Assembly: GCA_964513425.1 (NCBI GenBank)
Contig: CAZEME010000001.1
Span: forward strand, 3,062-67,061
Length of the DNA: 64,000 bases
Direction of reading: 5' to 3'
Source of the DNA: an uncultured Candidatus Saccharimonas sp.
GTDB taxonomy: Bacteria > Patescibacteriota > Saccharimonadia > Saccharimonadales > Saccharimonadaceae
Every line of letters begins with the position of its first letter. Within the stretch, counting starts at the first letter, position 1. Both the position numbers and the translations under genes were made by a program. The notes under the pieces were generated by a model. It searched no databases, was not told where the DNA came from, and saw nothing but the letters and a program-made list of their open reading frames with translations. Below are positions 1 through 64,000 of the stretch, piece by piece.

Positions 1-2
1 AC

Positions 3-224
3 CGCAAGTCTGCAGAAATAATACAGCAAATTGTTGGCTTTGGAGTCGAAAAGCACGATGACCTAGTCGATGCAGTTTCAATGGGCTTAAACTACATTCA
101 AAGTAATGTTAGGTGGCAAATACTTGCAGAATATGGTGGATTCAGGTTCAGCGACGACCCTACGGGCACGAACCATGGTGAATTTACGGTTACGGGGGTT
201 AAATATCTGGATGAATTAGATTAA
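3..224 (+). CDS. phage terminase large subunit, C-terminal fragment (5' end outside window)
   Basis: Frame-3 translation is RKSAEIIQQIVGFGVEKHDDLVDAVSMGLNYIQSN...YLDELD, with stop TAA at 222-224. The EKHDDLVDAVSM block resembles the conserved hDDxvDA motif near the C terminus of terminase large subunits. It is absent from the ORF track because no start lies in the window. Confidence 0.5.
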   Translation, partial: RKSAEIIQQIVGFGVEKHDDLVDAVSMGLNYIQSNVRWQILAEYGGFRFSDDPTGTNHGEFTVTGVKYLDELD

Positions 225-233
225 AAAAATTAA

Positions 234-806
234 TTATTTATATTTAAGACTATATAAATCTTGAATAGACATACTTTTTCGAAGAAGCTCATCTTCTTCA
301 AGTCGTTCAAACATAAGTTCTCTTGATGTTGACACATTTGGCCAATCATCTGCCCATAAAACACCATCGAATTCTTTGGCTCCTTGTTTGTTGAGAATCC
401 CAGATACAATCTTAAATAATTTTTCAATTCTCTTGAGTGTCGGCTCAGTTAATATTTGGTATGACTTATTATTCAGATAAATCTTATTAATATGAGCAAC
501 TTTTTCGTGCCTAAAATTAATTAAATCTTTATATTCCTTTGATAAAGTATTTTTTATATAATCTGCATCACTTAAGTCAGATATAACCCTGGTTAACCTT
601 AGCGCACCATTCTGACTATCGAATATATAATTAGTAATTAATATTAGTTTAGCTGTCATGCAATCGAGAACAAGTTGAAAAAATGGGTCATATGCACTAT
701 CTATCATGTCTATTTTCTCAAATATTTGTCGGTATGCTTTAATAATTTCGTTTCCTTTTGCAATCTCTTTACAAAAGAATTCCCAATTTTGCTTATCAAT
801 AGTCAT
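234..806 (-). CDS. HEPN-domain protein, AbiU2-like, last gene of the Type I R-M operon
   Basis: 190-aa ORF starting 2 nt after the hsdR stop. It carries an Rx4-6H HEPN signature, FRHEKVAH (R99..H105, nt 492-512). It looks predominantly helical and has a length typical of AbiU2-type HEPN proteins. Confidence 0.55.
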   Translation of the reverse strand: MTIDKQNWEFFCKEIAKGNEIIKAYRQIFEKIDMIDSAYDPFFQLVLDCMTAKLILITNYIFDSQNGALRLTRVISDLSDADYIKNTLSKEYKDLINFRHEKVAHINKIYLNNKSYQILTEPTLKRIEKLFKIVSGILNKQGAKEFDGVLWADDWPNVSTSRELMFERLEEDELLRKSMSIQDLYSLKYK

Positions 807-808
807 TT

Positions 809-3800
809 TTATATCTTTCTACTAGAAATATCAAAAAACTTATTAAAGAATGCTGTTAACTTATCCAAGACTGTTTCTCGTTTCTTGCCTCGGCTTTGAT
901 CAGCTGAAAAACGTGACACAGGTGGCAAAATCTTAGTAATTGCAGTTCCGCTAGTTTGGACTCCTCCATCACGAAACGCACTATCAATAAAGCTATAAGT
1001 CTCATCACGATCAAGATTTTCATCAGCAATAATCTTATTTAATTCCTCAATCTTTTTTGTATCAACAAATGACTGCCAATTATCATCAACGACTGAACCT
1101 ACATCTAATGAATTTATGAATTGCTCAATAAGATCTTTCTTGTTACGAAGTTCAACACTTGAATCTATGGCTTTATTAATATCAACTAACAATTCTTTAT
1201 CCTCTTGATTACCTGCATGATATTTGCGAATTAGTTCAAGAATGTAATCAATATTTATTTCAACTTGTTTGATTAATTCCATTTCAAAGACGATATCATC
1301 ATTAATATTTTCCTTGTCGCTATCTGCAATATCCCTAAACTCATCATAGAAATTAATATACATACTATGATAATCTTGAACATCACGTTCGGATAAAATT
1401 TCTTTTCCAAGAAAATCATCAAATGTAGTCAATATATTTCTAACCTTTAATATTGCACCGTAAAGATTAATGAATTCTTTCTTATTTTGTTCGCCAATAA
1501 TTTGCTCATTTACTGGGAATCGTGAAAGTAATTCGTTCACAAGATCAGTGTATCCACGAATTTGCTTACCTTCAGATTCATAACCCTCATAATATTCTTT
1601 GAAAGATTTCAGCAATACAATACCGCTTGCTTCTTTATCGCCAAATAACGCAATTGAATCATTTGTTGCTTTTTCAAGATTACGGAAAGTCACAATGTTG
1701 CCGAATGTCTTAATAGAATTAAGTATTCGATTTGTACGTGAGTATGCTTGTAATAAACCGTGCATTCGCAAATTCTTATCAACCCATAATGTGTTCAATG
1801 TTGTTGCATCAAAACCAGTCAAAAACATATTAACAACTATCAACAAATCGATCTCGCGATTCTTCATTCGTAATGAAACATCTTTATAGTAATTCTGAAA
1901 TTTATCAGATGATGTATCATAATTCGTAGTAAACATTTTGTTATAGTCTTTCATCGCAGAATCTAGAAAATCTCGCGAACTAGCATCAAGACCATCAGTG
2001 TTCTCAGAATTCTCATCAATTACGCCATCGAGTTCATCATCAACTTCGTTTGCACTATAACTAAAAATTGTTGCTACCTTTAAACGTGCAAGTTCTGGTA
2101 TCTCTGATTGTTGCTTCTTAAACTCTGCATAATATAACTTTGCTACTTCGATTGAACTAACTGCAAATATTGAATTAAAACCACTGAGTCGAATCTTTTC
2201 TTTTACTTCTTCAACAGCCGATCGGTCACGTGCCGAAGCTGCTTCAAATACATTAGCTAGTTTGGTAAATGCGTACGGTTTGCTGTTTCGCTTTGTCTTC
2301 TGATCAAAATGCTCACGAATATACTTAACTACGTTTGATATACGTTCAGGTGCAGCCAGAGCTTTTTCGCGGTCAATATCCCTAACCTGAGAATCATCAA
2401 CATCATCAGCCTCTCTAACAGTACGAACGTAATCGATTCGAAATGGCAAAACATTTTTATCCGTAATGGCATCAACGATAGTATAAGTGTGGAGCTTTTC
2501 ACCGAATGCTTGTTCGGTTGTTTTTATGTCCACTCTTCCGCCGCTAGATGAGTTCTTAGCAAATATCGGTGTACCCGTAAAACCAAATAAATGATAATTC
2601 TTAAAGTTTTTTGTTATTGCATGATGCATATCACCAAATTGTGAACGATGACATTCGTCAAAAATAATTGCTATGTGACTATCAAATGCCTTATGCCCTT
2701 CGTTCGATCGAATGAACTTATCAAGTTTTTGAATAGTGGTAATAATAATTCTAGCGTTTGCATCTTCAAGTTGTCTTTTTAGTTTGGCAGTGCTCGTATT
2801 GCTATTTGCAGCGCCTTTTTCAAACTTGTCATATTCTTTCATTGTTTGATAATCGAGATCTTTGCGATCAACAACAAACAAAACCTTATCTATATAAGAT
2901 AATTTACTAGCAATTTGGGCAGTCTTAAAACTTGTTAATGTCTTACCTGACCCTGTTGTATGCCAAATATAGCCACCAGCATCAATTGTTCCAAGTTTTT
3001 TATAATTTGTTGAGATCTCTATTCGATTTAGTATTCTTTCTGTTGCAACTATTTGATATGGTCGCATTGCGAGTAATAATCGGTCGCTAGTGAATACGCA
3101 ATACTTCGTTAGAATACTTAAAATTGTATGCTTTGCAAAAAATGTCTGCCCAAAATCCATTAGATCAAATATAGGTTTATTGCTTGAATCAGCCCACCAA
3201 CTTGAAAACTCAAAACTATTGCTTGTCTTTTTACTTCGCTTACTGTTATTGTCATTTGATTCTTTGATGTGCTGAAAGCGTGTAGTGTTGCTGTAGTATT
3301 TTGTGTAAGTTCCGTTACTAATTACAAACAACTGAACATATTCGAACAAACCGCTATCTGCCCAAAAACTATCTCGCTGATAACGATTTATCTGGTTAAA
3401 TGCCTCTTGTAGTGCGATGCCTCGTCGTTTCAATTCAACGTGCACAAGTGGTAGACCATTTACTAGAATCGTCACATCATAACGATTAGATCGCAAACCA
3501 TCAATTTCATATTGGTTAATGACTTGAAGACTATTATTATGAATATTCGTTTTATCGATAAGGTAAATATTCTTAACTTCGCCATTATCACGAGTTAGTA
3601 ATTGAACGTGATCTTCTTGTATCTTTGCTGTCTTTTCTTCTATGCCTTCATTTTTGTTAGCTAATTTTGTGACAAAAAATTGTTCCCATTCTATATCACT
3701 GAATTTATAATCATTTAATTTTTCAAGTTGTGTGCGTAAATTTGTAATTAAATCTGATTCGCTTGAAATTGATAAATAATCGTATGCCTGAGATTCAAGT

Positions 3801-3925
3801 AACTTTATAAAAGCTTGTTCTAGATCGGCTTCGCTCTGATAATTAGTCGCTCTAGTTATTGCAGGAGTAAATTCACCCACGACCGTGCTGTTAGTATTTT
3901 CAGCCACCATGCTGTATTTATTCAT
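809..3925 (-). CDS. hsdR: Type I restriction enzyme R subunit
   Basis: 1038 aa. It has the Walker A motif HTTGSGKTLTS, the DEAD/DEAH-type box IIFDECHRSQ and an N-terminal nuclease region. Its start overlaps the hsdS stop by 4 nt. Confidence 0.95.
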   Translation of the reverse strand: MNKYSMVAENTNSTVVGEFTPAITRATNYQSEADLEQAFIKLLESQAYDYLSISSESDLITNLRTQLEKLNDYKFSDIEWEQFFVTKLANKNEGIEEKTAKIQEDHVQLLTRDNGEVKNIYLIDKTNIHNNSLQVINQYEIDGLRSNRYDVTILVNGLPLVHVELKRRGIALQEAFNQINRYQRDSFWADSGLFEYVQLFVISNGTYTKYYSNTTRFQHIKESNDNNSKRSKKTSNSFEFSSWWADSSNKPIFDLMDFGQTFFAKHTILSILTKYCVFTSDRLLLAMRPYQIVATERILNRIEISTNYKKLGTIDAGGYIWHTTGSGKTLTSFKTAQIASKLSYIDKVLFVVDRKDLDYQTMKEYDKFEKGAANSNTSTAKLKRQLEDANARIIITTIQKLDKFIRSNEGHKAFDSHIAIIFDECHRSQFGDMHHAITKNFKNYHLFGFTGTPIFAKNSSSGGRVDIKTTEQAFGEKLHTYTIVDAITDKNVLPFRIDYVRTVREADDVDDSQVRDIDREKALAAPERISNVVKYIREHFDQKTKRNSKPYAFTKLANVFEAASARDRSAVEEVKEKIRLSGFNSIFAVSSIEVAKLYYAEFKKQQSEIPELARLKVATIFSYSANEVDDELDGVIDENSENTDGLDASSRDFLDSAMKDYNKMFTTNYDTSSDKFQNYYKDVSLRMKNREIDLLIVVNMFLTGFDATTLNTLWVDKNLRMHGLLQAYSRTNRILNSIKTFGNIVTFRNLEKATNDSIALFGDKEASGIVLLKSFKEYYEGYESEGKQIRGYTDLVNELLSRFPVNEQIIGEQNKKEFINLYGAILKVRNILTTFDDFLGKEILSERDVQDYHSMYINFYDEFRDIADSDKENINDDIVFEMELIKQVEINIDYILELIRKYHAGNQEDKELLVDINKAIDSSVELRNKKDLIEQFINSLDVGSVVDDNWQSFVDTKKIEELNKIIADENLDRDETYSFIDSAFRDGGVQTSGTAITKILPPVSRFSADQSRGKKRETVLDKLTAFFNKFFDISSRKI

Positions 3926-4515
3926 ACTGATAGCTCCTGGAACGTAAGTAATTTAGTTCGATAGTATTCGTATTGTTGATGACGAGCAGAAATTTCAGCT
4001 GGTAAGCCTTCGGCAATACTATTGATAAGTATTTCAAATTTATCAAGAATATTAACAATACGATTTTGCTCAGAGATAGAAGGAACAGGTATTTTTATTC
4101 TCGCCATATCTTTTGCCGAAACATCGATAACCTTCGTTCCTTTTGCATATTTACGCTTTTCTTTAAAGAACATTAATGTCTGTGTGTAGTATGCAAAATA
4201 TTTTCCAGTAATCTTTTCAGGTTTAAACACAGTTGCATGACCTCCGGTTACGATCTCTCCATCACCACACCATACAACAGCCTTACCAACATCCTCAAGG
4301 TTTTCACTAGTATTAGTGATTATCACATCACCGCTATTCGCCTTTGTGAGTTTTTTTGCTAGTTCTGGCGATACAAATGACTTAGTTTTATTGGTGAATG
4401 TGCCATAATACGTATAAATTTGACCATAATGAATACAAGGGAAACCACTTTCTGTAAAATCTTTTTTCTGCAAACCATTAGCTCTCATAAATACTCCTGT
4501 ATCTCCCAAATTCAA
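3922..4515 (-). CDS. hsdS: Type I R-M specificity subunit, C-terminal half (TRD2 plus distal conserved helix)
   Basis: 197 aa. It begins LNLGDTG (a TRD start motif shared with the upstream half) and ends ISARHQQYEYYRTKLLTF (conserved HsdS helix). The only start is TTG at 4513-4515, overlapping the upstream stop. It is out of frame with the upstream half because of the (AG)10 tract. Confidence 0.85.
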   Translation of the reverse strand: MNLGDTGVFMRANGLQKKDFTESGFPCIHYGQIYTYYGTFTNKTKSFVSPELAKKLTKANSGDVIITNTSENLEDVGKAVVWCGDGEIVTGGHATVFKPEKITGKYFAYYTQTLMFFKEKRKYAKGTKVIDVSAKDMARIKIPVPSISEQNRIVNILDKFEILINSIAEGLPAEISARHQQYEYYRTKLLTFQELSV

Positions 4516-5114
4516 CCATTTAACGTCTCTCTCTCTCTCTCTCTCTGCGAGTCTTGTTGTTCAAACGTCAACAACTGATTTCTATAAAAATCGTATTGCT
4601 TCCTTCTCGCCTCCAGCTCCGCTGACAGCTCCGCTTCTAATTGTGTGAACTTATCGAGAATATTTGCAACCTCTTTTTGAACTTCTAGTGGCGGAATTGG
4701 AATCTGTATACTGCCGATAACTTCCGTTGGTAAGTGTGCCGGTATTGCATCTGTAGCTTGTGATTGAATAAAACCCTGTTTATCTTTTAATACGTAAAAA
4801 AGATATTTATTATCTAAGTTCTCGTTTGGTTTAATGCAGTAACAGACATCATTTGCCCAAAATGCTTCCTTAATATAATTGACGAATCCAGCTGTACCAT
4901 ATTTCACCACAGTAATTGTGTTTGCTGATTGGTTAAACTTACTATAATAACCCATCGGCGTCACGCCACCGCTATATACTGGGTATATACCATCTGACGT
5001 AAGTTCACTTTTCGTGACGCGCCTCCCCCTCTTAATTGAAGCTGTGTCACCGAGATTTAAAAATATTACTCCCTCTGGGCAGGATTTCTGGATCAGCTCA
5101 CCAATCTTGCTCAT
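4512..5114 (-). CDS. hsdS: Type I R-M specificity subunit, N-terminal half (TRD1 plus central conserved helix)
   Basis: 200 aa. It contains FLNLGDTASIKRG at the TRD start and LEARRKQYDFYRNQLLTF as the conserved helix. The C terminus QRERERETLNG-stop is encoded by the dinucleotide repeat. Confidence 0.85.
   Translation of the reverse strand: MSKIGELIQKSCPEGVIFLNLGDTASIKRGRRVTKSELTSDGIYPVYSGGVTPMGYYSKFNQSANTITVVKYGTAGFVNYIKEAFWANDVCYCIKPNENLDNKYLFYVLKDKQGFIQSQATDAIPAHLPTEVIGSIQIPIPPLEVQKEVANILDKFTQLEAELSAELEARRKQYDFYRNQLLTFEQQDSQRERERETLNG
4526..4546. repeat. simple sequence repeat (TC)10T on the + strand, (AG)10 on the coding strand, at the hsdS half-gene junction
   Basis: Read directly as tctctctctctctctctctct at 4526-4546. 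It is the only long dinucleotide tract I noticed in the window. Confidence 0.95.
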
Positions 5115-5569
5115 TACAATTTGATCTTCCCATTGGCAGCTGCGCCAATACCTACAATATTCCCAACTTCTGCCTTAACTAAGCTATCAATAGAAACTTT
5201 TGAAGTAAAGTTAAAATTAAATAATGATTTTATAGCCTTTTGAGGTTCTTCGCCTTGTTCAATTCCTTCTATCACATCTATGCCATTCGCTGTTAAATGC
5301 AAGCCGAGTAACAACAGACCGCCCATAATTTCTTTATTATTCTTTTTTGCGATAAGACCTTTTTCTAGCAAATAATTGAAGGCATTATATAACAAGATAT
5401 CATCTTTACTTATTGAATGCAGGATATCTTTAAGCCACGACTGCGTATCAACTTTCATATTTGATACTGCAGCAAATACTATGCCAGTTTGTCCCAACTT
5501 AGTAGGATCATCTAGCTGTATAACATATAGAGATAAGAGGATTTTGCCAGCTGTTTGCTTTACGCTCAT
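5114..5569 (-). CDS. hypothetical protein embedded between hsdM and hsdS (possible winged-helix fold)
   Basis: 151-aa ORF. Its start overlaps the hsdM stop by 4 nt and its stop overlaps the hsdS start by 1 nt. The segment LYNAFNYLLEKGLIAKK...GLHLTANGIDVIEGIE resembles wHTH recognition-helix and wing regions. I recognise no catalytic motif. Confidence 0.6.
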   Translation of the reverse strand: MSVKQTAGKILLSLYVIQLDDPTKLGQTGIVFAAVSNMKVDTQSWLKDILHSISKDDILLYNAFNYLLEKGLIAKKNNKEIMGGLLLLGLHLTANGIDVIEGIEQGEEPQKAIKSLFNFNFTSKVSIDSLVKAEVGNIVGIGAAANGKIKL

Positions 5570-7137
5570 TTTTTATCCTCTATTTCAGCAACAATCGCAT
5601 CAATCTGAGTACGAAGTTCACTCTGTCTCTTAACAATATTTGCTATGTTTGCATTCAGCTCCGTAATATCAGTGGCGACTGTCATATCAAGCTCGTCAAT
5701 ATAACTACTAACTGCAATATTATAATCATTTTTACTAATTTCATCGTTTGTCACTAATCTAGCAAAATGATCAATGTCTCGACGACTAATAAATGCCTCT
5801 AATATTTTATCTTGATTGACTTGACTGAGCTTATTCTTATTGCCGCCACGAACAAATTCAGCCGATGCATTAATAAATAAAGTTGAGTTGTCTTTTTTGC
5901 TCTTTTTCAAGACTACAATACACGTTGAGATAGTCGTCCCAAAGAATAAGTCAGGCGGTAATTGAATAACTGCATCAACAAAGTTGTTGTCTATTAAGTA
6001 CTTACGAATTTTCGCTTCTGCACCGCCACGATACAGCACTCCAGGGAATTCAACAATTGCAGCAATTCCGCTGGTTGATAACCAACTTAGAATATGCATT
6101 GTAAATGCTAGATCGGCTTTACTCTTTGGGGCTAGTACACCTGCAGGACTGAACCGAGGATCATTTATTAATAATGGATTTGCGTCGCCTTCCCAATTAA
6201 TCGAATATGGTGGATTTGAAACAATTGCATCAAATGGTTCATCGTCCCAATGTTGTGGGTCAATTAATGTATCACCATGAGCTATGTTAAACTTCTCATA
6301 ATTAATGTCATGCAAAAACATATTTATACGTGCAAGGTTGTAGGTTGTTAAGTTAATTTCTTGACCGAAAAATCCTTGACGAACATTATCTTTTCCAAGC
6401 ACTTTAGCAAACTTTAACAGTAAAGATCCTGAGCCACACGCAGGGTCATATACCTTATTAACCTGCGTCTTGCCAACAACTGTAATACGAGCGAGTAATT
6501 CGCTTACTTCTTGTGGGGTAAAGAATTCACCACCAGATTTTCCTGCACTACTGGCATACATACCCATCAAATACTCATACGTATCACCGAAAGCATCAAT
6601 TGTATTGTCTGTGTAATTACCAAGTTTCAAATCACCAATTACGTCCATTAATTTAACAAGTCGCTCGTTACGTTTTGCAACTGTTTGTCCTAGCTTGTTG
6701 CTATTAACATCTAAATCATCAAATAATCCCTTAATATCGTCTTCACTGTCTGCGCCTTTTGCAGAACCTTCAATATTTCGGAATACTCCAGATAAAACTT
6801 CATTCAAATTTTCTTCACTTTTTGCTCGTTTGCGAACATTTTCAAAAAGTTCACTTGGTAATATATAAAAGCCTTTTTCCTTAACGGTATCGTCACGACC
6901 AAATTCTGCAGCATCATCACTAAGGTTTTTATAATCAAAATCTCTAGGTGTGTTTGAATCTTTCAATTCTTCTGAATTGATATAGTTTGTTAGATTTTCC
7001 GAAATGAACCTATAGAATAGTATCCCTAAAACGTATTGTTTAAAATCCCAACCGTCTACAGACCCTCGCAGATCATTTGCAATTTTCCAAATAGTACTGT
7101 GTAGATGCGTACGCTCTTGCTCTTTTTTATTATCCAT
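5566..7137 (-). CDS. hsdM: Type I R-M N6-adenine DNA methyltransferase subunit
   Basis: It has the AdoMet motif VYDPACGSGSLL, the catalytic motif SNPPYS and an N-terminal HsdM_N-like region (IWKIANDLRG). The ORF is open to 7203. ATG at 7137 is preferred because a TATAAT box (7147-7152) lies inside the extension. Confidence 0.93.
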   Translation of the reverse strand: MDNKKEQERTHLHSTIWKIANDLRGSVDGWDFKQYVLGILFYRFISENLTNYINSEELKDSNTPRDFDYKNLSDDAAEFGRDDTVKEKGFYILPSELFENVRKRAKSEENLNEVLSGVFRNIEGSAKGADSEDDIKGLFDDLDVNSNKLGQTVAKRNERLVKLMDVIGDLKLGNYTDNTIDAFGDTYEYLMGMYASSAGKSGGEFFTPQEVSELLARITVVGKTQVNKVYDPACGSGSLLLKFAKVLGKDNVRQGFFGQEINLTTYNLARINMFLHDINYEKFNIAHGDTLIDPQHWDDEPFDAIVSNPPYSINWEGDANPLLINDPRFSPAGVLAPKSKADLAFTMHILSWLSTSGIAAIVEFPGVLYRGGAEAKIRKYLIDNNFVDAVIQLPPDLFFGTTISTCIVVLKKSKKDNSTLFINASAEFVRGGNKNKLSQVNQDKILEAFISRRDIDHFARLVTNDEISKNDYNIAVSSYIDELDMTVATDITELNANIANIVKRQSELRTQIDAIVAEIEDKK

Positions 7138-7225
7138 ATATAAAGTATTATAACCTAAAAATAGGTATAAATCAGCCATGAAATTACTAGACTTTACTGA
7201 CAATTGGCGATAATGTTGTCCTATA

Positions 7226-8488
7226 ATGAAAACAGATTTAACAGATATAAAATATTGCCTGTATGCTCGAAAATCGAGCGAGCAAGATGAACGTCAAGCA
7301 ATGAGCATTGACTCACAAATCAAAGAAATGACCAACATGGCGAACCGTGAGGGGCTACAAGTCACAGAAGTCAAGCAAGAGAGTCATTCGGCCAAACAAT
7401 CTGGGCAAAGGCCTGTCTTTAGCGAATTGCTGACAGATTTACGGAATGATAAATTTCAGGGCATATTAACTTGGGCGCCCGACCGGCTATCACGAAACGC
7501 TGGCGATTTGGGATCATTAGTGGACTTAATGGATTCTAATAAATTACTGCATATTCGAACATTTGGGCAAAGTTTCAGTAATACACCGAATGAAAAGTTT
7601 CTGTTAATGATTTTGTGTTCGCAAGCCAAACTCGAAAACGACAATCGAGGTGTAAATGTAAAACGAGGAATCCGTGCTAAATGTGAAATGGGATGGCGAC
7701 CATGTATGCCTCCGCTTGGATACTTTACTCGAGCTGCAACTGGTGGCGCCCGGGATGTTATTGTTGACGAAGAACGAGCACCATATATTAAAAAGATGTT
7801 CGAGATGTCTGCAAATGGTAAAGGTGGCAGACATATTAAGCAATGGCTAATGGACAATAATGTAAAATCTAGAGGCGGAAAGAATATACCACTTAGTATG
7901 ATTTACAGGATGTTAAATAGTCCATTTTATTATGGCGAGTTTGAATATCCTTCAGGATCGGGCAAATGGTATAAAGGCAATCATCAACCGATAATCGATA
8001 AAGACTTATTCTTGAAAGTCAAAGAACAGTTAAAGGTTCCAATAAAATCTAAATGGGGCTCAAAAGAATTTCCCTTCAGGAACTTTCTGAAATGTTATAG
8101 TTGTGGTGCTTCAATTGTTGGCGAAGAACATACTCGGCATTATGCGAATGGTCGAAATCCTCGATTTGCTTATTATCATTGTTCGCGCCAAGTCGATCAT
8201 GATTGCAAAGAACCATACATATCTGAAAAAGGCATTGTTGAAGAATTGTGTAGCATGCGAAATGAATTAATCACAGATTTACGAGAAGTTGAGCCAGGTT
8301 TGCGTGATGCAATCGAGAAATTTACTAAAATGATTAGTGTTACCGACGAAGATTATAGCAAACAAGAAATGATCGGCGGATATATTAAATACGTATTGCA
8401 TGAAGGGAGTTTGTTTGAGAAAACAAGACTAATTCGAAATATAAATATTAATCTTATGCTGCACAATAAAATACTAATTAAACTATAA
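7226..8488 (+). CDS. large serine recombinase (resolvase/invertase N-domain, recombinase domain and zinc ribbon)
   Basis: 420 aa. The N-terminal YARKSSEQDERQAMSIDSQ is a serine-recombinase catalytic region. GWRPCMPPLGY...ERAPYIKKMF is recombinase-domain-like. The Cys cluster is CYSCGAS...YYHCSRQVDHDC. It is divergent from hsdM. Confidence 0.88.
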   Translation: MKTDLTDIKYCLYARKSSEQDERQAMSIDSQIKEMTNMANREGLQVTEVKQESHSAKQSGQRPVFSELLTDLRNDKFQGILTWAPDRLSRNAGDLGSLVDLMDSNKLLHIRTFGQSFSNTPNEKFLLMILCSQAKLENDNRGVNVKRGIRAKCEMGWRPCMPPLGYFTRAATGGARDVIVDEERAPYIKKMFEMSANGKGGRHIKQWLMDNNVKSRGGKNIPLSMIYRMLNSPFYYGEFEYPSGSGKWYKGNHQPIIDKDLFLKVKEQLKVPIKSKWGSKEFPFRNFLKCYSCGASIVGEEHTRHYANGRNPRFAYYHCSRQVDHDCKEPYISEKGIVEELCSMRNELITDLREVEPGLRDAIEKFTKMISVTDEDYSKQEMIGGYIKYVLHEGSLFEKTRLIRNININLMLHNKILIKL

Positions 8489-8497
8489 TCATATGAT

Positions 8498-9898
8498 ATG
8501 GACAATAATCAAAAAGAAGATAACCAACTTAGCCAAAGAAATATATTAAAAGAATGCTTCACATTATTTGGTAACTCCTATTATGATTCTTTTATCCCTG
8601 GGATAACTGACCTTGTAAAACTTTCCAGGGACCGTCAATATTATAAGAATCCGGCAAAACATTTTGGCCTACAAATAGGGTTAATGGATGCTATTATAAA
8701 GATGGACGAAACCGTTTCCTTAGGCAAACAAGAAGCAAGAAAAAATAACAATAGCGAAGATATAATAATTCAACGAAGACGCAATAGAGTAATTTCATTA
8801 GCATATCGACAAATTTGTGATGGAATTGCTTGGCGCAGTGTTGGCTATTCAAGATTTTATATTCGCATAATGTCTCAGGCACGATCACCTGGATCTGCTC
8901 ATGGAAAAGAAATTGGTCGAAAAAAAGAGATGATTTATGCAACAAATGTCGTACGTAATGGAAGCTATGTTTTAATACACGATGCAACAAATATACTTAG
9001 GGTTGGCGACCTGAGCGCACTAAAAAACATACCTGGAGTACCTTATCTGTCAGAGATAAAAAATAAGAAAGGTATTGCTACACCAAAAGACATAGACGAA
9101 AGATTAGAAAATGGCACATCTACAACTAAACAGGAAGATAGATTATGGCAGGCACAAATAATGCTTAGTTCTAAGAAATGGTATATGAAAGATGTGATTA
9201 TACCTGTTACAAGATTAGTGGCCAAGAAGAAGGATTTCTTAGTAAGTGCCGGCGCTGTCTTGAAACAAGCTGTGAATAAAGGCGTTTACGGAAAAATGTT
9301 AAGCAATTATATGTACATGGAGGCATTTGATATACGTAAAATACTAAATAGTTTTAGTGATACTATATCTTTTCAAAAACTATTAAATACTCTGCCAAGC
9401 CCTCAAAAAGAATTACTTTCAATTCATTCAAACTATGATACCATTGAGGCTCTTTTAGATAATGAGGTGATGCGTTCCGTCCCGCCATACACTATATTCC
9501 CTTTCTCAGCTGAAGTGGTGGCTAAGCTTATTACTGGGCAGCTTGTTTTTAGGACTATGATCTTAAAAAAAGAATTAGAAAATGAATTTCTAAAGTTTGG
9601 CTATGAGTTGATTATTGATGAAAAAGCGCTTGAAGAAGTATCCCAAGACGAAGATAGTGTGGTCTTTTTGTCCAGTAGAGTGCTATTTCCAGATAAAGAT
9701 CCTGACTCGTTTGTGCATATTAGGCACAATAATAGTGGCTTTATGTACCCTATGCAAATGTTCTTTGCTACGATTGCATATGAATTTTTAAGTGTTGAAT
9801 ATATTATTTCGATAGCTGAAGCTGTAAGGGCGACAGCAAAACCAGGCGAAGTAGGAATGTTTTACCCAGAAATAGAAGACAGCTATCGCTGGCTATAA
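8498..9898 (+). CDS. hypothetical protein with a PD-(D/E)xK-like nuclease motif
   Basis: 466-aa ORF starting 9 nt after the recombinase stop. The candidate motif is VLIHD..LRVGD171L-x14-E186-I-K188. I recognise no other family. Confidence 0.55.
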   Translation: MDNNQKEDNQLSQRNILKECFTLFGNSYYDSFIPGITDLVKLSRDRQYYKNPAKHFGLQIGLMDAIIKMDETVSLGKQEARKNNNSEDIIIQRRRNRVISLAYRQICDGIAWRSVGYSRFYIRIMSQARSPGSAHGKEIGRKKEMIYATNVVRNGSYVLIHDATNILRVGDLSALKNIPGVPYLSEIKNKKGIATPKDIDERLENGTSTTKQEDRLWQAQIMLSSKKWYMKDVIIPVTRLVAKKKDFLVSAGAVLKQAVNKGVYGKMLSNYMYMEAFDIRKILNSFSDTISFQKLLNTLPSPQKELLSIHSNYDTIEALLDNEVMRSVPPYTIFPFSAEVVAKLITGQLVFRTMILKKELENEFLKFGYELIIDEKALEEVSQDEDSVVFLSSRVLFPDKDPDSFVHIRHNNSGFMYPMQMFFATIAYEFLSVEYIISIAEAVRATAKPGEVGMFYPEIEDSYRWL

Positions 9899-9972
9899 TA
9901 CATAATATTAATCATGGATTGATTAGCTATGAAAACGTATTATTGAATTTTCTTATGAACTACAAGAAAAAA

Positions 9973-9994
9973 CCGACCCAAAAGGTCGGTTTTT
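9973..9994. terminator. intrinsic terminator hairpin
   Basis: ccgacc-caaaa-ggtcgg followed by ttttt and preceded by an A-run. It lies between the 466-aa ORF and tRNA-Gln. Confidence 0.6.
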
Positions 9995-10066
9995 CTACTT
10001 CCTAGCGTTATGTCCAATAGATTACAAATGTATATTACAACATAAGGTCTTGTTTGATACAATGCT

Positions 10067-10141
10067 TGGCTGGGGATGAGGGATTCGAACCCCCGAATGC
10101 CAGGACCAGAACCTGGTGCCTTACCGCTTGGCCAATCCCCA
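10067..10141 (-). tRNA. tRNA-Gln (anticodon CUG), CCA encoded
   Basis: The reverse complement folds as a cloverleaf. The acceptor is UGGGGAU/AUCCCCA, the anticodon loop is UU-CUG-GU and the T-loop is GGGGGUUCGAAUCCCUC. It is very similar to the E. coli tRNA-Gln scaffold. Confidence 0.93.
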
Positions 10142-10171
10142 GTATGGTGTGATTATAGCTTAAATCTGTGT

Positions 10172-10894
10172 CTATTTCAATTTATAGTATTTGTCTTTTT
10201 GCTCTCTTGTTAATTTTTCACAGGCGTAGCGGAGCATAGTGCGTGGCATAGTGCCGGCGTATTGGTCTAGAAAACTAGTTAATATTTTTTCATCAACTCT
10301 TTTACCAGCTTCTCTGAGCATCCAACCAACTGCTTTATGGATTAGGTCGTGCCTGTCGTTTAGAAGTATCTTGGCGATAGTAATAGTTGTGCTAGCATCA
10401 CCTTCCATAATGAAAGCTAGGGTGCTTATCATGGCGACTCGTTTTTTCCATAAGTTATCGCTATTGGCAAGATTAATTAGGTCTGAGCGTTCACGATTTA
10501 GATAATACTGACCAACAATATAGCCGCAAGTGACATCAATTAAATCCCAGTTGTTTATCTTTTCTTCATTCAGAGCCTTAATATATAGGCCGTAGATAGT
10601 TTGTTGATCTTTTGGGCTAGATTTTTGATAGCGGTTAGATAAAATAATTAATCCAGCCATGCGATGTTCATGGATAGGGCTGTAGATTAGTTTCTTGGTT
10701 TCAGTGATTGGTAGGTCTTTGAACTCTTTGCATAATCGCCTAGTGTCTGGGACTTTAACGCCAATAAACTCATCCCCTTCACCATATTCACCCTTTCCAG
10801 TTTTAAAAAAGCGCTGGAGATTTTTGGCGTTTTCACTGCTGGCATATATAGCTAGATTGGTTTTGAATTGTTTGGCGGTTAGATTATTTGGCAT
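10172..10894 (-). CDS. DNA alkylation repair protein (AlkD/AlkC-like HEAT-repeat glycosylase family)
   Basis: 240 aa. NLQRFFKTGKGEYGEGDEFIGVKVP and the later WMLRE motif are typical of the DNA alkylation repair enzyme family. Confidence 0.75.
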   Translation of the reverse strand: MPNNLTAKQFKTNLAIYASSENAKNLQRFFKTGKGEYGEGDEFIGVKVPDTRRLCKEFKDLPITETKKLIYSPIHEHRMAGLIILSNRYQKSSPKDQQTIYGLYIKALNEEKINNWDLIDVTCGYIVGQYYLNRERSDLINLANSDNLWKKRVAMISTLAFIMEGDASTTITIAKILLNDRHDLIHKAVGWMLREAGKRVDEKILTSFLDQYAGTMPRTMLRYACEKLTREQKDKYYKLK

Positions 10895-10900
10895 GTAGAT

Positions 10901-12142
10901 TTATTGGCGGCAAAGTTTAGCCGTATCTTTTTTATCTAATAATATATTAGCAATAATTTTTTCAATGGTTTGTGAACCAGAGGCTTTGAAGACCAATAGC
11001 TCCTCGCCTGTTAGATTGTTTTTAATGAAGTGTTGGGCATCGATAGCTTTAAAAAATCCAATTACTTGGCAATCTTTAGATTTTTTAGTTTTTAGTTTTT
11101 CCGAGATTCTTTGGTTTAATTTTGGACCAACTAGGATGATTTTTTTGAAGCCAGACTTTATTAATAAATCAGCTATTTTGTTGTATTCTTCAGATTCTTT
11201 TTCACCTAATTCCATTAAATCACCCAAGATTAACCATTTTTTGTCACTTTTTATACAGTTAATGATATTTAAAATGGCTGAGACCGATTCGTGGTTGGCG
11301 TTATAGCTGCTGTCAATTATAGTGGTTTTCTTTATACCTTTGAAAACTGAGCTACGTCCTGGTGGCATGATTAATTTTGAAAAATTATAGTCGAATTTTA
11401 AAGCTAGCTTTTTGACGATTTCAATCGTGGCAGTAATCGAGTAGAAAGTCTCGGTTGGTAGCAAGAATGGTAGTTTGTATATTTGGTTATCAATCTTAAA
11501 ATTAGTTCCCTTGAGGTCAACCTGGTAATCTTGTAACTGGCTGATTTGACTGGCCTTAATGACTTTAGCTGTAGTTCGTCTTAACTGTTTATCTATTAGA
11601 GGGTTATCACTATTAATAATCACTAGTTCAGAAGTGTTCTCTATATGGTGGCCATATTCATAGGCAATGGCTTCTTCAACAGTTTGGAACTTACCATTTT
11701 TGACTAATCTATCAAAGTTGTAGCTATGAGTCCGAGCACTACTTAGCCAAATAGTTATAGTAGGTTTTAGTAGCTTGGCTAGAAAAGCCCCTTCATGAGG
11801 CCTGTCGCAATCGGCTTCAGCCACATAGATAGATTGCTTAAAAGGTTTTTTGAAAGCTTTTAATGGAGCTAGGCTGAAAAGCTTTAGCCATTCTAACTTA
11901 GAGAATTTAATTCGGTTGATACCTAGGATGTCAAAAGGAATACCAAAGGCACTATTGGCAAAATGGGAATATCTAGCTTTTTGTTGAAGCTGAGACTCCA
12001 GTAAATGTAAGGTAGTAGTTTTACCGTTTGAGCCAGTTACAACAATTACCATAGGATGCCATAGTTTTAGTTGGATGGCAGCAAAAAATCGAAAGTAACA
12101 GGCTACTATAAAGTATAGATTTCTTTTAACTTTTTTTAACAA
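10901..12142 (-). CDS. Mur ligase family protein (MurF-like, short N terminus)
   Basis: 413 aa. It has the P-loop VVTGSNGKTTT and Mur ligase middle and C-terminal domain features (DSSYNAN). Confidence 0.65.
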   Translation of the reverse strand: MLKKVKRNLYFIVACYFRFFAAIQLKLWHPMVIVVTGSNGKTTTLHLLESQLQQKARYSHFANSAFGIPFDILGINRIKFSKLEWLKLFSLAPLKAFKKPFKQSIYVAEADCDRPHEGAFLAKLLKPTITIWLSSARTHSYNFDRLVKNGKFQTVEEAIAYEYGHHIENTSELVIINSDNPLIDKQLRRTTAKVIKASQISQLQDYQVDLKGTNFKIDNQIYKLPFLLPTETFYSITATIEIVKKLALKFDYNFSKLIMPPGRSSVFKGIKKTTIIDSSYNANHESVSAILNIINCIKSDKKWLILGDLMELGEKESEEYNKIADLLIKSGFKKIILVGPKLNQRISEKLKTKKSKDCQVIGFFKAIDAQHFIKNNLTGEELLVFKASGSQTIEKIIANILLDKKDTAKLCRQ

Positions 12143-12276
12143 AATTACTCCTTAAAACCAAATGGTAAAATAATAGACAGTCACTTAGCTTGTAACTAAA
12201 TTATACAGTAATAACAGTTATAATAAAATATTTAAATCGCTATCGCTTTAATTATTAGTAGTGCTATAGTTTAGTT

Positions 12277-13041
12277 ATGAGTAAAAAAATATCTATCAAG
12301 TGGTTACGTAATATTAACTTAATTGCCGCTGGGTTACACCTAGCTCAGGCTATAACTGTATTAATCTTAAGCAAGACTTTTAACTTGCAGATAACTGGTA
12401 ATTATCTCGCTTTTAATCCAGCCACCCAGAGCCTAGAACCAGTTACAAAATATCTATTTGATCTGTCTTTGCCGATGTTGATTGCTATCTTCCTATTTAT
12501 CTGTGCTACTGCCCATCTTATTATTGGCACAGTTTATAACAAAAAATATAATGCCGACCTTAAACTTGGTATGAACCGAGCTCGTTGGATTGAATATTCC
12601 ATGTCGGCTAGCGTGATGATGTTAGCTATTGCCCTACTGGTCGGTTTGACTGACCTAATGGGACTATTCATGCTATTCATTCTGAGTGGAGTTATGAATC
12701 TAATGGGCCTAGTAATGGAGGTTCATAACCAGACTACTAAAAAGACTAATTGGCTAAGTTATTGGATTGGTTGTCTAGCCGGTATCGTACCTTGGATAGT
12801 AGTAGCTTTCTATATGTGGCTCGGTGCTGATAATGGAGCTAAGGCACCAAACTTTGTTTATTGGATCTATGTCTCTATCTTTATATTCTTCAACTGTTTT
12901 GCTGTTAATATGATTTTGCAATACAAAAAGATTGGTCCTTGGAAAGATTATCTATTCGGTGAAAGAGTTTATATTATCTTGAGCCTAGTAGCCAAATCAC
13001 TACTAGCTTGGCAGGTTTTTGCTGGCACACTTCGTCCTTAA
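12277..13041 (+). CDS. heliorhodopsin
   Basis: 254 aa with 7 TM segments. Blocks align to heliorhodopsin 48C12: RWIEYSMSASVM, YWIGCLAGIVPW and GERVYIILSLVAKSLLAWQVFAGTL. The Schiff-base Lys (K240), counterion Glu (E106), H21 and H80 are present. Confidence 0.85.
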   Translation: MSKKISIKWLRNINLIAAGLHLAQAITVLILSKTFNLQITGNYLAFNPATQSLEPVTKYLFDLSLPMLIAIFLFICATAHLIIGTVYNKKYNADLKLGMNRARWIEYSMSASVMMLAIALLVGLTDLMGLFMLFILSGVMNLMGLVMEVHNQTTKKTNWLSYWIGCLAGIVPWIVVAFYMWLGADNGAKAPNFVYWIYVSIFIFFNCFAVNMILQYKKIGPWKDYLFGERVYIILSLVAKSLLAWQVFAGTLRP

Positions 13042-13076
13042 TCTTATACATATAAGATACCATAGTTAATCAATGT

Positions 13077-13107
13077 CACCGCTAGATAAAATCTAGCGGT
13101 GTTTCTT
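13077..13107 (+). terminator. intrinsic terminator after heliorhodopsin
   Basis: caccgctaga-taaaa-tctagcggtg (10-bp stem) followed by tttctt. Confidence 0.7.
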
Positions 13108-13470
13108 AGCATTAGCTTTTAGTAAAAACTACAATGTTTTCCTATTGACCGGCTTTAGTTGAGGCGATGTATACTATATATAGTCATGTAGGTACTGGGC
13201 AACCTTTCCACTTACAAGCTTAAATCTAAAAGCCACCATCAGTCGTCGTCGCATTGTCTTTTTTGACAATTCACCGACAACGTTAAATATATTGCTAATC
13301 TAATTAGCAAACAATAGTCATCTAGTTCTCTTTTATAGAGAAAACAGAATAATTAATAACGGTTAGTTATTCCAATCTAGATTGCTTGTGTAAAAAGCCG
13401 TTAACTGGAAAATTATTAATATTTTAACCAGTTTGTTCTAAATATATTTAACTTGTTGGAGGAAATCGTT

Positions 13471-13722
13471 ATGACAAAGACTAATATTAATCAGACAGTT
13501 CATATTACGGCTTTAGGTTTTAAAAAGAACTTAATCACCTACCCTCGTCGTATGGAGTACCAGGGAAAGACTTATAATTTTATTGATGCTGGTTTAAGAT
13601 GTTTGTTTAAATGTGGCGAACATATTGCGGAGTTTTTTACCTTATCTGACGGCCAAGCTTATTACCATTTAAGGCTTGATCGAACTAAGAATGATTGGAC
13701 ATTAATATCGATTAGCGCTTAG
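13471..13722 (+). CDS. hypothetical small protein (83 aa)
   Basis: ATG at 13471 lies 8 nt after GGAGG. The track ORF begins at an upstream TTG (13453). I recognise no family. Confidence 0.55.
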   Translation: MTKTNINQTVHITALGFKKNLITYPRRMEYQGKTYNFIDAGLRCLFKCGEHIAEFFTLSDGQAYYHLRLDRTKNDWTLISISA

Positions 13723-13762
13723 CTAGCTATTTAAGCTTAAAAAAATTATAATTAGACTAAGT

Positions 13763-16090
13763 ATGAAAGATTTTATAGTCATTTTAAAAAGAAATTTCTT
13801 ATCGCCGATAGTTATCGCTATTTTTGTTCTGTCAGTTATATTATTAATACTTGGTGAATTTAGGGATGCTTGGTTTATATCTTCGGTTATTATGATTAAT
13901 ACTATTTTAGGTATTATTCAGGAAACTAGGGCAAGGAATAAACTAAGAAAATTAGAGCTTATGAATCTACCTCATGCTAGGAGATTAAAATCTGATGGGT
14001 CTTTTGAGAATATTTTATTTAATGAGCTAAGGGCTGGCAACAAGGTTGGCCTGGAGATCGGCGAAGAGGTGCCAGCCGACGGTATAATTATTGAGTCATC
14101 TGGCTTAGAGGTTAATGAGAGTATTTTGACTGGTGAATCGAACCCTATTAAGAAAAATAAATCAGCCAAGGTTTTAGCTGTTAGTGCAGTGGTGGCTGGT
14201 AGTGGCTTAATGTTAGTCAAGGCAGTTGGTGATAAAACAATGGCTGGTAAAATGTCTTCCTCTTTAAAACGTTATGAGCCAGAAACAACTCCTATCCAAA
14301 GATCGATTGCCAGGGCTATCACCTATTTGACTTATGGGGCGCTTGGACTAGCTGTTTTGATATTAGTGGTTTATTTCTTGTCTGGTCAGGACGCTGTCAA
14401 AATATTCAAAACAATTGCTGCTGGAGCTATAACGGTTGTGCCAGAGGGTCTACTGTTTGCTAGTACGATTCTACTGGCTTATGGTTCAATTAGACTAGCT
14501 CAGGTCAAGGTTTTGCCCCAAAAGCTGTCAGCCATTGAAGCCATGGCATTACTAGAGATTTTATGTGTTGATAAAACTGGTACTTTGACTAGCGATGAGG
14601 TCAAATTTAATGGCGTTGAATCTTTTGACAAGACTAATAAATTACCAGTTAAAGAATTGATGGCCATTATTGCTAAGGAAACTAGTGGTGGTAGTAAGAC
14701 TGGTGTAGCCATCGCTAATGGTTTAACTTTGCCAAAAGAATATGAAATAGTCGAGAACCTAGCTTTTTCTTCGGCCAGGAAATATAGCGGTGTTAGAGTC
14801 AAGCTAAATAAAAAACTTTATAGTGTTATTATGGGGGCGCCAGAATATCTTTTAAAATATACTGAGCTTGATGATTACCAGTCTAGACGTCTTAAGGATT
14901 TAACCAGTAATGGTAATCGTGTTTTGATGGCCGTGATGTTTGACGATAACCAAATGCCGTTAGCTAGCTTGAAACAAGCTAAAGTCCAGTCAATTGGCTT
15001 GGCGGTCTTAAGTAATGAATTAAGAGACGGTGTTAAGAAAACAGTTAGATATCTGCAGACTAATGAGGTTGAGATTAAGGTTATCAGCGGGGATAATCTA
15101 GAAACAGTCCAATATATTACTAAACAAGCTGGTATCAAGAATGCTGATAAGGCTTTAACTGGAGCTGAACTAGAGGAATTATCGGCTGAGGATTGGGATA
15201 GCGTAGTATCCAGTACGACCGTTTTTGCTAGGATTTTACCTGAACAAAAGCAACTTTTGATTGAAACGTTTAGTCGTCTAGGCAAATTTAGCGGTATGGT
15301 TGGTGATGGGATTAACGATGCTTTGGCTATCAAGAAAGCAGATTTTGGGGTAGCTATGTACGCTGGAGCGGCAGCTACTCGTCGAGTAGCTGATGTCGTT
15401 TTGCTAGATAATTCCTTTAATTCTTTGCCAGTTGGCATGAGACTTGGGAATAGAATTATGCAAGCTATTGAATTAATCGCTACTTTGTTCTTCCATAAGA
15501 TTAGTTATATGGTCGTTTTGTTATTATCTACTTTGGTCCTAGGTATTCCCTATCCATTTGAGCCTAGACATATTACCTTTATGAACATGTTCTTAGTTAG
15601 TATGCCGACCTTGATGTGGACTATATTTACACCACTGCCGGCCCATCGCTTATCTCCAAAATATTTCTGGAAGGATACCCTACTGGCTGTAGCACCAATT
15701 GCTGCTATGACTGGCTTAATAGTTACTCTGTCTTATATATTCTTGGATCTAATCCACCCAGGTGATGCTAGTGGAGTGGCTACTACGACAGTTATTATTG
15801 CTACTTTCTTTGGTATATATCTAGTGTTCTTGGTTTCTAAGATGTTTAATATTAGGAATAATCGTAGTGCTAAGTTGGCTAGGTTGCTTTATATCTTGGC
15901 TGTCATCTTTGTCTTATCAATTAGCTTTGGTTTTGGTTTCTCTCGTGATTTCTTCGACTTTACTACCCCAGCTTGGCGCAATTCTTTACCATTACTAATG
16001 TTAATAGTCTGTGTCAGTATTTTTCAGTGGAAAATTGCTGCTATGGCTGGAGACAGAATTAGCCGGCGACATGGTAGTCAAAAGAATTAG
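13763..16090 (+). CDS. cation-translocating P-type ATPase (E1-E2 family)
   Basis: 775 aa. It has the TGES motif (ILTGESNP), the phosphorylation site CVDKTGTLT, the hinge MVGDGINDALAIKKADFGVAM and multiple TM helices. Confidence 0.9.
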   Translation: MKDFIVILKRNFLSPIVIAIFVLSVILLILGEFRDAWFISSVIMINTILGIIQETRARNKLRKLELMNLPHARRLKSDGSFENILFNELRAGNKVGLEIGEEVPADGIIIESSGLEVNESILTGESNPIKKNKSAKVLAVSAVVAGSGLMLVKAVGDKTMAGKMSSSLKRYEPETTPIQRSIARAITYLTYGALGLAVLILVVYFLSGQDAVKIFKTIAAGAITVVPEGLLFASTILLAYGSIRLAQVKVLPQKLSAIEAMALLEILCVDKTGTLTSDEVKFNGVESFDKTNKLPVKELMAIIAKETSGGSKTGVAIANGLTLPKEYEIVENLAFSSARKYSGVRVKLNKKLYSVIMGAPEYLLKYTELDDYQSRRLKDLTSNGNRVLMAVMFDDNQMPLASLKQAKVQSIGLAVLSNELRDGVKKTVRYLQTNEVEIKVISGDNLETVQYITKQAGIKNADKALTGAELEELSAEDWDSVVSSTTVFARILPEQKQLLIETFSRLGKFSGMVGDGINDALAIKKADFGVAMYAGAAATRRVADVVLLDNSFNSLPVGMRLGNRIMQAIELIATLFFHKISYMVVLLLSTLVLGIPYPFEPRHITFMNMFLVSMPTLMWTIFTPLPAHRLSPKYFWKDTLLAVAPIAAMTGLIVTLSYIFLDLIHPGDASGVATTTVIIATFFGIYLVFLVSKMFNIRNNRSAKLARLLYILAVIFVLSISFGFGFSRDFFDFTTPAWRNSLPLLMLIVCVSIFQWKIAAMAGDRISRRHGSQKN

Positions 16091-16104
16091 TGTATAATAA
16101 GATT

Positions 16105-17181
16105 ATGAAAGTAAGAATAGAGATAGACACAAAGACATTCGTGCGGTTTTGGTTAGTAGTAATCGGTTTCATAGCAGCGGCTTTTATAATATATAGCGCC
16201 AGGGTGGCTTTAGTAATAATAGGTTTAGCAGCTTTCTTTGCTATTGCTTTGAGCTTGCCGGTTAATAGGATCGTTAATAAGCTACCGAGCAAGAGTCGTT
16301 TACTTAGTACAGCTTTAGCTTACATGGTTGTAGTGATGGCTTTAGTTGCTTTTATATCACTAGCGGTTCCGCCTATTATTCAGCAAACAGCTAAATTAGC
16401 TAGCACGGTCCCATCTCTAGTCGATACAGCAGCTAACCAGTATTCTGGCATTAATGCTTTTGTTGAGAAAAATAATTTAGAAGAGCCTTTTGAAGATGTC
16501 ATTACGGCTGTTAAAAATAGTTCAACTAGATTTGCACAAGATTTAGGGACTAATCTAATAGGTGGCATAGGATCAATCTTTTCAGTCTTACTGGCTGGCG
16601 TAATGGTTTTCTTTCTAGCTTTCTTTATGCTAGTAGAAGGTCCGGTTTGGTTGAATTATTTTTGGGGGCTTTTTAAAGATAAAAACAAAATGTCAGCTAC
16701 AAAAGGCATTGTTGAAAAGATGTATAGGGTGGTAACTAAATATTTTGCAGGTCAGGCTACGGTAGCTTTAATAGCGGCTATAGTGTCATCGTCAATGGTC
16801 ACTGTTTTTAGTTTTATATTTAATATACCTTTAAATCTTGCTATACCAACAGCTGCTATCATGTTCGTTTTATCTCTAATACCAATGTTTGGTTCAGGAA
16901 TTGGTTTAGCCATTATTACTATTGTCTTGGCTCTTAATAATTTGCAAGCGGCTATTATATACTTTTGTCTTTATATAGTTTACCAACAAATTGAGGGTAA
17001 TTTTATATCACCGAAGATTCAAGCTAAGAAGATTGATCTATCGGCTTTAGCTATCCTAATATCTATAATAGTTGGTATCTATTTGTTTGGTTTAATCGGT
17101 GGTATAATTTCTATCCCTATAGCCGGTTGTCTGAAGATTTTATTTGATTTTTATACTAATCGTTCAAAAGAATCTGTTTAA
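16105..17181 (+). CDS. AI-2E family transporter (PerM/UPF0118)
   Basis: Polytopic membrane protein with the C-terminal consensus YQQIEGNFISPKI typical of the AI-2E family. The ORF is also open from GTG at 16090. Confidence 0.78.
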   Translation: MKVRIEIDTKTFVRFWLVVIGFIAAAFIIYSARVALVIIGLAAFFAIALSLPVNRIVNKLPSKSRLLSTALAYMVVVMALVAFISLAVPPIIQQTAKLASTVPSLVDTAANQYSGINAFVEKNNLEEPFEDVITAVKNSSTRFAQDLGTNLIGGIGSIFSVLLAGVMVFFLAFFMLVEGPVWLNYFWGLFKDKNKMSATKGIVEKMYRVVTKYFAGQATVALIAAIVSSSMVTVFSFIFNIPLNLAIPTAAIMFVLSLIPMFGSGIGLAIITIVLALNNLQAAIIYFCLYIVYQQIEGNFISPKIQAKKIDLSALAILISIIVGIYLFGLIGGIISIPIAGCLKILFDFYTNRSKESV

Positions 17182-17187
17182 AAGTGT

Positions 17188-18645
17188 TTAATTATATTGC
17201 CAGATACTATCTGCTTTGTTGTCTTTGATAGAGATACCTAACCCATTTAGCTGATGCCTGATAACGTCGGATTTTTTCCAATCTTGCTGAGATCGAGCTA
17301 TATTTCGTTGGATAATGAGTTGTTTAATATCATCAGAGATGTCTGGTGTAGTTTCTAGTAATTTAATACCAAGTAGGTTATCAATAATTTCTAGTAGATA
17401 AATGAATGAATCACGATTAATATCGTTTAGTTCGGAGTCAGCAATTCTGTTAAAGATATCATCGATAATCCTTAAGGCTTCTGGAGTATTAAGGTCATGG
17501 CTAACGGCTTCAATGATTGATTTTGTGGCCGTTAGTATACCAAGATCTTTCTTTTGACTATCACTTGGCTCTTGGTATTTGCTATGAATCTGATGTCTAA
17601 TAACAGCTATATTACGCCAGTTCTTAAGTCGATTAGCAGCTGCTGTTAATCCTTCGAAAGTAAAATTACCTTCCGTCCGGTAATGTCCTTGAAGAATGAA
17701 CAGGCGGAAGTCCATGGCCGAAAAACCATTCTCTTCGATATTCTCTAGGGTATAACCATTGCCCAGTGATTTACTAATTTTCTTTTTATTAGATTTAAGG
17801 AAGTTATTATGAAGCCAATAGTTAACGAATTTGGCACCATTGGCAGATTCAGATTGAGCAATTTCATTAGTATGGTGAACTGGTATAGCATCGATACCTC
17901 CAGTATGGATGTCGAGAGTGTCGCCCAAGAAGTTTTTAGCAATAGCTGAACATTCAAGATGCCAACCGGGAAAGCCCATGACGACTGTTTCGCTAGGACT
18001 ATCTAAAATGTCATTAGGAGTTGGCCATTCCATATCTCTTTTTTTATTATCGGGAGAGAACTTCCAGACGGCAAAGTCGGTTGGATTCTTTTTCTCCTTG
18101 TTAATATCTACTCTGGCGCCAGCTTTTAGGCTTTTAAGGTCTAACTTGGCAAAGTCAGCATAGTTTTTGAACTTGCTAGTATCAAAATAAATACCATCAG
18201 TTGTTTGATAGGTATAACCTTTTTGTTTCAAGGTTCGGATCATATCAATCTGTCGAGGTATAAAATCAGTAGCTCGAGCTATATATTTTGGCATAACTAG
18301 ATTTAGCTTTTTCATACCAATCAAAAAGTTATCGGTATAGAATTTAGCAATTTCCCAGGCATTTTTGCCCTCTTTCTCGGCTCTGACTTCTAGCTTGTCT
18401 TTGCCCTCGTCGGCATCGCTAGTTAAGTGGCCGACATCAGTAATATTCATAACCCTAGTAACTTGATAGTCGTTAATAGTCAACATTCTAACTAAGGTAT
18501 CCCAATAGATATAAGCCGACCAATTACCGATATGAGGATAATAGTAAACTGTTGGCCCACAAGTATAGATCGATACCTGGTTCTTTTTGATTGATATGAA
18601 TTCTTCGGTTTGCTTGGTTAGGCTGTTGTGTAGCTTTATTTTCAT
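17188..18645 (-). CDS. cysS: cysteine--tRNA ligase
   Basis: 485 aa. It has the HIGH region YTCGPTVYYYPHIGNW and KISKSLGN as the KMSKS motif. Confidence 0.95.
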   Translation of the reverse strand: MKIKLHNSLTKQTEEFISIKKNQVSIYTCGPTVYYYPHIGNWSAYIYWDTLVRMLTINDYQVTRVMNITDVGHLTSDADEGKDKLEVRAEKEGKNAWEIAKFYTDNFLIGMKKLNLVMPKYIARATDFIPRQIDMIRTLKQKGYTYQTTDGIYFDTSKFKNYADFAKLDLKSLKAGARVDINKEKKNPTDFAVWKFSPDNKKRDMEWPTPNDILDSPSETVVMGFPGWHLECSAIAKNFLGDTLDIHTGGIDAIPVHHTNEIAQSESANGAKFVNYWLHNNFLKSNKKKISKSLGNGYTLENIEENGFSAMDFRLFILQGHYRTEGNFTFEGLTAAANRLKNWRNIAVIRHQIHSKYQEPSDSQKKDLGILTATKSIIEAVSHDLNTPEALRIIDDIFNRIADSELNDINRDSFIYLLEIIDNLLGIKLLETTPDISDDIKQLIIQRNIARSQQDWKKSDVIRHQLNGLGISIKDNKADSIWQYN

Positions 18646-18646
18646 T

Positions 18647-19627
18647 TTAACCTTCTTTTATAGCTTTATCGGTAGCTTCTAATAATTCAGGGATAATAGT
18701 TTCAATTGACTCATGGACTCTAAAACCAGCGGCATATTGATGACCGCCACCACCAAAGAAACCAGCAATCTTGTCAGAGATTGGCAAGTTGCTACGTAAT
18801 TTGCCAGTTAGCTTGCCGTCTGGATAGGTTTTGATAGCTACTCCGACTTCGACCCCCTCAACTAGGCGCATTTCATCTAGGACTAACATGCTTGGATTAT
18901 ATTTATCACTATAGATCTGAATCTCTTCAAAAGGTATTCTGATTAAAGCTAATTTACCATCAAGATAATATTCGATTCTTTCTATTAGCTGTCCTTTATA
19001 ATGTAGGATTTCAGCCGATTTTTTCATGTATTCTCGACGTCTTAAATCGGTCTGATAATTGCTGGCTCCTAGCTCTGTTAATTTACCGGCTACAAAGAAT
19101 GTTTCTGGTGTAACACCTTTAACTGTTAAGCCTAAACTATCGCTCATAATAGCAACCAGTAGATTTTCGGCTGCCATTTGATTGATAGACCATTTATTAT
19201 GGCTAGCTAATCTGTAAACTATTTCACCAGTAGCAATAGCTGATTCATCATTCAATAGTTGATGAGGAAAATCTAACTTTGATTCGCCATTATGATGATC
19301 AATAACTATGACTGGCTGATGGTTGAGAAAGTTTTTTGCTTCTGGTTTCTCGAGTACTTTAGATAATAGGACGTCAGCCGTCGTATCAACTATGATAGCT
19401 AGATCAGCTGAACTATCAAAGTCACTCACTACCCTATCCCAGCCAGTAATGTAATGCATATATTTAGGTATATCGACTGGACAATATAGGACAACTTCTT
19501 TGCCTAGGTCGCCAAGAATTTCTTCTAAGGCTAGAGCGCTACCTAAAGAATCGCCATCTGGATTTTCAGCTTGGATAATGATTATCTTATTAGCTGAATC
19601 AATTAATTTGGTAATCTTTTCCATCAT
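18647..19627 (-). CDS. nrnA: DHH/DHHA1 phosphoesterase (NrnA-like oligoribonuclease/pAp phosphatase)
   Basis: Motifs DGDSLGSALAL, VIDHHNG and GGGGHQYAAG. Confidence 0.8.
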   Translation of the reverse strand: MMEKITKLIDSANKIIIIQAENPDGDSLGSALALEEILGDLGKEVVLYCPVDIPKYMHYITGWDRVVSDFDSSADLAIIVDTTADVLLSKVLEKPEAKNFLNHQPVIVIDHHNGESKLDFPHQLLNDESAIATGEIVYRLASHNKWSINQMAAENLLVAIMSDSLGLTVKGVTPETFFVAGKLTELGASNYQTDLRRREYMKKSAEILHYKGQLIERIEYYLDGKLALIRIPFEEIQIYSDKYNPSMLVLDEMRLVEGVEVGVAIKTYPDGKLTGKLRSNLPISDKIAGFFGGGGHQYAAGFRVHESIETIIPELLEATDKAIKEG

Positions 19628-19629
19628 AT

Positions 19630-20244
19630 TTAAAAATCTCTTCTGCCTTCTAGGGCATGAGTTAATGTTATCTGACTAGCATACTCTAGGTCAACCCCAG
19701 CGGGTATGCCACGAGCTAATCTAGTGATTTTAAGCTTAAGGTTACCATCAATAATGGCTTTTTGTAAGAAGATAGCGGTTGACTCACCTTCTACGCTAGC
19801 ATTAGTAGCAATAATTACTTCTTTGACTTTATCTTGTTTAATCCGTTTAATTAATTCCGGGATATGGAGCTGGTCAGGGCCGACACCATCAATAGGGCTA
19901 ATAACTCCACCTAGGACATGATAAGTACCCTGGTAGTGACCAGTTTTTTCGATTGATATTATATCCAGAGGTTCTTCTACTACGGCTATTAATGATTTGT
20001 CTCTGCTTTGGTCACTATAAAGTGGCGATATGTCATCTTTCTTATCAATTAGAGCAAAAGTAATTGGACAGCTTTTAACATTGTCATGTAGATTATCAAT
20101 AGCTTTAGCTAATTGTTGACTAGTATTTTTATTGCTCTTAAGTAAAAAGTAAGCATATCTTTCAGCTGTTCTCTCACCAACTCCAGGTAGACGCCCAATT
20201 GCTTCAATGGCGTTAAGCAGTGCTGTCGGTAAAAGTTGTGCCAA
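19630..20244 (-). CDS. recR: recombination protein RecR (zinc-finger cysteines largely missing)
   Basis: N-terminal HhH region LPGVGERTAERYA and Toprim region YHVLGGVISP. Only one Cys remains where the C4 finger normally sits. Confidence 0.88.
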   Translation of the reverse strand: MAQLLPTALLNAIEAIGRLPGVGERTAERYAYFLLKSNKNTSQQLAKAIDNLHDNVKSCPITFALIDKKDDISPLYSDQSRDKSLIAVVEEPLDIISIEKTGHYQGTYHVLGGVISPIDGVGPDQLHIPELIKRIKQDKVKEVIIATNASVEGESTAIFLQKAIIDGNLKLKITRLARGIPAGVDLEYASQITLTHALEGRRDF

Positions 20245-20253
20245 GGTAAATCC

Positions 20254-20544
20254 CTATAAGCCTAGCTTGCCTAATCCACCCATTAGAGGTTTCATTTTTT
20301 CGGCGGCTATCTCTTGAGCTTTAGCTAGACCATCGCGAACAGCGATTTCTAGCCAGTGCTCTAGTTCTTCAATATCTTCTAGGTCAACTCTTTCTGGGTC
20401 AATTTTAAATTTTTTAATTTTTAATTCACCGCTAATTTGAACAATGACGGCGCCATCACCTGCTTCAACTTCTACGATTTCTTTTTTTAGCTCATTTTGG
20501 GCCTTACGCAGGTCATTCATCATTTTGATTTGGTCAAATGCCAT
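20254..20544 (-). CDS. ybaB: YbaB/EbfC nucleoid-associated protein
   Basis: 96 aa in the conserved dnaX-ybaB-recR neighbourhood, with a characteristic M..MMK.aQ N terminus. Confidence 0.85.
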   Translation of the reverse strand: MAFDQIKMMNDLRKAQNELKKEIVEVEAGDGAVIVQISGELKIKKFKIDPERVDLEDIEELEHWLEIAVRDGLAKAQEIAAEKMKPLMGGLGKLGL

Positions 20545-20589
20545 TACTTACTCCTTTTCATTTATTGTTTAGCTAGCTACTATTATACT

Positions 20590-22017
20590 TTAATTAGCGG
20601 TCTTTTTATATAAGTAAAAACGATCACTATTATCTTTAAATGAAGAAGTTATAATGTGATCAATTTTATAGCCAGTATAATTTTTCTTAGCTTGTCTGGT
20701 AGCCCAGAAATAATCAGTTGTGGGCTTGGTCGATATAATAATACTTTTATTATATTTGGTTATTACTTCGAAGAAAGGTTTTTCAGCTTGGCTGACGACA
20801 AGGTATTTTGGGCCATCATTAACTATATTCAGATCACGCGAAAAGCTACTAGCTAATTTTGGCTCATAAGTATAACTATAAATGTGACGATCAAGACCAG
20901 ATAATACTAGGACTGATATTAGAACAGTCAGTGGTATTAGACCACCAATCCGAGCATAAGGGTTCCTAGGAAATAATTTATACCAATAAGACAAGATAAA
21001 ATTTAGACCAGAAGCTAGTAATAGTAATATTGGTAAGAATGTCACACTAGTAAAACTCGGGTTAATGATAATAATCGGTATGATACAGACTATCCAAAAA
21101 ATAATTAAATAGTTCTTTGAGGTAAATCTTTCTTTGTAAACTATTGAGACACCTATAAAGACCATCAACATAGAACTTAGCTCGTAAAAAGGTGTCATTA
21201 AGATTGATTCGCTAGCCTTTGTAAAACTAAAATAGTGTGACCAGAGAGTTTTTAGATTATCCGATATATTAGGTATAACTGATGGTATCCCCAATAACTC
21301 GGATATTAACTTTGGTTGATTAGCTACTAGGAGTATGAGAGGTAGAGATAGCAAAATAGCCATAATAATACCTATTATAAGCTTAGACTTTGGCAGGTTT
21401 TTAACTGTATAGCGCAAGTGAGGATGGAATAGGACAGAGAATATGATGGCTAGGATGACATATAGGCTGAGAGGGGTATAAAGGCTCAAGAAAGCGGTGG
21501 CATAGAAGGCTATGATATAAAGCAATCGGTGCTTTACTTGGCTAACAATCAGACTGGCTAATAGAATTAGCCAAACAGCCCAAAAGATATACATAATGCC
21601 AGGAGTGCCATCCTGAGCAAAGAAGATAAAGCGACTGGTTGAGACAGCTATCAATGAGGCTAAGACTCCGATACTTGGCTTAAACCAGCGCCTAAGCAAT
21701 AGAACTATACCAACAGCTGAGAAAAAAGCTAAAATAGCTGACGGTAATTTGATAGCTAAGAGATTGGCATTAAAGATACTAAGACTAGCTTTCTGGAGAA
21801 GATGGTAAGGTAAGTTGGCTATAGCTAAAGAATCAATATTATTAAAATCGATATTACCACTAGTAATGACAGCTCTAATTTCCTGTTCGGAGATACCACC
21901 CGGGTAATAAAGACAAGATATTAAAAGAACAGTAATTAAGCTAATTGCAAATAATCCATAGCCTAAAATAAAGCGATGTTTATAGATAAATGTTTCATTC
22001 AAACTAAACTTGCCCAT
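20590..22017 (-). CDS. polytopic membrane protein, possibly a GT-C type (PMT/ArnT-like) glycosyltransferase
   Basis: 475 aa with more than 10 predicted TM segments by hydrophobic runs and a soluble C-terminal tail. The family call is weak. Confidence 0.45.
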   Translation of the reverse strand: MGKFSLNETFIYKHRFILGYGLFAISLITVLLISCLYYPGGISEQEIRAVITSGNIDFNNIDSLAIANLPYHLLQKASLSIFNANLLAIKLPSAILAFFSAVGIVLLLRRWFKPSIGVLASLIAVSTSRFIFFAQDGTPGIMYIFWAVWLILLASLIVSQVKHRLLYIIAFYATAFLSLYTPLSLYVILAIIFSVLFHPHLRYTVKNLPKSKLIIGIIMAILLSLPLILLVANQPKLISELLGIPSVIPNISDNLKTLWSHYFSFTKASESILMTPFYELSSMLMVFIGVSIVYKERFTSKNYLIIFWIVCIIPIIIINPSFTSVTFLPILLLLASGLNFILSYWYKLFPRNPYARIGGLIPLTVLISVLVLSGLDRHIYSYTYEPKLASSFSRDLNIVNDGPKYLVVSQAEKPFFEVITKYNKSIIISTKPTTDYFWATRQAKKNYTGYKIDHIITSSFKDNSDRFYLYKKTAN

Positions 22018-22045
22018 GGCTATTATTAATTATAACATTAAATTA

Positions 22046-23395
22046 TTAGTCGTCGTGTTTACGATCGAGGGAAACGAAACGCAATAACTTTGGATGGAAG
22101 TAAAGCTCAACTTTACCGACTGGTCCGTTTCGGTGTTTAGCTAAGATTAGATCAGTTATATTCTCTCGTTCGGTCTCTGGGTTATAATAGGCTTCTCGAT
22201 AAATGAACATGACAATATCGGCATCTTGCTCAATCGAACCTGATTCTCTTAAGTCGGCTAATTGTGGTATTTGGGGGCTTCTAGCCTCGACTGAACGAGA
22301 TAACTGGCTACAAGCAATAACAGGTACATTTAATTCCCTAGCAATCAGCTTTAAGCCTCTAGATATTTCACTAACTTCTTGGACACGATTACCATAGTTT
22401 TGGCCACTAGCTTGCATTAATTGTAGATAGTCAACGATGATTAGCCCGAGAGGGTGCTCATGCATAGCTCGGCGGGCTTTGGTGCGCATTTCTAGGACAG
22501 ATAGACCGGGTGTATCGTCAAAATAAATTGGGGTTTCAGCTAATTCACCCATAGCTTCAGATATTTTACCGAAATCATCATCAGACAGATTACCGGTGCG
22601 GATATTCCAGGCTTCAACGCCTGAGGCATCGGATAGCATACGATCGACTAATTGTTCTTTGCTCATCTCAAGGCTGAAGAATAGGACAGGTTGTTTAGCA
22701 GCTGTAGCTACGTTATAGGCCAAGTTGGTTACTAAAGTTGTTTTTCCCATAGCTGGTCGGGCAGCTAAGATAATTAAGTCACTCTTTTGAAAACCAGCTG
22801 TCATATTATCTAGGTCACGATAGCCGGTTTTGACACCTCGTAAAGCCCCTTTATTGCGATGTAGCTCTTCCATACGATCGAAACTATCGTTAAGAATGCT
22901 TTCAATACTGACTAGATCTTGTTTTAACGACTGATCACTAACTGAGAATATCTCAGCTTCAGCTTTGCCGAGTAACTCTTCGGTAGAAGTCTCTTCGTTA
23001 TAGCCTAATTCGGATATCTCAGTACTAGCTTTGATTAAACGACGTCTAACAGCTTTTTGGGCTACTAGTTCAGCATAGGCTTCAGCATGAGCTGAAGTTG
23101 GCACATAGTTAGTTAATTCTGTTAGATAAGCTGAGCCACCGATTAGATCTAGTTCTTTTTTGCGTTTTAATTCATCAGTTAGAGTCAATAAATCGACTGG
23201 TCGATGCTTCTCATAAAGACGCATAATGGCACCATAGATAATACCATGTCGCCTTTCGTAGAAATCTTTAGCAGTGACATGCTCACTTATATCAGCTAGA
23301 GTTTCTTCATCAATTAAAACTGATCCTAGTAAGCTCTTTTCGGCATCTAGGTTCTGGGGTGGGACTTTGGCAGCAATAACCTCTTCTTTAACCAT
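22046..23395 (-). CDS. dnaB: replicative DNA helicase
   Basis: 449 aa. PPQNLDAEKSLLGS at the N terminus, Walker A ARPAMGKTT and the RecA-like C-domain. Confidence 0.95.
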   Translation of the reverse strand: MVKEEVIAAKVPPQNLDAEKSLLGSVLIDEETLADISEHVTAKDFYERRHGIIYGAIMRLYEKHRPVDLLTLTDELKRKKELDLIGGSAYLTELTNYVPTSAHAEAYAELVAQKAVRRRLIKASTEISELGYNEETSTEELLGKAEAEIFSVSDQSLKQDLVSIESILNDSFDRMEELHRNKGALRGVKTGYRDLDNMTAGFQKSDLIILAARPAMGKTTLVTNLAYNVATAAKQPVLFFSLEMSKEQLVDRMLSDASGVEAWNIRTGNLSDDDFGKISEAMGELAETPIYFDDTPGLSVLEMRTKARRAMHEHPLGLIIVDYLQLMQASGQNYGNRVQEVSEISRGLKLIARELNVPVIACSQLSRSVEARSPQIPQLADLRESGSIEQDADIVMFIYREAYYNPETERENITDLILAKHRNGPVGKVELYFHPKLLRFVSLDRKHDD

Positions 23396-23401
23396 CTTTT
23401 C

Positions 23402-24808
23402 TTATACGGACTCTAACGAAACCTCTTCTCCTCCACCCATAATAGCAACAATAGCGGCTGCTTGGCTATCCTTAGGTGGAGGAGCTGTGGCTATCGTGTG
23501 GATATCTAGATCAGGTTGACCGATAGAAGCAAGACATTGGCTAAGGACTGGTCGGTATTTATTATCATCTAACTTCTTTTTATAAAATTTATTACCGGTA
23601 TAAATAGTTAAAGTGTTGTCTTCTAGCTGGTAATGACACTTCGATAAAACACTATAGACGGCTACGTGGTTTGCTTTAGCATAATCAATCAGTTTATCTT
23701 GGTCAAAACAGCCTTCTTGAGGCTCTTCTTTATCTTTAATCTCGATTATTTCGTCACTTGGTTGATCTTCGGTGACTTTTTTGGCGAGATCAGTAAGAGG
23801 CGCTTTAATCTCTTCTGTTTTAACACTTAGAGCTATTGTTTTACTAGCTAGATTAGATACGGCTTTTTTGTATAGAATACATAATAGTTTCAGGTCAGGA
23901 TTAGAATTTCTATCGATGGTGATTAACTGATCTAATAGATCGATTAAGTCAGGTCTATCAACAATCTGTTGACGAATAGAATCGATCAGCTGGTCAATCA
24001 AGACGCTAGCTGAGACTCCTTCATTAATAGATTGGTTTAGAATGTTGACAATTTGTTTGCTATCGTGGTTATCTATATTCTTAATTATTTGGTCTACGGT
24101 TTCCAGAGGAGCTAGCCCAAGGGTTTGCTCGACTAATTGAGTGGTGATAGCTTGTTTAGAATCTTGTCCAACTAGATTAGACATCTGGTCAAGCAAGCTA
24201 ATACTGTCTCTGAAACTGCCATCACTTCTTTTGGCAATAATTTTTAAGGCTTCATCTTCAATTTTGATTTTCTCTTTTTTAGCAATATCTTTTAGATGGT
24301 TAACAGCGTCTTCTATTAAAATTGGTCTAAAGCTAAAACGCTGGGTGCGGCTCAGGATAGTAGCTGGTAATTTCTCAGCATTAGTAGTGGCTAATATGAA
24401 GATGACGTGCTCTGGTGGCTCCTCAAGGGTCTTCAGTAGAGCATTAAAGGCTGGTTTAGATAACATATGGACTTCATCAATGATATATATCTTTTTACTA
24501 GCCGAAACAGGGGCAATTTGAACTTTTTCGCGTAAATCTCTAACATCATCTACCCCATTGTTACTAGCAGCATCTATCTCGATAATATCTAGATGGTTTG
24601 ATTCTTCTTCGTATGGAAGATTATTTATAGCATGAGCTAGTATTCTAGCTACAGAAGTTTTGCCTACACCTCTTGGGCCAGTTAATAAATAAGCATGAGA
24701 AATACTATTTTGACTAATAGCTCTGGCTAGTATGTCGGTTATATGTTTTTGACCAATAATTTCATCAAGTGATTTAGAACGATATTTACGATATAACGCC
24801 TTAGACAT
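23402..24808 (-). CDS. dnaX: DNA polymerase III subunit gamma/tau
   Basis: 468 aa. LYRKYRSKSLDEIIGQ, GPRGVGKTS, IIDEVHMLS and SRTQRFSF. Confidence 0.92.
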   Translation of the reverse strand: MSKALYRKYRSKSLDEIIGQKHITDILARAISQNSISHAYLLTGPRGVGKTSVARILAHAINNLPYEEESNHLDIIEIDAASNNGVDDVRDLREKVQIAPVSASKKIYIIDEVHMLSKPAFNALLKTLEEPPEHVIFILATTNAEKLPATILSRTQRFSFRPILIEDAVNHLKDIAKKEKIKIEDEALKIIAKRSDGSFRDSISLLDQMSNLVGQDSKQAITTQLVEQTLGLAPLETVDQIIKNIDNHDSKQIVNILNQSINEGVSASVLIDQLIDSIRQQIVDRPDLIDLLDQLITIDRNSNPDLKLLCILYKKAVSNLASKTIALSVKTEEIKAPLTDLAKKVTEDQPSDEIIEIKDKEEPQEGCFDQDKLIDYAKANHVAVYSVLSKCHYQLEDNTLTIYTGNKFYKKKLDDNKYRPVLSQCLASIGQPDLDIHTIATAPPPKDSQAAAIVAIMGGGEEVSLESV

Positions 24809-24992
24809 ATTTTACCTCATCTCCCCTAACAACAATTATACGTAATATTGCGTTATAAAGTTGTCGTAGTTTTTACTTTTTTTGTTTTCACCTCTTAGTG
24901 ATATGTCTATTATAGCGCTAATGATTAAAAACACAATACTAAAAAAGTAGCTCTATCTAAGCTGGCTGTTTTTATTTAATAAAAGATTAATC

Positions 24993-25514
24993 TTATAGAG
25001 CAGCTTCGACTGCAGCCCAGATAGCATCTGGGTTGTCAGCTGGGATAATAATAGTAACTTGGTCGCCAGTATTGAGCTTAAAGTAGGTCACACTAGCTAG
25101 TAGAATTCGATATTCGTGACCGCTAGCCTCAACATAATAGAGTCCATCATGTTGGACTAAGGTGCCGATAATTTGTCTTCTTTCGACTGGGCTAATTTGT
25201 TTATAGATAAAGCTACCATCTTCGGTAATAGTTAGCTTTAAGATGTCGCCTTCAACTAGTTTTGACTTACTAGCATAATTAGCTGGTACTGGGTATTCTT
25301 TACCGTCAGGGCCGGCCATTTTTTGACCATCAAAAATACCTTCCACTACTTTGCCACTAATATCTTCCTCGTTTATATTATTTCGTGGGGTGATAATAGA
25401 ACCATCATCACCTAAGATACTAATTAATAACTCTTTAGCGGCTGCTAAATTAGTCTCAGCTTCTTGGATTAAACTGTGTAGTCTTTTAACTTGTTTTTCT
25501 GGTAATTCAGACAT
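24993..25514 (-). CDS. hypothetical protein
   Basis: 173 aa counted from the ATG preceded by AAAGGAA. The track ORF starts at an upstream TTG (25526). I recognise no family. Confidence 0.55.
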   Translation of the reverse strand: MSELPEKQVKRLHSLIQEAETNLAAAKELLISILGDDGSIITPRNNINEEDISGKVVEGIFDGQKMAGPDGKEYPVPANYASKSKLVEGDILKLTITEDGSFIYKQISPVERRQIIGTLVQHDGLYYVEASGHEYRILLASVTYFKLNTGDQVTIIIPADNPDAIWAAVEAAL

Positions 25515-25635
25515 AGTAACTCGCAATTCCTTTGTCTATTTTTGTAGTAATATCAATCTATATATACCAATTATCTTGACAGTTGTCAATGATAATCTGA
25601 TATTCTTGGTTGCTTAACTAGTCTTTGTTCTAAGA

Positions 25636-25675
25636 TTAAAAAATAGATTAGACTCATCAGGATGATGAGTCTAAT
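25636..25675 (-). terminator. strong intrinsic terminator
   Basis: 12-13 bp perfect stem attagactcatc/gatgagtctaat, followed on the minus strand by cuauuuuuu. Confidence 0.7.
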
Positions 25676-25692
25676 TGGTTATTTGATGGCGC

Positions 25693-26007
25693 TTATCCGA
25701 GCCCTTTCAGGGTTCTTAGGATGTTCAAAGAGCTCAAGAATGGAGCACATCTTTTGCTGTACTGGCAATGCCAGCATTTTTTTATTGAGGCTTCTTTTGC
25801 CTCAATAAGTTGGTACCTGAAGATAGGTTCTTTTCTAGCTGTCTGGAAGCTTTCAAAGTCACTCTCTACGACAAAGAGTGCTCCTTGAGGTAGCGGTCCT
25901 TTTGATTCCCTGGCTTTCTTGCGACAGGACATTAATTCATAGAACCTCTGATCTACGTAAAAGCTTTCGTGCTTTTGCGGATCATGATGGATCAGCAGCT
26001 TTTCCAT
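25693..26007 (-). CDS. hypothetical protein (orphan, own promoter and terminator)
   Basis: 104 aa counted from the ATG 6 nt after AGAGGTGA. Visibly more G+C than its flanks. No recognisable domain. Confidence 0.45.
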   Translation of the reverse strand: MEKLLIHHDPQKHESFYVDQRFYELMSCRKKARESKGPLPQGALFVVESDFESFQTARKEPIFRYQLIEAKEASIKKCWHCQYSKRCAPFLSSLNILRTLKGLG

Positions 26008-26163
26008 TCTTTTCACCTCTTTTTAACCAATACTAAGATTCAAAAGAATCTTGCACTTGTTATTATATAACATATATTACTTTATATCAATGTAATTCAG
26101 CTTTTCCACAATCATTTATGGGATAAAGCTTAAAACGTTGTAAATTTTGTTTATTCATTAATA

Positions 26164-26193
26164 ACAAAAATACCGCCAAATATTTGACGGTAT
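26164..26193 (-). terminator. intrinsic terminator after rplL
   Basis: The minus-strand hairpin auaccgucaa-auau-uuggcgguau (one G-U pair) is followed by uuuuguuauu. Confidence 0.6.
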
Positions 26194-26231
26194 TTTCTAC
26201 TATTTGATCGAACTTTATTACTAATTTATAT

Positions 26232-26636
26232 TTATACTAATTCAACAGTTGCGCCAGCTTCCTCTAGAAGTTTTTTAGCATTGTCAGCTTCTTCTTTAGT
26301 AGCTTTTTCTTTAACAACTGATGGGGCGCTATCGATGATAGCCTTAGCTTCACCTAGACCTAGTCCAGTGATTTCTTTAACAGCTTTAATAGCGGCAACT
26401 TTTTGGCTACCAGCATCTGTTAGCTTAATAGTGAACTCATTTTTTTCTTCAGCAGCAGCTGGGGCACCGGCATCGGCAGCAGGAGCTGCAGCAACGGCAG
26501 CAGGAGCAGCGGCGCTTACGCCCCACTCGCCTTCCAGGTGCTTTACGATTTGGCTCAGCTCAAGAGCTGAAAGTTTATTTAGCTCGTCAACGATTTTGAT
26601 TTGAGCAGCGGATAGCTTGATTTCTGTATCAGCCAT
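26232..26636 (-). CDS. rplL: 50S ribosomal protein L7/L12
   Basis: 134 aa with an Ala-rich hinge and a C-terminal domain ending KKLLEEAGATVELV. Confidence 0.95.
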   Translation of the reverse strand: MADTEIKLSAAQIKIVDELNKLSALELSQIVKHLEGEWGVSAAAPAAVAAAPAADAGAPAAAEEKNEFTIKLTDAGSQKVAAIKAVKEITGLGLGEAKAIIDSAPSVVKEKATKEEADNAKKLLEEAGATVELV

Positions 26637-26691
26637 AATTTATTTCTCCTTTTATTTAGAAATTAATAGTTATTTTTAATTGATTACAAAA

Positions 26692-27219
26692 TTATAATGA
26701 TTCTGCATGTTTTGATAAGACTTGGACTAGACCACGCTGTGTTCCACTAGTAACAGACAAAAAGCCTGACAATGGAGCAGCCATGACACTAACTAGTTGA
26801 CCACGTAGTTGATCTTTAGTAGGTAGATTAGATATAGCGTTAACCGTGTCAGCATCAAGTGAGATGCCAGTATTATCAAAACCAACTATCAGCTTTAAGG
26901 CTGGATGTGATTTTGAGAATTTGGCTAAGACTTGGGCTGGGGCGACTTCATCTTCATTAGAAAAAGCATAGACTAATTGACCAGTTAGGCCTTTAGTTTC
27001 GGCTTTTTTAAACTTATCACTATTTTCTAAGGCTACTTTAACTAAACGGTTCTTAACAACCTTAATAGCTATGTTGTTTTTGCGGGCTTCGGCACGTAAT
27101 GATTGCATGTCAGCTACATTAAGGCCGTTATAAGCAGCTCCAACTATACCTTTAGCATTAGTAAACAAATCAGTTAATTCTGTAACCAAAGCTTTCTTTT
27201 TATCGCGTGATATTGCCAT
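26692..27219 (-). CDS. rplJ: 50S ribosomal protein L10
   Basis: 175 aa in the rplJ-rplL order, with a typical L10 N-terminal sequence. Confidence 0.95.
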   Translation of the reverse strand: MAISRDKKKALVTELTDLFTNAKGIVGAAYNGLNVADMQSLRAEARKNNIAIKVVKNRLVKVALENSDKFKKAETKGLTGQLVYAFSNEDEVAPAQVLAKFSKSHPALKLIVGFDNTGISLDADTVNAISNLPTKDQLRGQLVSVMAAPLSGFLSVTSGTQRGLVQVLSKHAESL

Positions 27220-27284
27220 AAAAATCCTTTCTTTGATTATTGTTCGACCAAATTGTTAATGTTCTAGACAGTGGCGAAGGAAAC

Positions 27285-27388
27285 AAAAAAGTCTTTGGTT
27301 CTCGCACTGCCAAAGACTAAGATCGAAAAATGTTTTTATACACTGTCCTCGGTAGCAAATTAAGTGTTTTCACAGCTACTGTCTTTGG
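27285..27388 (-). promoter_or_regulatory. rplJ leader with alternative antiterminator/terminator helices (L10-leader-like attenuator)
   Basis: The minus-strand order is CCAAAGAC (27388-27381), GUCUUUGG (27317-27310), CCAAAGAC (27298-27291), then U6. The middle segment can pair with either flank. The downstream pairing makes a hairpin plus U-tract. Confidence 0.5.
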
Positions 27389-27403
27389 TAATGTCTATCA
27401 AAA

Positions 27404-27432
27404 ATTATAGCAATCCTACCACTTATTGTCAA
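27404..27432 (-). promoter_or_regulatory. consensus sigma70-type promoter for rplJL
   Basis: TTGACA (27432-27427), a 17-nt spacer, then TATAAT (27409-27404) on the minus strand. Confidence 0.6.
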
Positions 27433-27486
27433 TCTAAATATAACTATGTTATTATTAATCTAAATTAATTTAAATCTAGGGGCATC

Positions 27487-28155
27487 GTGGCTAATAGACA
27501 TTTGAACGAAAAGAAATATCAAAAGAATCGCAAAAAGCTTAATCTTATTAGTTTAATTATAATTATTACTAGTATCATACTAGGTGGTTTAGTGATGTAT
27601 TTGGGCTATAACTTTTCAACCGGTTTAGGCGCAGATACGAGTATAGTCAAATTAGAAACGGATAATGTTAAAGAAACAGTTTTAACTGACGGCTCTATTA
27701 TTAATACGCCAACTAATAAGACCGAATATGATCAAGCCATAGCTGATTTAGAAGCTAAATATGCTGATGATAACTCATTTGAAGCTAATAGGGATAAGAA
27801 TTTTGATCTAAATAGAATCAATTCTGGTTATGAATCCTTTATTAGTACTAGTGGCATGAAAGATAGTTTTAATAACTCAGCTAGCCAAATGACGTCTGGT
27901 TTCAATGGCATATTCAAGGTTATTAGTAGTATATTCTTTGTTATACCAGGTCTAATTATTATGGGGATTGGTCTATTTATAGGTGGTCAATTATTCCTTC
28001 TAGCTAATGGTCGAAGTATTTTTGCTTTCTTCTTCCAGGCGGGTATGCCGGTTGCTAAAGAAGCTGGCAAGGAACTTGCTCCAGTCTTTGGTAATATAGC
28101 TAAACATATAGCTGATGGGGTGATTCAAGCTAAATCTAGCTCTAAGCGTAAATAG
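27487..28155 (+). CDS. hypothetical membrane protein
   Basis: 222 aa with a GTG start after AGGGG, an N-terminal TM helix and C-terminal TM helices. No family recognised. Confidence 0.55.
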   Translation: MANRHLNEKKYQKNRKKLNLISLIIIITSIILGGLVMYLGYNFSTGLGADTSIVKLETDNVKETVLTDGSIINTPTNKTEYDQAIADLEAKYADDNSFEANRDKNFDLNRINSGYESFISTSGMKDSFNNSASQMTSGFNGIFKVISSIFFVIPGLIIMGIGLFIGGQLFLLANGRSIFAFFFQAGMPVAKEAGKELAPVFGNIAKHIADGVIQAKSSSKRK

Positions 28156-28169
28156 TTTTTTGAATTAAT

Positions 28170-28205
28170 AAAAACATCCTCGCTAATAGCGAGGATGTTT
28201 TCTTG
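28170..28205. terminator. bidirectional intrinsic terminator
   Basis: aacatcctcgc-taata-gcgaggatgtt (11-bp stem) flanked by A-run and T-run sequences, between convergent genes. Confidence 0.7.
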
Positions 28206-28215
28206 TTGCAATATA

Positions 28216-29247
28216 TTAATTGATAGTATTTTCTATTTTGATGCCAGGGCCCATAGTAGTGCTAATATTAACTGACTTAACATAAGTACCTTTAAGGCTG
28301 GCTGGCCTTTGGGCTTTGAGACTTTCTAACAAAGCATTAATGTTAACGCGTAAGTCATTAGCACCAAAAGAAACTTTACCAACACTCAGGTGTACAATTG
28401 ACTGTTTATCTACTCGGTACTCAACTTTCCCAGCTTTAGCTTCAGTAGTAGCCTTGACTAAATTAGTAGCTACTGACCCGCTCTTTGGGTTTGGCATGAG
28501 GCCTTTTGGACCCAGTAGACGGGCATATTTACCTAATTTTGGCATATACTGTGGGGTGGTGATTAAGACATCGAAGTTTAAATCACCTTTTTCGAGTTGT
28601 TGCAAGAAATTATCGTCACCGACTATATCAGCTCCAGCCTTTTTGACATTAGCATGTTCACCTTCTGGTGCAAAGACAGCAACTCTAATAGTTTTACCAG
28701 TCCCTTTAGGCAAGACAACATTAGCACGAATATTTTGGTCGGCTTGTCGAGGGTCTACACCTAGTTTAATATGTAGTTCAACACTGGCATCGAACTTGGT
28801 TGGGCTAGTCTTAGTGATTAGTTCTATAGCATCATCTAGATTATAAAATTTAGTAGCATCTATTAGTTTAGCAACCTCTTGGTATTTTTTGCCACGACGT
28901 TCAATCTTTGGCCTAGTAATTGGGGCTGGACCTTTTTTCTTGGTTTCAGACTTGTCGGACTTTGGTGAAGTATCGTGCTTTTCTTTACGTTCTTCTTTAG
29001 CTATTTTTTCACCTGTTTCCTTGATAGCTTTTTCACTACGTTTACCAGCTTTAGCTAGCGGTTTATCGACAGCCTCTGGTACTTCACCAGCAACTGGTTG
29101 ATCGATAATTTTAGCTATTTTCTTAGCTACTTCTGGCTTTAGTTCCACTGATTTGATAGCAGCCTCTATCTCAGCAATAGTATTGCTGGGGCTGACTTCT
29201 AATTTAAGCTTTCTAGCTTGTTCTAATAATTCGGCTTTTTTAGCCAT
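28216..29247 (-). CDS. rplA: 50S ribosomal protein L1 with a ~115-aa N-terminal extension
   Basis: The C-terminal ~228 aa align along their length with bacterial L1 (GLMPNPKSGSV, VNISTTMGPG). The N-terminal Lys/Glu/Ala-rich extension begins AELLEQARKLKLEVSPSNTIAEIEAAI. Confidence 0.9.
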   Translation of the reverse strand: MAKKAELLEQARKLKLEVSPSNTIAEIEAAIKSVELKPEVAKKIAKIIDQPVAGEVPEAVDKPLAKAGKRSEKAIKETGEKIAKEERKEKHDTSPKSDKSETKKKGPAPITRPKIERRGKKYQEVAKLIDATKFYNLDDAIELITKTSPTKFDASVELHIKLGVDPRQADQNIRANVVLPKGTGKTIRVAVFAPEGEHANVKKAGADIVGDDNFLQQLEKGDLNFDVLITTPQYMPKLGKYARLLGPKGLMPNPKSGSVATNLVKATTEAKAGKVEYRVDKQSIVHLSVGKVSFGANDLRVNINALLESLKAQRPASLKGTYVKSVNISTTMGPGIKIENTIN

Positions 29248-29401
29248 AGTTTTGAACCCTTTCTGTGGTAATAGCGGCTTTATGGGCCTCCCAACATTGA
29301 TTTGATATTATTTATTATATCATATTGTATATGAAAATAAAGATTATTTTATAAATCTTTAAGTGGTATGCCAGTCTTCTTAGAAACTTACTTAGCCCAA
29401 C

Positions 29402-29596
29402 TTAATAGACGTTTAAATTGTAATCTCTTGATACTTGTTCTATCTCGTTATTATCTAAGCGTTTTACAAAACTATCGATAGTGCTAGTTAACCTATCTAA
29501 ACTATCCTGAGAAGCTCTCTCATCGAGCTTTTTTTCTATATTAGAAAAATTCTTTTGCATGTATTTAAACAATTTCATGAATTGGTCTTCGCTCAT
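29402..29596 (-). CDS. hypothetical small coiled-coil protein inserted between rplK and rplA
   Basis: 64-aa ORF with ATG 6 nt downstream of TGaTATAAT (29611-29603). No SD sequence, so possibly leaderless. Confidence 0.45.
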   Translation of the reverse strand: MSEDQFMKLFKYMQKNFSNIEKKLDERASQDSLDRLTSTIDSFVKRLDNNEIEQVSRDYNLNVY

Positions 29597-29613
29597 ATAA
29601 TAATTATATCATT

Positions 29614-29641
29614 AATAAAAAATCGCGGCAAAAACCGCGAT
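29614..29641 (-). terminator. intrinsic terminator after rplK
   Basis: The minus-strand hairpin aucgcgg-uuuuug-ccgcgau is followed by uuuuuu. Confidence 0.6.
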
Positions 29642-29661
29642 AATTTATATATTTACTATTA

Positions 29662-30087
29662 TTAACCTTCGACTTCGACTCCCATTGACCTGGCAGTACC
29701 GGCAATAACCTTGACTCGGCCTTCTACGTCAATAGCATTTAGCTGGTCTTTTTTGATTTCAGCGATCTCTTCGAGTTGAGCGCGAGTGATTTTACCAACT
29801 TTATCAGAATGAGGCTTGCCACTACCTTTTTCTATGCCAATTCTTTCACGAATCATATCGTCAACTGGTTGACCGAGTGATACCCAGTCAAAAGAACGAT
29901 CTTCGTATATCTTAAGATGAACGATTACATTCTTGCCCATCAAATCTTTAGTAGCTTCATTAAATGGATTAATAAAATCCATCATATTTAGTCCCCATTG
30001 ACCTAAAGTTGAGCCAACTGGAGGTCCGGCCGTAGCTCGGCCAGCTGGGATTCTTAGTTTTAAATTACCAATTATTTTTTTTGCCAT
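29662..30087 (-). CDS. rplK: 50S ribosomal protein L11
   Basis: 141 aa. LRIPAGRATAGPPVGSTLGQ is a diagnostic L11 N-domain sequence. Confidence 0.95.
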   Translation of the reverse strand: MAKKIIGNLKLRIPAGRATAGPPVGSTLGQWGLNMMDFINPFNEATKDLMGKNVIVHLKIYEDRSFDWVSLGQPVDDMIRERIGIEKGSGKPHSDKVGKITRAQLEEIAEIKKDQLNAIDVEGRVKVIAGTARSMGVEVEG

Positions 30088-30143
30088 ATTAATAAATCTT
30101 TCTAATTAATTTCAATAAATGAAGCATGCGTAACTGACGGTTA

Positions 30144-30689
30144 TTATAACTTATTAACCTGTAAGGCGTCAAGCTCAACTGAAGTGTCGCGACCGAACAT
30201 GCTGACCATAACTTTGACTTTACCTTTTTGGGCATCTATTTCAGAGATTGAACCATCGAAGCCCTTAAATGGTCCATCGGTGATGCTAACAACCTCACCA
30301 GGTTTAAAGTCAATAAAGTGTTTTGGATCTTCCACTCCCATCCTTCGTCTGATTTTAGTGATCTCACCATCTGATACGGGACTTGGTTCAGTACCGCTAC
30401 CAACAAAACCAGTGACGCCTGGGGTGTTACGAATAATATACCAAGTTTCGTCGGTTAGTTTCATTTCGACCAAAACGTAACCTTGGAAGATCTTTTTTTC
30501 GACAACTTTTCGTTTGCCATTTTTAATTTCAATTTGTTTTTCTTTAGGCACAACAGCATCGAAGATCTTATCAGCCATATCGACAGCTTTTATTCTTTGC
30601 AAAATACTGTCGGCTACTTTATCTTCATAGCCACTATAAGTATGGATGGCATACCATTGACGAGTTGAATCATATCTATTGTTTGACAT
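30144..30689 (-). CDS. nusG: transcription termination/antitermination factor NusG
   Basis: 181 aa. WYAIHTYSGYE NGN domain plus a C-terminal KOW domain, in secE-nusG-rplK order. Confidence 0.95.
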   Translation of the reverse strand: MSNNRYDSTRQWYAIHTYSGYEDKVADSILQRIKAVDMADKIFDAVVPKEKQIEIKNGKRKVVEKKIFQGYVLVEMKLTDETWYIIRNTPGVTGFVGSGTEPSPVSDGEITKIRRRMGVEDPKHFIDFKPGEVVSITDGPFKGFDGSISEIDAQKGKVKVMVSMFGRDTSVELDALQVNKL

Positions 30690-30698
30690 ATATTTTTC

Positions 30699-31016
30699 CT
30701 ACTTTATGATTAATTTAAATAATAATTGGAAGACATAATCTAGGGCGATTATTAAGATTATGAAGAAGCCTGTAAAGATGATTACTGCTCCAGTTAGAGC
30801 CCAAGTAGCTCGGCGATTTGGCCATCGTACTTGTTTTAGTTCTTGCCAGGAGCCTTTAAAATAACCAGCAATTTTCAAGATAATTTTAAGTATCGGGTTG
30901 TTTACTTCTTTTATAACCTTTTCTTTAGCTTTCTTAACTGATTCTTTTTTAGGCTTGATTGGCTTATCTTTTGACTCAGTTTTGGCGCTATTTGCTTTTA
31001 TTTTAGTTATTGCCAC
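30699..31016 (-). CDS. secE: preprotein translocase subunit SecE (Lys-rich N-terminal extension)
   Basis: The C-terminal ELKQVRWPNRRATW plus a single TM helix is the SecE signature. Confidence 0.85.
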   Translation of the reverse strand: MAITKIKANSAKTESKDKPIKPKKESVKKAKEKVIKEVNNPILKIILKIAGYFKGSWQELKQVRWPNRRATWALTGAVIIFTGFFIILIIALDYVFQLLFKLIIK

Positions 31017-31109
31017 AGTTTTCTCCTATTTAAATAGCCTGCTCGAGGCAGACTGTCAAGTACCACTATAGTCTCAAGAGGTTGAATAGTCAATAGATTT
31101 ATGGCTCTA

Positions 31110-32798
31110 TTATTTTATCTTTTCTTTTTTGAATCGATTAGTATTAATCGTAAAACTGAAGGTTGAGCCAAAGTTCAATCGACTAGTTAGTTCTATAGTA
31201 GAGCCTAGTTGCCGAGCTAGTTTTTTGGCTATATAAAGTCCCAGCCCAGTCCCACCTGTCTCACGAGTACGATAATCTTCACTTCGGAAAAATTTATCAA
31301 AAACTTTATTTTGGTCTGACTTACTAATACCAATACCGGTGTCGATGATGGCAAAAGTTATTTTGTCACCCTCTTTTTTAATAGATATCTTGATACTACC
31401 TTTTTTGGTGTATTTTAGGGCATTAGTCATAAGATTTTGGAGCAATTCTTCAACATATAAGCGACTAACAGTTATTTGGCCTAGGCCAGGTGACATATCC
31501 AGATCAAGCTTGATTTTTTTATTAGTAGCTTCGGTCAGATATTTATTATGTAGTTCGTTACCTAGCTCACGGACATCAACTAATTCTGGCTTATCTTTTA
31601 TGCCTCTTTCAGCTCTAGATAAGGTACTAAGATCATTAACCATACTGGCTAGGTAAATTATTTGTTTATGAGCTACTTTAATAGAATCTTTTAGCATAGC
31701 TGTCGTTGAATCAGGATGCTCCATCAGGGCTTTTATATTAGATAATGTTCCTTCGGCTATAGTGATAGGCGTTCGAAGCTCATGGCTGACTACGCTAACG
31801 AATTCATCTCTTTCTTCTTCTAAACTTTTTTCTTTAGTGATATCACGTATAATTAGAATATAGCCATCGTTTGGCCCGGTCTTTTTAGTTTTTTGGTAAT
31901 CTTTACGGATTGGGGCATAGGTTATCTCTAAACGCATTTTATCATCGTCTGAAAAATAATAAATCAGATCATTTCTTCTAGACACTTTTTTAACTATTTG
32001 TAGTTCATCTAAAATATAAAAATCATTATCATTCATATCTTTAAGTGGTAGTATGTCTTGGATACTATAACCAGCTAGACTTTTATTGGTGTCAAGTAGA
32101 CTAAGGGCGGCAGCATTATATATATTTATAATACCTTTTTCGTCAGTGCTAATTAAGGCGTCGGCCATATTATTAACAATGGTCATTACTTTGTCTTTTT
32201 GTAACATTTCTTGTGCTTTGCTTTTTTCAAGTTTATCTTCTGAGGCTTTACGGGTTCGGTGAAAAGCAAAAAGAAGCATAGTACTTGTGGTTAATATGCC
32301 TATCATAATAAGGCTATTGGAGGCTAAAATATTTATATTTAAATCATTCCATAATAAGGCATCAATAAATATGACTGTTATGAAAGTCAAAATATTCAAC
32401 ATAACTCCCGTAGTAGAAAAATAAACATAGCAGGCTGTAATTAAGATTAACCAAAGTAGAATCAACGGTGATGCTATCGCTGAAAATATAATTAAAAGTG
32501 AGCTAGATACAAGATGGTGAAAGACCAGTCTAATGGCAACTTCTACTTTGCTTTTACTTTCATGGAAAAATTGGATCGTTCCCATAGTCATCCAGATAAA
32601 CAGCATGATCAATGGTACAATTGGGCCAACTATAATATCTACGTCGATAATTTTTAACTCAATTAAAATAAAATAAACTAGAAATATGGTTGGGGCTATC
32701 ATACCAGATAGGCGCATAGCCTTAGCTGAAGCTGGTAGATGGACTGGTTTTACAGATGTAGCTTTATCTCTTATTTTTTTCTTTTTCATTGTCATCAT
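31110..32798 (-). CDS. sensor histidine kinase (multi-TM N-domain, PAS, HisKA, HATPase_c)
   Basis: H-box VVSHELRTPIT, N-box LMTNALKYT and G-boxes DTGIGI / GGTGLGLYIAKK. The start is ambiguous (Met cluster 32789-32798). Confidence 0.85.
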   Translation of the reverse strand: MMTMKKKKIRDKATSVKPVHLPASAKAMRLSGMIAPTIFLVYFILIELKIIDVDIIVGPIVPLIMLFIWMTMGTIQFFHESKSKVEVAIRLVFHHLVSSSLLIIFSAIASPLILLWLILITACYVYFSTTGVMLNILTFITVIFIDALLWNDLNINILASNSLIMIGILTTSTMLLFAFHRTRKASEDKLEKSKAQEMLQKDKVMTIVNNMADALISTDEKGIINIYNAAALSLLDTNKSLAGYSIQDILPLKDMNDNDFYILDELQIVKKVSRRNDLIYYFSDDDKMRLEITYAPIRKDYQKTKKTGPNDGYILIIRDITKEKSLEEERDEFVSVVSHELRTPITIAEGTLSNIKALMEHPDSTTAMLKDSIKVAHKQIIYLASMVNDLSTLSRAERGIKDKPELVDVRELGNELHNKYLTEATNKKIKLDLDMSPGLGQITVSRLYVEELLQNLMTNALKYTKKGSIKISIKKEGDKITFAIIDTGIGISKSDQNKVFDKFFRSEDYRTRETGGTGLGLYIAKKLARQLGSTIELTSRLNFGSTFSFTINTNRFKKEKIK

Positions 32799-34491
32799 CC
32801 TTTAGCTCTTCTTTCTTTATCTTAATCTCTGGTAAAGTAATGCTAAAAGTAGAGCCATGATTAAGACGACTTACTAAACTTATGTTTGTGTTCATTTTCT
32901 TGGCTAGCTTGGCGGCTACATAAAGCCCCAGTCCAGTTCCACTAGATTCTCTAGTACGGTAATCTTCACTACGATAGAACTTTTGAAATATTTTAGCTTG
33001 ATCAGTTTTGCTTATACCTATACCGGTATCTTTAACAGATATTATTATTTTTTCATTCTCTTTCTCAGCAATAATAGTTATACTACCAGTTTTAGTATAT
33101 TTGATAGAGTTGGTCACTAAGTTCTGCAATAGTTCCTCGATATATAATCGATTGGTTCGGATGATACCAATATTAGGGTCGACAGCTATATTTAGCTTTA
33201 ACTTCTTTTTCTTAGCCTCATCATTATATTTTGTTAGTAAGTTATGGACTAGTTCTTGGACATCGATATTCTCTAAGTCATTATCAGTACTATTCTCTAC
33301 TCTTGATAGAGCGCTGAGATCATTTACCATATTAGCTAGAAACATAACTTGGTCATGAGCGATATTTAGTGAATCTTTTAATATTTTTTTACTGACATTA
33401 GCTTTAGAGGCCATAGCTTGGATATTAGAAAGTGTTCCTTCGGTTATGGTAATAGGTGTTCGAAGCTCATGGCTGACTACGCTAACGAATTCATCTCTTT
33501 CTTCCTCTAGACTTTTTTCTTTGGTGATATCACGCATAATTAGAATATATCCGTCATTCATCTCTTTATGTTTAATCTTTGAATAGCTCTTACGAATTGG
33601 TGCAAAAGTAGTAGATAACCTAATTCGTTCATTATCACTGAAGACATAATATAAGTCATCGCGTTGTATGGTGTTGCGACACTGTCTTAAAATCGAGATT
33701 ATACTAACCGGTTCACCTTCTCTATCTTCTAATTTAAATAATTTATCAATATTGATATTGATAAGATCTTTATTAGTATCTAGTAAGCTCAAAGTGGCCG
33801 CATTATATACCTTTATATCCCCGCCATTATCTGTACCAATAATGGCATCAGTTAGATTATTAACTATAGTGGCAATTCTTTCTCTTTGGAGAGACTCTTT
33901 AACGACACTTTCAAATAATTTTTGTTTACGTATTTCGTGCGTCTTATTAACGGTTATAACTACTAAACCGGTAGTTATTGCTGTTAGGAATATCATCAAA
34001 TCAGTTATTAGTATCCTTATGTCCCCAGAATGTATCAATAAGATATCTATTAGAACCAGCGATAATATGAATAAAATACTAAGCTTTAGGCCAGTATTTT
34101 CAAAATAAATATAAGAGGCTATCATTAAAATTGGCCAAGCAGCAGCAAAGGGATTGAATATACCAGCCACTAATAAAAGGTAAACACCTGTCATTATATG
34201 GAATTCAGCTAGTCTTAGAGTTGAGCCAAGAGCTGTTTTACCGGGTCTTGTTTTTTGGAGGAAGCCAACAATAAACCATATAATCATGATGATCGAAAAG
34301 CCTACTGGGCCAACTATTTTATTAGGTGAAATAATTATATTGAATTGAATTAATAGACCATAAATCAATAACCCTATCGGCATTAAGAACCCAGTATTAG
34401 TAATAGTTTTGTCAGCTTTTTTAGTATAACTATTATCACTACGATATTTATTAACGTAAGATTTAATATCCATCTTATGCTTATTATACAC
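32764..34491 (-). CDS. sensor histidine kinase, tandem paralog of the downstream kinase
   Basis: Same architecture: H-box VVSHELRTPIT, N-box LVTNSIKYT and G-boxes DTGIGI / GTGLGLYVAAK. Confidence 0.85.
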   Translation of the reverse strand: MYNKHKMDIKSYVNKYRSDNSYTKKADKTITNTGFLMPIGLLIYGLLIQFNIIISPNKIVGPVGFSIIMIIWFIVGFLQKTRPGKTALGSTLRLAEFHIMTGVYLLLVAGIFNPFAAAWPILMIASYIYFENTGLKLSILFILSLVLIDILLIHSGDIRILITDLMIFLTAITTGLVVITVNKTHEIRKQKLFESVVKESLQRERIATIVNNLTDAIIGTDNGGDIKVYNAATLSLLDTNKDLININIDKLFKLEDREGEPVSIISILRQCRNTIQRDDLYYVFSDNERIRLSTTFAPIRKSYSKIKHKEMNDGYILIMRDITKEKSLEEERDEFVSVVSHELRTPITITEGTLSNIQAMASKANVSKKILKDSLNIAHDQVMFLANMVNDLSALSRVENSTDNDLENIDVQELVHNLLTKYNDEAKKKKLKLNIAVDPNIGIIRTNRLYIEELLQNLVTNSIKYTKTGSITIIAEKENEKIIISVKDTGIGISKTDQAKIFQKFYRSEDYRTRESSGTGLGLYVAAKLAKKMNTNISLVSRLNHGSTFSITLPEIKIKKEELKDDDNEKEKNKR

Positions 34492-34505
34492 TGACTAACA
34501 AGTTT

Positions 34506-35201
34506 TTAGATAGAGGGGTTATGTAGTTTTAATTCTCTTTTATGTTTTAAGTAGTCGGGGTCATTCTCGCCGACTACTTTCCAAAAATTAGCTCCATGGT
34601 TCATCTCTATAGTATGAGATAGTTCATGCAAGATGACATAATCAATTAGTTTAAATGGTAGTTTCATTAAAGCAATATTAAGACTGATTGTGCCATTGTT
34701 GCTACAACTACCCCATCTTCCACCGGCATGAGAACAGCGTACTTTAGTGTAGCTATAGCCATATTTATTAGCCAAGAAAGCTAATCTTTTTGGGAGGTAG
34801 CTTTTTGCCTCATTTTTAATGGCTTTTATAACTGCTTGTTTAACTTGTTCTGTTACTCTTTTATCAGCTAATGTTAAGTTATCTGGCAAATCAATGATTA
34901 TTCTTTGTCCTTGATTTGATATCTTTAATTCTTTTTGGGCACAAGGCTGGATTATTAAGATATGGCTTTTACCTATTTGTTGGCCATTAACTAACTCATA
35001 GCTCGATTTAGAGCTTTTTATCATATCTCTTATTTCAGCTCGTGAATCTTTAATTAGTTTTTTAACTAAAAAGATTGGGGCTCTTGTTGGTAGGGATGCC
35101 CCCAGTGAACCGTTTGGCAAAAGGCGTAGCTTTATTTGTCTAGCCTTGTGATTGCGCCGAATTGTAATCTTTCCAAATTCATCGTCAAGTATTATTGACA
35201 T
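34506..35201 (-). CDS. DUF45/YgjP-like zinc metallohydrolase (M48 superfamily)
   Basis: 231 aa. It has the HELSH zinc motif (VILHELSHTIEMNHGANFW) in a C-terminal position typical of YgjP-like proteins. Confidence 0.72.
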   Translation of the reverse strand: MSIILDDEFGKITIRRNHKARQIKLRLLPNGSLGASLPTRAPIFLVKKLIKDSRAEIRDMIKSSKSSYELVNGQQIGKSHILIIQPCAQKELKISNQGQRIIIDLPDNLTLADKRVTEQVKQAVIKAIKNEAKSYLPKRLAFLANKYGYSYTKVRCSHAGGRWGSCSNNGTISLNIALMKLPFKLIDYVILHELSHTIEMNHGANFWKVVGENDPDYLKHKRELKLHNPSI

Positions 35202-35210
35202 AGATAATTC

Positions 35211-35792
35211 CTAGCGGAATAGAGAACGCCTGTCTTCATTTGTTCTTTTCGATTCTTCATTTTGATTAGTTGTATCGACTAATTTTTTTAAGACAATTTT
35301 TAGTTGGCTACTATAAGTAAATTTACCGCTAATAACTACAACAGCTTCATTCGCTTTTGGCGGGCAAAATTGTTTCGCTCGCTTAACAAACCTATCCTCG
35401 GCTAATAATGGATCACCAATTATTTTTTTAAACCTTTTCTTAGCAGTTGTTTCATCTGTTTGTACCCATACTAAGAGTGGATTATAACCTTTATCACGAC
35501 ATAGTTTATAGATTAATAGTCGATCGGCCTTTAGGCTACTTTGGCCTTCATAGACTATAGTCTGCTTAGTTTTCATAAATTCTGCTAGAAGATATACTGT
35601 TATCTTGTTAACAAGTTCATCCTCAGCTTTATCGTATTTTGGCTTGTCAGATATTTTATAGCGGATAAGGCTATCACTAATAATCGGAGCATTAAAAGAA
35701 TTAGAAAAATTATTAGCAAAATAACTCTTTCCAGAGCCGGGTATTCCGATCATAATAAGCAAATGTGGTTTATTTAGTCCAAGCTGTTCCAT
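35211..35792 (-). CDS. P-loop kinase-like ATPase (AAA_33 / polynucleotide-kinase-like)
   Basis: 193 aa with the Walker A motif IGIPGSGKSYF near the N terminus and the size of a small nucleotide/nucleic-acid kinase. Confidence 0.6.
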   Translation of the reverse strand: MEQLGLNKPHLLIMIGIPGSGKSYFANNFSNSFNAPIISDSLIRYKISDKPKYDKAEDELVNKITVYLLAEFMKTKQTIVYEGQSSLKADRLLIYKLCRDKGYNPLLVWVQTDETTAKKRFKKIIGDPLLAEDRFVKRAKQFCPPKANEAVVVISGKFTYSSQLKIVLKKLVDTTNQNEESKRTNEDRRSLFR

Positions 35793-35903
35793 GAGTATAT
35801 TATAACAGTAAAATTATTTTTAATAAAAAGCTATCATTATTAGTTTAACAACCATTTACTAGTGGTTCAAGCATAGGTATTATATTTTTATCATTTACTA
35901 ATA

Positions 35904-35931
35904 GAAAAAGCCGATTAATCAAATAATCGGC
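35904..35931 (-). terminator. intrinsic terminator ending the tRNA-Trp-adjacent cassette
   Basis: gccgatta-atcaaa-taatcggc stem-loop, followed on the minus strand by uuuuu. Confidence 0.6.
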
Positions 35932-35938
35932 TTCATTG

Positions 35939-36157
35939 TTAGCTATCTCTTTTTATGAGCATAGCTTTTTCTTTGGCTGTGCCCGACGATTGGATATCAT
36001 TCTTCAGATGTCTAAAAGTAATACAAACATCTTTTAGGTCACAGCCTAGGCAAGCCACCAACATAGTCATACGGCCATCAATTTTATTGTTTTGACCGAT
36101 ACTGCATGGTTTAATATTGTGCTGGGGTCCTGGCTTTGGCCTCTTGTGTCTTGGCAT
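35939..36157 (-). CDS. hypothetical small Cys-containing basic protein (72 aa)
   Basis: ATG at 36157 lies 7 nt after GAGAGG. The sequence is MPRHKRPKPGPQHNIKPCS...ACLGCDLKDVC. The track ORF starts at an upstream TTG (36175). Confidence 0.4.
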   Translation of the reverse strand: MPRHKRPKPGPQHNIKPCSIGQNNKIDGRMTMLVACLGCDLKDVCITFRHLKNDIQSSGTAKEKAMLIKRDS

Positions 36158-36171
36158 AGTGCACCTCTCAT

Positions 36172-36306
36172 TCAATAAGATTCCGTGTAAAATATTTTCA
36201 GCACCTTTCTTATTAATTTTACTAAAGGATTAATACTACGTTTGCGCGACAAGATTAAAATATGATTCTCGTGCTTACCGTTCTTGTCATAGGTATGTAC
36301 TGACAT
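36172..36306 (-). CDS. hypothetical 44-aa ORF (below the ORF-track size cutoff)
   Basis: AAAGGAGGAAAAAG precedes the ATG at 36306. The translation is MSVHTYDKNGKHENHILILSRKRSINPLVKLIRKVLKIFYTESY, with stop TGA at 36172-36174. Confidence 0.4.
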   Translation of the reverse strand: MSVHTYDKNGKHENHILILSRKRSINPLVKLIRKVLKIFYTESY

Positions 36307-36318
36307 CTTTTTCCTCCT

Positions 36319-36735
36319 TTATTGTATGAACCAATATCCGCTTACCAGCGAACTTGATTCAAAGACTGCATTGCGAACGTTTTGTGTTAACTTATAAACC
36401 AATTTTGGATTTGAGAAGTTCTCAATTCCCAAAATGTTTATCCAGTTAACAAGACGTTTTTCGTTCCAACAAGGATTCGAACATTGCTTACAAATTGAAA
36501 GCTCTTCAACGAAAATACTTTCAATCTGTGGGTTTTTACGCAAAGCGACACGTATTACTGCAGATCTTCTACGTCTTGTCCGCCAATAACCTGTAATGTC
36601 GCATTGATGAATTCTACTGACAAAATTAAAGATAATGTCAGTATCGTCACCGTGGTTGCCAATAATGAAGTTAAGCTCACCTGTGATTAATACCCTATTG
36701 ATATCAGTGTGGCTATAGCCACATGCCCCTATCAT
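36319..36735 (-). CDS. hypothetical protein (138 aa)
   Basis: ATG lies after GGAGGTGA. It contains IIGNHGDD and CKQCSNPC. No family recognised. Confidence 0.5.
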   Translation of the reverse strand: MIGACGYSHTDINRVLITGELNFIIGNHGDDTDIIFNFVSRIHQCDITGYWRTRRRRSAVIRVALRKNPQIESIFVEELSICKQCSNPCWNEKRLVNWINILGIENFSNPKLVYKLTQNVRNAVFESSSLVSGYWFIQ

Positions 36736-36886
36736 TAAATCACCTCCAATTTTGTCCGTCAGAAACGGCTACTTGCCAACATTAAATATTAGAAAATAGT
36801 CGTTTCCGATTAATGCGGTGTGACATGCACTGTGATAATTTGATTTTAATGATCAACAGATATGAATAATCGTATTAGCCTAGCTG

Positions 36887-36915
36887 ATTTTATCATAAAA
36901 ACACCATCGAGTCAA
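36887..36915 (-). promoter_or_regulatory. sigma70-type promoter for the cassette, giving a ~145-nt leader
   Basis: TTGACT (36915-36910), a 17-nt spacer, then TAAAAT (36892-36887) on the minus strand. Confidence 0.5.
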
Positions 36916-36949
36916 TATCGCGATATGTATAGTGGCTAATGAATAAAGT

Positions 36950-37507
36950 CTATTTACTTTTCTTTTTACGTACAACTGGGTCTTTTAACATCTCAGTCCT
37001 AATTAAAGCATCTTCTAAGTATTCGCCTGGTTGTATAATTATCTTTTCATTTGGTTGTTTTAAAAAGTCTTCAAAATCTGTCTGGATATTTGTTTCAATC
37101 CTTTTTACAAATTCCTCGTTGGCGCCTCGATCTCTTGCACGTTTAATATACTCTGCTTTACAATCCGGATCTGGATAGGCTAAGGTGAATTCTATGCCAT
37201 ATTCTCTCATCTCTGCAAAAGGCATGCATGGTGCAACTAAAATAATGTCGTATTTATTATTTTTTACTTCTTTAAGAATTGCATCATAATAATTATTTGG
37301 CCAGGCAGGATTAAGCTCCCTATTTGTTGACTTGATACTTTCTTTGTTTTTTACGGCTTTTTGTTCTGCCGTCAAAATATACTTATAGTCGCCACTCGGT
37401 AACTCAGTTATGTTTTTATATTTTTTCGTTAAATATGTTTTACCGGCACAAATCCAGGCACTTATTACCAGTGGCTTTTTGTCTATATCCATATGATGAT
37501 TATACAT
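36950..37507 (-). CDS. hypothetical P-loop protein (185 aa)
   Basis: It has a Walker A-like AWICAGKTY near the N terminus. Small kinase-like size. No confident family. Confidence 0.5.
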   Translation of the reverse strand: MYNHHMDIDKKPLVISAWICAGKTYLTKKYKNITELPSGDYKYILTAEQKAVKNKESIKSTNRELNPAWPNNYYDAILKEVKNNKYDIILVAPCMPFAEMREYGIEFTLAYPDPDCKAEYIKRARDRGANEEFVKRIETNIQTDFEDFLKQPNEKIIIQPGEYLEDALIRTEMLKDPVVRKKKSK

Positions 37508-37597
37508 TATTTTGAGTTTTTAATTAGGTAGGAGTGTTAGCCTTGTGCAAGATGTAATAATAAAGTAATCTATACTCTCGTATAGATTATCTTATTT

Positions 37598-37671
37598 TGG
37601 CAGGGGCACGTGGTGTCGAACCACGATCTTAGGTTTTGGAGACCCATATACTACCGTTGTACTATGCCCCT
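37598..37671 (-). tRNA. tRNA-Trp (anticodon CCA), CCA encoded
   Basis: The acceptor is AGGGGCA/UGCCCCU, the anticodon loop CU-CCA-AA and the T-arm CGUGG-UUCGACA-CCACG. Confidence 0.93.
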
Positions 37672-37790
37672 TTATATTTTTTAGTACAAAAGTATTTTAT
37701 CAGATAAACTATAGTTTTCGCAAGGTTGAAAAAGCCTATGCTTAGTTATATACTAGAAATAGTAATAAATTTTAAGATAAAAGGAGTGGG

Positions 37791-39017
37791 ATGAATATAC
37801 TGATGCTTGGCTGGGAGCTACCACCTCATTTCAGCGGAGGCTTAGGAGTAGCTTGCTATAATATGTCTAAAGCTTTAGCTATCCAAGGTTCTAAAATCGA
37901 CTTTGTAGTGCCCTACTCGGCTAAACATCCTGGAATTGATTTCATGAAAATACATTGTGCTACTAAATTATCACCAGACCAGCGTAATGGACTGGGTGTT
38001 TATGATAGTGCTAAGGTTTTAAATAAATCTTTATCTGAAGCTGATGCTAATGATCTTAAAGATATGCGTGGTGTTCAAAAACGTTATGCCCAATTTGTTA
38101 GTAAATTAGTTAAAAGATTAAATCCAGATGTTATTCATGCTCATGATTGGTTGACTATAGAGGCTGGCATAATGGCTAAAAAGGCCTCTAACACTCCATT
38201 AGTAGTCCATGTTCACGCTACCGAATTTGATCGTTCTGGTGGTGGTTCTGGTAATCCTCTGGTTCGTGAGATTGAAATGCAGGGTTTAATAATGGCTGAT
38301 CGGATTATAGCTGTTAGTAATATCACTAAAAATATTATTATTAGTAAATATGGAATACCAGCCGATAAGATTGAAGTAGTTCATAATGCAGTTGATATAG
38401 ATGGTTTGAATGATGATTATATCTACGATACTTCGACTTACCGTTACTTGGAATCTTTAAAACATGATGGCTATACGGTCATCGTTACGATTACTCGTTT
38501 GACTATCCAGAAAGGCTTAGTTAACTTTTTGAGAGCTATGGCTAGGGCTTGTCAAAAATATGACAAATTAGCCTTTTTATTAGCTGGGAATGGTGAACAA
38601 AGAGATGAATTGATTAGGTTAGCAACAGACTTAGGGATAGCCGATAAGGTATTCTTTGCTGGTTTTATAACTGGTAAACGCTGGCGTGATGCTTATAGTG
38701 TGGGTGATATATTTATTATGAGTTCGATTAGTGAGCCATTCGGTATCACCGCTTTGGAGGCAGCTCATCATGATAGTGCTGTTATCTTAACTAAACAATC
38801 TGGTGTTGGAGAAGTCTTAGATAACGTTTTAAAGTATGACTATTGGGACGAGGAGAGGCTAGCTAACCAATTAGTAGCCGTAGCAACTTCTTATGCTTTA
38901 AGAACTTCCTTGCAACAAAATGTTAAACAAGAATACACTAAAATATCTTGGCATGATGCGGCTAGTTTATGCTATAGTATTTATCATAAGGCTAACTTAA
39001 AAAGAGGCTTGTTATGA
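37791..39017 (+). CDS. glycosyltransferase, glycogen-synthase-like (GT4/GT5, GT-B fold)
   Basis: 408 aa. The N terminus MNILMLGWELPPHFSGGLGV and the C-terminal SEPFGITALEA motif are present. SD is AAGGAG. Confidence 0.8.
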   Translation: MNILMLGWELPPHFSGGLGVACYNMSKALAIQGSKIDFVVPYSAKHPGIDFMKIHCATKLSPDQRNGLGVYDSAKVLNKSLSEADANDLKDMRGVQKRYAQFVSKLVKRLNPDVIHAHDWLTIEAGIMAKKASNTPLVVHVHATEFDRSGGGSGNPLVREIEMQGLIMADRIIAVSNITKNIIISKYGIPADKIEVVHNAVDIDGLNDDYIYDTSTYRYLESLKHDGYTVIVTITRLTIQKGLVNFLRAMARACQKYDKLAFLLAGNGEQRDELIRLATDLGIADKVFFAGFITGKRWRDAYSVGDIFIMSSISEPFGITALEAAHHDSAVILTKQSGVGEVLDNVLKYDYWDEERLANQLVAVATSYALRTSLQQNVKQEYTKISWHDAASLCYSIYHKANLKRGLL

Positions 39018-40240
39018 AGAAAGGTCTAGTTCTCTATCTGCATGTCCACCAGCCATATCGGGTTAGGCAGTATAGTATTTTTGATACAGCTGATAACCAT
39101 GATTATTTCAATGAAGAATCATCCAGTAGCGGGGCTAATAATGAAGTAATCTTTAAAAAGGTTGTAGCTAAATCTTATCGTCCGATGAATCAGTTACTAG
39201 AAGCTCTCCTAAAACAGCATCCTGATTTTAAATTGTCACTCAGTATTACTGGGACATTTATAGAACAGGCTGAGCTATGGGCACCAGAAGTGCTAGATGA
39301 TTTCAAACGTCTAGTAGCTACTGGTCGAGTTGAAATATTAGCAGAGACCTATTACCACTCTTTGGCATATTTTTATAATCTAGACGAATTTGAAAAACAG
39401 GTTAAGTTGCATGCTCAAAAAATAGAGTCTATTTTTGGTATCCGCCCAACAGTTTTCCGTAACACAGAGCTAGCTTATGATGATTCTTTAGCTAAATGGG
39501 CCGAATCGGCTGGTTATAAGGGTATTATCGCTGAAGGCTGGGATGGCGTCCTAGATGGCAAGAGCCCTAATGATGTCTATAGACCAATTGATACTAATAA
39601 CATCGGTCTATTGCTCAAGAATTATAAACTAAGTGATGATATCGCCTTTAGATTTAGTAATAGAGATTGGCCAATGTGGCCTTTAACGGTCGAAAAGTAT
39701 ATAGCCTGGCTTAATTCGTCACTAGAGGGTCATTCAGTTGTTAACTTGTTTATGGACTATGAGACTTTTGGAGAACATCAATGGGATGATACTGGTATCT
39801 TTGATTTTATGAGACAGTTGGTCGGCAATTGGCTTAACCAAGAAAATGGTAGTTTTTATACAGTGTCTGGGGCAATTGATACATTTGACAAACAGCAGTC
39901 AATTAGCATGCCAAGGGTTGTTACTTGGGCTGATACGGAACGTGACTTGACAGCTTGGACTGGCAATAGTATGCAACAAGAAGCTTTGCATTATTTGTAC
40001 GAAATGCGTGATGATGTCATGCGTAGCGAAGACCTGTCTTTGATTAATGATTGGCGTAAACTACAGACCTCCGACCATTTCTATTATATGTGCACAAAAT
40101 GGTTCACAGATGGTGATGTTCATGCCTATTTTAGCCCTTATGATTCGCCCTATGATGCTTTCTTATATTATCTAAACGTTATCCGAGATATGCGTTGGCG
40201 GTTATATTACAAAGACTTTAAGGTTGGTAGTAATGTCTAG
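39014..40240 (+). CDS. glycoside hydrolase family 57 (alpha-amylase / branching-enzyme type)
   Basis: GH57 conserved regions: YLHVHQPYR, GRVEILAETYYHS, FRNTELAY and FMDYETFGEHQWD. Its start overlaps the upstream stop (ATGA). Confidence 0.85.
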   Translation: MKKGLVLYLHVHQPYRVRQYSIFDTADNHDYFNEESSSSGANNEVIFKKVVAKSYRPMNQLLEALLKQHPDFKLSLSITGTFIEQAELWAPEVLDDFKRLVATGRVEILAETYYHSLAYFYNLDEFEKQVKLHAQKIESIFGIRPTVFRNTELAYDDSLAKWAESAGYKGIIAEGWDGVLDGKSPNDVYRPIDTNNIGLLLKNYKLSDDIAFRFSNRDWPMWPLTVEKYIAWLNSSLEGHSVVNLFMDYETFGEHQWDDTGIFDFMRQLVGNWLNQENGSFYTVSGAIDTFDKQQSISMPRVVTWADTERDLTAWTGNSMQQEALHYLYEMRDDVMRSEDLSLINDWRKLQTSDHFYYMCTKWFTDGDVHAYFSPYDSPYDAFLYYLNVIRDMRWRLYYKDFKVGSNV

Positions 40241-42179
40241 ACCGATTGTTCTTAGTAATGGTGAATTGCATGTGGGCCTTAACAATTTTGGCATGGTTCA
40301 TGATTTTTATTATCCTTATGTTGGCTTTGAGAATCATTCGGCTGGTAATGACCTGAGAGACCACGTCGGTGTTTGGATAGATGGTCAGATTAGTTGGATG
40401 GATACGCCTGGTGAATGGACTTTTAGTTTCAGGTACCCTTATCCAGCCCTAGTCGGCCATACGATTGCTAAAAATAGTAAACTTAATATTCTACTAGAAT
40501 TTGATGACTTTGTGGATGCTCATGTTAGTGCTTTTATCCGTAATATCCATATAGTTAATTTGGCTGATTATCCTCGTCAAGTTAGACTATTCATGCATCA
40601 AGCTTTTGCAATTGGTGATTCACGCAGTAATACTGATACGGCTCAATATCTACCAGATAGTAATGCTATCTTGCATTATCGTGGGCGAAGAGCCTTAGTC
40701 GTATCTGGTGAGTATAATAATAAGCCTTTTGATCAATATACAGTTGGCTTATTTGGGATTGAAGATAGACAAGGGACTTACTTAGATGCTTGTGATGGTG
40801 AGCTAGGTATGAATAATGTTGAACACGGTAGAGTTGATTCTACTATTAGATTTTGTCTTGATATGGCTGCTAATAGCTCCGATAGGGTTCATTATTGGAT
40901 AGCGGCTGGCACTTCTACTCGTGAAGCTGTTTATATCCATAAAAAAATTCAAGATGATAACGCTCTGTCTAATCTTAAGCAAACATCAGATTGGTGGGAT
41001 GAATGGCTAGAACCAACCTATGCAATCTTAAATAAGATTAATCCAGCTCATCGCAACACTTTTCTACAGAGTATGATGATTATTAAGTCACAGATAGATA
41101 AACGCGGAGCTATTATAGCTAGTACCGACACCTCGATGCTTAATTATTCGCGCGATGCTTATGCCTATTCTTGGCCCAGAGATGGGGCTTACGTGCTTTG
41201 GCCATTAATTAGAATGGGCTATAAAGATGAAGCTCATCGTTTCTTTGAGTTCTCTAAAAGAGGCTTACATCCTTCTGGTTATATGATGCATAAATATCGG
41301 GCTGACGGAGCTTTAGGTAGTAGTTGGCACCCTTATATTCATGATGGTATCGTGGCTCCACCGATCCAGGAAGATGAAACAGCTTTAACCTTATTCATGT
41401 TTGCTCAATTCTACCAAATGAATCCCGAAGCTAGCTTACTCAAAACCTTTTATAAAGATATGGTTGTACCAATGGCTAACTTCTTAGCCGGTTTTATTAA
41501 TAAAAAGACTGGTTTGCCACAACCGAGCTATGATTTATGGGAACAGACTTTTCTAACCAGTACTTATAGTACAGCAGTAACTTATGCGGCTTTGTTGGCA
41601 GCTTCTGACTTAGCCACTGTAGCTGATGAATATAACCACGCTGTAACTTGGCGCTCAGCTGCTAACGATATTAAAATAGCTGCCCAGAAATATCTATATA
41701 ATGAGGATAAAAAAGTTTTTTATAGAGGATTAGTGGCTAAGGGCCAAGACATAAAATATGACGATACGGTGGATTGTTCCAGTGTCTTTGGCGCCTACAT
41801 TTTTGGCTTATTTGATGCTAAAAGCCCAGAAATCTTGAGTTCAATAGAAACTATTAAACAGTTATTCAAAGTCAATGATGGTGAAATTGGCTTGCCACGC
41901 TATGAGAATGATGAATATCGTCGTCGCAATTCGAAGATTACTGGTAATAAATGGCTAATAACCTCACTATGGTTAGCCCAATATTATATAGATAATCATC
42001 AGGCAGATGAGGCTCTAAAGATATTGGATTGGGTTAGAGACCATTCTCTTAGCACTGGTGTTATGCCGGAGCAAATTAATCCAGAGAATGATGAGTTGGT
42101 TTCACCAGCCCCTCTTACTTGGTCTCATGCTGAATATGTAGCTACTCTACTTGACTTGATAGCTAAAGAAAAGAACTAG
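40233..42179 (+). CDS. glycoside hydrolase family 15 (glucoamylase/glucodextranase-like)
   Basis: ~648 aa with an N-terminal beta-sandwich and an (alpha/alpha)6 catalytic domain (YSWPRDGAY, QEDETAL, LTWSHAEY). ATG at 40233 overlaps the GH57 stop. The track ORF begins at TTG 40224. Confidence 0.85.
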   Translation: MSRPIVLSNGELHVGLNNFGMVHDFYYPYVGFENHSAGNDLRDHVGVWIDGQISWMDTPGEWTFSFRYPYPALVGHTIAKNSKLNILLEFDDFVDAHVSAFIRNIHIVNLADYPRQVRLFMHQAFAIGDSRSNTDTAQYLPDSNAILHYRGRRALVVSGEYNNKPFDQYTVGLFGIEDRQGTYLDACDGELGMNNVEHGRVDSTIRFCLDMAANSSDRVHYWIAAGTSTREAVYIHKKIQDDNALSNLKQTSDWWDEWLEPTYAILNKINPAHRNTFLQSMMIIKSQIDKRGAIIASTDTSMLNYSRDAYAYSWPRDGAYVLWPLIRMGYKDEAHRFFEFSKRGLHPSGYMMHKYRADGALGSSWHPYIHDGIVAPPIQEDETALTLFMFAQFYQMNPEASLLKTFYKDMVVPMANFLAGFINKKTGLPQPSYDLWEQTFLTSTYSTAVTYAALLAASDLATVADEYNHAVTWRSAANDIKIAAQKYLYNEDKKVFYRGLVAKGQDIKYDDTVDCSSVFGAYIFGLFDAKSPEILSSIETIKQLFKVNDGEIGLPRYENDEYRRRNSKITGNKWLITSLWLAQYYIDNHQADEALKILDWVRDHSLSTGVMPEQINPENDELVSPAPLTWSHAEYVATLLDLIAKEKN

Positions 42180-42214
42180 GGTAAAACCTAGCTCTTTATT
42201 AGTAATTATTTTAT

Positions 42215-42421
42215 TTAGCCTTTTCTTGGCTTAACTTCGTTACGACCAAGATTCTTTTTTGTTTCAGTATAGACGGCATGCTTACGAGCAATTGGGTCAT
42301 ATTTCTTAAGTTCAATCTTCTCAGTTGTATTTTGAGTATTCTTGGTTGTGTAATAAGTTCTATGACCGGTTAGGCTACTAACAAGTCCGACTAATTTACG
42401 CTTGGTGTTCTTTTTTGCCAT
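42215..42421 (-). CDS. rpmG: 50S ribosomal protein L33 (Cys-less form, C-terminal extension)
   Basis: The sequence contains [33 protein letters not shown]. The usual CxxC pairs are replaced. Confidence 0.88.
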
Positions 42422-42500
42422 ATTTAATTCCTATATAAAAAATTATTTAACTATCAGGGGTAGATTATACCAAGATATCTAACTATATACAAGGGACTAA

Positions 42501-42995
42501 CTAGCGATAATTATCAAAAACTACCGGAAAGTCAAAATCTTGAGAGTTTATTAGTTTGATTGCCTTCTGTAAATCATCTTTATTATTACCGATAACTCGG
42601 ACTATATCACCTTGAATTTGAGATTTTAATTTAGGCAATTCATCTTTTATAAGTTTAGTGATTTGTTTGGCCTTTAATTGATCTAAACCATTGATAAATG
42701 GTATTTCTTTAGTAGCTTTCATGTTGCTTGTAACAATTTCTTTGCTTAGGTCTAAGACTTTACTTGACTGTTCGCGTGATGCTAGTTTCTTGCGGATAAT
42801 ATCGATAATACTTTCAATCTGCCAATCATTAGCACCTGTAATCTTAAAACCAATCTTGTCACCCAACCATTCAATAAAAGCTGGAGTACCTTTGAAGTCA
42901 TAACGATTAGTTATTTCTTTCTGAACCATTGCCAAGACATTATTCATCTCAGCTTTATCATAACTAGAACTTATATCAAAACTAAATGTGGGCAT
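42501..42995 (-). CDS. yajQ: YajQ family nucleotide-binding protein (UPF0234)
   Basis: 164 aa. MPTFSFDISSSYDKAEMNNV...ITNRYDFKGT is a diagnostic YajQ N terminus. Confidence 0.9.
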   Translation of the reverse strand: MPTFSFDISSSYDKAEMNNVLAMVQKEITNRYDFKGTPAFIEWLGDKIGFKITGANDWQIESIIDIIRKKLASREQSSKVLDLSKEIVTSNMKATKEIPFINGLDQLKAKQITKLIKDELPKLKSQIQGDIVRVIGNNKDDLQKAIKLINSQDFDFPVVFDNYR

Positions 42996-43024
42996 ATTTA
43001 ATTATCTCCTAATAATATTATAGC

Positions 43025-43369
43025 AAAAGAAAAGAGGTCGGACTATTAATCCGACCTCCGGGAGTGTAAATGCATGAGCCATATCCAATCATCGGGCGCT
43101 TTCGCGCGCTGATATGCCCTCGCTTGGGGCGGCTACACACTTTCTTCTACACTTCCCTAGGGCTAAGCCCCAGCCCGACTTTTAGTACGTCTACCTTAGC
43201 CGGGCTAAAAATAGAACTTTGGTCTTGTCATTTTCAAGACAAAACCTCCTCTCAATTTGGGTATACCACTATAAGATCTGACGGGATAACAGGGCATTAC
43301 GCTGATTGCGTTCGCTATATACCTGTTTTACCCTAACCGGTTTCGTTCCGGAAGTCTTACAATAGTACG
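43025..43369 (-). ncRNA. unclassified ~345-nt structured RNA (promoter-to-terminator unit; possibly a divergent housekeeping RNA such as RNase P RNA)
   Basis: A clearly G+C-richer block in AT-rich DNA with no credible ORF. A near-consensus promoter lies upstream and a 9-bp-stem terminator plus U-tract lies at the 3' end. Several internal helices are present, including a GCGC-GAAA-GCGC tetraloop hairpin. Confidence 0.5.
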
Positions 43370-43375
43370 TTTTAT

Positions 43376-43404
43376 ATAATATCACACTGTCATTAATATG
43401 TCAA
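43376..43404 (-). promoter_or_regulatory. near-consensus promoter of the unclassified RNA
   Basis: TTGACA (43404-43399), a 17-nt spacer, then TATTAT (43381-43376) on the minus strand. Confidence 0.55.
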
Positions 43405-43430
43405 TAGTTTAAAGAATAAATAATTAATTT

Positions 43431-43506
43431 TGGAGCCGCGATCGGGAGTCGAACCCGAGACCTCATCCTTACCATGGATGCGCTCTACCAACTGAGCTAT
43501 CACGGC
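43431..43506 (-). tRNA. tRNA-Thr (anticodon GGU), CCA encoded
   Basis: 76-nt cloverleaf GCCGUGA...UCGCGGCUCCA. The anticodon loop is AU-GGU-AA and the T-loop is UUCGACU. Confidence 0.93.
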
Positions 43507-43587
43507 ATACTTAAATAGTTTATCAAAAAAAGATTATTTTTGAAATTAAAATGGCCGGGCGTAGAATTACACCTGGCCAAGTTGTCG

Positions 43588-43842
43588 TTAAAAATTAGAT
43601 CCTGTAACGATTATAGTGGTTATGGCTGCTGTCATAGATAACACCGTCAGAATGTTGGCGAGCGATTTCTCTTTACCCTCACTCTTGTTCGCTATAGATC
43701 GCCACAAAACAGTTATCAATACCCAGATCGCAGCGTTGGTGGCATATAGCCATAAAGAATCATTACCAGCAATCATAAATGATTGCTGTACAAAAGATAG
43801 ACAAACTAAGAAAAGTATCAAACATGCGTATAGCTCTTTCAT
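43588..43842 (-). CDS. hypothetical small membrane protein (84 aa)
   Basis: Three hydrophobic segments, located between tRNA genes. No homology recognised. It could be spurious. Confidence 0.35.
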   Translation of the reverse strand: MKELYACLILFLVCLSFVQQSFMIAGNDSLWLYATNAAIWVLITVLWRSIANKSEGKEKSLANILTVLSMTAAITTIIVTGSNF

Positions 43843-43969
43843 CTTTTTCCCTCTTCTTTTTTAATGTGCATTTAACGACTAGTTTATTATAGCATATAAA
43901 AGCTAAAGTGTAAATAGCCTGGATGACCTTATAAAAAATACCTGCCTCTAATGGCAGATATTTTTAATT

Positions 43970-44054
43970 TGGTGCTGGAGGAAGGACTCGAACCTTCGAA
44001 CTCTTGCGAGGGGAGATTTACAGTCTCCAGTGATTGCCACTACACGACTCCAGC
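43970..44054 (-). tRNA. tRNA-Tyr (anticodon GUA), long variable arm, CCA encoded
   Basis: 85 nt with anticodon stem-loop GGAGA-CUGUAAA-UCUCC, a bacterial type II variable arm and the T-loop GGUUCGAGUCC. Confidence 0.93.
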
Positions 44055-44064
44055 ATGATTATTT

Positions 44065-44140
44065 TGGAGCCGCCTCCCGGATTCGAACCGGGGACCTTCA
44101 CTTTACAAAAGTGTTGCTCTACCAACTGAGCTAAGGCGGC
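44065..44140 (-). tRNA. tRNA-Thr (anticodon UGU), CCA encoded
   Basis: 76 nt, GCCGCCU...AGGCGGCUCCA. The anticodon loop is UU-UGU-AA and the T-arm is CCCGG-UUCGAAU-CCGGG. Confidence 0.93.
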
Positions 44141-44223
44141 ATAAATTTTAAAAAAGTACAAATACAAGTTTACATAACATTGAAGATTTTTGCAAGAACA
44201 GATATAGATTGACTATCGGAATG

Positions 44224-44874
44224 TTATATAACCCGTCGAGGCTGATGAATCTTTTTAGCGGGGGCTTGTTTTTGGACTATTTTTTGAATTCGTTTTCGAA
44301 GTTCTTCGGCTTTTTCTGGTTCTTCTAATCTCTCATAAGCATCGGCTAGTATATTAAGAGTCTGGGCTGATGTTTCTAACTCGACAGCTTTTTCTAATGA
44401 TTCAATCATTTTCTTATTATTACCTAACTTTTCTTGAACTTTTGCATAGGCTATATAACGCGTCGGTAGCTTGTCATCAATTGCGATAGCTTGTTCAAAA
44501 GCTAGAGCTGCTTTCTCATAATCTTTAGTCTCATAATAAATTAGACCGACATTATGTAGGCTACTAGCGCTTGGTTCTAGTGATTGGGCAATTTCGAAAC
44601 ATTCAATAGCATCACTGAGTGATTTTTGTTTGGCATAGAGAATACCTAGTCGGTTATAGGCGCTAGTATTACGCTCATCAATCCTTAGGATGGTTAAAAG
44701 GGCCTTTTCAGCTCTTAAATATTTATTAGTCTGTAATGATTCTTGGGCAATAGACCATAGTTGATCTAGTTTGTTTGATAATCTAGTCGGGATACTATCT
44801 TTAGAACCATCAGCCTTTGGTCGATAATAGATAACCCAGGCGCCTAAACAAATAATTAAAATTAAACCTAACAT
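44224..44874 (-). CDS. TPR-repeat protein with N-terminal membrane anchor
   Basis: 216 aa with a TM helix at the N terminus and several 34-residue TPR-like repeats (YNRLGILYAKQ.., HNVGLIYYETKDYEKA..). Confidence 0.72.
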   Translation of the reverse strand: MLGLILIICLGAWVIYYRPKADGSKDSIPTRLSNKLDQLWSIAQESLQTNKYLRAEKALLTILRIDERNTSAYNRLGILYAKQKSLSDAIECFEIAQSLEPSASSLHNVGLIYYETKDYEKAALAFEQAIAIDDKLPTRYIAYAKVQEKLGNNKKMIESLEKAVELETSAQTLNILADAYERLEEPEKAEELRKRIQKIVQKQAPAKKIHQPRRVI

Positions 44875-44877
44875 AAC

Positions 44878-45729
44878 TTACTTTATTATAACAGACTGTA
44901 GAGCCATTTTAGTTAACCAAAGCCTAATATTGCCGTTGGAACTAACTTGTTGGTGAGTATCTAATATATCATCAATATAGTTAATTGTTTTTTGGCTATC
45001 GTCTTGTTTGATAATTGTTTGTTTGAGAATTAATAAACAATATTGCAGTATCTTCAAGGTGTCTGGGCGACTATCTTTATATTTATTAATAATTAGTAGT
45101 TTATGGTATAAATCACTCGTCAGTAAAGATTTACTATCAAGCATTAATTGCAATTGGGTATTAAAATAATCTTCATTAGTAGCTAGTTTATATAATTCGG
45201 CTGGTCGATGATTGGCCATAAAAATAATTTGATGACGTTTTATGGTATCTTTTAGCTCAATAGAATCTAATAGTTGAATGGATTGTTTGTCAGTTATGGG
45301 CTTTATCTCTAATTTAGAGGCTCTTGATAATATGGTTGGCAAAAATATTCCAAGATTATTAGCCAGTAATATAAAGTAATTATTGCTTTTAGGCTCTTCT
45401 AGGAGCTTCAGAAAAGCATTCTGAGCCTGGCTAGTCATAGTGTCGGCTTTTTCTATAATAATCATCCTCTTACCTTTTGTTCTAGAAGCTGTTGTCTGGT
45501 AAAGCTGTCTAATAATATCTACGCCTATAATACCGTTGATTTGATCAATCTTATTATCTTTTTCTGGTAAAAACAATAATGGCTTAGCCTCAAGTTGGTT
45601 AGTAATATATCTAGCAACCGTCGTTAATCCAGAACCGGGTTGACCGAAAATAATTAAGGCTTGAGGCGGATTATTAATAACTGATTGGATATGCAGTTTA
45701 GTTATTTGATTAAGGATTGGTTGAATCAT
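44878..45729 (-). CDS. holB: DNA polymerase III delta-prime subunit-like AAA+ protein
   Basis: 283 aa. Walker A FGQPGSGLTT, the IIIEKAD box and the sensor motif ILSRASKL, characteristic of clamp-loader delta-prime. Confidence 0.72.
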   Translation of the reverse strand: MIQPILNQITKLHIQSVINNPPQALIIFGQPGSGLTTVARYITNQLEAKPLLFLPEKDNKIDQINGIIGVDIIRQLYQTTASRTKGKRMIIIEKADTMTSQAQNAFLKLLEEPKSNNYFILLANNLGIFLPTILSRASKLEIKPITDKQSIQLLDSIELKDTIKRHQIIFMANHRPAELYKLATNEDYFNTQLQLMLDSKSLLTSDLYHKLLIINKYKDSRPDTLKILQYCLLILKQTIIKQDDSQKTINYIDDILDTHQQVSSNGNIRLWLTKMALQSVIIK

Positions 45730-46901
45730 AACTTTATTTTACTAAAAAAATTATTAAAATCTTTAGGTAAGCTAGCTTTGAATATCTTCTTACCTAGATC
45801 TGGCACATTTATCTCTAGGCTGTAAGCATGAAGATATAGTCTATCTTGGCTTTTGCCATAAATTCTATCACCTAGAATCGGGCAATTAAGATAGGCTAAA
45901 TGGACTCTTAGTTGGTGGGTTCGACCAGTTTTAGGTATCAACTTTATTAAAGCTTTGTCTTCTTTTATATCCAATATCTCATAGTCAGTAATAGCTGATT
46001 TACCGTTACTATTGACTTTGAAGGTCTTTGGTTTAGCTAGGTTACGGCTAATTGGCAAATCAATTCGAGCCTGACTGTTTTTTGGTATACCAGATGTGAT
46101 AGCTATATATGTTTTAGTAGTTAAACGATCGGCAAACTGTTTTTCAAGCTGTTTGGCCGTTGCCTGATTGCGAGCTCCAATCATAAGGCCACTAGTATCT
46201 CTGTCTAAGCGATGGACTATGCCCGGTCGGTTAGTCTCTATATTATAGCTAGTATAACGTTTAAAGAAATCGGCTACCGTAAACTCCTCGTTAGTTTCAC
46301 CTTTAGAATGAGATAGAACTCCAGCTGGTTTATCGATGACAATTATATTTTCATCAAGATAAATAATCGGCAGATCAAGTTCCTGATAGTCTATTTTATC
46401 TGGTAAATTAAAACTAATTCTATCAGTTTGAGAGACATTTTCTTTAGTTGATTCAACGATCGCTTCATTGATTAATACATGACCTAATCTAATATGTTTC
46501 TGCCACTGACTGCGTGATTTTTCAGGGAATTTACTAGCTAGGACCTGATCTAGTCGTTGTTTATCGATACTTAATTGGCCTATTAAATAACAGCTTTTAC
46601 CTCTAAATGGCATACCATAAGTCTTGGCAATTTTATCTTTCGGATTAGTAATCAGCCGGAATCTAGTCTTATCATGAGAAACTTTATTAACCTCATTTAA
46701 TATATAGTTTTTTCTATCATCTGCCTCGCCATCTATTAATATATAGTAGGCTTTAGCCTGATAGTAAAAGCTAGTTAGACTATTGAAACTACTTGGCTGA
46801 TGGAACTTTACTAGAGTAATATCTTTAGTGGTATCTTTTTCTTCTTTAATCTCAAAAGAATGTAGAATCTCTAGAATATCTTTTTTAGATAGATTTGACA
46901 T
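45726..46901 (-). CDS. RluA-family 23S rRNA pseudouridine synthase (RluD-like) with a ~120-aa N-terminal extension
   Basis: S4-like segment, catalytic motif HRLDRDTSGL and C-terminal HQLRVHL. The first ~120 aa match nothing I recognise. Confidence 0.82.
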   Translation of the reverse strand: MSNLSKKDILEILHSFEIKEEKDTTKDITLVKFHQPSSFNSLTSFYYQAKAYYILIDGEADDRKNYILNEVNKVSHDKTRFRLITNPKDKIAKTYGMPFRGKSCYLIGQLSIDKQRLDQVLASKFPEKSRSQWQKHIRLGHVLINEAIVESTKENVSQTDRISFNLPDKIDYQELDLPIIYLDENIIVIDKPAGVLSHSKGETNEEFTVADFFKRYTSYNIETNRPGIVHRLDRDTSGLMIGARNQATAKQLEKQFADRLTTKTYIAITSGIPKNSQARIDLPISRNLAKPKTFKVNSNGKSAITDYEILDIKEDKALIKLIPKTGRTHQLRVHLAYLNCPILGDRIYGKSQDRLYLHAYSLEINVPDLGKKIFKASLPKDFNNFFSKIKL

Positions 46902-46906
46902 ACTAA

Positions 46907-47941
46907 TTATTTTTTAGGTCGTAAGCCAACTGCTTGTTGTACTTTTAGTAAAGTAGCATTAGCAATTGGGGTTAAATCACCTTCTGATTGTTCTAGCTTG
47001 GCCATTAACTTTGTATCTGATATATTACCTAACCTGGTTTGAAAATCTGTTAAGAACTGTTTAACTGTCTCGGCTACAGCTTTTTTAAAATCGCCATAGC
47101 TAGTTGTGCCAACCCATCTATCATTAATTTCTGTTTGGCTACGCCCAGTCAGCATAGATTCAATCTGTAGTAAGCTAGTGATACCGGGTTGATTCTCCCA
47201 ATCAAAGTTAATCTTGCCGACGCTATCAGTAGTAGCTGACATGATCTTTTTAGCGGCAACTGAAGGCTTATCGATTAATAATATCTTTGATTTTTCATCT
47301 TTATCACTCTTACTCATTTTTCTATAAGGGTTAGACAAGCTTCTAATTCTCAAGCCTTTATCACGTTTAATAAATTCAGTTTGAACGTTAGTTGGTTCTG
47401 GAACTGTAAAGATTTCTCCGAACTTACTATTGAATCTCATAGCAATATCTCTAGTTATTTCAATATGCTGGAATTGGTCATCACCAACTGGTACATAGTT
47501 AGCACCGTACAATAGAATATCAGCAGCCATTAGAACTGGATAATTAAATAGACCAACTGTTATAGAGTTATTCTCAGAAGAATATTTCTCTTTGAATTGA
47601 GTCATTCGGCTCATTTCGCTAAAGCTAGTAAAACAATCTAATATCCAAGTCAATTCACTGTGAGCTGGAATATAGCTCTGGCGATAGAGATAGGTGTCTG
47701 GGTCATCTAGATTAAGCCCGGCGGCTACGAAGTATCTCAAGTTTTGTAGGGTATTATGATAAAGAGAGTCATAATCAATTGGAGTTGTAAAGCTATGGAG
47801 ATCTGGCACAAACATATTAATTTGGTATTTGCCAGCAAAATTATGTTGCATCTTGACTATTGGCAACATAGCCCCTAGATAATTGGCAATAGTTGGCTCT
47901 TCGTTGGAACGTATCCCTGTTAATATAATAGATTTATTCAT
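46907..47941 (-). CDS. trpS: tryptophan--tRNA ligase
   Basis: 344 aa. TrpRS-type HIGH variant PTIANYLGA, GDDQFQHIEITRD and KMSKS. Confidence 0.9.
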   Translation of the reverse strand: MNKSIILTGIRSNEEPTIANYLGAMLPIVKMQHNFAGKYQINMFVPDLHSFTTPIDYDSLYHNTLQNLRYFVAAGLNLDDPDTYLYRQSYIPAHSELTWILDCFTSFSEMSRMTQFKEKYSSENNSITVGLFNYPVLMAADILLYGANYVPVGDDQFQHIEITRDIAMRFNSKFGEIFTVPEPTNVQTEFIKRDKGLRIRSLSNPYRKMSKSDKDEKSKILLIDKPSVAAKKIMSATTDSVGKINFDWENQPGITSLLQIESMLTGRSQTEINDRWVGTTSYGDFKKAVAETVKQFLTDFQTRLGNISDTKLMAKLEQSEGDLTPIANATLLKVQQAVGLRPKK

Positions 47942-48041
47942 GACTATCTAATATTATACATCATTGACTCAATTAGATTAATATTCTATTATTAGAATTG
48001 ATCCGAAATAGGCGCTCATTAATATAAGGAGGTTGGGTTAG

Positions 48042-48356
48042 TTGGAGAAATATCTGGTACGTGGCTATTTTTTTGGTCAGGAAGATTCTCCCTGTGGGGC
48101 TCTCATAGCTGAGATGATTTCCACTAAAGATGGCTCAGTTGTTAGGACCGCCGCTAAAGACTTGGACACTCTGGTAATCAAGCTTAAGGCCGATTATGGC
48201 TCTTCAAGCGAAGATTTGCCGGAAACCTTGCAGCTATTGATTGATTACATCAAATCCTTAAAAGAAGAAAACCCTTCAATCAAAGAGATTTCTGGGATCA
48301 ATTTGGACCAGCTAGTCAATTCGGCGACAAATAAGCTGTCGCAACTTTTAAGTTGA
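48042..48356 (+). CDS. hypothetical protein (104 aa)
   Basis: TTG start 9 nt after AAGGAGG, followed by a strong terminator. No family recognised. Confidence 0.5.
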   Translation: MEKYLVRGYFFGQEDSPCGALIAEMISTKDGSVVRTAAKDLDTLVIKLKADYGSSSEDLPETLQLLIDYIKSLKEENPSIKEISGINLDQLVNSATNKLSQLLS

Positions 48357-48388
48357 TAATTGATAAAAAGATGAGCTAGGATCAAAAA

Positions 48389-48412
48389 GAGCGGACAATG
48401 ATTTGTCCGCTC
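48389..48412. terminator. bidirectional intrinsic terminator
   Basis: gagcggacaa-tgat-ttgtccgctc (10-bp stem), flanked by aaaaa on one side and tttcttttt on the other. Confidence 0.7.
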
Positions 48413-48435
48413 GATTTCTTTTTCTGGATAATATA

Positions 48436-48834
48436 TTATCGCTTGGAATATTGCTCTTTTTTACGAGCTGACCTGAGGCCATATTTCTTACGTTCTTTTT
48501 CCCTGGAATCTCTTTTTAGAAGTTCAGCTTTCTTTAGGACTGGTCTTAAATCACTGAAACCAGCAATTACTGCTTTAGCAATAGCTAGTTTAATGGCATC
48601 GACTTGTCCAGCTAAGCCACCACCTTTAACTAATATACTAGCATCAAAATCTGATTGTTTACTAACTAAAGCTAAGGGATCAGTTATCTCAGCTAGTTGA
48701 GTCTTGTTATTGCTTAGATAGTCGCTAGCAGCTTTGCCATTAATAACTATTTTACCGGTACCTGGCAGTAAACGAACTGTAGCTGTAGAACTCTTTCTTC
48801 GACCAAGACCATAAAGATATTTAGTTTTTGCCAT
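48436..48834 (-). CDS. rpsI: 30S ribosomal protein S9
   Basis: 132 aa with the C-terminal ...KKYGLRSARKKEQYSKR, in rplM-rpsI order. Confidence 0.95.
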   Translation of the reverse strand: MAKTKYLYGLGRRKSSTATVRLLPGTGKIVINGKAASDYLSNNKTQLAEITDPLALVSKQSDFDASILVKGGGLAGQVDAIKLAIAKAVIAGFSDLRPVLKKAELLKRDSREKERKKYGLRSARKKEQYSKR

Positions 48835-48835
48835 A

Positions 48836-49276
48836 TTATATTACCTCTACTTTCTGTGGTGTTTGAGCTGTATGATTATGTTCTCCGTCTGGGAAAACAT
48901 GTAGCCTCTTTAATCTGTCAGCAGATAACTTATTCTTTGGCAACATACCTTTTATAGCTTCTTCAATAATTAGTTCAGGGCTTTTAACTCTCAATTCGCC
49001 CAGTGAAGCAGTCTTAAGATTACCAATATAGCCAGAATGGCGATAATACTTCTTAGCTAGCTCTTTGTTACCAGTTACAATCAGTTGTTTAGCATTAATA
49101 ACCACTACATGGTCTCCAGAGTCGATATGAGGCGTGTAGGTGGGCTTATATTTGCCAATTAGATATTTAGCGGCACAAGTGGCTATTCGGCCAAGAGGAG
49201 CGCTAGAAGCGTCTAATAATATCCATTCTCTAGATATTTCAGCTGTTTTCTGTGAATATGTTTTAGTATTTGGCAT
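48836..49276 (-). CDS. rplM: 50S ribosomal protein L13
   Basis: 146 aa, L13 family sequence, upstream of rpsI. Confidence 0.95.
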   Translation of the reverse strand: MPNTKTYSQKTAEISREWILLDASSAPLGRIATCAAKYLIGKYKPTYTPHIDSGDHVVVINAKQLIVTGNKELAKKYYRHSGYIGNLKTASLGELRVKSPELIIEEAIKGMLPKNKLSADRLKRLHVFPDGEHNHTAQTPQKVEVI

Positions 49277-49680
49277 TATTTTTTCTCCTTGTTAGTCTCA
49301 ACTGGGTCTTTTGTTGATGATATATCATCAACAAATTCAACTATAGCCATTTGTGATCCATCACCAACTCTTAAGCCAGTTTTTTTAAGGCGAATATGAC
49401 CACTGGTCCGGTTAGCTAGTTTAGGGGCAATCTCTTCTATTAATCTATGGGCAGCTTCTTGAGTATTTAAGCTAGCTATAACCATTCGACGGTTATTCAA
49501 GTCGCCCTTTTTAGCCTTAGTAATAACTTTTTCGATATAACGAATTAGTTCTTTAGCTTTTGGACAAGTTGTTTCAACTTTACCGTAGATAACCAAGCTA
49601 GTAGCTAGCCCTTTAATAAGAGCTCCTCTTTGGTCTTTTTCTCGGCCTAACTTTCTACCTACATAACCATGTCTGTGCAT
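49276..49680 (-). CDS. rplQ: 50S ribosomal protein L17
   Basis: 134 aa. MHRHGYVGRKLGR is the L17 signature. It follows rpoA. Confidence 0.95.
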   Translation of the reverse strand: MHRHGYVGRKLGREKDQRGALIKGLATSLVIYGKVETTCPKAKELIRYIEKVITKAKKGDLNNRRMVIASLNTQEAAHRLIEEIAPKLANRTSGHIRLKKTGLRVGDGSQMAIVEFVDDISSTKDPVETNKEKK

Positions 49681-49683
49681 TTT

Positions 49684-50610
49684 CTATAATTCCAATTCTG
49701 CTAGCTTTTCTTTAACTTCATCTAAGGCTTTTGATCCGAAGCCCTTTAGTTCTCTTAGATCTTGTTCACTAAGAGTGACTAGATCATGGACAGTTCGGAT
49801 GTCGTTATTAACTAGCGCATTAGCTGTTCTAGCGGTTAGGTTTAATTCTTCGATTAGGGTATTAAGCTCACTTGGCTCGTCATCTATCTCTTGACCTAGA
49901 GCTGGGGCACTATCTACGATGGTTGAACCAGCTAAGGCAGAATATTGATTGACTAATATAGCAGCAGCTTGTTCAAAAGCTTCTTTAGGGCTAATAGAAC
50001 CATCTGTTTCTATAACTAGAGATAATTTATCTAGATTAGTCTCGCGACCAACACGGGTGCCTTCTACTTTATAGCGAACTCGGGTGACTGGACTAAACAT
50101 AGCATCAATAGCTACCATATCGCTATGCACGCGATTAGAGCTAGAATCTTCTATAGATTCATAACCACAGCCTGATTCAACTACTAAGTCAATTAGGATT
50201 GATTTTTTTGGATCGTCAATAGTACAGATTAATTGATCTGGATTAACTACTTCAACATCAGCATTAGTAGTTATGTTACCAGCTAAAACTGGGCCAGAAC
50301 CTTTTTTCTCTAATCTTAATTCGATTGGCTCATCACTATGAACCTTCAAATTTACGCTCTTTAAATTCAACATGATGTCAACTACATCTTCTTTGACACC
50401 CTCTATTGTTGTGAATTCGTGGCTAGCCCCTTCTATTCGGAAGGCGACAATTGCTCCACCTTTAATACTAGATAGAAGGACCCGTCTTAAGCTGTTACCT
50501 AAAGTGTTACCGTAACCAGCATGTAGTGGTTCGATATTAAAGACGGCACAAGTTGGACTTTGCTCATCTATACTCTCAAGGGCTGGGTTGTGGATTACTT
50601 TTGTTGACAT
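49684..50610 (-). CDS. rpoA: DNA-directed RNA polymerase subunit alpha
   Basis: 308 aa with N-terminal dimerisation domain and C-terminal domain sequences, in the alpha operon position. Confidence 0.95.
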   Translation of the reverse strand: MSTKVIHNPALESIDEQSPTCAVFNIEPLHAGYGNTLGNSLRRVLLSSIKGGAIVAFRIEGASHEFTTIEGVKEDVVDIMLNLKSVNLKVHSDEPIELRLEKKGSGPVLAGNITTNADVEVVNPDQLICTIDDPKKSILIDLVVESGCGYESIEDSSSNRVHSDMVAIDAMFSPVTRVRYKVEGTRVGRETNLDKLSLVIETDGSISPKEAFEQAAAILVNQYSALAGSTIVDSAPALGQEIDDEPSELNTLIEELNLTARTANALVNNDIRTVHDLVTLSEQDLRELKGFGSKALDEVKEKLAELEL

Positions 50611-50642
50611 TTATTTACTCCTTTTTTACTTTTGCTTATTTT

Positions 50643-51269
50643 TTAGCGTGAGTAGTACTCAACTATTAATTGTTCTTTAATATCACTCTCAGCCTCATCT
50701 CTATTTGGTAAACCAGTAATAGATATTTTTAGCTTTTTAATATCTGATTTTAACCAAGATAGTGGTTGCTGGTAAGTGTTCTTCTCAATTTCCTCCATTT
50801 GACTGAAATAGCCAGACTTTTGGCTTTTAGTTCTAACTTCTAATTCATCACCAATTTCTAATCGAATTGATGGGATGTTAACACGACGTCCATTAAGCAT
50901 AAAATGACCGTGAGAGACTAGTTGTCTAGCAGCTCGACGACTAGTAGCAAAACCAGCTCGATAAACAGCATTATCAATTCTTCTTTCTAAGAATTGTAAG
51001 AGTAATTCTCCTGGTAATTGACCCGGTTGATTCTTTCTGGTAGCTTCATCCATTAATTTAGCAAATTGTTTCTCTAATAGACCATAGATGCGTCTGACTT
51101 TTTGTTTTTCGCGTAATTGGGTTGAATATAGGCTTATTTTGCCTCTTCTGCCACCAGCTTGAGAGCCAGGGGTATTAGTTTTCTTAGCCATAATCTTAGC
51201 TGCTTTAGGGTGTAATACATAACCTTCGCGGCGACTTTGTTTTACGATTGGTGAGATATCTCTAGCCAT
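50643..51269 (-). CDS. rpsD: 30S ribosomal protein S4
   Basis: S4 sequence from MARDISPIVKQSRREG. ATG at 51269 lies just after the rpsK stop. The track ORF extends to 51308, overlapping rpsK. Confidence 0.93.
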   Translation of the reverse strand: MARDISPIVKQSRREGYVLHPKAAKIMAKKTNTPGSQAGGRRGKISLYSTQLREKQKVRRIYGLLEKQFAKLMDEATRKNQPGQLPGELLLQFLERRIDNAVYRAGFATSRRAARQLVSHGHFMLNGRRVNIPSIRLEIGDELEVRTKSQKSGYFSQMEEIEKNTYQQPLSWLKSDIKKLKISITGLPNRDEAESDIKEQLIVEYYSR

Positions 51270-51270
51270 A

Positions 51271-51723
51271 TTAAGCTCTCCTTGCCTTTCTTGGACGGAC
51301 TCCGCCATGTGGTATACCAGTTACATCTTTAATACTATCAACCACTAAATTATAACCACCTAAGGCTCTAATAGCGGCATCTCTACCTAAACCAATACCT
51401 TTTACAAAAACATCAACAGACTTCATTGAAAATTGGTTTTTAACTATTTCAGCCGCTTTTTCGGTAGCTATTTGTGAAGCATAGGCTGTGCCTTTTTTGC
51501 TACCACGGAAGCCACAAGCCCCAGCACTAGACGAGCATAAGACGTTGCCTTTTTTATCCGAGAAAGTAACGATAGTATTATTAAAAGTTGCTTGAATATG
51601 TAATTGACCGGCTGGTATCGATTTTTTCTGTTTCTTTTTAGATTTTGAAACAATCACCGGTGTTTCGGTTATTTCATTAACTTCTGGAGTTGTTTTCTGT
51701 TCTTCTATAATTTCTTCTGTCAT
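51271..51723 (-). CDS. rpsK: 30S ribosomal protein S11 (short acidic/basic N-terminal extension)
   Basis: The S11 core is [15 protein letters not shown]...[14 protein letters not shown]. Confidence 0.95.
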
Positions 51724-51735
51724 ATTAATACCTTC

Positions 51736-52122
51736 CTAAGTCTTGGAGACTGCTTTCTTTTGGGCACCACCAACAGCTACGCCTTTTCCTTTACGGGTTC
51801 TAGCATTAGTTCTAGTTCTTTGTCCTCTAGTTGGTAAGCCAGATTTGTGTCTTAAACCACGATAACAACTAATATCTTTCAAACGTTTGATATTATTAGT
51901 AACTATTCTTTGAAGATCACCTTCTACGGTGTAGTTATTGTCGATAATATCACGTAATCTTTGCTCTTCAGACTCGGTCAATTTACTGACTCTGGTAGTT
52001 GGATCAATATTAGCCTCTTTTAAGATAGACTTGGCTGAAGTTGGACCAATACCATGGATATAGGTCAAAGCCACCTCTATTTGTTTTTCGGTTGGGATAG
52101 TTATTCCTGAAATACGAGCCAT
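51736..52122 (-). CDS. rpsM: 30S ribosomal protein S13
   Basis: 128 aa with the [11 protein letters not shown] terminus. Confidence 0.95.
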
Positions 52123-52125
52123 TTA

Positions 52126-52242
52126 TTAACCCTGCCTTTGCTTATTCTTTGGCTTTAGTTTGTTTATAATTCTAAGGATACCCTTACGACGAACTAGGAT
52201 ATCATCAGGACTTATCTTTTTAACGCTTGCACGAACTTTCAT
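52126..52242 (-). CDS. rpmJ: 50S ribosomal protein L36 (Cys-less)
   Basis: Not in the ORF track (38 aa). The translation is [38 protein letters not shown], lying between infA and rpsM as expected. The ends match L36, but the zinc-ribbon Cys/His are replaced. Confidence 0.85.
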
Positions 52243-52280
52243 AAGCGTATTAAAACTCCTATAGCTATTAATTTATTATT

Positions 52281-52508
52281 TTAATTGTCATTCAAGCGGA
52301 AAGTGATTCTTCCCTTACTAAGATCGTAAGGGGTCAACTCAACTTCCACTTTATCACCCGCTACTAATCTAATGTAATGCTTACGCATCTTGCCAGATAT
52401 GTGGGCGATTATACTATGACCATTCTCTAATTCTACTTTAAATTGAGTATTTGGCAGTGATTCCACTACCTTACCTTGCAATTTAATTACTTCTTTTTGA
52501 TTGGCCAT
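52281..52508 (-). CDS. infA: translation initiation factor IF-1
   Basis: 75 aa with an S1-like fold sequence ([20 protein letters not shown]). Confidence 0.95.
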
Positions 52509-52591
52509 AGGCTACAACAGAAAATTATACATTAAATTTAAGATTAAGTAAAGTATAAAATTGATTTTTCTTATCTATTAAATTACAGAGT

Positions 52592-54004
52592 CTATTTATA
52601 GTCATCATAAGTAACCATTAAAGCTCTAGAATTAATCTGTCTAAGTGATTCTAGAGCGACTGATATAACAATTAAAAGACCCGTACCACTGATTGACAAG
52701 TTGCTACCAGTCATACCAGCTAAATAGTATAAAGCAAATTCAGCTATGAATGGTAGGATAGCAATAAAACCAAGAGCTAATGATCCAAATAGAGTTAGTC
52801 GATTCATAGTAGTATTTAAATACTTTTCGGTTTTCAGACCTGGTCTAACACCTTCTATAAAGCCACCTTGTTTTTGCATATTATCGGCTATCTCATTTGA
52901 GTTGAAGACTATACCGGTATAAAAGAAGGTAAAAAGTATAACTAACATGAAATAGATAGAAGGATAGATAAAAGCCTGTAGTGATGAGCCGGTAAATGAG
53001 CCGGCTGACGGAGCTTGGAACCAGGCTATAAGATTATTAGCGATACCCATGAACGATTCATTATTAGTAGCTTTTAAGATCTGACCGATAAATGATGGTA
53101 GCGACAGAAAAGCGACGGCAAAGATAATTGGTATGACATTAGCAGTAATTAACTTAACTGGCAGAATACTCTTGATGCCACCATAACTGCTATTACCATG
53201 AACTCTTTTGGCATAGTTAATAACTAATATTCTTTGGGCCTCATTTATCTTAACTAAGATATAAAGGATAATTATTAAGAATATAGCTAGCCCTATCATC
53301 ACCCAGAAAGCTGTCGGATCAACTGGTATAGTAAACCAATTAAAAACATTTAAGCCACCGTTAGTAGTGTTTAATAATGAGCTAATTATAGTACCTATCA
53401 TATTAGGTAGCTGGCTGACGATACCGGCAAAGATAACTAAGCTTATACCATTGCCTATCCCCTGCTCGGTCATTAATTCACCAAGCCACATCAAAAGTAT
53501 AGAACCAGCACTCATAGCTGTAATAGCTATAGCCCAACCAAATATAGAATTATCTGCTGATATAGTCGTATTACCGGCCAGGACAGTTTGTCTCAAGATA
53601 TAGATAAAAGCTCCTGATTGAACAATAGCTAATGGTACGGCTATAATTCTAGTCCATTGGTTTATTTTACGACGACCTGATTCACCATCTTTATGTAATT
53701 CTTCTAACTTTGGTATAGCCTTGGTCAACAGCTGAGAAACAATTGAGGCTGTAATAAAAGGGCTCATGCCAACTAACATAATAGATATGCTAGTCAAGGC
53801 TCCACCGGATAGTAAATTCATAAAACCGCCAAAATCAGAGGAGGCAATAAGATTATTAACTACTTCTTTCAATTGAGCCGGCTCAGCTAAAGGGACCGGT
53901 ATATGGGCTAGTAATCGATAGATAGCCACTATACCTAAAACAATAAAAATACGCTTTCGCATGTCTTTATTTTTGAAAGATTTAAAGATTGTTTTCCAAT
54001 TCAT
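52592..54004 (-). CDS. secY: preprotein translocase subunit SecY
   Basis: 470 aa with 10 TM segments, in the conserved position after rplO. Confidence 0.95.
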   Translation of the reverse strand: MNWKTIFKSFKNKDMRKRIFIVLGIVAIYRLLAHIPVPLAEPAQLKEVVNNLIASSDFGGFMNLLSGGALTSISIMLVGMSPFITASIVSQLLTKAIPKLEELHKDGESGRRKINQWTRIIAVPLAIVQSGAFIYILRQTVLAGNTTISADNSIFGWAIAITAMSAGSILLMWLGELMTEQGIGNGISLVIFAGIVSQLPNMIGTIISSLLNTTNGGLNVFNWFTIPVDPTAFWVMIGLAIFLIIILYILVKINEAQRILVINYAKRVHGNSSYGGIKSILPVKLITANVIPIIFAVAFLSLPSFIGQILKATNNESFMGIANNLIAWFQAPSAGSFTGSSLQAFIYPSIYFMLVILFTFFYTGIVFNSNEIADNMQKQGGFIEGVRPGLKTEKYLNTTMNRLTLFGSLALGFIAILPFIAEFALYYLAGMTGSNLSISGTGLLIVISVALESLRQINSRALMVTYDDYK

Positions 54005-54077
54005 TGAGCTTTTTACCCCTAATTTTATTCTATTATCTAGATTAAGCTAAATAATCACTGTCTATAATAATACACTA

Positions 54078-54551
54078 TTATTTGGTTTCAGTGGTCTTTT
54101 CTTTAATAGGTACACTAGTTTTTGTAAAACTACCACCAGCTTTTAAAACAGCAGCCTTGGCACCTTCGCTAATGCCTAAAACTCTTATATCTAAGCTTTT
54201 ATTAATTTCCCCATTTAAGATGATCTTAACTGGTTGGTGAGGTGTAGCTATAAAACCTTCTGAGAATAGAGATTCATTGTCAACAACCTTGCCCTTAAAA
54301 GATTGTAGATTACCTAGGTAGACTACTTGAGCTGGAGCTTTAAGTGACTTAAAGCCTTTTTTCTTCGGAACAGCTGAAACTAAAGATCTTGAACCACCTT
54401 GAAAGCTGGCTCGCATCTTTTTATGTCCAGTTCGAGCTTTTTGACCCTTAGTACCTCGTCCAGCTGTCATACCTTGACCAGCTGAGATACCTCGGCCAAC
54501 TCTTTTGGTCGTTTTGTTAGCTATTACTTCTAAGTCATTAAACTTTGTCAT
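54078..54551 (-). CDS. rplO: 50S ribosomal protein L15
   Basis: 157 aa with the Gly/Lys-rich N-terminal GRGISAGQGMTAGRGTKGQKAR. Confidence 0.95.
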   Translation of the reverse strand: MTKFNDLEVIANKTTKRVGRGISAGQGMTAGRGTKGQKARTGHKKMRASFQGGSRSLVSAVPKKKGFKSLKAPAQVVYLGNLQSFKGKVVDNESLFSEGFIATPHQPVKIILNGEINKSLDIRVLGISEGAKAAVLKAGGSFTKTSVPIKEKTTETK

Positions 54552-54553
54552 AA

Positions 54554-55126
54554 TTATTTTTCCTCTTTTTCGGGATTACTTACTTTAACTTTAGATTTAT
54601 TAATCCATTGACTCCTTGGGACTATCTCACTGAGAGCTTTAATAGTAGCATAGGCTATATTAACTTTATTATTTGAACCCAGTGATTTGGTCAATAAGTT
54701 TTCTATTCCAGTAACTCCTATGATTGTTCTGACAGCTCCACCAGCTATAATACCAGTACCAGGAGCTGCTGGTTTAAGTAAGATTCTAGCTCCAGAGAAG
54801 GTAACTTCTACATCATGAGGAATAGTACCTTTATCAATAGCAATAGAAATTAGATTCTTTTTAGCTACTTCAGTAGCTTTGGCAACAGCTAATTGGACGT
54901 CAGATCCCTTAGCTACACCTACTCCAACCTTTGTTTTCTTGTCACCAACTACTACTAGGGCTTTAAATCGGAAACGTCTACCACCTTTTACTACTCGAGC
55001 TACTCGATAGATATTAATAACTAATTCTTCATAGACTTTTTGGTCTGTTTTTGCCTCAGTCCTAGGACTAAACTGACGAGTCTTTTTGTTGTCAGTTGAA
55101 TAAGATGTAATTTTTTCTTCAGCCAT
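54554..55126 (-). CDS. rpsE: 30S ribosomal protein S5
   Basis: 190 aa with an S5 dsRBD and C-domain. It abuts rplO directly, with no rpmD between them. Confidence 0.95.
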   Translation of the reverse strand: MAEEKITSYSTDNKKTRQFSPRTEAKTDQKVYEELVINIYRVARVVKGGRRFRFKALVVVGDKKTKVGVGVAKGSDVQLAVAKATEVAKKNLISIAIDKGTIPHDVEVTFSGARILLKPAAPGTGIIAGGAVRTIIGVTGIENLLTKSLGSNNKVNIAYATIKALSEIVPRSQWINKSKVKVSNPEKEEK

Positions 55127-55127
55127 A

Positions 55128-55481
55128 TTAGAAAACCAATCCTTCCTTGCGAGCAGCTTCAGCTAAAGCACTCAATCTATTAGCATATTGTCGTCCATTA
55201 CGATCAAACACTACCGTCTTTATTTTTAACTTGGTAGCTTTTTTACCAATATCACTACCTATGAAACGAGCTTTTTCGGTTATACAACCAACTATCTTAC
55301 TACCAACAGTTGTGCTATAGGCTAGAGTAACACTCTTTGAGTCGTCAATTATTTGAGCGCTAACATGGGTATTACTAATTGAAACGCTTAACCTTGGTCT
55401 TTCACTTGTTCCGAAAACTTTTGCCCTGACTCTCTTCTTGCGAATATTATGGTTAGCAATTTTTTTGATCAAATTTGACAT
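55128..55481 (-). CDS. rplR: 50S ribosomal protein L18
   Basis: 117 aa, spc operon order. Confidence 0.95.
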   Translation of the reverse strand: MSNLIKKIANHNIRKKRVRAKVFGTSERPRLSVSISNTHVSAQIIDDSKSVTLAYSTTVGSKIVGCITEKARFIGSDIGKKATKLKIKTVVFDRNGRQYANRLSALAEAARKEGLVF

Positions 55482-55483
55482 AA

Positions 55484-56017
55484 TTATTTACCTGCCTTTC
55501 CAGCTTTATGACGTAAAACTTCATCAGCATATTTTATACCTTTGCCTTTATAAGGCTCAGGTTTTTTAAGTGATCTAATTTCAGCAGCTGACTGTCCGAC
55601 TAGCTGTTTATCTATACCAGATACTATGATATTCATTTTATCTACTTTTAAGGTTATTCCATCTTTGGCTTTATACTTTATAGGATGAGAAAAGCCCAGT
55701 GACATATCTAGTTCATTATTATTACAATTAACCCTAAAGCCCACGCCATTAACTTCTAATACTTTTTCATAACCTTTAGTTACACCGATAATAGCATTAT
55801 TAATTAAGGTTCTTTGTAGACCGTGTTGTGATTTAGCTAAAAATTCCTCATTGTCCCTAGTAACGATTATTTGTCCGTCTTCAGCTTTAGTATCAACATT
55901 GTTTAAATGGGGAACTGTTAATTCACCTTTAGGGCCTTTAACAATTATGTCATTTAAGTCAATCGTGATTGTCACGCCTTCAGGAATCTCAATTGGTAGT
56001 TTTCCGATTCGACTCAT
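55484..56017 (-). CDS. rplF: 50S ribosomal protein L6
   Basis: 177 aa with the MSRIGKLPIEIPEGV N terminus. Confidence 0.95.
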   Translation of the reverse strand: MSRIGKLPIEIPEGVTITIDLNDIIVKGPKGELTVPHLNNVDTKAEDGQIIVTRDNEEFLAKSQHGLQRTLINNAIIGVTKGYEKVLEVNGVGFRVNCNNNELDMSLGFSHPIKYKAKDGITLKVDKMNIIVSGIDKQLVGQSAAEIRSLKKPEPYKGKGIKYADEVLRHKAGKAGK

Positions 56018-56038
56018 TATTTATCTCCTTTTATTATC

Positions 56039-56440
56039 TTAATAAACTTTTAGTAATAATTCACCGCCAAGGCGTTGTTTTGTGGCCATATAGCCCGTCA
56101 TAACACCCTTACTGGTACTAACTAGTACTATCCCACGACCATTTTTAATTTTTGGTATTTCATCAGCCCCAACGTAAACCCTTCGACCTGGTTTAGATAG
56201 GCGAGTAATTTCAGTTATATTAGGATTCTCACCTGGTTGATTGATGGTAATAAGTAGAACATCTCTAGGTTTAGAACTTTCTACCTTAACTTCACTTAGA
56301 TATTTAGCTTTTTTTAATTCATTAGCAATAGTCAACTTCAGTTTAGAAGAAGGTATTCGAATTTCATTTTTGCCAACCATACTAGCATTGCGAATGCGGG
56401 TCAATAAGTCAGCAATTGGATCATTAGATTGTAGTGTCAT
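56039..56440 (-). CDS. rpsH: 30S ribosomal protein S8
   Basis: 133 aa with the DPIADLLTRIRNA motif. Confidence 0.95.
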   Translation of the reverse strand: MTLQSNDPIADLLTRIRNASMVGKNEIRIPSSKLKLTIANELKKAKYLSEVKVESSKPRDVLLITINQPGENPNITEITRLSKPGRRVYVGADEIPKIKNGRGIVLVSTSKGVMTGYMATKQRLGGELLLKVY

Positions 56441-56460
56441 ATATTATATCCTTACCTTTC

Positions 56461-56730
56461 CTACCAGCTACTCTTTATTATGCCTGGTATTTCGCCTTTT
56501 GAGGCTTTTTCTCTAAAGTTGATACGACTTAGTCCGAACCGTCTCATATAAGCTCTTGGTCTACCATGTATAATGTCACGGTTTTTCCAACGAGTTGGAG
56601 AACTGTTTCTTGGTAGCTTAGCTAATCCCTCTCTGTCACCTATCTCCCTCAGTTCAACTCGTTTAGCGGCATATTTGGTTATCATTTTCTTTCTTTTTTC
56701 GTCTCTTACGACAGCTGATCTCTTAGCCAT
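56461..56730 (-). CDS. rpsN: 30S ribosomal protein S14 (long, Cys-less form)
   Basis: 89 aa ending ...[11 protein letters not shown], with no CxxC pairs. Confidence 0.93.
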
Positions 56731-57311
56731 TATTTACTCCCTCCGACTTTTTCAAAAGGCATACCAAACTTTTCTAAAAGAGCTTGACTGTTCTTTGGAT
56801 TACCATTTTTTATAACTATAGTAATTTGTAGCCCATGACTAGTCTGAGTCTCTTCAAAGCTTAGTTCTGGGAAGATTGATTGATCAACAATACCAAGATT
56901 AAAATTACCAAATTTATCAAAAGATTTGAGGCTAACACCATGGAAGTCACGAGTTCTTGGTAGTGATACATTGATAAATCTATCTAAGAACTCATACATT
57001 TTAGCGCCTCGAAGATTATTACTGATACCAACTCGATTCATACCAGCTCTAATTTTGAAGGTAGCTATAGATTTTTTAGCAATTCGATCAATTGTAGCCT
57101 GGCCAGTAACTTTCATAATAGTGTTCTTAACTACTTCATAAAAATGTTTATCATCTTTATTCTTACCAATTCCTGCACTGACTACAATTTTTTCTATTTT
57201 TGGCACTTGATGAATATTAGCCAAGTTCAATTCGGCTTGTAGTTCTTTAGCGACTTGTTGGTCGTATAAAGCTTTCAGGCGAGGAGCTGTGTTCTGGTTC
57301 TGTTTTGCCAT
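56730..57311 (-). CDS. rplE: 50S ribosomal protein L5
   Basis: 193 aa, spc operon order. Confidence 0.95.
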
Positions 57312-57637
57312 TACTTTATCTCCTTATTATTATTTTGACGGGCAACTCTTATTTTTTTACCTTCATTATTGAATTTGAATCCAACCTTACTGATTTTTTC
57401 AGTCTTTTCTTCTATCACTAAAGCAATTTTATGATTGGAAATTGGGATATGGATATCTTTTTGGCCACCTTTTGGATTATGAGCTGACGGTTTGACCTTT
57501 CGGTTGATATGCCCTAAACCTTCTATTAAGACGGCTTTCTGCTTTACTAAAACAGCTTCAACCTTACCAGTCTTACCTTTATTCTTACCACTGATTATTT
57601 TAACTAGATCACCTTTAATTATTTTTTGGCTAGCCAT
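57311..57637 (-). CDS. rplX: 50S ribosomal protein L24
   Basis: 108 aa with a KOW motif (GDLVKIISGKNKGKTGKV). Confidence 0.95.
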   Translation of the reverse strand: MASQKIIKGDLVKIISGKNKGKTGKVEAVLVKQKAVLIEGLGHINRKVKPSAHNPKGGQKDIHIPISNHKIALVIEEKTEKISKVGFKFNNEGKKIRVARQNNNKEIK

Positions 57638-57638
57638 A

Positions 57639-58007
57639 TTATAGGACCTCCGGAGCTAAGCTGATAATTTTTGCATAGCCTAAATCTCTTAATTCTCTTG
57701 GTACCGGTCCAAAGACACGAGTACCTTTCGGCAACTTATCATCACCCACTATAACTGCTGCGTTATCATCGAACTGGATAGTTGAACCATCTTGGCGATG
57801 GATTTGATCCTTAGTCCTGACAACCACAGCTTTAACAACTGATTTTCGTTTAACTATACCAGTTGGAGAAGCTTCCTTAACACTAGCAATAATAAGATCA
57901 CCAACTCGAGCATAATGACGCCTTGTACCACCTAAAACACGGATACAAAGTATTTCTTTTGCTCCAGAGTTGTCGGCTACTTTCAATCTACTTTCTTGTT
58001 GAATCAT
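57639..58007 (-). CDS. rplN: 50S ribosomal protein L14
   Basis: 122 aa with the [18 protein letters not shown] terminus. Confidence 0.96.
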
Positions 58008-58012
58008 ATCTA

Positions 58013-58297
58013 TTATTCCTTAGCTTCCATTACTTCTTCTTTTAATTTAACTATACCGCGTGATTTCTCAATAATTTCTTCAAGCTTGTAAGCTTTTCTC
58101 TTAGAATATGGTCGAGTCTCTGTGATAGCTACTTTATCGCCAATTTTTGCACTATTAGCCTCATCATGCGCCATATATTTCCTAGTAACAGTATATTGCT
58201 TTCTATAAATAGGATGAGTTTTGCGACTAGTAATAGTTACGACAATTGTTTTGTCGGCTTTATCAGATGTAACGATACCTATTAGTGATTTTGACAT
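58013..58297 (-). CDS. rpsQ: 30S ribosomal protein S17
   Basis: 94 aa, S10 operon order. Confidence 0.95.
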
Positions 58298-58518
58298 TAT
58301 TTATTCTCCTTATCGGCTAGCTGAGCTAGTCTTAGCTGTGTCTTTAATCGAGCAATTTGTTTACGAAGTTTTATAAGAGCACCGGTATTAGTTAACTCAC
58401 CTTGTCTGTGACTAAGCTTGGTTTCGATCAAGAGAGCTTTCTTGTCAGCCAAATCTTTGTTTAGGTTTTCTATTGAGTCAATATCTTTATCTTTAGAGAT
58501 TTTTTTATTATTAACCAT
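58297..58518 (-). CDS. rpmC: 50S ribosomal protein L29
   Basis: 73 aa, helical, lying between rplP and rpsQ. Confidence 0.92.
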   Translation of the reverse strand: MVNNKKISKDKDIDSIENLNKDLADKKALLIETKLSHRQGELTNTGALIKLRKQIARLKTQLRLAQLADKENK

Positions 58519-58931
58519 TAGATTTGTTCCTTCTTAATAAATTTAGTCTTAACAGGTAGTTTATGAGATGCTAGACGCATAGCCTCTTTGGCTACTTCTT
58601 CATTAACGCCTTTCATTTCAAAGATAACCGTTCCGGCTTTAACTTTAGCTACAAAGAATTCTGGATTACCTTTACCACTACCCATCTTAACATCGAGCGG
58701 TTTGCGAGTAACTGGAGTATGTGGGAAAACTCTAATCCAAATTTTAGCTCCACGTTGGACATGGTGCGTAATAGCTTGCCTGGCAGCTTCTATCTGTCGG
58801 CCAGTCAAACACTCATTATCCTGAGATTGTAAACCATAATCACCAAAAGCTACATAATTTCCTCTTGTAGCTATGCCGGTGTTCTTACCTTTTCGGACTT
58901 TACGATGAGCTGTTTTCTTAGGAATCAACAT
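58518..58931 (-). CDS. rplP: 50S ribosomal protein L16
   Basis: 137 aa with the MLIPKKTAHRK N terminus. Confidence 0.96.
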   Translation of the reverse strand: MLIPKKTAHRKVRKGKNTGIATRGNYVAFGDYGLQSQDNECLTGRQIEAARQAITHHVQRGAKIWIRVFPHTPVTRKPLDVKMGSGKGNPEFFVAKVKAGTVIFEMKGVNEEVAKEAMRLASHKLPVKTKFIKKEQI

Positions 58932-58934
58932 AAA

Positions 58935-59564
58935 CTATAACCTTTCACCTTTATAAATCCAAACTTTAACACCTATAATACCGGCCTGAGTTTTAGCTCT
59001 GCTAGTATGAAAATCAATATCAGCTCTTAAGGTATGTAAGGGGACTGATCCTTCGATATGTTTCTCACGACGAGCCATCTCGGCATTATTTAACCTACCA
59101 GCTACTTGGATCCTAATTCCCTTGGCCCCAGCATTCATAGTGCTTTGAGCAACAGACTTAACGGCTCGACGAAAGTTAACACGATGTTCTAATTGCCTAG
59201 CTATATTTTCTGAAACTAATTTAGCTGATAATTCTGGTCTCTTAATCTCTTCAACATTTAATCGACAAGGTAGACCAGCTATCTTCTCGACAATTGTTTT
59301 GAGCTCAGTAGCACCAGATCCACCCCTACCGATAATGACACCTGCTTTAGCAGTATGAATTGTAATCGTAATTAAATTAGCTGATCTTTCAATTTCAATA
59401 TGATCAATAGTTGGACGACTAGCAAATTTATTCTCGATTAGTTCACGAATTCTAATATCTTCAACTAACCATTTTGAGAAATCTCTTTTACTAGTAAACC
59501 AACGAGAGTTCCAGTTCTTATGTATCTGGAGTCTAAAGCTAATAGGGTTTACTTTTTGTCCCAT
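58935..59564 (-). CDS. rpsC: 30S ribosomal protein S3
   Basis: 209 aa with MGQKVNPISFRL at the N terminus and a KH domain. Confidence 0.96.
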   Translation of the reverse strand: MGQKVNPISFRLQIHKNWNSRWFTSKRDFSKWLVEDIRIRELIENKFASRPTIDHIEIERSANLITITIHTAKAGVIIGRGGSGATELKTIVEKIAGLPCRLNVEEIKRPELSAKLVSENIARQLEHRVNFRRAVKSVAQSTMNAGAKGIRIQVAGRLNNAEMARREKHIEGSVPLHTLRADIDFHTSRAKTQAGIIGVKVWIYKGERL

Positions 59565-59978
59565 TTATTTGCTCTCCTTCTTTATTGGTTTAGCCTGGGC
59601 TTCTTCCTTAGGCGCTACCTTTTTACTTATCTTTTGACTGCCAGTTATCTCAACTAGAATATTAGCTGTTTTCTTCTGGAATGGTAAAGCTCTACCTCGA
59701 CTAGCTGGTTTAAATCGTTTTAGCCTCGTACCAGTAGTAACAGAGATTGTTTTTATGGATAGAGTTTTATTATCTAAATTATAATTATTAACAGCATTGG
59801 CCTTGGCACTTTCAATAGCTTTCTGAACAGCTAGAGAGGCTCTTTTTGGAGTATGCGATAGAATAACCAAAGCATCACTTACAGTACGACCTCTAACTAG
59901 GCTAGCCACCAAAGAAACTTTTCTTGGAGCTTGATTAACTTCTTTAGCATATGACTTAACTATTACTAATTCGGCCAT
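59565..59978 (-). CDS. rplV: 50S ribosomal protein L22
   Basis: 137 aa, S10 operon order. Confidence 0.95.
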   Translation of the reverse strand: MAELVIVKSYAKEVNQAPRKVSLVASLVRGRTVSDALVILSHTPKRASLAVQKAIESAKANAVNNYNLDNKTLSIKTISVTTGTRLKRFKPASRGRALPFQKKTANILVEITGSQKISKKVAPKEEAQAKPIKKESK

Positions 59979-59980
59979 GG

Positions 59981-60244
59981 CTATTTCTCCTTCCCGCCGT
60001 GCTTGCGGAATTTACGAGTAGGACTGAATTCACCTAGTTTATGTCCGACCATATTTTCAGTAATCAGGACTGGAAGATGAACTTTACCATTATGGACAGC
60101 TATAGTTCGACCAACCATTTCTGGGCTAATTGTGCTTTCACGAGCCCAAGTTTTAAGAATTGTTCGATCTTCTTGACCAAGAGCAGCTATTTTCTTAGCT
60201 AGTTTAAAGTCAACATATGGACCTTTTTTTATTGAACGACTCAT
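59981..60244 (-). CDS. rpsS: 30S ribosomal protein S19
   Basis: 87 aa with the [13 protein letters not shown] terminus. Confidence 0.96.
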
Positions 60245-60246
60245 AA

Positions 60247-61086
60247 TTATTTCTTCCTCTTCGCATCATGGCGACTTTTTATAATTAACTTGGCAACATC
60301 CTTACGACGCCTAGTTCGATATCCTAAAGCTAACTGGCCCCATGGTGAAACAGGAGGTCTACCAGAGCCATGTCGTCCACCGTCACCACCACCGTGTGGG
60401 TGATCACAAGCATTCATAACAACACCACGGACAGTTGGTCTGATACCTTTTTTCCTTTTTCGACCGGCTGAGCCAATCTTGATGTTTTGGTGCTGTAAAT
60501 TACCGACAACACCAATTGAAGCAGTAGCTTCTTTTCTGAAGCGTCTGACTTCACCAGAAGGTAATCGTACCTGAACATAATCACCTTCTTTAGCCATTAA
60601 TTGAGCTTTAGTGCCAGCCGAACGAACCATTTGTGAGCCCTTACCTGGGGTAATCTCTATAGCATAAATCTGTGAACCAACTGGAATATCTTTTAGAGGC
60701 ATCCTATTACTATCTTCGATGACGACTCCTGAGCCAGTTCTAATAACTTTTCCGATCTGCATAGTTGTATCAGCTATAATATAGTGATAATCGTTATTTT
60801 GATCTTTAACTCGAGCAATTCTAGCACTACGATTTGGATCATATTCAATCTGTTCAACTGTCAATATTAAACCATCTTTTAGATTATGATTAAGAAGTCG
60901 ATAATGTCTTTTAACACCGCCACCACGATGCCTGACAGTTATCCGACCGGTATTATTGCGTCCGGCTTTCTGAGGTTTGCTAGCTAATAGTTTTTTAAGT
61001 GGTTTTTTAGTAGTTATCTCAGAAAAATCTTGAGTAGTCATACCCCGTTGGGCTGGAGTAGTTGGATTATATAATTTTATAGCCAT
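60247..61086 (-). CDS. rplB: 50S ribosomal protein L2
   Basis: 279 aa with the [13 protein letters not shown] motif. Confidence 0.96.
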
Positions 61087-61430
61087 TACTTTTTCTCCTT
61101 AACTAAAGGCTTTTTGACTTCTTCGTCTTTAACAGCTTCATCAAAAACCTTAATGCTGTCACCAGCTTTTAAGGTAGCATAGGCCTTTTTAAAATCTTGT
61201 CGGCTAGCTGTAGCTGGACGATTGTGTTTACCTTTTTGAGCTCTAACTTTCTTACCGAATTGGACTAGAGTCTTAAGGTTAATAACAGTAACATTAAATC
61301 TTTCTTCAATAGCTGCTTTAATTTGTTGACGATTAGCTTTTAAAGGAGTCTTAAAGATATAGATATTGCTTTGAGCTTGTCGGTAAGCCTTCTCAGTTGA
61401 TAGAGGAAATACATTAATTGAGTCTTTCAT
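61086..61430 (-). CDS. rplW: 50S ribosomal protein L23
   Basis: 114 aa, S10 operon order. Confidence 0.93.
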   Translation of the reverse strand: MKDSINVFPLSTEKAYRQAQSNIYIFKTPLKANRQQIKAAIEERFNVTVINLKTLVQFGKKVRAQKGKHNRPATASRQDFKKAYATLKAGDSIKVFDEAVKDEEVKKPLVKEKK

Positions 61431-62060
61431 TTATTTTACCCCTTTCGTCAGCCAATTAGCTATTAAGGAAATTGATTCTTTACAAATTAGAATCTTGTCA
61501 GCATTTAAAACATCAAAAACATTTAGATAAGTTGGTTTAATAACTTTTAATTGTTGAACATTCTTAGTAGCTCTTAAAATTAGATCATCTTTATTATTAA
61601 TAACTAATAAAACACGATCTAGATCATTAACCTTATTACTGGCTAGAACTGACATAGTTTCTTTAACCTTACCGGTTGGACAATCAAAGCTATTAATTAC
61701 AGTAATTCTACCGTCTAGATTAGCGATTGATAAAGCTTGTTTAACAGCTAAACGCTTGCTAGAAGTAGAAATCTTTATAATGTGGTTTTCATTTCCTTGT
61801 GGACCAAAAGCAACTCCACCACCTCGCCAGATAGGATTTCTTGAAGAGCCAAAACGAGCTCGACCAGTTCCTTTTTGGCGCCAAGGTTTTTTGCCACCAC
61901 CTCTGACATCACCACGATCTTTACTATTAGGATGAGCGTTTCGAGCATTAGCTAGATAACGATTATAAGCTAGTTTTAATAACTCGTGATTCTTCACCTC
62001 TAAGCCGAATATATCTTCCGGTAAAATATTCTTTGTTGCCACTTTTTTAACATCAGCCAT
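61431..62060 (-). CDS. rplD: 50S ribosomal protein L4
   Basis: 209 aa with the [16 protein letters not shown] motif. Confidence 0.96.
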
Positions 62061-62674
62061 TAGATTTTACCTCCAATAGTAATTAAGCCTTTTTTTGGTC
62101 CTGGGACAGCCCCTCTAACACCAATCAGATTATCTTCTAGATTAATATAAGAAACTATCAGATTCTTAACAGTTACTTGGTCATGCCCCATTCGTCCAGC
62201 CATTCTCTTACCTTTCATAACCTTCTGAGGATACATTGACCCGATTGAACCAACTTTTCTGACGTCACCAAAACCACCATGGGTATGTTTGCTAGTCATA
62301 AAATTATGTCTTTTAACGGTTCCGGCAAAGCCTTTACCTTTACTTGTGCCAGTTACATCGACGACATCACCTAGATTAAAACTAGTGACATCTAATTTAC
62401 TGCCAACTACTAAATCAGTTGATGGCTCATCCAACCTGAACTCTTTAATATGTTTTGGTGTTATTTTGGCTGTCTTAGTGTGTCCAGCCACGGCCTTGCT
62501 CAGATTCTTACCCTCATCATAAGCTACCTGTACTGCATTGTATCCGTCTTTATCGACAGACTTTATCTGAGTTACAGTTACAGGGCCGGCTTTAATAAGT
62601 GTTATTGGAGTCATAACACCATCTTCGCCGATGATTTGGGTCATACCAATTTTGGTACCGATAAGTGCTTTCAT
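62060..62674 (-). CDS. rplC: 50S ribosomal protein L3
   Basis: 204 aa with the KGKGFAGTVKRHNF motif. It is the first gene of this operon here. Confidence 0.96.
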   Translation of the reverse strand: MKALIGTKIGMTQIIGEDGVMTPITLIKAGPVTVTQIKSVDKDGYNAVQVAYDEGKNLSKAVAGHTKTAKITPKHIKEFRLDEPSTDLVVGSKLDVTSFNLGDVVDVTGTSKGKGFAGTVKRHNFMTSKHTHGGFGDVRKVGSIGSMYPQKVMKGKRMAGRMGHDQVTVKNLIVSYINLEDNLIGVRGAVPGPKKGLITIGGKI

Positions 62675-62696
62675 AGCGCTTCTGCTCCCATTTAAA

Positions 62697-62750
62697 ATTC
62701 TTGGTGGAAGGCAGTATCTTTTTAATTAGACTTACCGATTCACCAAGAAT
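62697..62750 (-). promoter_or_regulatory. leader hairpin upstream of rplC
   Basis: A perfect 10-bp inverted repeat, attcttggtg (62697-62706) and caccaagaat (62741-62750), with a 34-nt loop. It lies in the 5' untranslated region of the operon. Confidence 0.35.
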
Positions 62751-62843
62751 TGTTTAATATTTCTATAAGTTACCGTCTGATTTTAACATAGCATCTGTTA
62801 ATAGTCAACAACTAGTCTAGAATATTGTGATATAATTTCTTAT

Positions 62844-63740
62844 ATGTTTAATTTTGAATACAGTAAAAGAAAAAAGCTAAAGAATATTTATAATAAGGCT
62901 CTGATTGTAATTATTGGTCTAGCTATACTTATAGGCACTGGTTATATTACCAGCCAGTATCTAGAGACGAAAAGATTAACTGAAATTATCCTGAAAAAGG
63001 AAGAAGCGGAAAAAACCGAACAAACCAAAGAAGCGGCTAGGCTATTAGCTATTGAACAAAAAAAACAAGAACCAGTTAATATTAATATACCTGGAGCTGA
63101 TACTTTTCAAGCTTTACGTCAAGATTATCTTAAGCCAGACAGTCTTTGGGTATTAGTTAATAAGAATAATCCAATTCCAACCGACTACATCCCAGAAGGC
63201 CTAGCCATACCAGCCGTTGCTACCCAAGCTAATCGTAGCCTAGCTGAACGTTCTACTAGAGCTGACATCGAATCATTTTTGATAGAATTATTTACAGCTG
63301 CTAATAACGATGGCATTAAGATGGAAATACTAAGTGGCTATCGTTCAGCCGCTACTCAAGCAGCTATTTTTAATAATTCAGCTAGAGCTAATGGTGAAGC
63401 TCTAGCTAACCAATACATAGCCAAGCCTGGCCAAAGTGAACATCAAACTGGTCTAGCGGTTGATTTTGCATCTATACCTCAAGTATGTTCCTTAGAGCGT
63501 TGCTTTGAAAACACTATACCAGGTGAATGGTTAAAAAATAATGCTCATAAATATGGTTTTATCTTGCGTTATCCAGCTGGCAAAGAAGATATTACTGGCT
63601 ACCAATATGAACCTTGGCATTTTCGTTATGTCGGCAAAGATCTAGCCAAAGCTATCTATCAGACTAACCTAACCCTAGAAGAGGTCTGGCCTTATCTTGA
63701 AACTGCTCGTAACCAACTAATAGATAATGGGGCTATCTAG
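62844..63740 (+). CDS. D-alanyl-D-alanine carboxypeptidase family protein (peptidase M15B / VanY-like) with N-terminal TM anchor
   Basis: 298 aa. It has the motifs SGYRS, GQSEHQTGLAVD and EPWHFRYVG. Confidence 0.85.
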   Translation: MFNFEYSKRKKLKNIYNKALIVIIGLAILIGTGYITSQYLETKRLTEIILKKEEAEKTEQTKEAARLLAIEQKKQEPVNINIPGADTFQALRQDYLKPDSLWVLVNKNNPIPTDYIPEGLAIPAVATQANRSLAERSTRADIESFLIELFTAANNDGIKMEILSGYRSAATQAAIFNNSARANGEALANQYIAKPGQSEHQTGLAVDFASIPQVCSLERCFENTIPGEWLKNNAHKYGFILRYPAGKEDITGYQYEPWHFRYVGKDLAKAIYQTNLTLEEVWPYLETARNQLIDNGAI

Positions 63741-63808
63741 CTTTTTTATAAAGCTTAAGTTAATATATACTATATAAAGTTGTTATTTAGTAAATTTATG
63801 GGGGAAAT

Positions 63809-64000
63809 ATGCCAGCCAAAGCCAAAAAAATAATTAAAAAGAAAGTAACTAAAATAGCTCCAAAAACAAATAGAGTAGTAAAGAGTCTACAGTCACAAAC
63901 TATGAAATCTTTTAGAATAGTCAAGAATACTGAAAAATTCGTTACATTCAGGTTAACAAGACAGACTCTTTATTGGTTCATACTACTAGTTTATATATTA
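63809..64000 (+). CDS. hypothetical protein, N-terminal fragment (runs off the window)
   Basis: ATG at 63809 lies after GGGGGAAAT. A Lys-rich N terminus is followed by the start of a TM helix (LYWFILLVYIL). Confidence 0.4.
   Translation, partial: MPAKAKKIIKKKVTKIAPKTNRVVKSLQSQTMKSFRIVKNTEKFVTFRLTRQTLYWFILLVYIL

What the first reader, a model, noticed from the sequence alone, without database searches (positions are those of the whole stretch)
43025..43404. Promoter-to-terminator ~345-nt GC-rich structured RNA that fits none of the housekeeping RNA signatures I can check by eye
On the minus strand, TTGACA-N17-TATTAT (43404-43376) precedes a block far richer in G+C than its AT-rich flanks. The block ends in a 9-bp-stem hairpin (gaggtcgga/tccgacctc, 43034-43058) plus a U-tract. 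The only ORF in it (43070-43336, + strand) translates to low-plausibility sequence. Several helices are visible. GGGUAAAACAGG pairs with CCUGUUAUCCC. AGCCCGGCU pairs with AGUCGGGCU around a 17-nt loop. There is a GCGC-GAAA-GCGC tetraloop hairpin. GGGGC pairs with GCCCC at long range. A 5'-proximal CUUCCGG is complementary to a 3'-proximal CCGGAGG. Size and context (next to tRNA genes) fit RNase P RNA, and a few strings faintly resemble it (AAGACUUCCGG, CAAGACCAAA, CGAUGAUUGGA). However, the canonical GAGGAAAGUCCGGGC and ACAGAACCCGGCUUA P4 strands are not present. There is no tRNA-like 3' end (so not tmRNA) and no GGAAGCAGC SRP motif. It is either a highly divergent housekeeping RNA or a new large ncRNA.
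Basis: partly seen in the sequence, partly recalled or inferred. Interest (0 to 1): 0.6.

Follow-up and report, generated by a model that had tools for sequence, protein, structure and literature searches.

The report
Strain-specific orphan RNA gene beside tRNA-Thr
A roughly 345-base folded non-coding RNA gene with its own promoter and terminator really is there. It is not a housekeeping RNA but a single-copy insert that only some strains of this one Saccharibacteria species carry, at a recombination hot spot just after a tRNA gene, and its function is unknown.

Summary
On the minus strand, a TTGACA-N17-TATTAT promoter (43404-43376) precedes a G+C-rich, ORF-poor block. A 12-bp terminator (43059-43033) ends it. 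The sense strand folds far better than shuffles (z -7.3).

The housekeeping reading fails. The genome is a 631-kb Saccharibacteria MAG with RNase P RNA and tmRNA on another contig. The whole order lacks Ffh and FtsY, so no SRP RNA is expected. No Rfam family matches.

The new result is that the block is accessory.
- Contigs from other samples encoding the identical YajQ protein (DNA about 99.5% identical) carry the RNA in two cases.
- Two others have an empty site (tRNA-Thr CCA-AAAGGAGAAAAAT-ATG).
- One has an unrelated 250-nt repeat element at the same junction.
- BLAST and two covariance models find no homologue in 61 congeners or 150-400 genomes of the order. RNase P RNA, as a control, is found in 57 of 61 congeners.
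- Pattern scans of viral, genome and metagenome contigs, and BLAST against phage and plasmid records, also found no copy.

Most likely it is an orphan, horizontally inserted structured RNA gene. Function and covariation are untestable here. The scan has noted other orphan RNAs in Saccharibacteria, but not this one.

The parts
43431..43506 (-). tRNA-Thr(GGT). Its CCA end (43431) is the left boundary of the variable site.
   Evidence: ARAGORN; Rfam tRNA 66.2 bits.
43000..43427 (-). The 428-nt segment present in this genome. Conspecific empty-site strains have only GGAGAA here. It holds the promoter, the RNA, the terminator and a new yajQ promoter and leader.
   Evidence: Alignment of the filled allele (window, L157, L161) with the empty allele (L158, L159).
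43376..43404 (-). Sigma-70-type promoter TTGACA-N17-TATTAT with TG upstream of the -10 box. The predicted start is near 43369.
   Evidence: Prediction only, no transcript data.
43025..43369 (-). Predicted transcript of about 345 nt, from the predicted start to the end of the U-tract.
   Evidence: z -7.3. No plausible ORF on either strand.
43263..43368 (-). Domain 1: a 14-bp closing stem with 4 G-U pairs, enclosing the CCGG hairpin and the GGG/AACAGG...CCUGUU/CCC arm.
   Evidence: pair probabilities 0.73-0.99; model R1.
43159..43246 (-). Domain 2: three hairpins. They are GGUUUUGUC/GACAAGACC, AGCCCGGCU/AGUCGGGCU with an inner GGUA/UACU stem, and GGGGC/GCCCU. An unpaired purine-rich linker GAGAGGAGG precedes them.
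   Evidence: p 0.93-1.0.
43060..43157 (-). Domain 3: a branched domain closed by GGGA/UCCC and GUGUAGA/UUUACAC. It contains the GCGC-GAAA-GCGC region.
   Evidence: model R2.
43033..43059 (-). Intrinsic terminator hairpin (12 pairs), followed by the U-tract 43032-43025.
43017..43025 (-). Extended -10 box TGCTATAAT for yajQ, supplied by the inserted segment. The SD AGGAG lies at 43006-43010.
   Evidence: congeners have TGnTATAAT at the same place. Inference.
42501..42995 (-). yajQ (DUF520), the right-hand neighbour of the variable site.
   Evidence: Pfam PF04461, E 7.8e-46.

Best explanation
The block is a stand-alone gene for a non-coding RNA of about 345 nt with three folded domains.

Expression (predicted): it is transcribed from its own near-consensus promoter and stopped by an intrinsic terminator.

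Origin (shown): it is accessory DNA. It belongs to a 428-nt segment that sits exactly between the CCA end of tRNA-Thr(GGT) and the ribosome-binding site of yajQ. Only some strains of this Saccharibacteria species have it.

Direction of the event (inferred): the segment was inserted, not deleted elsewhere. The closest species shares the empty junction.

Consequence for yajQ (inferred): the segment cuts yajQ off from the tRNA promoter and supplies a replacement, TGCTATAAT plus a Shine-Dalgarno sequence.

Source (inferred): the site is a recombination hot spot, so the RNA is most likely cargo or a remnant of a small integrative element.

Mode of action (guess): a structured, protein-binding or architectural RNA rather than an antisense regulator. 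There is no ORF, no significant complementarity to translation-start regions, and the domains are compact. What it binds is unknown.
For: Gene signals:
- Promoter and terminator in the right order and strand.
- Fold z -7.3 on the sense strand against -4.2 on the antisense strand. 18 of 115 pairs are G-U.
- G+C about 48% against 37% for the genome.
- No credible ORF. The antisense ORF has no relatives.

Accessory nature. Five Logan contigs encode the identical YajQ protein:
- L157 carries the block at 100% identity.
- L161 carries it with one SNP, in the unpaired linker.
- L158 and L159 have tRNA...GGCTCCA-AAAGGAGAAAAAT-ATG with 99.5% identical flanks.
- L160 has a different 250-nt element at the same junction.
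- The left flank of an empty-site sample is 98.7% identical to the window.
- The close congener G047 (78% YajQ identity) has the same empty junction, CCAAAAGGAGGACAT-ATG.

Hot spot:
- G054 has a different RNA of about 215 nt (z -4.2) with the same layout at the same site. It is also an orphan.
- In L167 the syntenic tRNA-Thr(GGT) flank carries a large serine recombinase and nested inverted repeats.
- The window itself holds a large serine recombinase at 7226-8485.

No homologue anywhere. RNase P RNA, as a positive control, is found in 57 of 61 congeners.
Against: - There is no transcript evidence.
- With no homologue there is no covariation, so the fold rests on thermodynamics alone.
- No terminal repeats, target duplication or recombinase are attached to the block, so the insertion mechanism is unknown.
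- One SNP among three copies says nothing about selection.
- A G+C-rich relic with chance promoter and terminator matches cannot be excluded. AT-rich spacers give many promoter-like hits: 17 were found against 6.8 expected.
Confidence: 0.6

Rival explanations
1. The block is a non-functional relic of mobile or foreign DNA left at a recombination hot spot. Its hairpins and G+C content come from its origin. The promoter and terminator are incidental, or serve only to insulate and re-promote yajQ.
For: - It is strain-variable, single-copy and has no homologue.
- The neighbouring allele L160 is a repeated DNA element that also folds very stably, -100.6 and -102.2 kcal/mol on the two strands for 273 nt.
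- Promoter-like hits are common in this AT-rich DNA.
Against: - The fold is clearly asymmetric between strands (-133.4 against -106.5 kcal/mol; 18 G-U pairs), unlike the L160 element.
- The promoter is an 11-of-12 match with an extended -10 box, placed exactly upstream of the folded block. The terminator is placed exactly after it.
Confidence: 0.2
2. The block is a cis-acting leader (riboswitch or attenuator) that controls yajQ by regulated termination at 43033-43059.
For: - It lies directly upstream of yajQ on the same strand.
- The 5'-proximal CUUCCGG could pair with CCGGAGG in the terminator's 5' arm.
- G054 has the same layout.
Against: - An extended -10 box plus a Shine-Dalgarno sequence follow the terminator.
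- Conspecific strains and 60 congeners express yajQ without it.
- No riboswitch family matches even at E<=10.
- The proposed antiterminator arms are 290 nt apart and pair elsewhere in the MFE.
Confidence: 0.07
3. The transcript is an mRNA for one or more very short peptides, for example the 10-codon frame UUG AAA AUG ... UAG that follows the exposed GAGGAGG.
For: - A strong SD-like GAGGAGG lies in the unpaired linker, 7 nt before UUG.
- G054 has GGGGGA followed by a 12-codon frame.
Against: - The two peptides share only MK.
- The start codons lie inside a 9-bp hairpin with p 1.0.
- No ORF of 12 aa or more on the sense strand has an SD.
- About 300 nt of structured RNA would be unexplained.
Confidence: 0.05
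4. It is a highly divergent housekeeping RNA (RNase P, tmRNA, SRP RNA or 6S).
For: - Its size and its position beside tRNA genes fit.
- No SRP RNA or 6S RNA is detected elsewhere in the genome.
Against: - RNase P RNA and tmRNA are found elsewhere with strong scores.
- Ffh and FtsY are absent from 201 genomes of the order.
- The block is absent from conspecific strains and from all congeners.
- It is not a rod with a central bubble.
Confidence: 0.01

Closest known systems
Orphan large structured bacterial ncRNAs (raiA motif, ROOL, GOLLD, OLE; Rfam families)
   Same: - It is a stand-alone, ORF-free, multi-domain RNA of a few hundred nucleotides with unknown function.
- ROOL and GOLLD often lie next to tRNA genes in mobile (prophage) DNA. 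This last point is from my own knowledge, not tested here.
   Different: - No match to any of them, even at E<=10.
- Those families are defined by conservation and covariation across many genomes. This RNA has no homologue at all and is shorter.
Strain-specific sRNA genes carried on islands or prophages integrated at tRNA genes (for example the island-encoded Isr sRNAs of Salmonella; own knowledge)
   Same: - Presence or absence varies among close strains.
- It lies at the 3' flank of a tRNA gene.
- It has its own promoter and terminator, and atypical base composition.
   Different: - The insert is only 428 nt, with no integrase, att repeats or other cargo.
- The RNA is larger and more structured than typical base-pairing sRNAs.
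- No target complementarity beyond chance was found.
Other orphan promoter-to-terminator structured RNAs noted by this scan in Saccharibacteria (e1-3015044, e1-3796633, e1-2045934, e1-4583871; AI notes, unchecked)
   Same: The phylum and the design are the same: consensus promoter, G+C-rich folded block of 365-660 nt, terminator, and no Rfam family.
   Different: - There is no sequence likeness to any earlier window.
- Several of those are reported as conserved with compensatory changes across a clade. This one is confined to some strains of one species.
Miniature repeat elements (MITE-like), such as the 246-255-nt G+C-rich repeat found at the same junction in L160
   Same: It is small, G+C-rich, hairpin-dense and inserted at exactly the same junction.
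   Different: - It is single-copy in its genome.
- It has no terminal inverted repeats beyond an 8-nt AT-rich match.
- Its fold is strand-asymmetric.
- It is unrelated in sequence and by covariance model to that element.

Membership tests
Bacterial RNase P RNA (RF00010 / RF00011) | A match to the covariance model, including the P4 strands, as the only copy in the genome. | tested here: not met
   No hit in the block at E<=10. The genome's RNase P RNA is at C8:12516-12854, 273.8 bits.
tmRNA (RF00023) | tRNA-like ends plus a tag reading frame. | tested here: not met
   ARAGORN and Rfam find none in the block. tmRNA is at C8:15629-16040, 96.5 bits.
SRP RNA (RF00169 / RF01854) | A domain IV motif matching the model, and the partner protein Ffh present. 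| tested here: not met
   - No hit in the own genome or in 31 congeners.
- No Ffh M domain and no SRP54-type GTPase in the own genome, the genus, or 201 genomes of the order.
- No DTAGR motif in any ORF of the own genome.
6S RNA (RF00013) | A rod of about 180 nt with a large central bubble, and conservation in relatives. | tested here: not met
   No hit. The predicted fold has three separate domains. The block is absent from relatives.
Large ornate RNAs (OLE, ROOL, GOLLD, raiA, HEARO) and all other Rfam 15 families | A covariance-model match at or near the gathering score. | tested here: not met
   The best non-tRNA hits in 42900-43550 score 14.6-25.7 bits, against gathering scores of 39.5-120.
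Conserved structured RNA (any new family) | Homologues in other genomes with compensatory base changes. | tested here: not met
   - 0 of 61 congeners (model R1).
- 0 of 150 genomes of the order with model R2, and 0 real hits in 400 genomes of the order.
- None in phage or plasmid records, and no exact-word match in viral, genome or metagenome contigs.
- Control: RNase P RNA is found in 57 of 61 congeners.
Repeat or MITE-like mobile element | Several copies per genome and terminal inverted repeats. | tested here: not met
   One copy only by BLAST and nhmmer. The only terminal match is an 8-nt AT-rich inverted match (by eye).
Strain-variable (accessory) locus at a tRNA integration hot spot | Filled and empty alleles in near-identical strains, and other inserts at the same nucleotide position. 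| tested here: met
   (filled, empty and third alleles). (G054). (recombinase-bearing insert at the syntenic tRNA-Thr in L167).
Expressed RNA gene | A discrete transcript with the predicted ends. | not testable with these tools

The most novel reading that the evidence does not exclude
The site just 3' of tRNA-Thr(GGT) in these Saccharibacteria may receive small (0.25-0.45 kb) self-contained RNA-gene cassettes. Each would carry a promoter, a different highly structured RNA, a terminator and an outward promoter for the downstream gene. Large serine recombinases might mobilise them in trans. The RNAs might serve the element itself or a conflict with phages or hosts. The window's RNA and the unrelated RNA at the same place in G054 would be two members of such a class.
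Probability: 0.12. Interest if true: 0.7.

Novelty: new member of a known kind. Interest (0 to 1): 0.3.

Why it matters
If the RNA is expressed, a genome of only about 0.63 Mb spends a consensus promoter and 345 nt on a folded RNA that sister strains lack. That makes it a candidate accessory function in an ultrasmall bacterium (Saccharibacteria are known as epibiotic parasites, per a paper abstract), and another entry in a growing list of orphan structured RNAs in Saccharibacteria.

The firmer gain is negative. It is not a missing housekeeping RNA.

The locus also documents a precise, repeatedly used insertion point after tRNA-Thr(GGT).

The side observation that the whole order seems to lack the SRP pathway may matter more than the RNA itself.

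Tried and rejected
- **Rfam.** Searched at gathering and at E<=10. Only tRNAs and the L10 leader matched. The weak hits (SNORA72, STnc390 and others) cover the terminator and are chance.
- **SRP RNA idea.** I held it at about 35% early on. I dropped it once Ffh and FtsY proved absent.
- **Homologue searches.**
  - BLAST in 40 relatives, 61 congeners and 400 genomes of the order gave only 19-34-nt chance hits.
  - nhmmer in the own genome and in yajQ loci found nothing.
  - Covariance models of domains 1 and 3 found nothing.
  - Phage and plasmid BLAST found nothing.
  - Exact-word scans of viral, genome and metagenome contigs gave two metagenome hits. Both were 21-23-nt coincidences in G+C-rich coding DNA.
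  - A protein search with the antisense ORF found nothing.
- **Homology with the G054 RNA.** The alignment is unconvincing and local scores are within the shuffle range.
- **Paralogy with other orphan structured regions of the genome.** None found.
- **Trans-target search.** RNAduplex against 434 translation-start regions gave best real energies of -42.2 and -40.7. Shuffled RNAs gave -36 to -47. The first attempt timed out.
- **CsrB-like sponge.** I counted about six GGA motifs by eye, which I estimate is about what chance would give, so I rejected it.
- **GAAA tetraloop receptor.** The UAUGG and CCUAAG halves are not both present (by eye).

Full report
**1. What is in the sequence**

All features below are on the minus strand.
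- tRNA-Thr(GGT) occupies 43506-43431.
- 26 nt after its CCA end lies a promoter, TTGACA-N17-TATTAT (43404-43376). It matches 11 of 12 consensus positions and has TG before the -10 box.
- A block of about 310 nt follows (43368-43060). It is 47.6% G+C. The genome is 37.2% and the neighbouring spacer and yajQ are 32-35%.
- A 12-pair hairpin (43059-43033) and a U-tract close the block.
- Next come TGCTATAAT (43025-43017), AGGAG (43010-43006) and the ATG of yajQ/DUF520 (42995).
- No ORF of 12 aa or more on the RNA-sense strand has a ribosome-binding site.
- The 88-aa antisense ORF has no relative among 5.8 billion proteins.

**2. Is the fold more than chance?**

- The 351-nt sense strand folds at -133.4 kcal/mol. 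Dinucleotide shuffles give -95.4 +/- 5.2, so z is -7.3 and 0 of 100 shuffles fold as well.
- The antisense strand gives -106.5 kcal/mol and z -4.2.
- 18 of the 115 predicted pairs are G-U. The signal therefore belongs to the RNA strand and not to DNA palindromes.
- Pair probabilities define three domains (RNA positions 8-113, 130-217 and 219-316) plus the terminator.
The two long-range pairings are not.
- Nothing beyond thermodynamics supports the structure, because no homologue exists (section 5).

**3. It is not a housekeeping RNA**

- The window is C1:3062-67061 of a 631-kb, 19-contig genome that is 92.5% complete.
- Record titles of the closest yajQ loci name Candidatus Saccharibacteria / Saccharimonadales.
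- RNase P RNA (type A, 273.8 bits) is at C8:12516-12854. tmRNA (96.5 bits) is at C8:15629-16040.
- Rfam 15 gives nothing in the block at gathering score or at E<=10.
- No SRP RNA or 6S RNA is found anywhere in the genome. That first made a divergent SRP RNA attractive.
- No SRP RNA is found in 31 congeners either.
- The genome has no Ffh M domain and no SRP54-type GTPase. None appears in 31 congeners or in 201 genomes of the order, 169 of them high quality.
- No ORF of the own genome carries the DTAGR motif.
- The same searches ring in all 14 control genomes.
- The lineage therefore has no SRP proteins for an SRP RNA to bind.

**4. The block is an accessory insert**

In most congeners, tRNA-Thr(GGT) lies 40-62 nt from yajQ. 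Only a terminator hairpin and TGnTATAAT lie between them.

I looked up the exact YajQ protein in public assemblies. Five Logan contigs encode it:

| Contig | Run | State of the site |
|---|---|---|
| L157 | SRR11845636 | Block present, 100% identical |
| L161 | SRR11845625 | Block present, one C-to-U change in the unpaired linker |
| L158 | SRR8925789 | Empty: ...GGCTCCA-AAAGGAGAAAAAT-ATG, flanks 99.5% identical |
| L159 | SRR8925755 | Empty, same junction |
| L160 | SRR8925817 | An unrelated G+C-rich stretch of about 250 nt, joined at ...GCTCCA-AAAGGAGAAAAAT-ATG |

- The left flank (TPR gene, two tRNAs, a small membrane-protein gene) in an empty-site sample is 98.7% identical to the window. 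These are strains of one species.
- The filled allele has 428 nt (43427-43000) where the empty allele has GGAGAA.
- G047, one of the closest species by YajQ identity (78%), has the same empty junction, CCAAAAGGAGGACAT-ATG. I infer that empty is ancestral and the block was inserted.
- Several assemblies break at or inside the block. This fits mixed alleles within samples.

**5. No relatives anywhere**

| Search | Scope | Result |
|---|---|---|
| BLAST with the 428-nt block | 61 congeners | 0 real hits (one 29-nt hit, E 0.007) |
| BLAST with the 380-nt stretch (promoter through terminator) | 400 genomes of the order | 0 real hits (seven hits of 19-34 nt) |
| Covariance model, domain 1 | 61 congeners | 0 |
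| Covariance model, domain 3 | 150 genomes of the order | 0 |
| nhmmer | own genome | no second copy |
| BLAST | phage and plasmid records | none |
| Exact-word scans | viral, genome, metagenome contigs | only two chance matches |

As a positive control, the genome's own RNase P RNA (339 nt) is found by the same BLAST in 57 of 61 congeners at 70-84% identity. A conserved RNA of this size would have been seen.

**6. The site is a hot spot**

- G054, a congener, has the same layout at the same place. The order is tRNA-Thr, then TTGACA-N17-TATTAT, then a folded RNA of about 215 nt (z -4.2), then a terminator, TGGTATAAT, an SD and yajQ.
  - Its RNA is not alignable with this one.
  - It is also an orphan.
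- The L160 insert is a 246-255-nt repeat. In other Saccharibacteria it occurs as perfect inverted copies around gene pairs.
- In L167, which is syntenic to this window, that repeat lies with a 538-aa large serine recombinase between rpmG and tRNA-Thr(GGT).
- The window itself encodes a large serine recombinase at 7226-8485, 35% identical to the L167 one.
- Neither covariance model matches any of these elements.
- In three other Saccharimonadales, a conserved A-rich sRNA of 130-150 nt with its own promoter follows tRNA-Thr(GGT), ahead of rpmG.

**7. How it probably works**

Shown:
- The signals of an RNA gene are present.
- The fold is strand-specific.
- The block is accessory.
- Its position is exact and the site is used repeatedly.

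Inferred:
- The block arrived by insertion.
- It is transcribed as a stand-alone RNA.
- The segment re-promotes yajQ.

Guessed:
- It acts as a structured or protein-binding RNA.
- A crude duplex scan against 434 translation-start regions gave nothing beyond shuffled controls.
- There is no peptide candidate.

I put 0.6 on a real accessory ncRNA gene on an inserted cassette. The rivals get 0.2 for an inert relic of mobile DNA, 0.07 for a yajQ leader, 0.05 for a micro-peptide mRNA and 0.01 for a housekeeping RNA.

**8. Comparison with what is known, and novelty**

- It behaves like island-borne, strain-specific sRNA genes at tRNA integration sites.
- It looks like the orphan large RNAs (raiA, ROOL, GOLLD, OLE), but it belongs to none of them.
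- It lacks the conservation that defines such families.
- Earlier notes of this scan list several other orphan promoter-to-terminator RNAs in Saccharibacteria. None is alike in sequence.
- I rate it a new member of a known kind, with modest interest.

**9. Limits**

- No covariation test is possible.
- The Logan contigs are short.
- The left junction of the third allele is unseen.

Noticed in passing
whole genome G000 and the order Saccharimonadales: The SRP pathway seems to be missing.
- No SRP54-type GTPase (Ffh or FtsY) at E<=1e-10 in 201 genomes of the order, 169 of them high quality.
- None above chance in 31 congeners.
- No Ffh M domain in the own genome.
- No SRP RNA in 31 congeners.
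- No DTAGR motif in the own ORFs.
- Controls ring in 14 of 14 genomes.
- Three literature searches (with one paper read) turned up no paper stating this.
   Followed up: partly
window 5566-10141: A large serine recombinase (7226-8485, +; Resolvase + Recombinase + Zn ribbon) lies between a type I methylase HsdM (5566-7203, -), an unknown 466-aa ORF (8498-9895) and tRNA-Gln (10067-10141, -). This is probably an integrated element.
   Followed up: partly
L167 2600-6160 (CAZHUZ010000005.1); L169 1086-4449; L160 1-273: A 246-255-nt G+C-rich repeat ends in ...GAAATGCTCCA.
- It occurs as perfect inverted copies around a 404-aa ORF (L167) and around an adenylosuccinate-lyase-HAD plus AAA_28 gene pair (L169, L168).
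- It lies next to a 538-aa serine recombinase at tRNA-Thr(GGT).
- It sits at the tRNA-Thr/yajQ junction of a conspecific strain.
- Evidence: Followed up: partly
window 43588-43842 (-): An 84-aa hydrophobic small protein gene has its own promoter (43914-43886) and terminator, between tRNA-Tyr and tRNA-Thr(GGT). It has no Pfam hit. A conspecific strain has a 79-aa form with a 15-nt in-frame indel.
   Followed up: partly
G000 C4:~20520-20900 (+) (L125 286-670): A tRNA-like unit has an acceptor stem, a T arm GGUUCGAACC and a 3' GCCA, with an internal 17-nt duplication. ARAGORN does not call it. About 270 nt of very stable structure and a terminator follow it. z is -7 to -9.5. There is no Rfam hit.
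   Followed up: partly
G000 C1:~67600-67900 (+), just beyond the window end (L138 240-540): Another promoter-to-terminator structured RNA candidate of about 290 nt lies between rpsJ and tuf, convergent with tuf. z is about -6. There is no Rfam hit.
   Followed up: no
G000 C5:63650-63810 and C6:25170-25330: G+C-rich structured stretches lie downstream of tRNA-Val(TAC) (z -7) and tRNA-Gln(TTG) (z -4). They share the word CGAAGCCTCGA.
   Followed up: no
L148, L154, L155 (other Saccharimonadales): A conserved A-rich sRNA candidate of 130-150 nt, with its own promoter, lies between tRNA-Thr(GGT) and rpmG. It has a hairpin loop CCAAAAGAA, a hairpin CUUCUUGCAAGAAG and a terminator.
   Followed up: partly
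yajQ 5' regions of congeners (L013-L041) against window 42996-43025: yajQ looks leaderless in most congeners, with TGnTATAAT followed 6-7 nt later by ATG. In G000, G047 and G054 it has a Shine-Dalgarno leader.
   Followed up: no
G000 C2:34660-35555: An ORF-poor gap of about 900 nt lies directly upstream of dprA (C2:35550-36170). Earlier notes of the scan report a conserved orphan RNA at this position in other Saccharibacteria.
   Followed up: no
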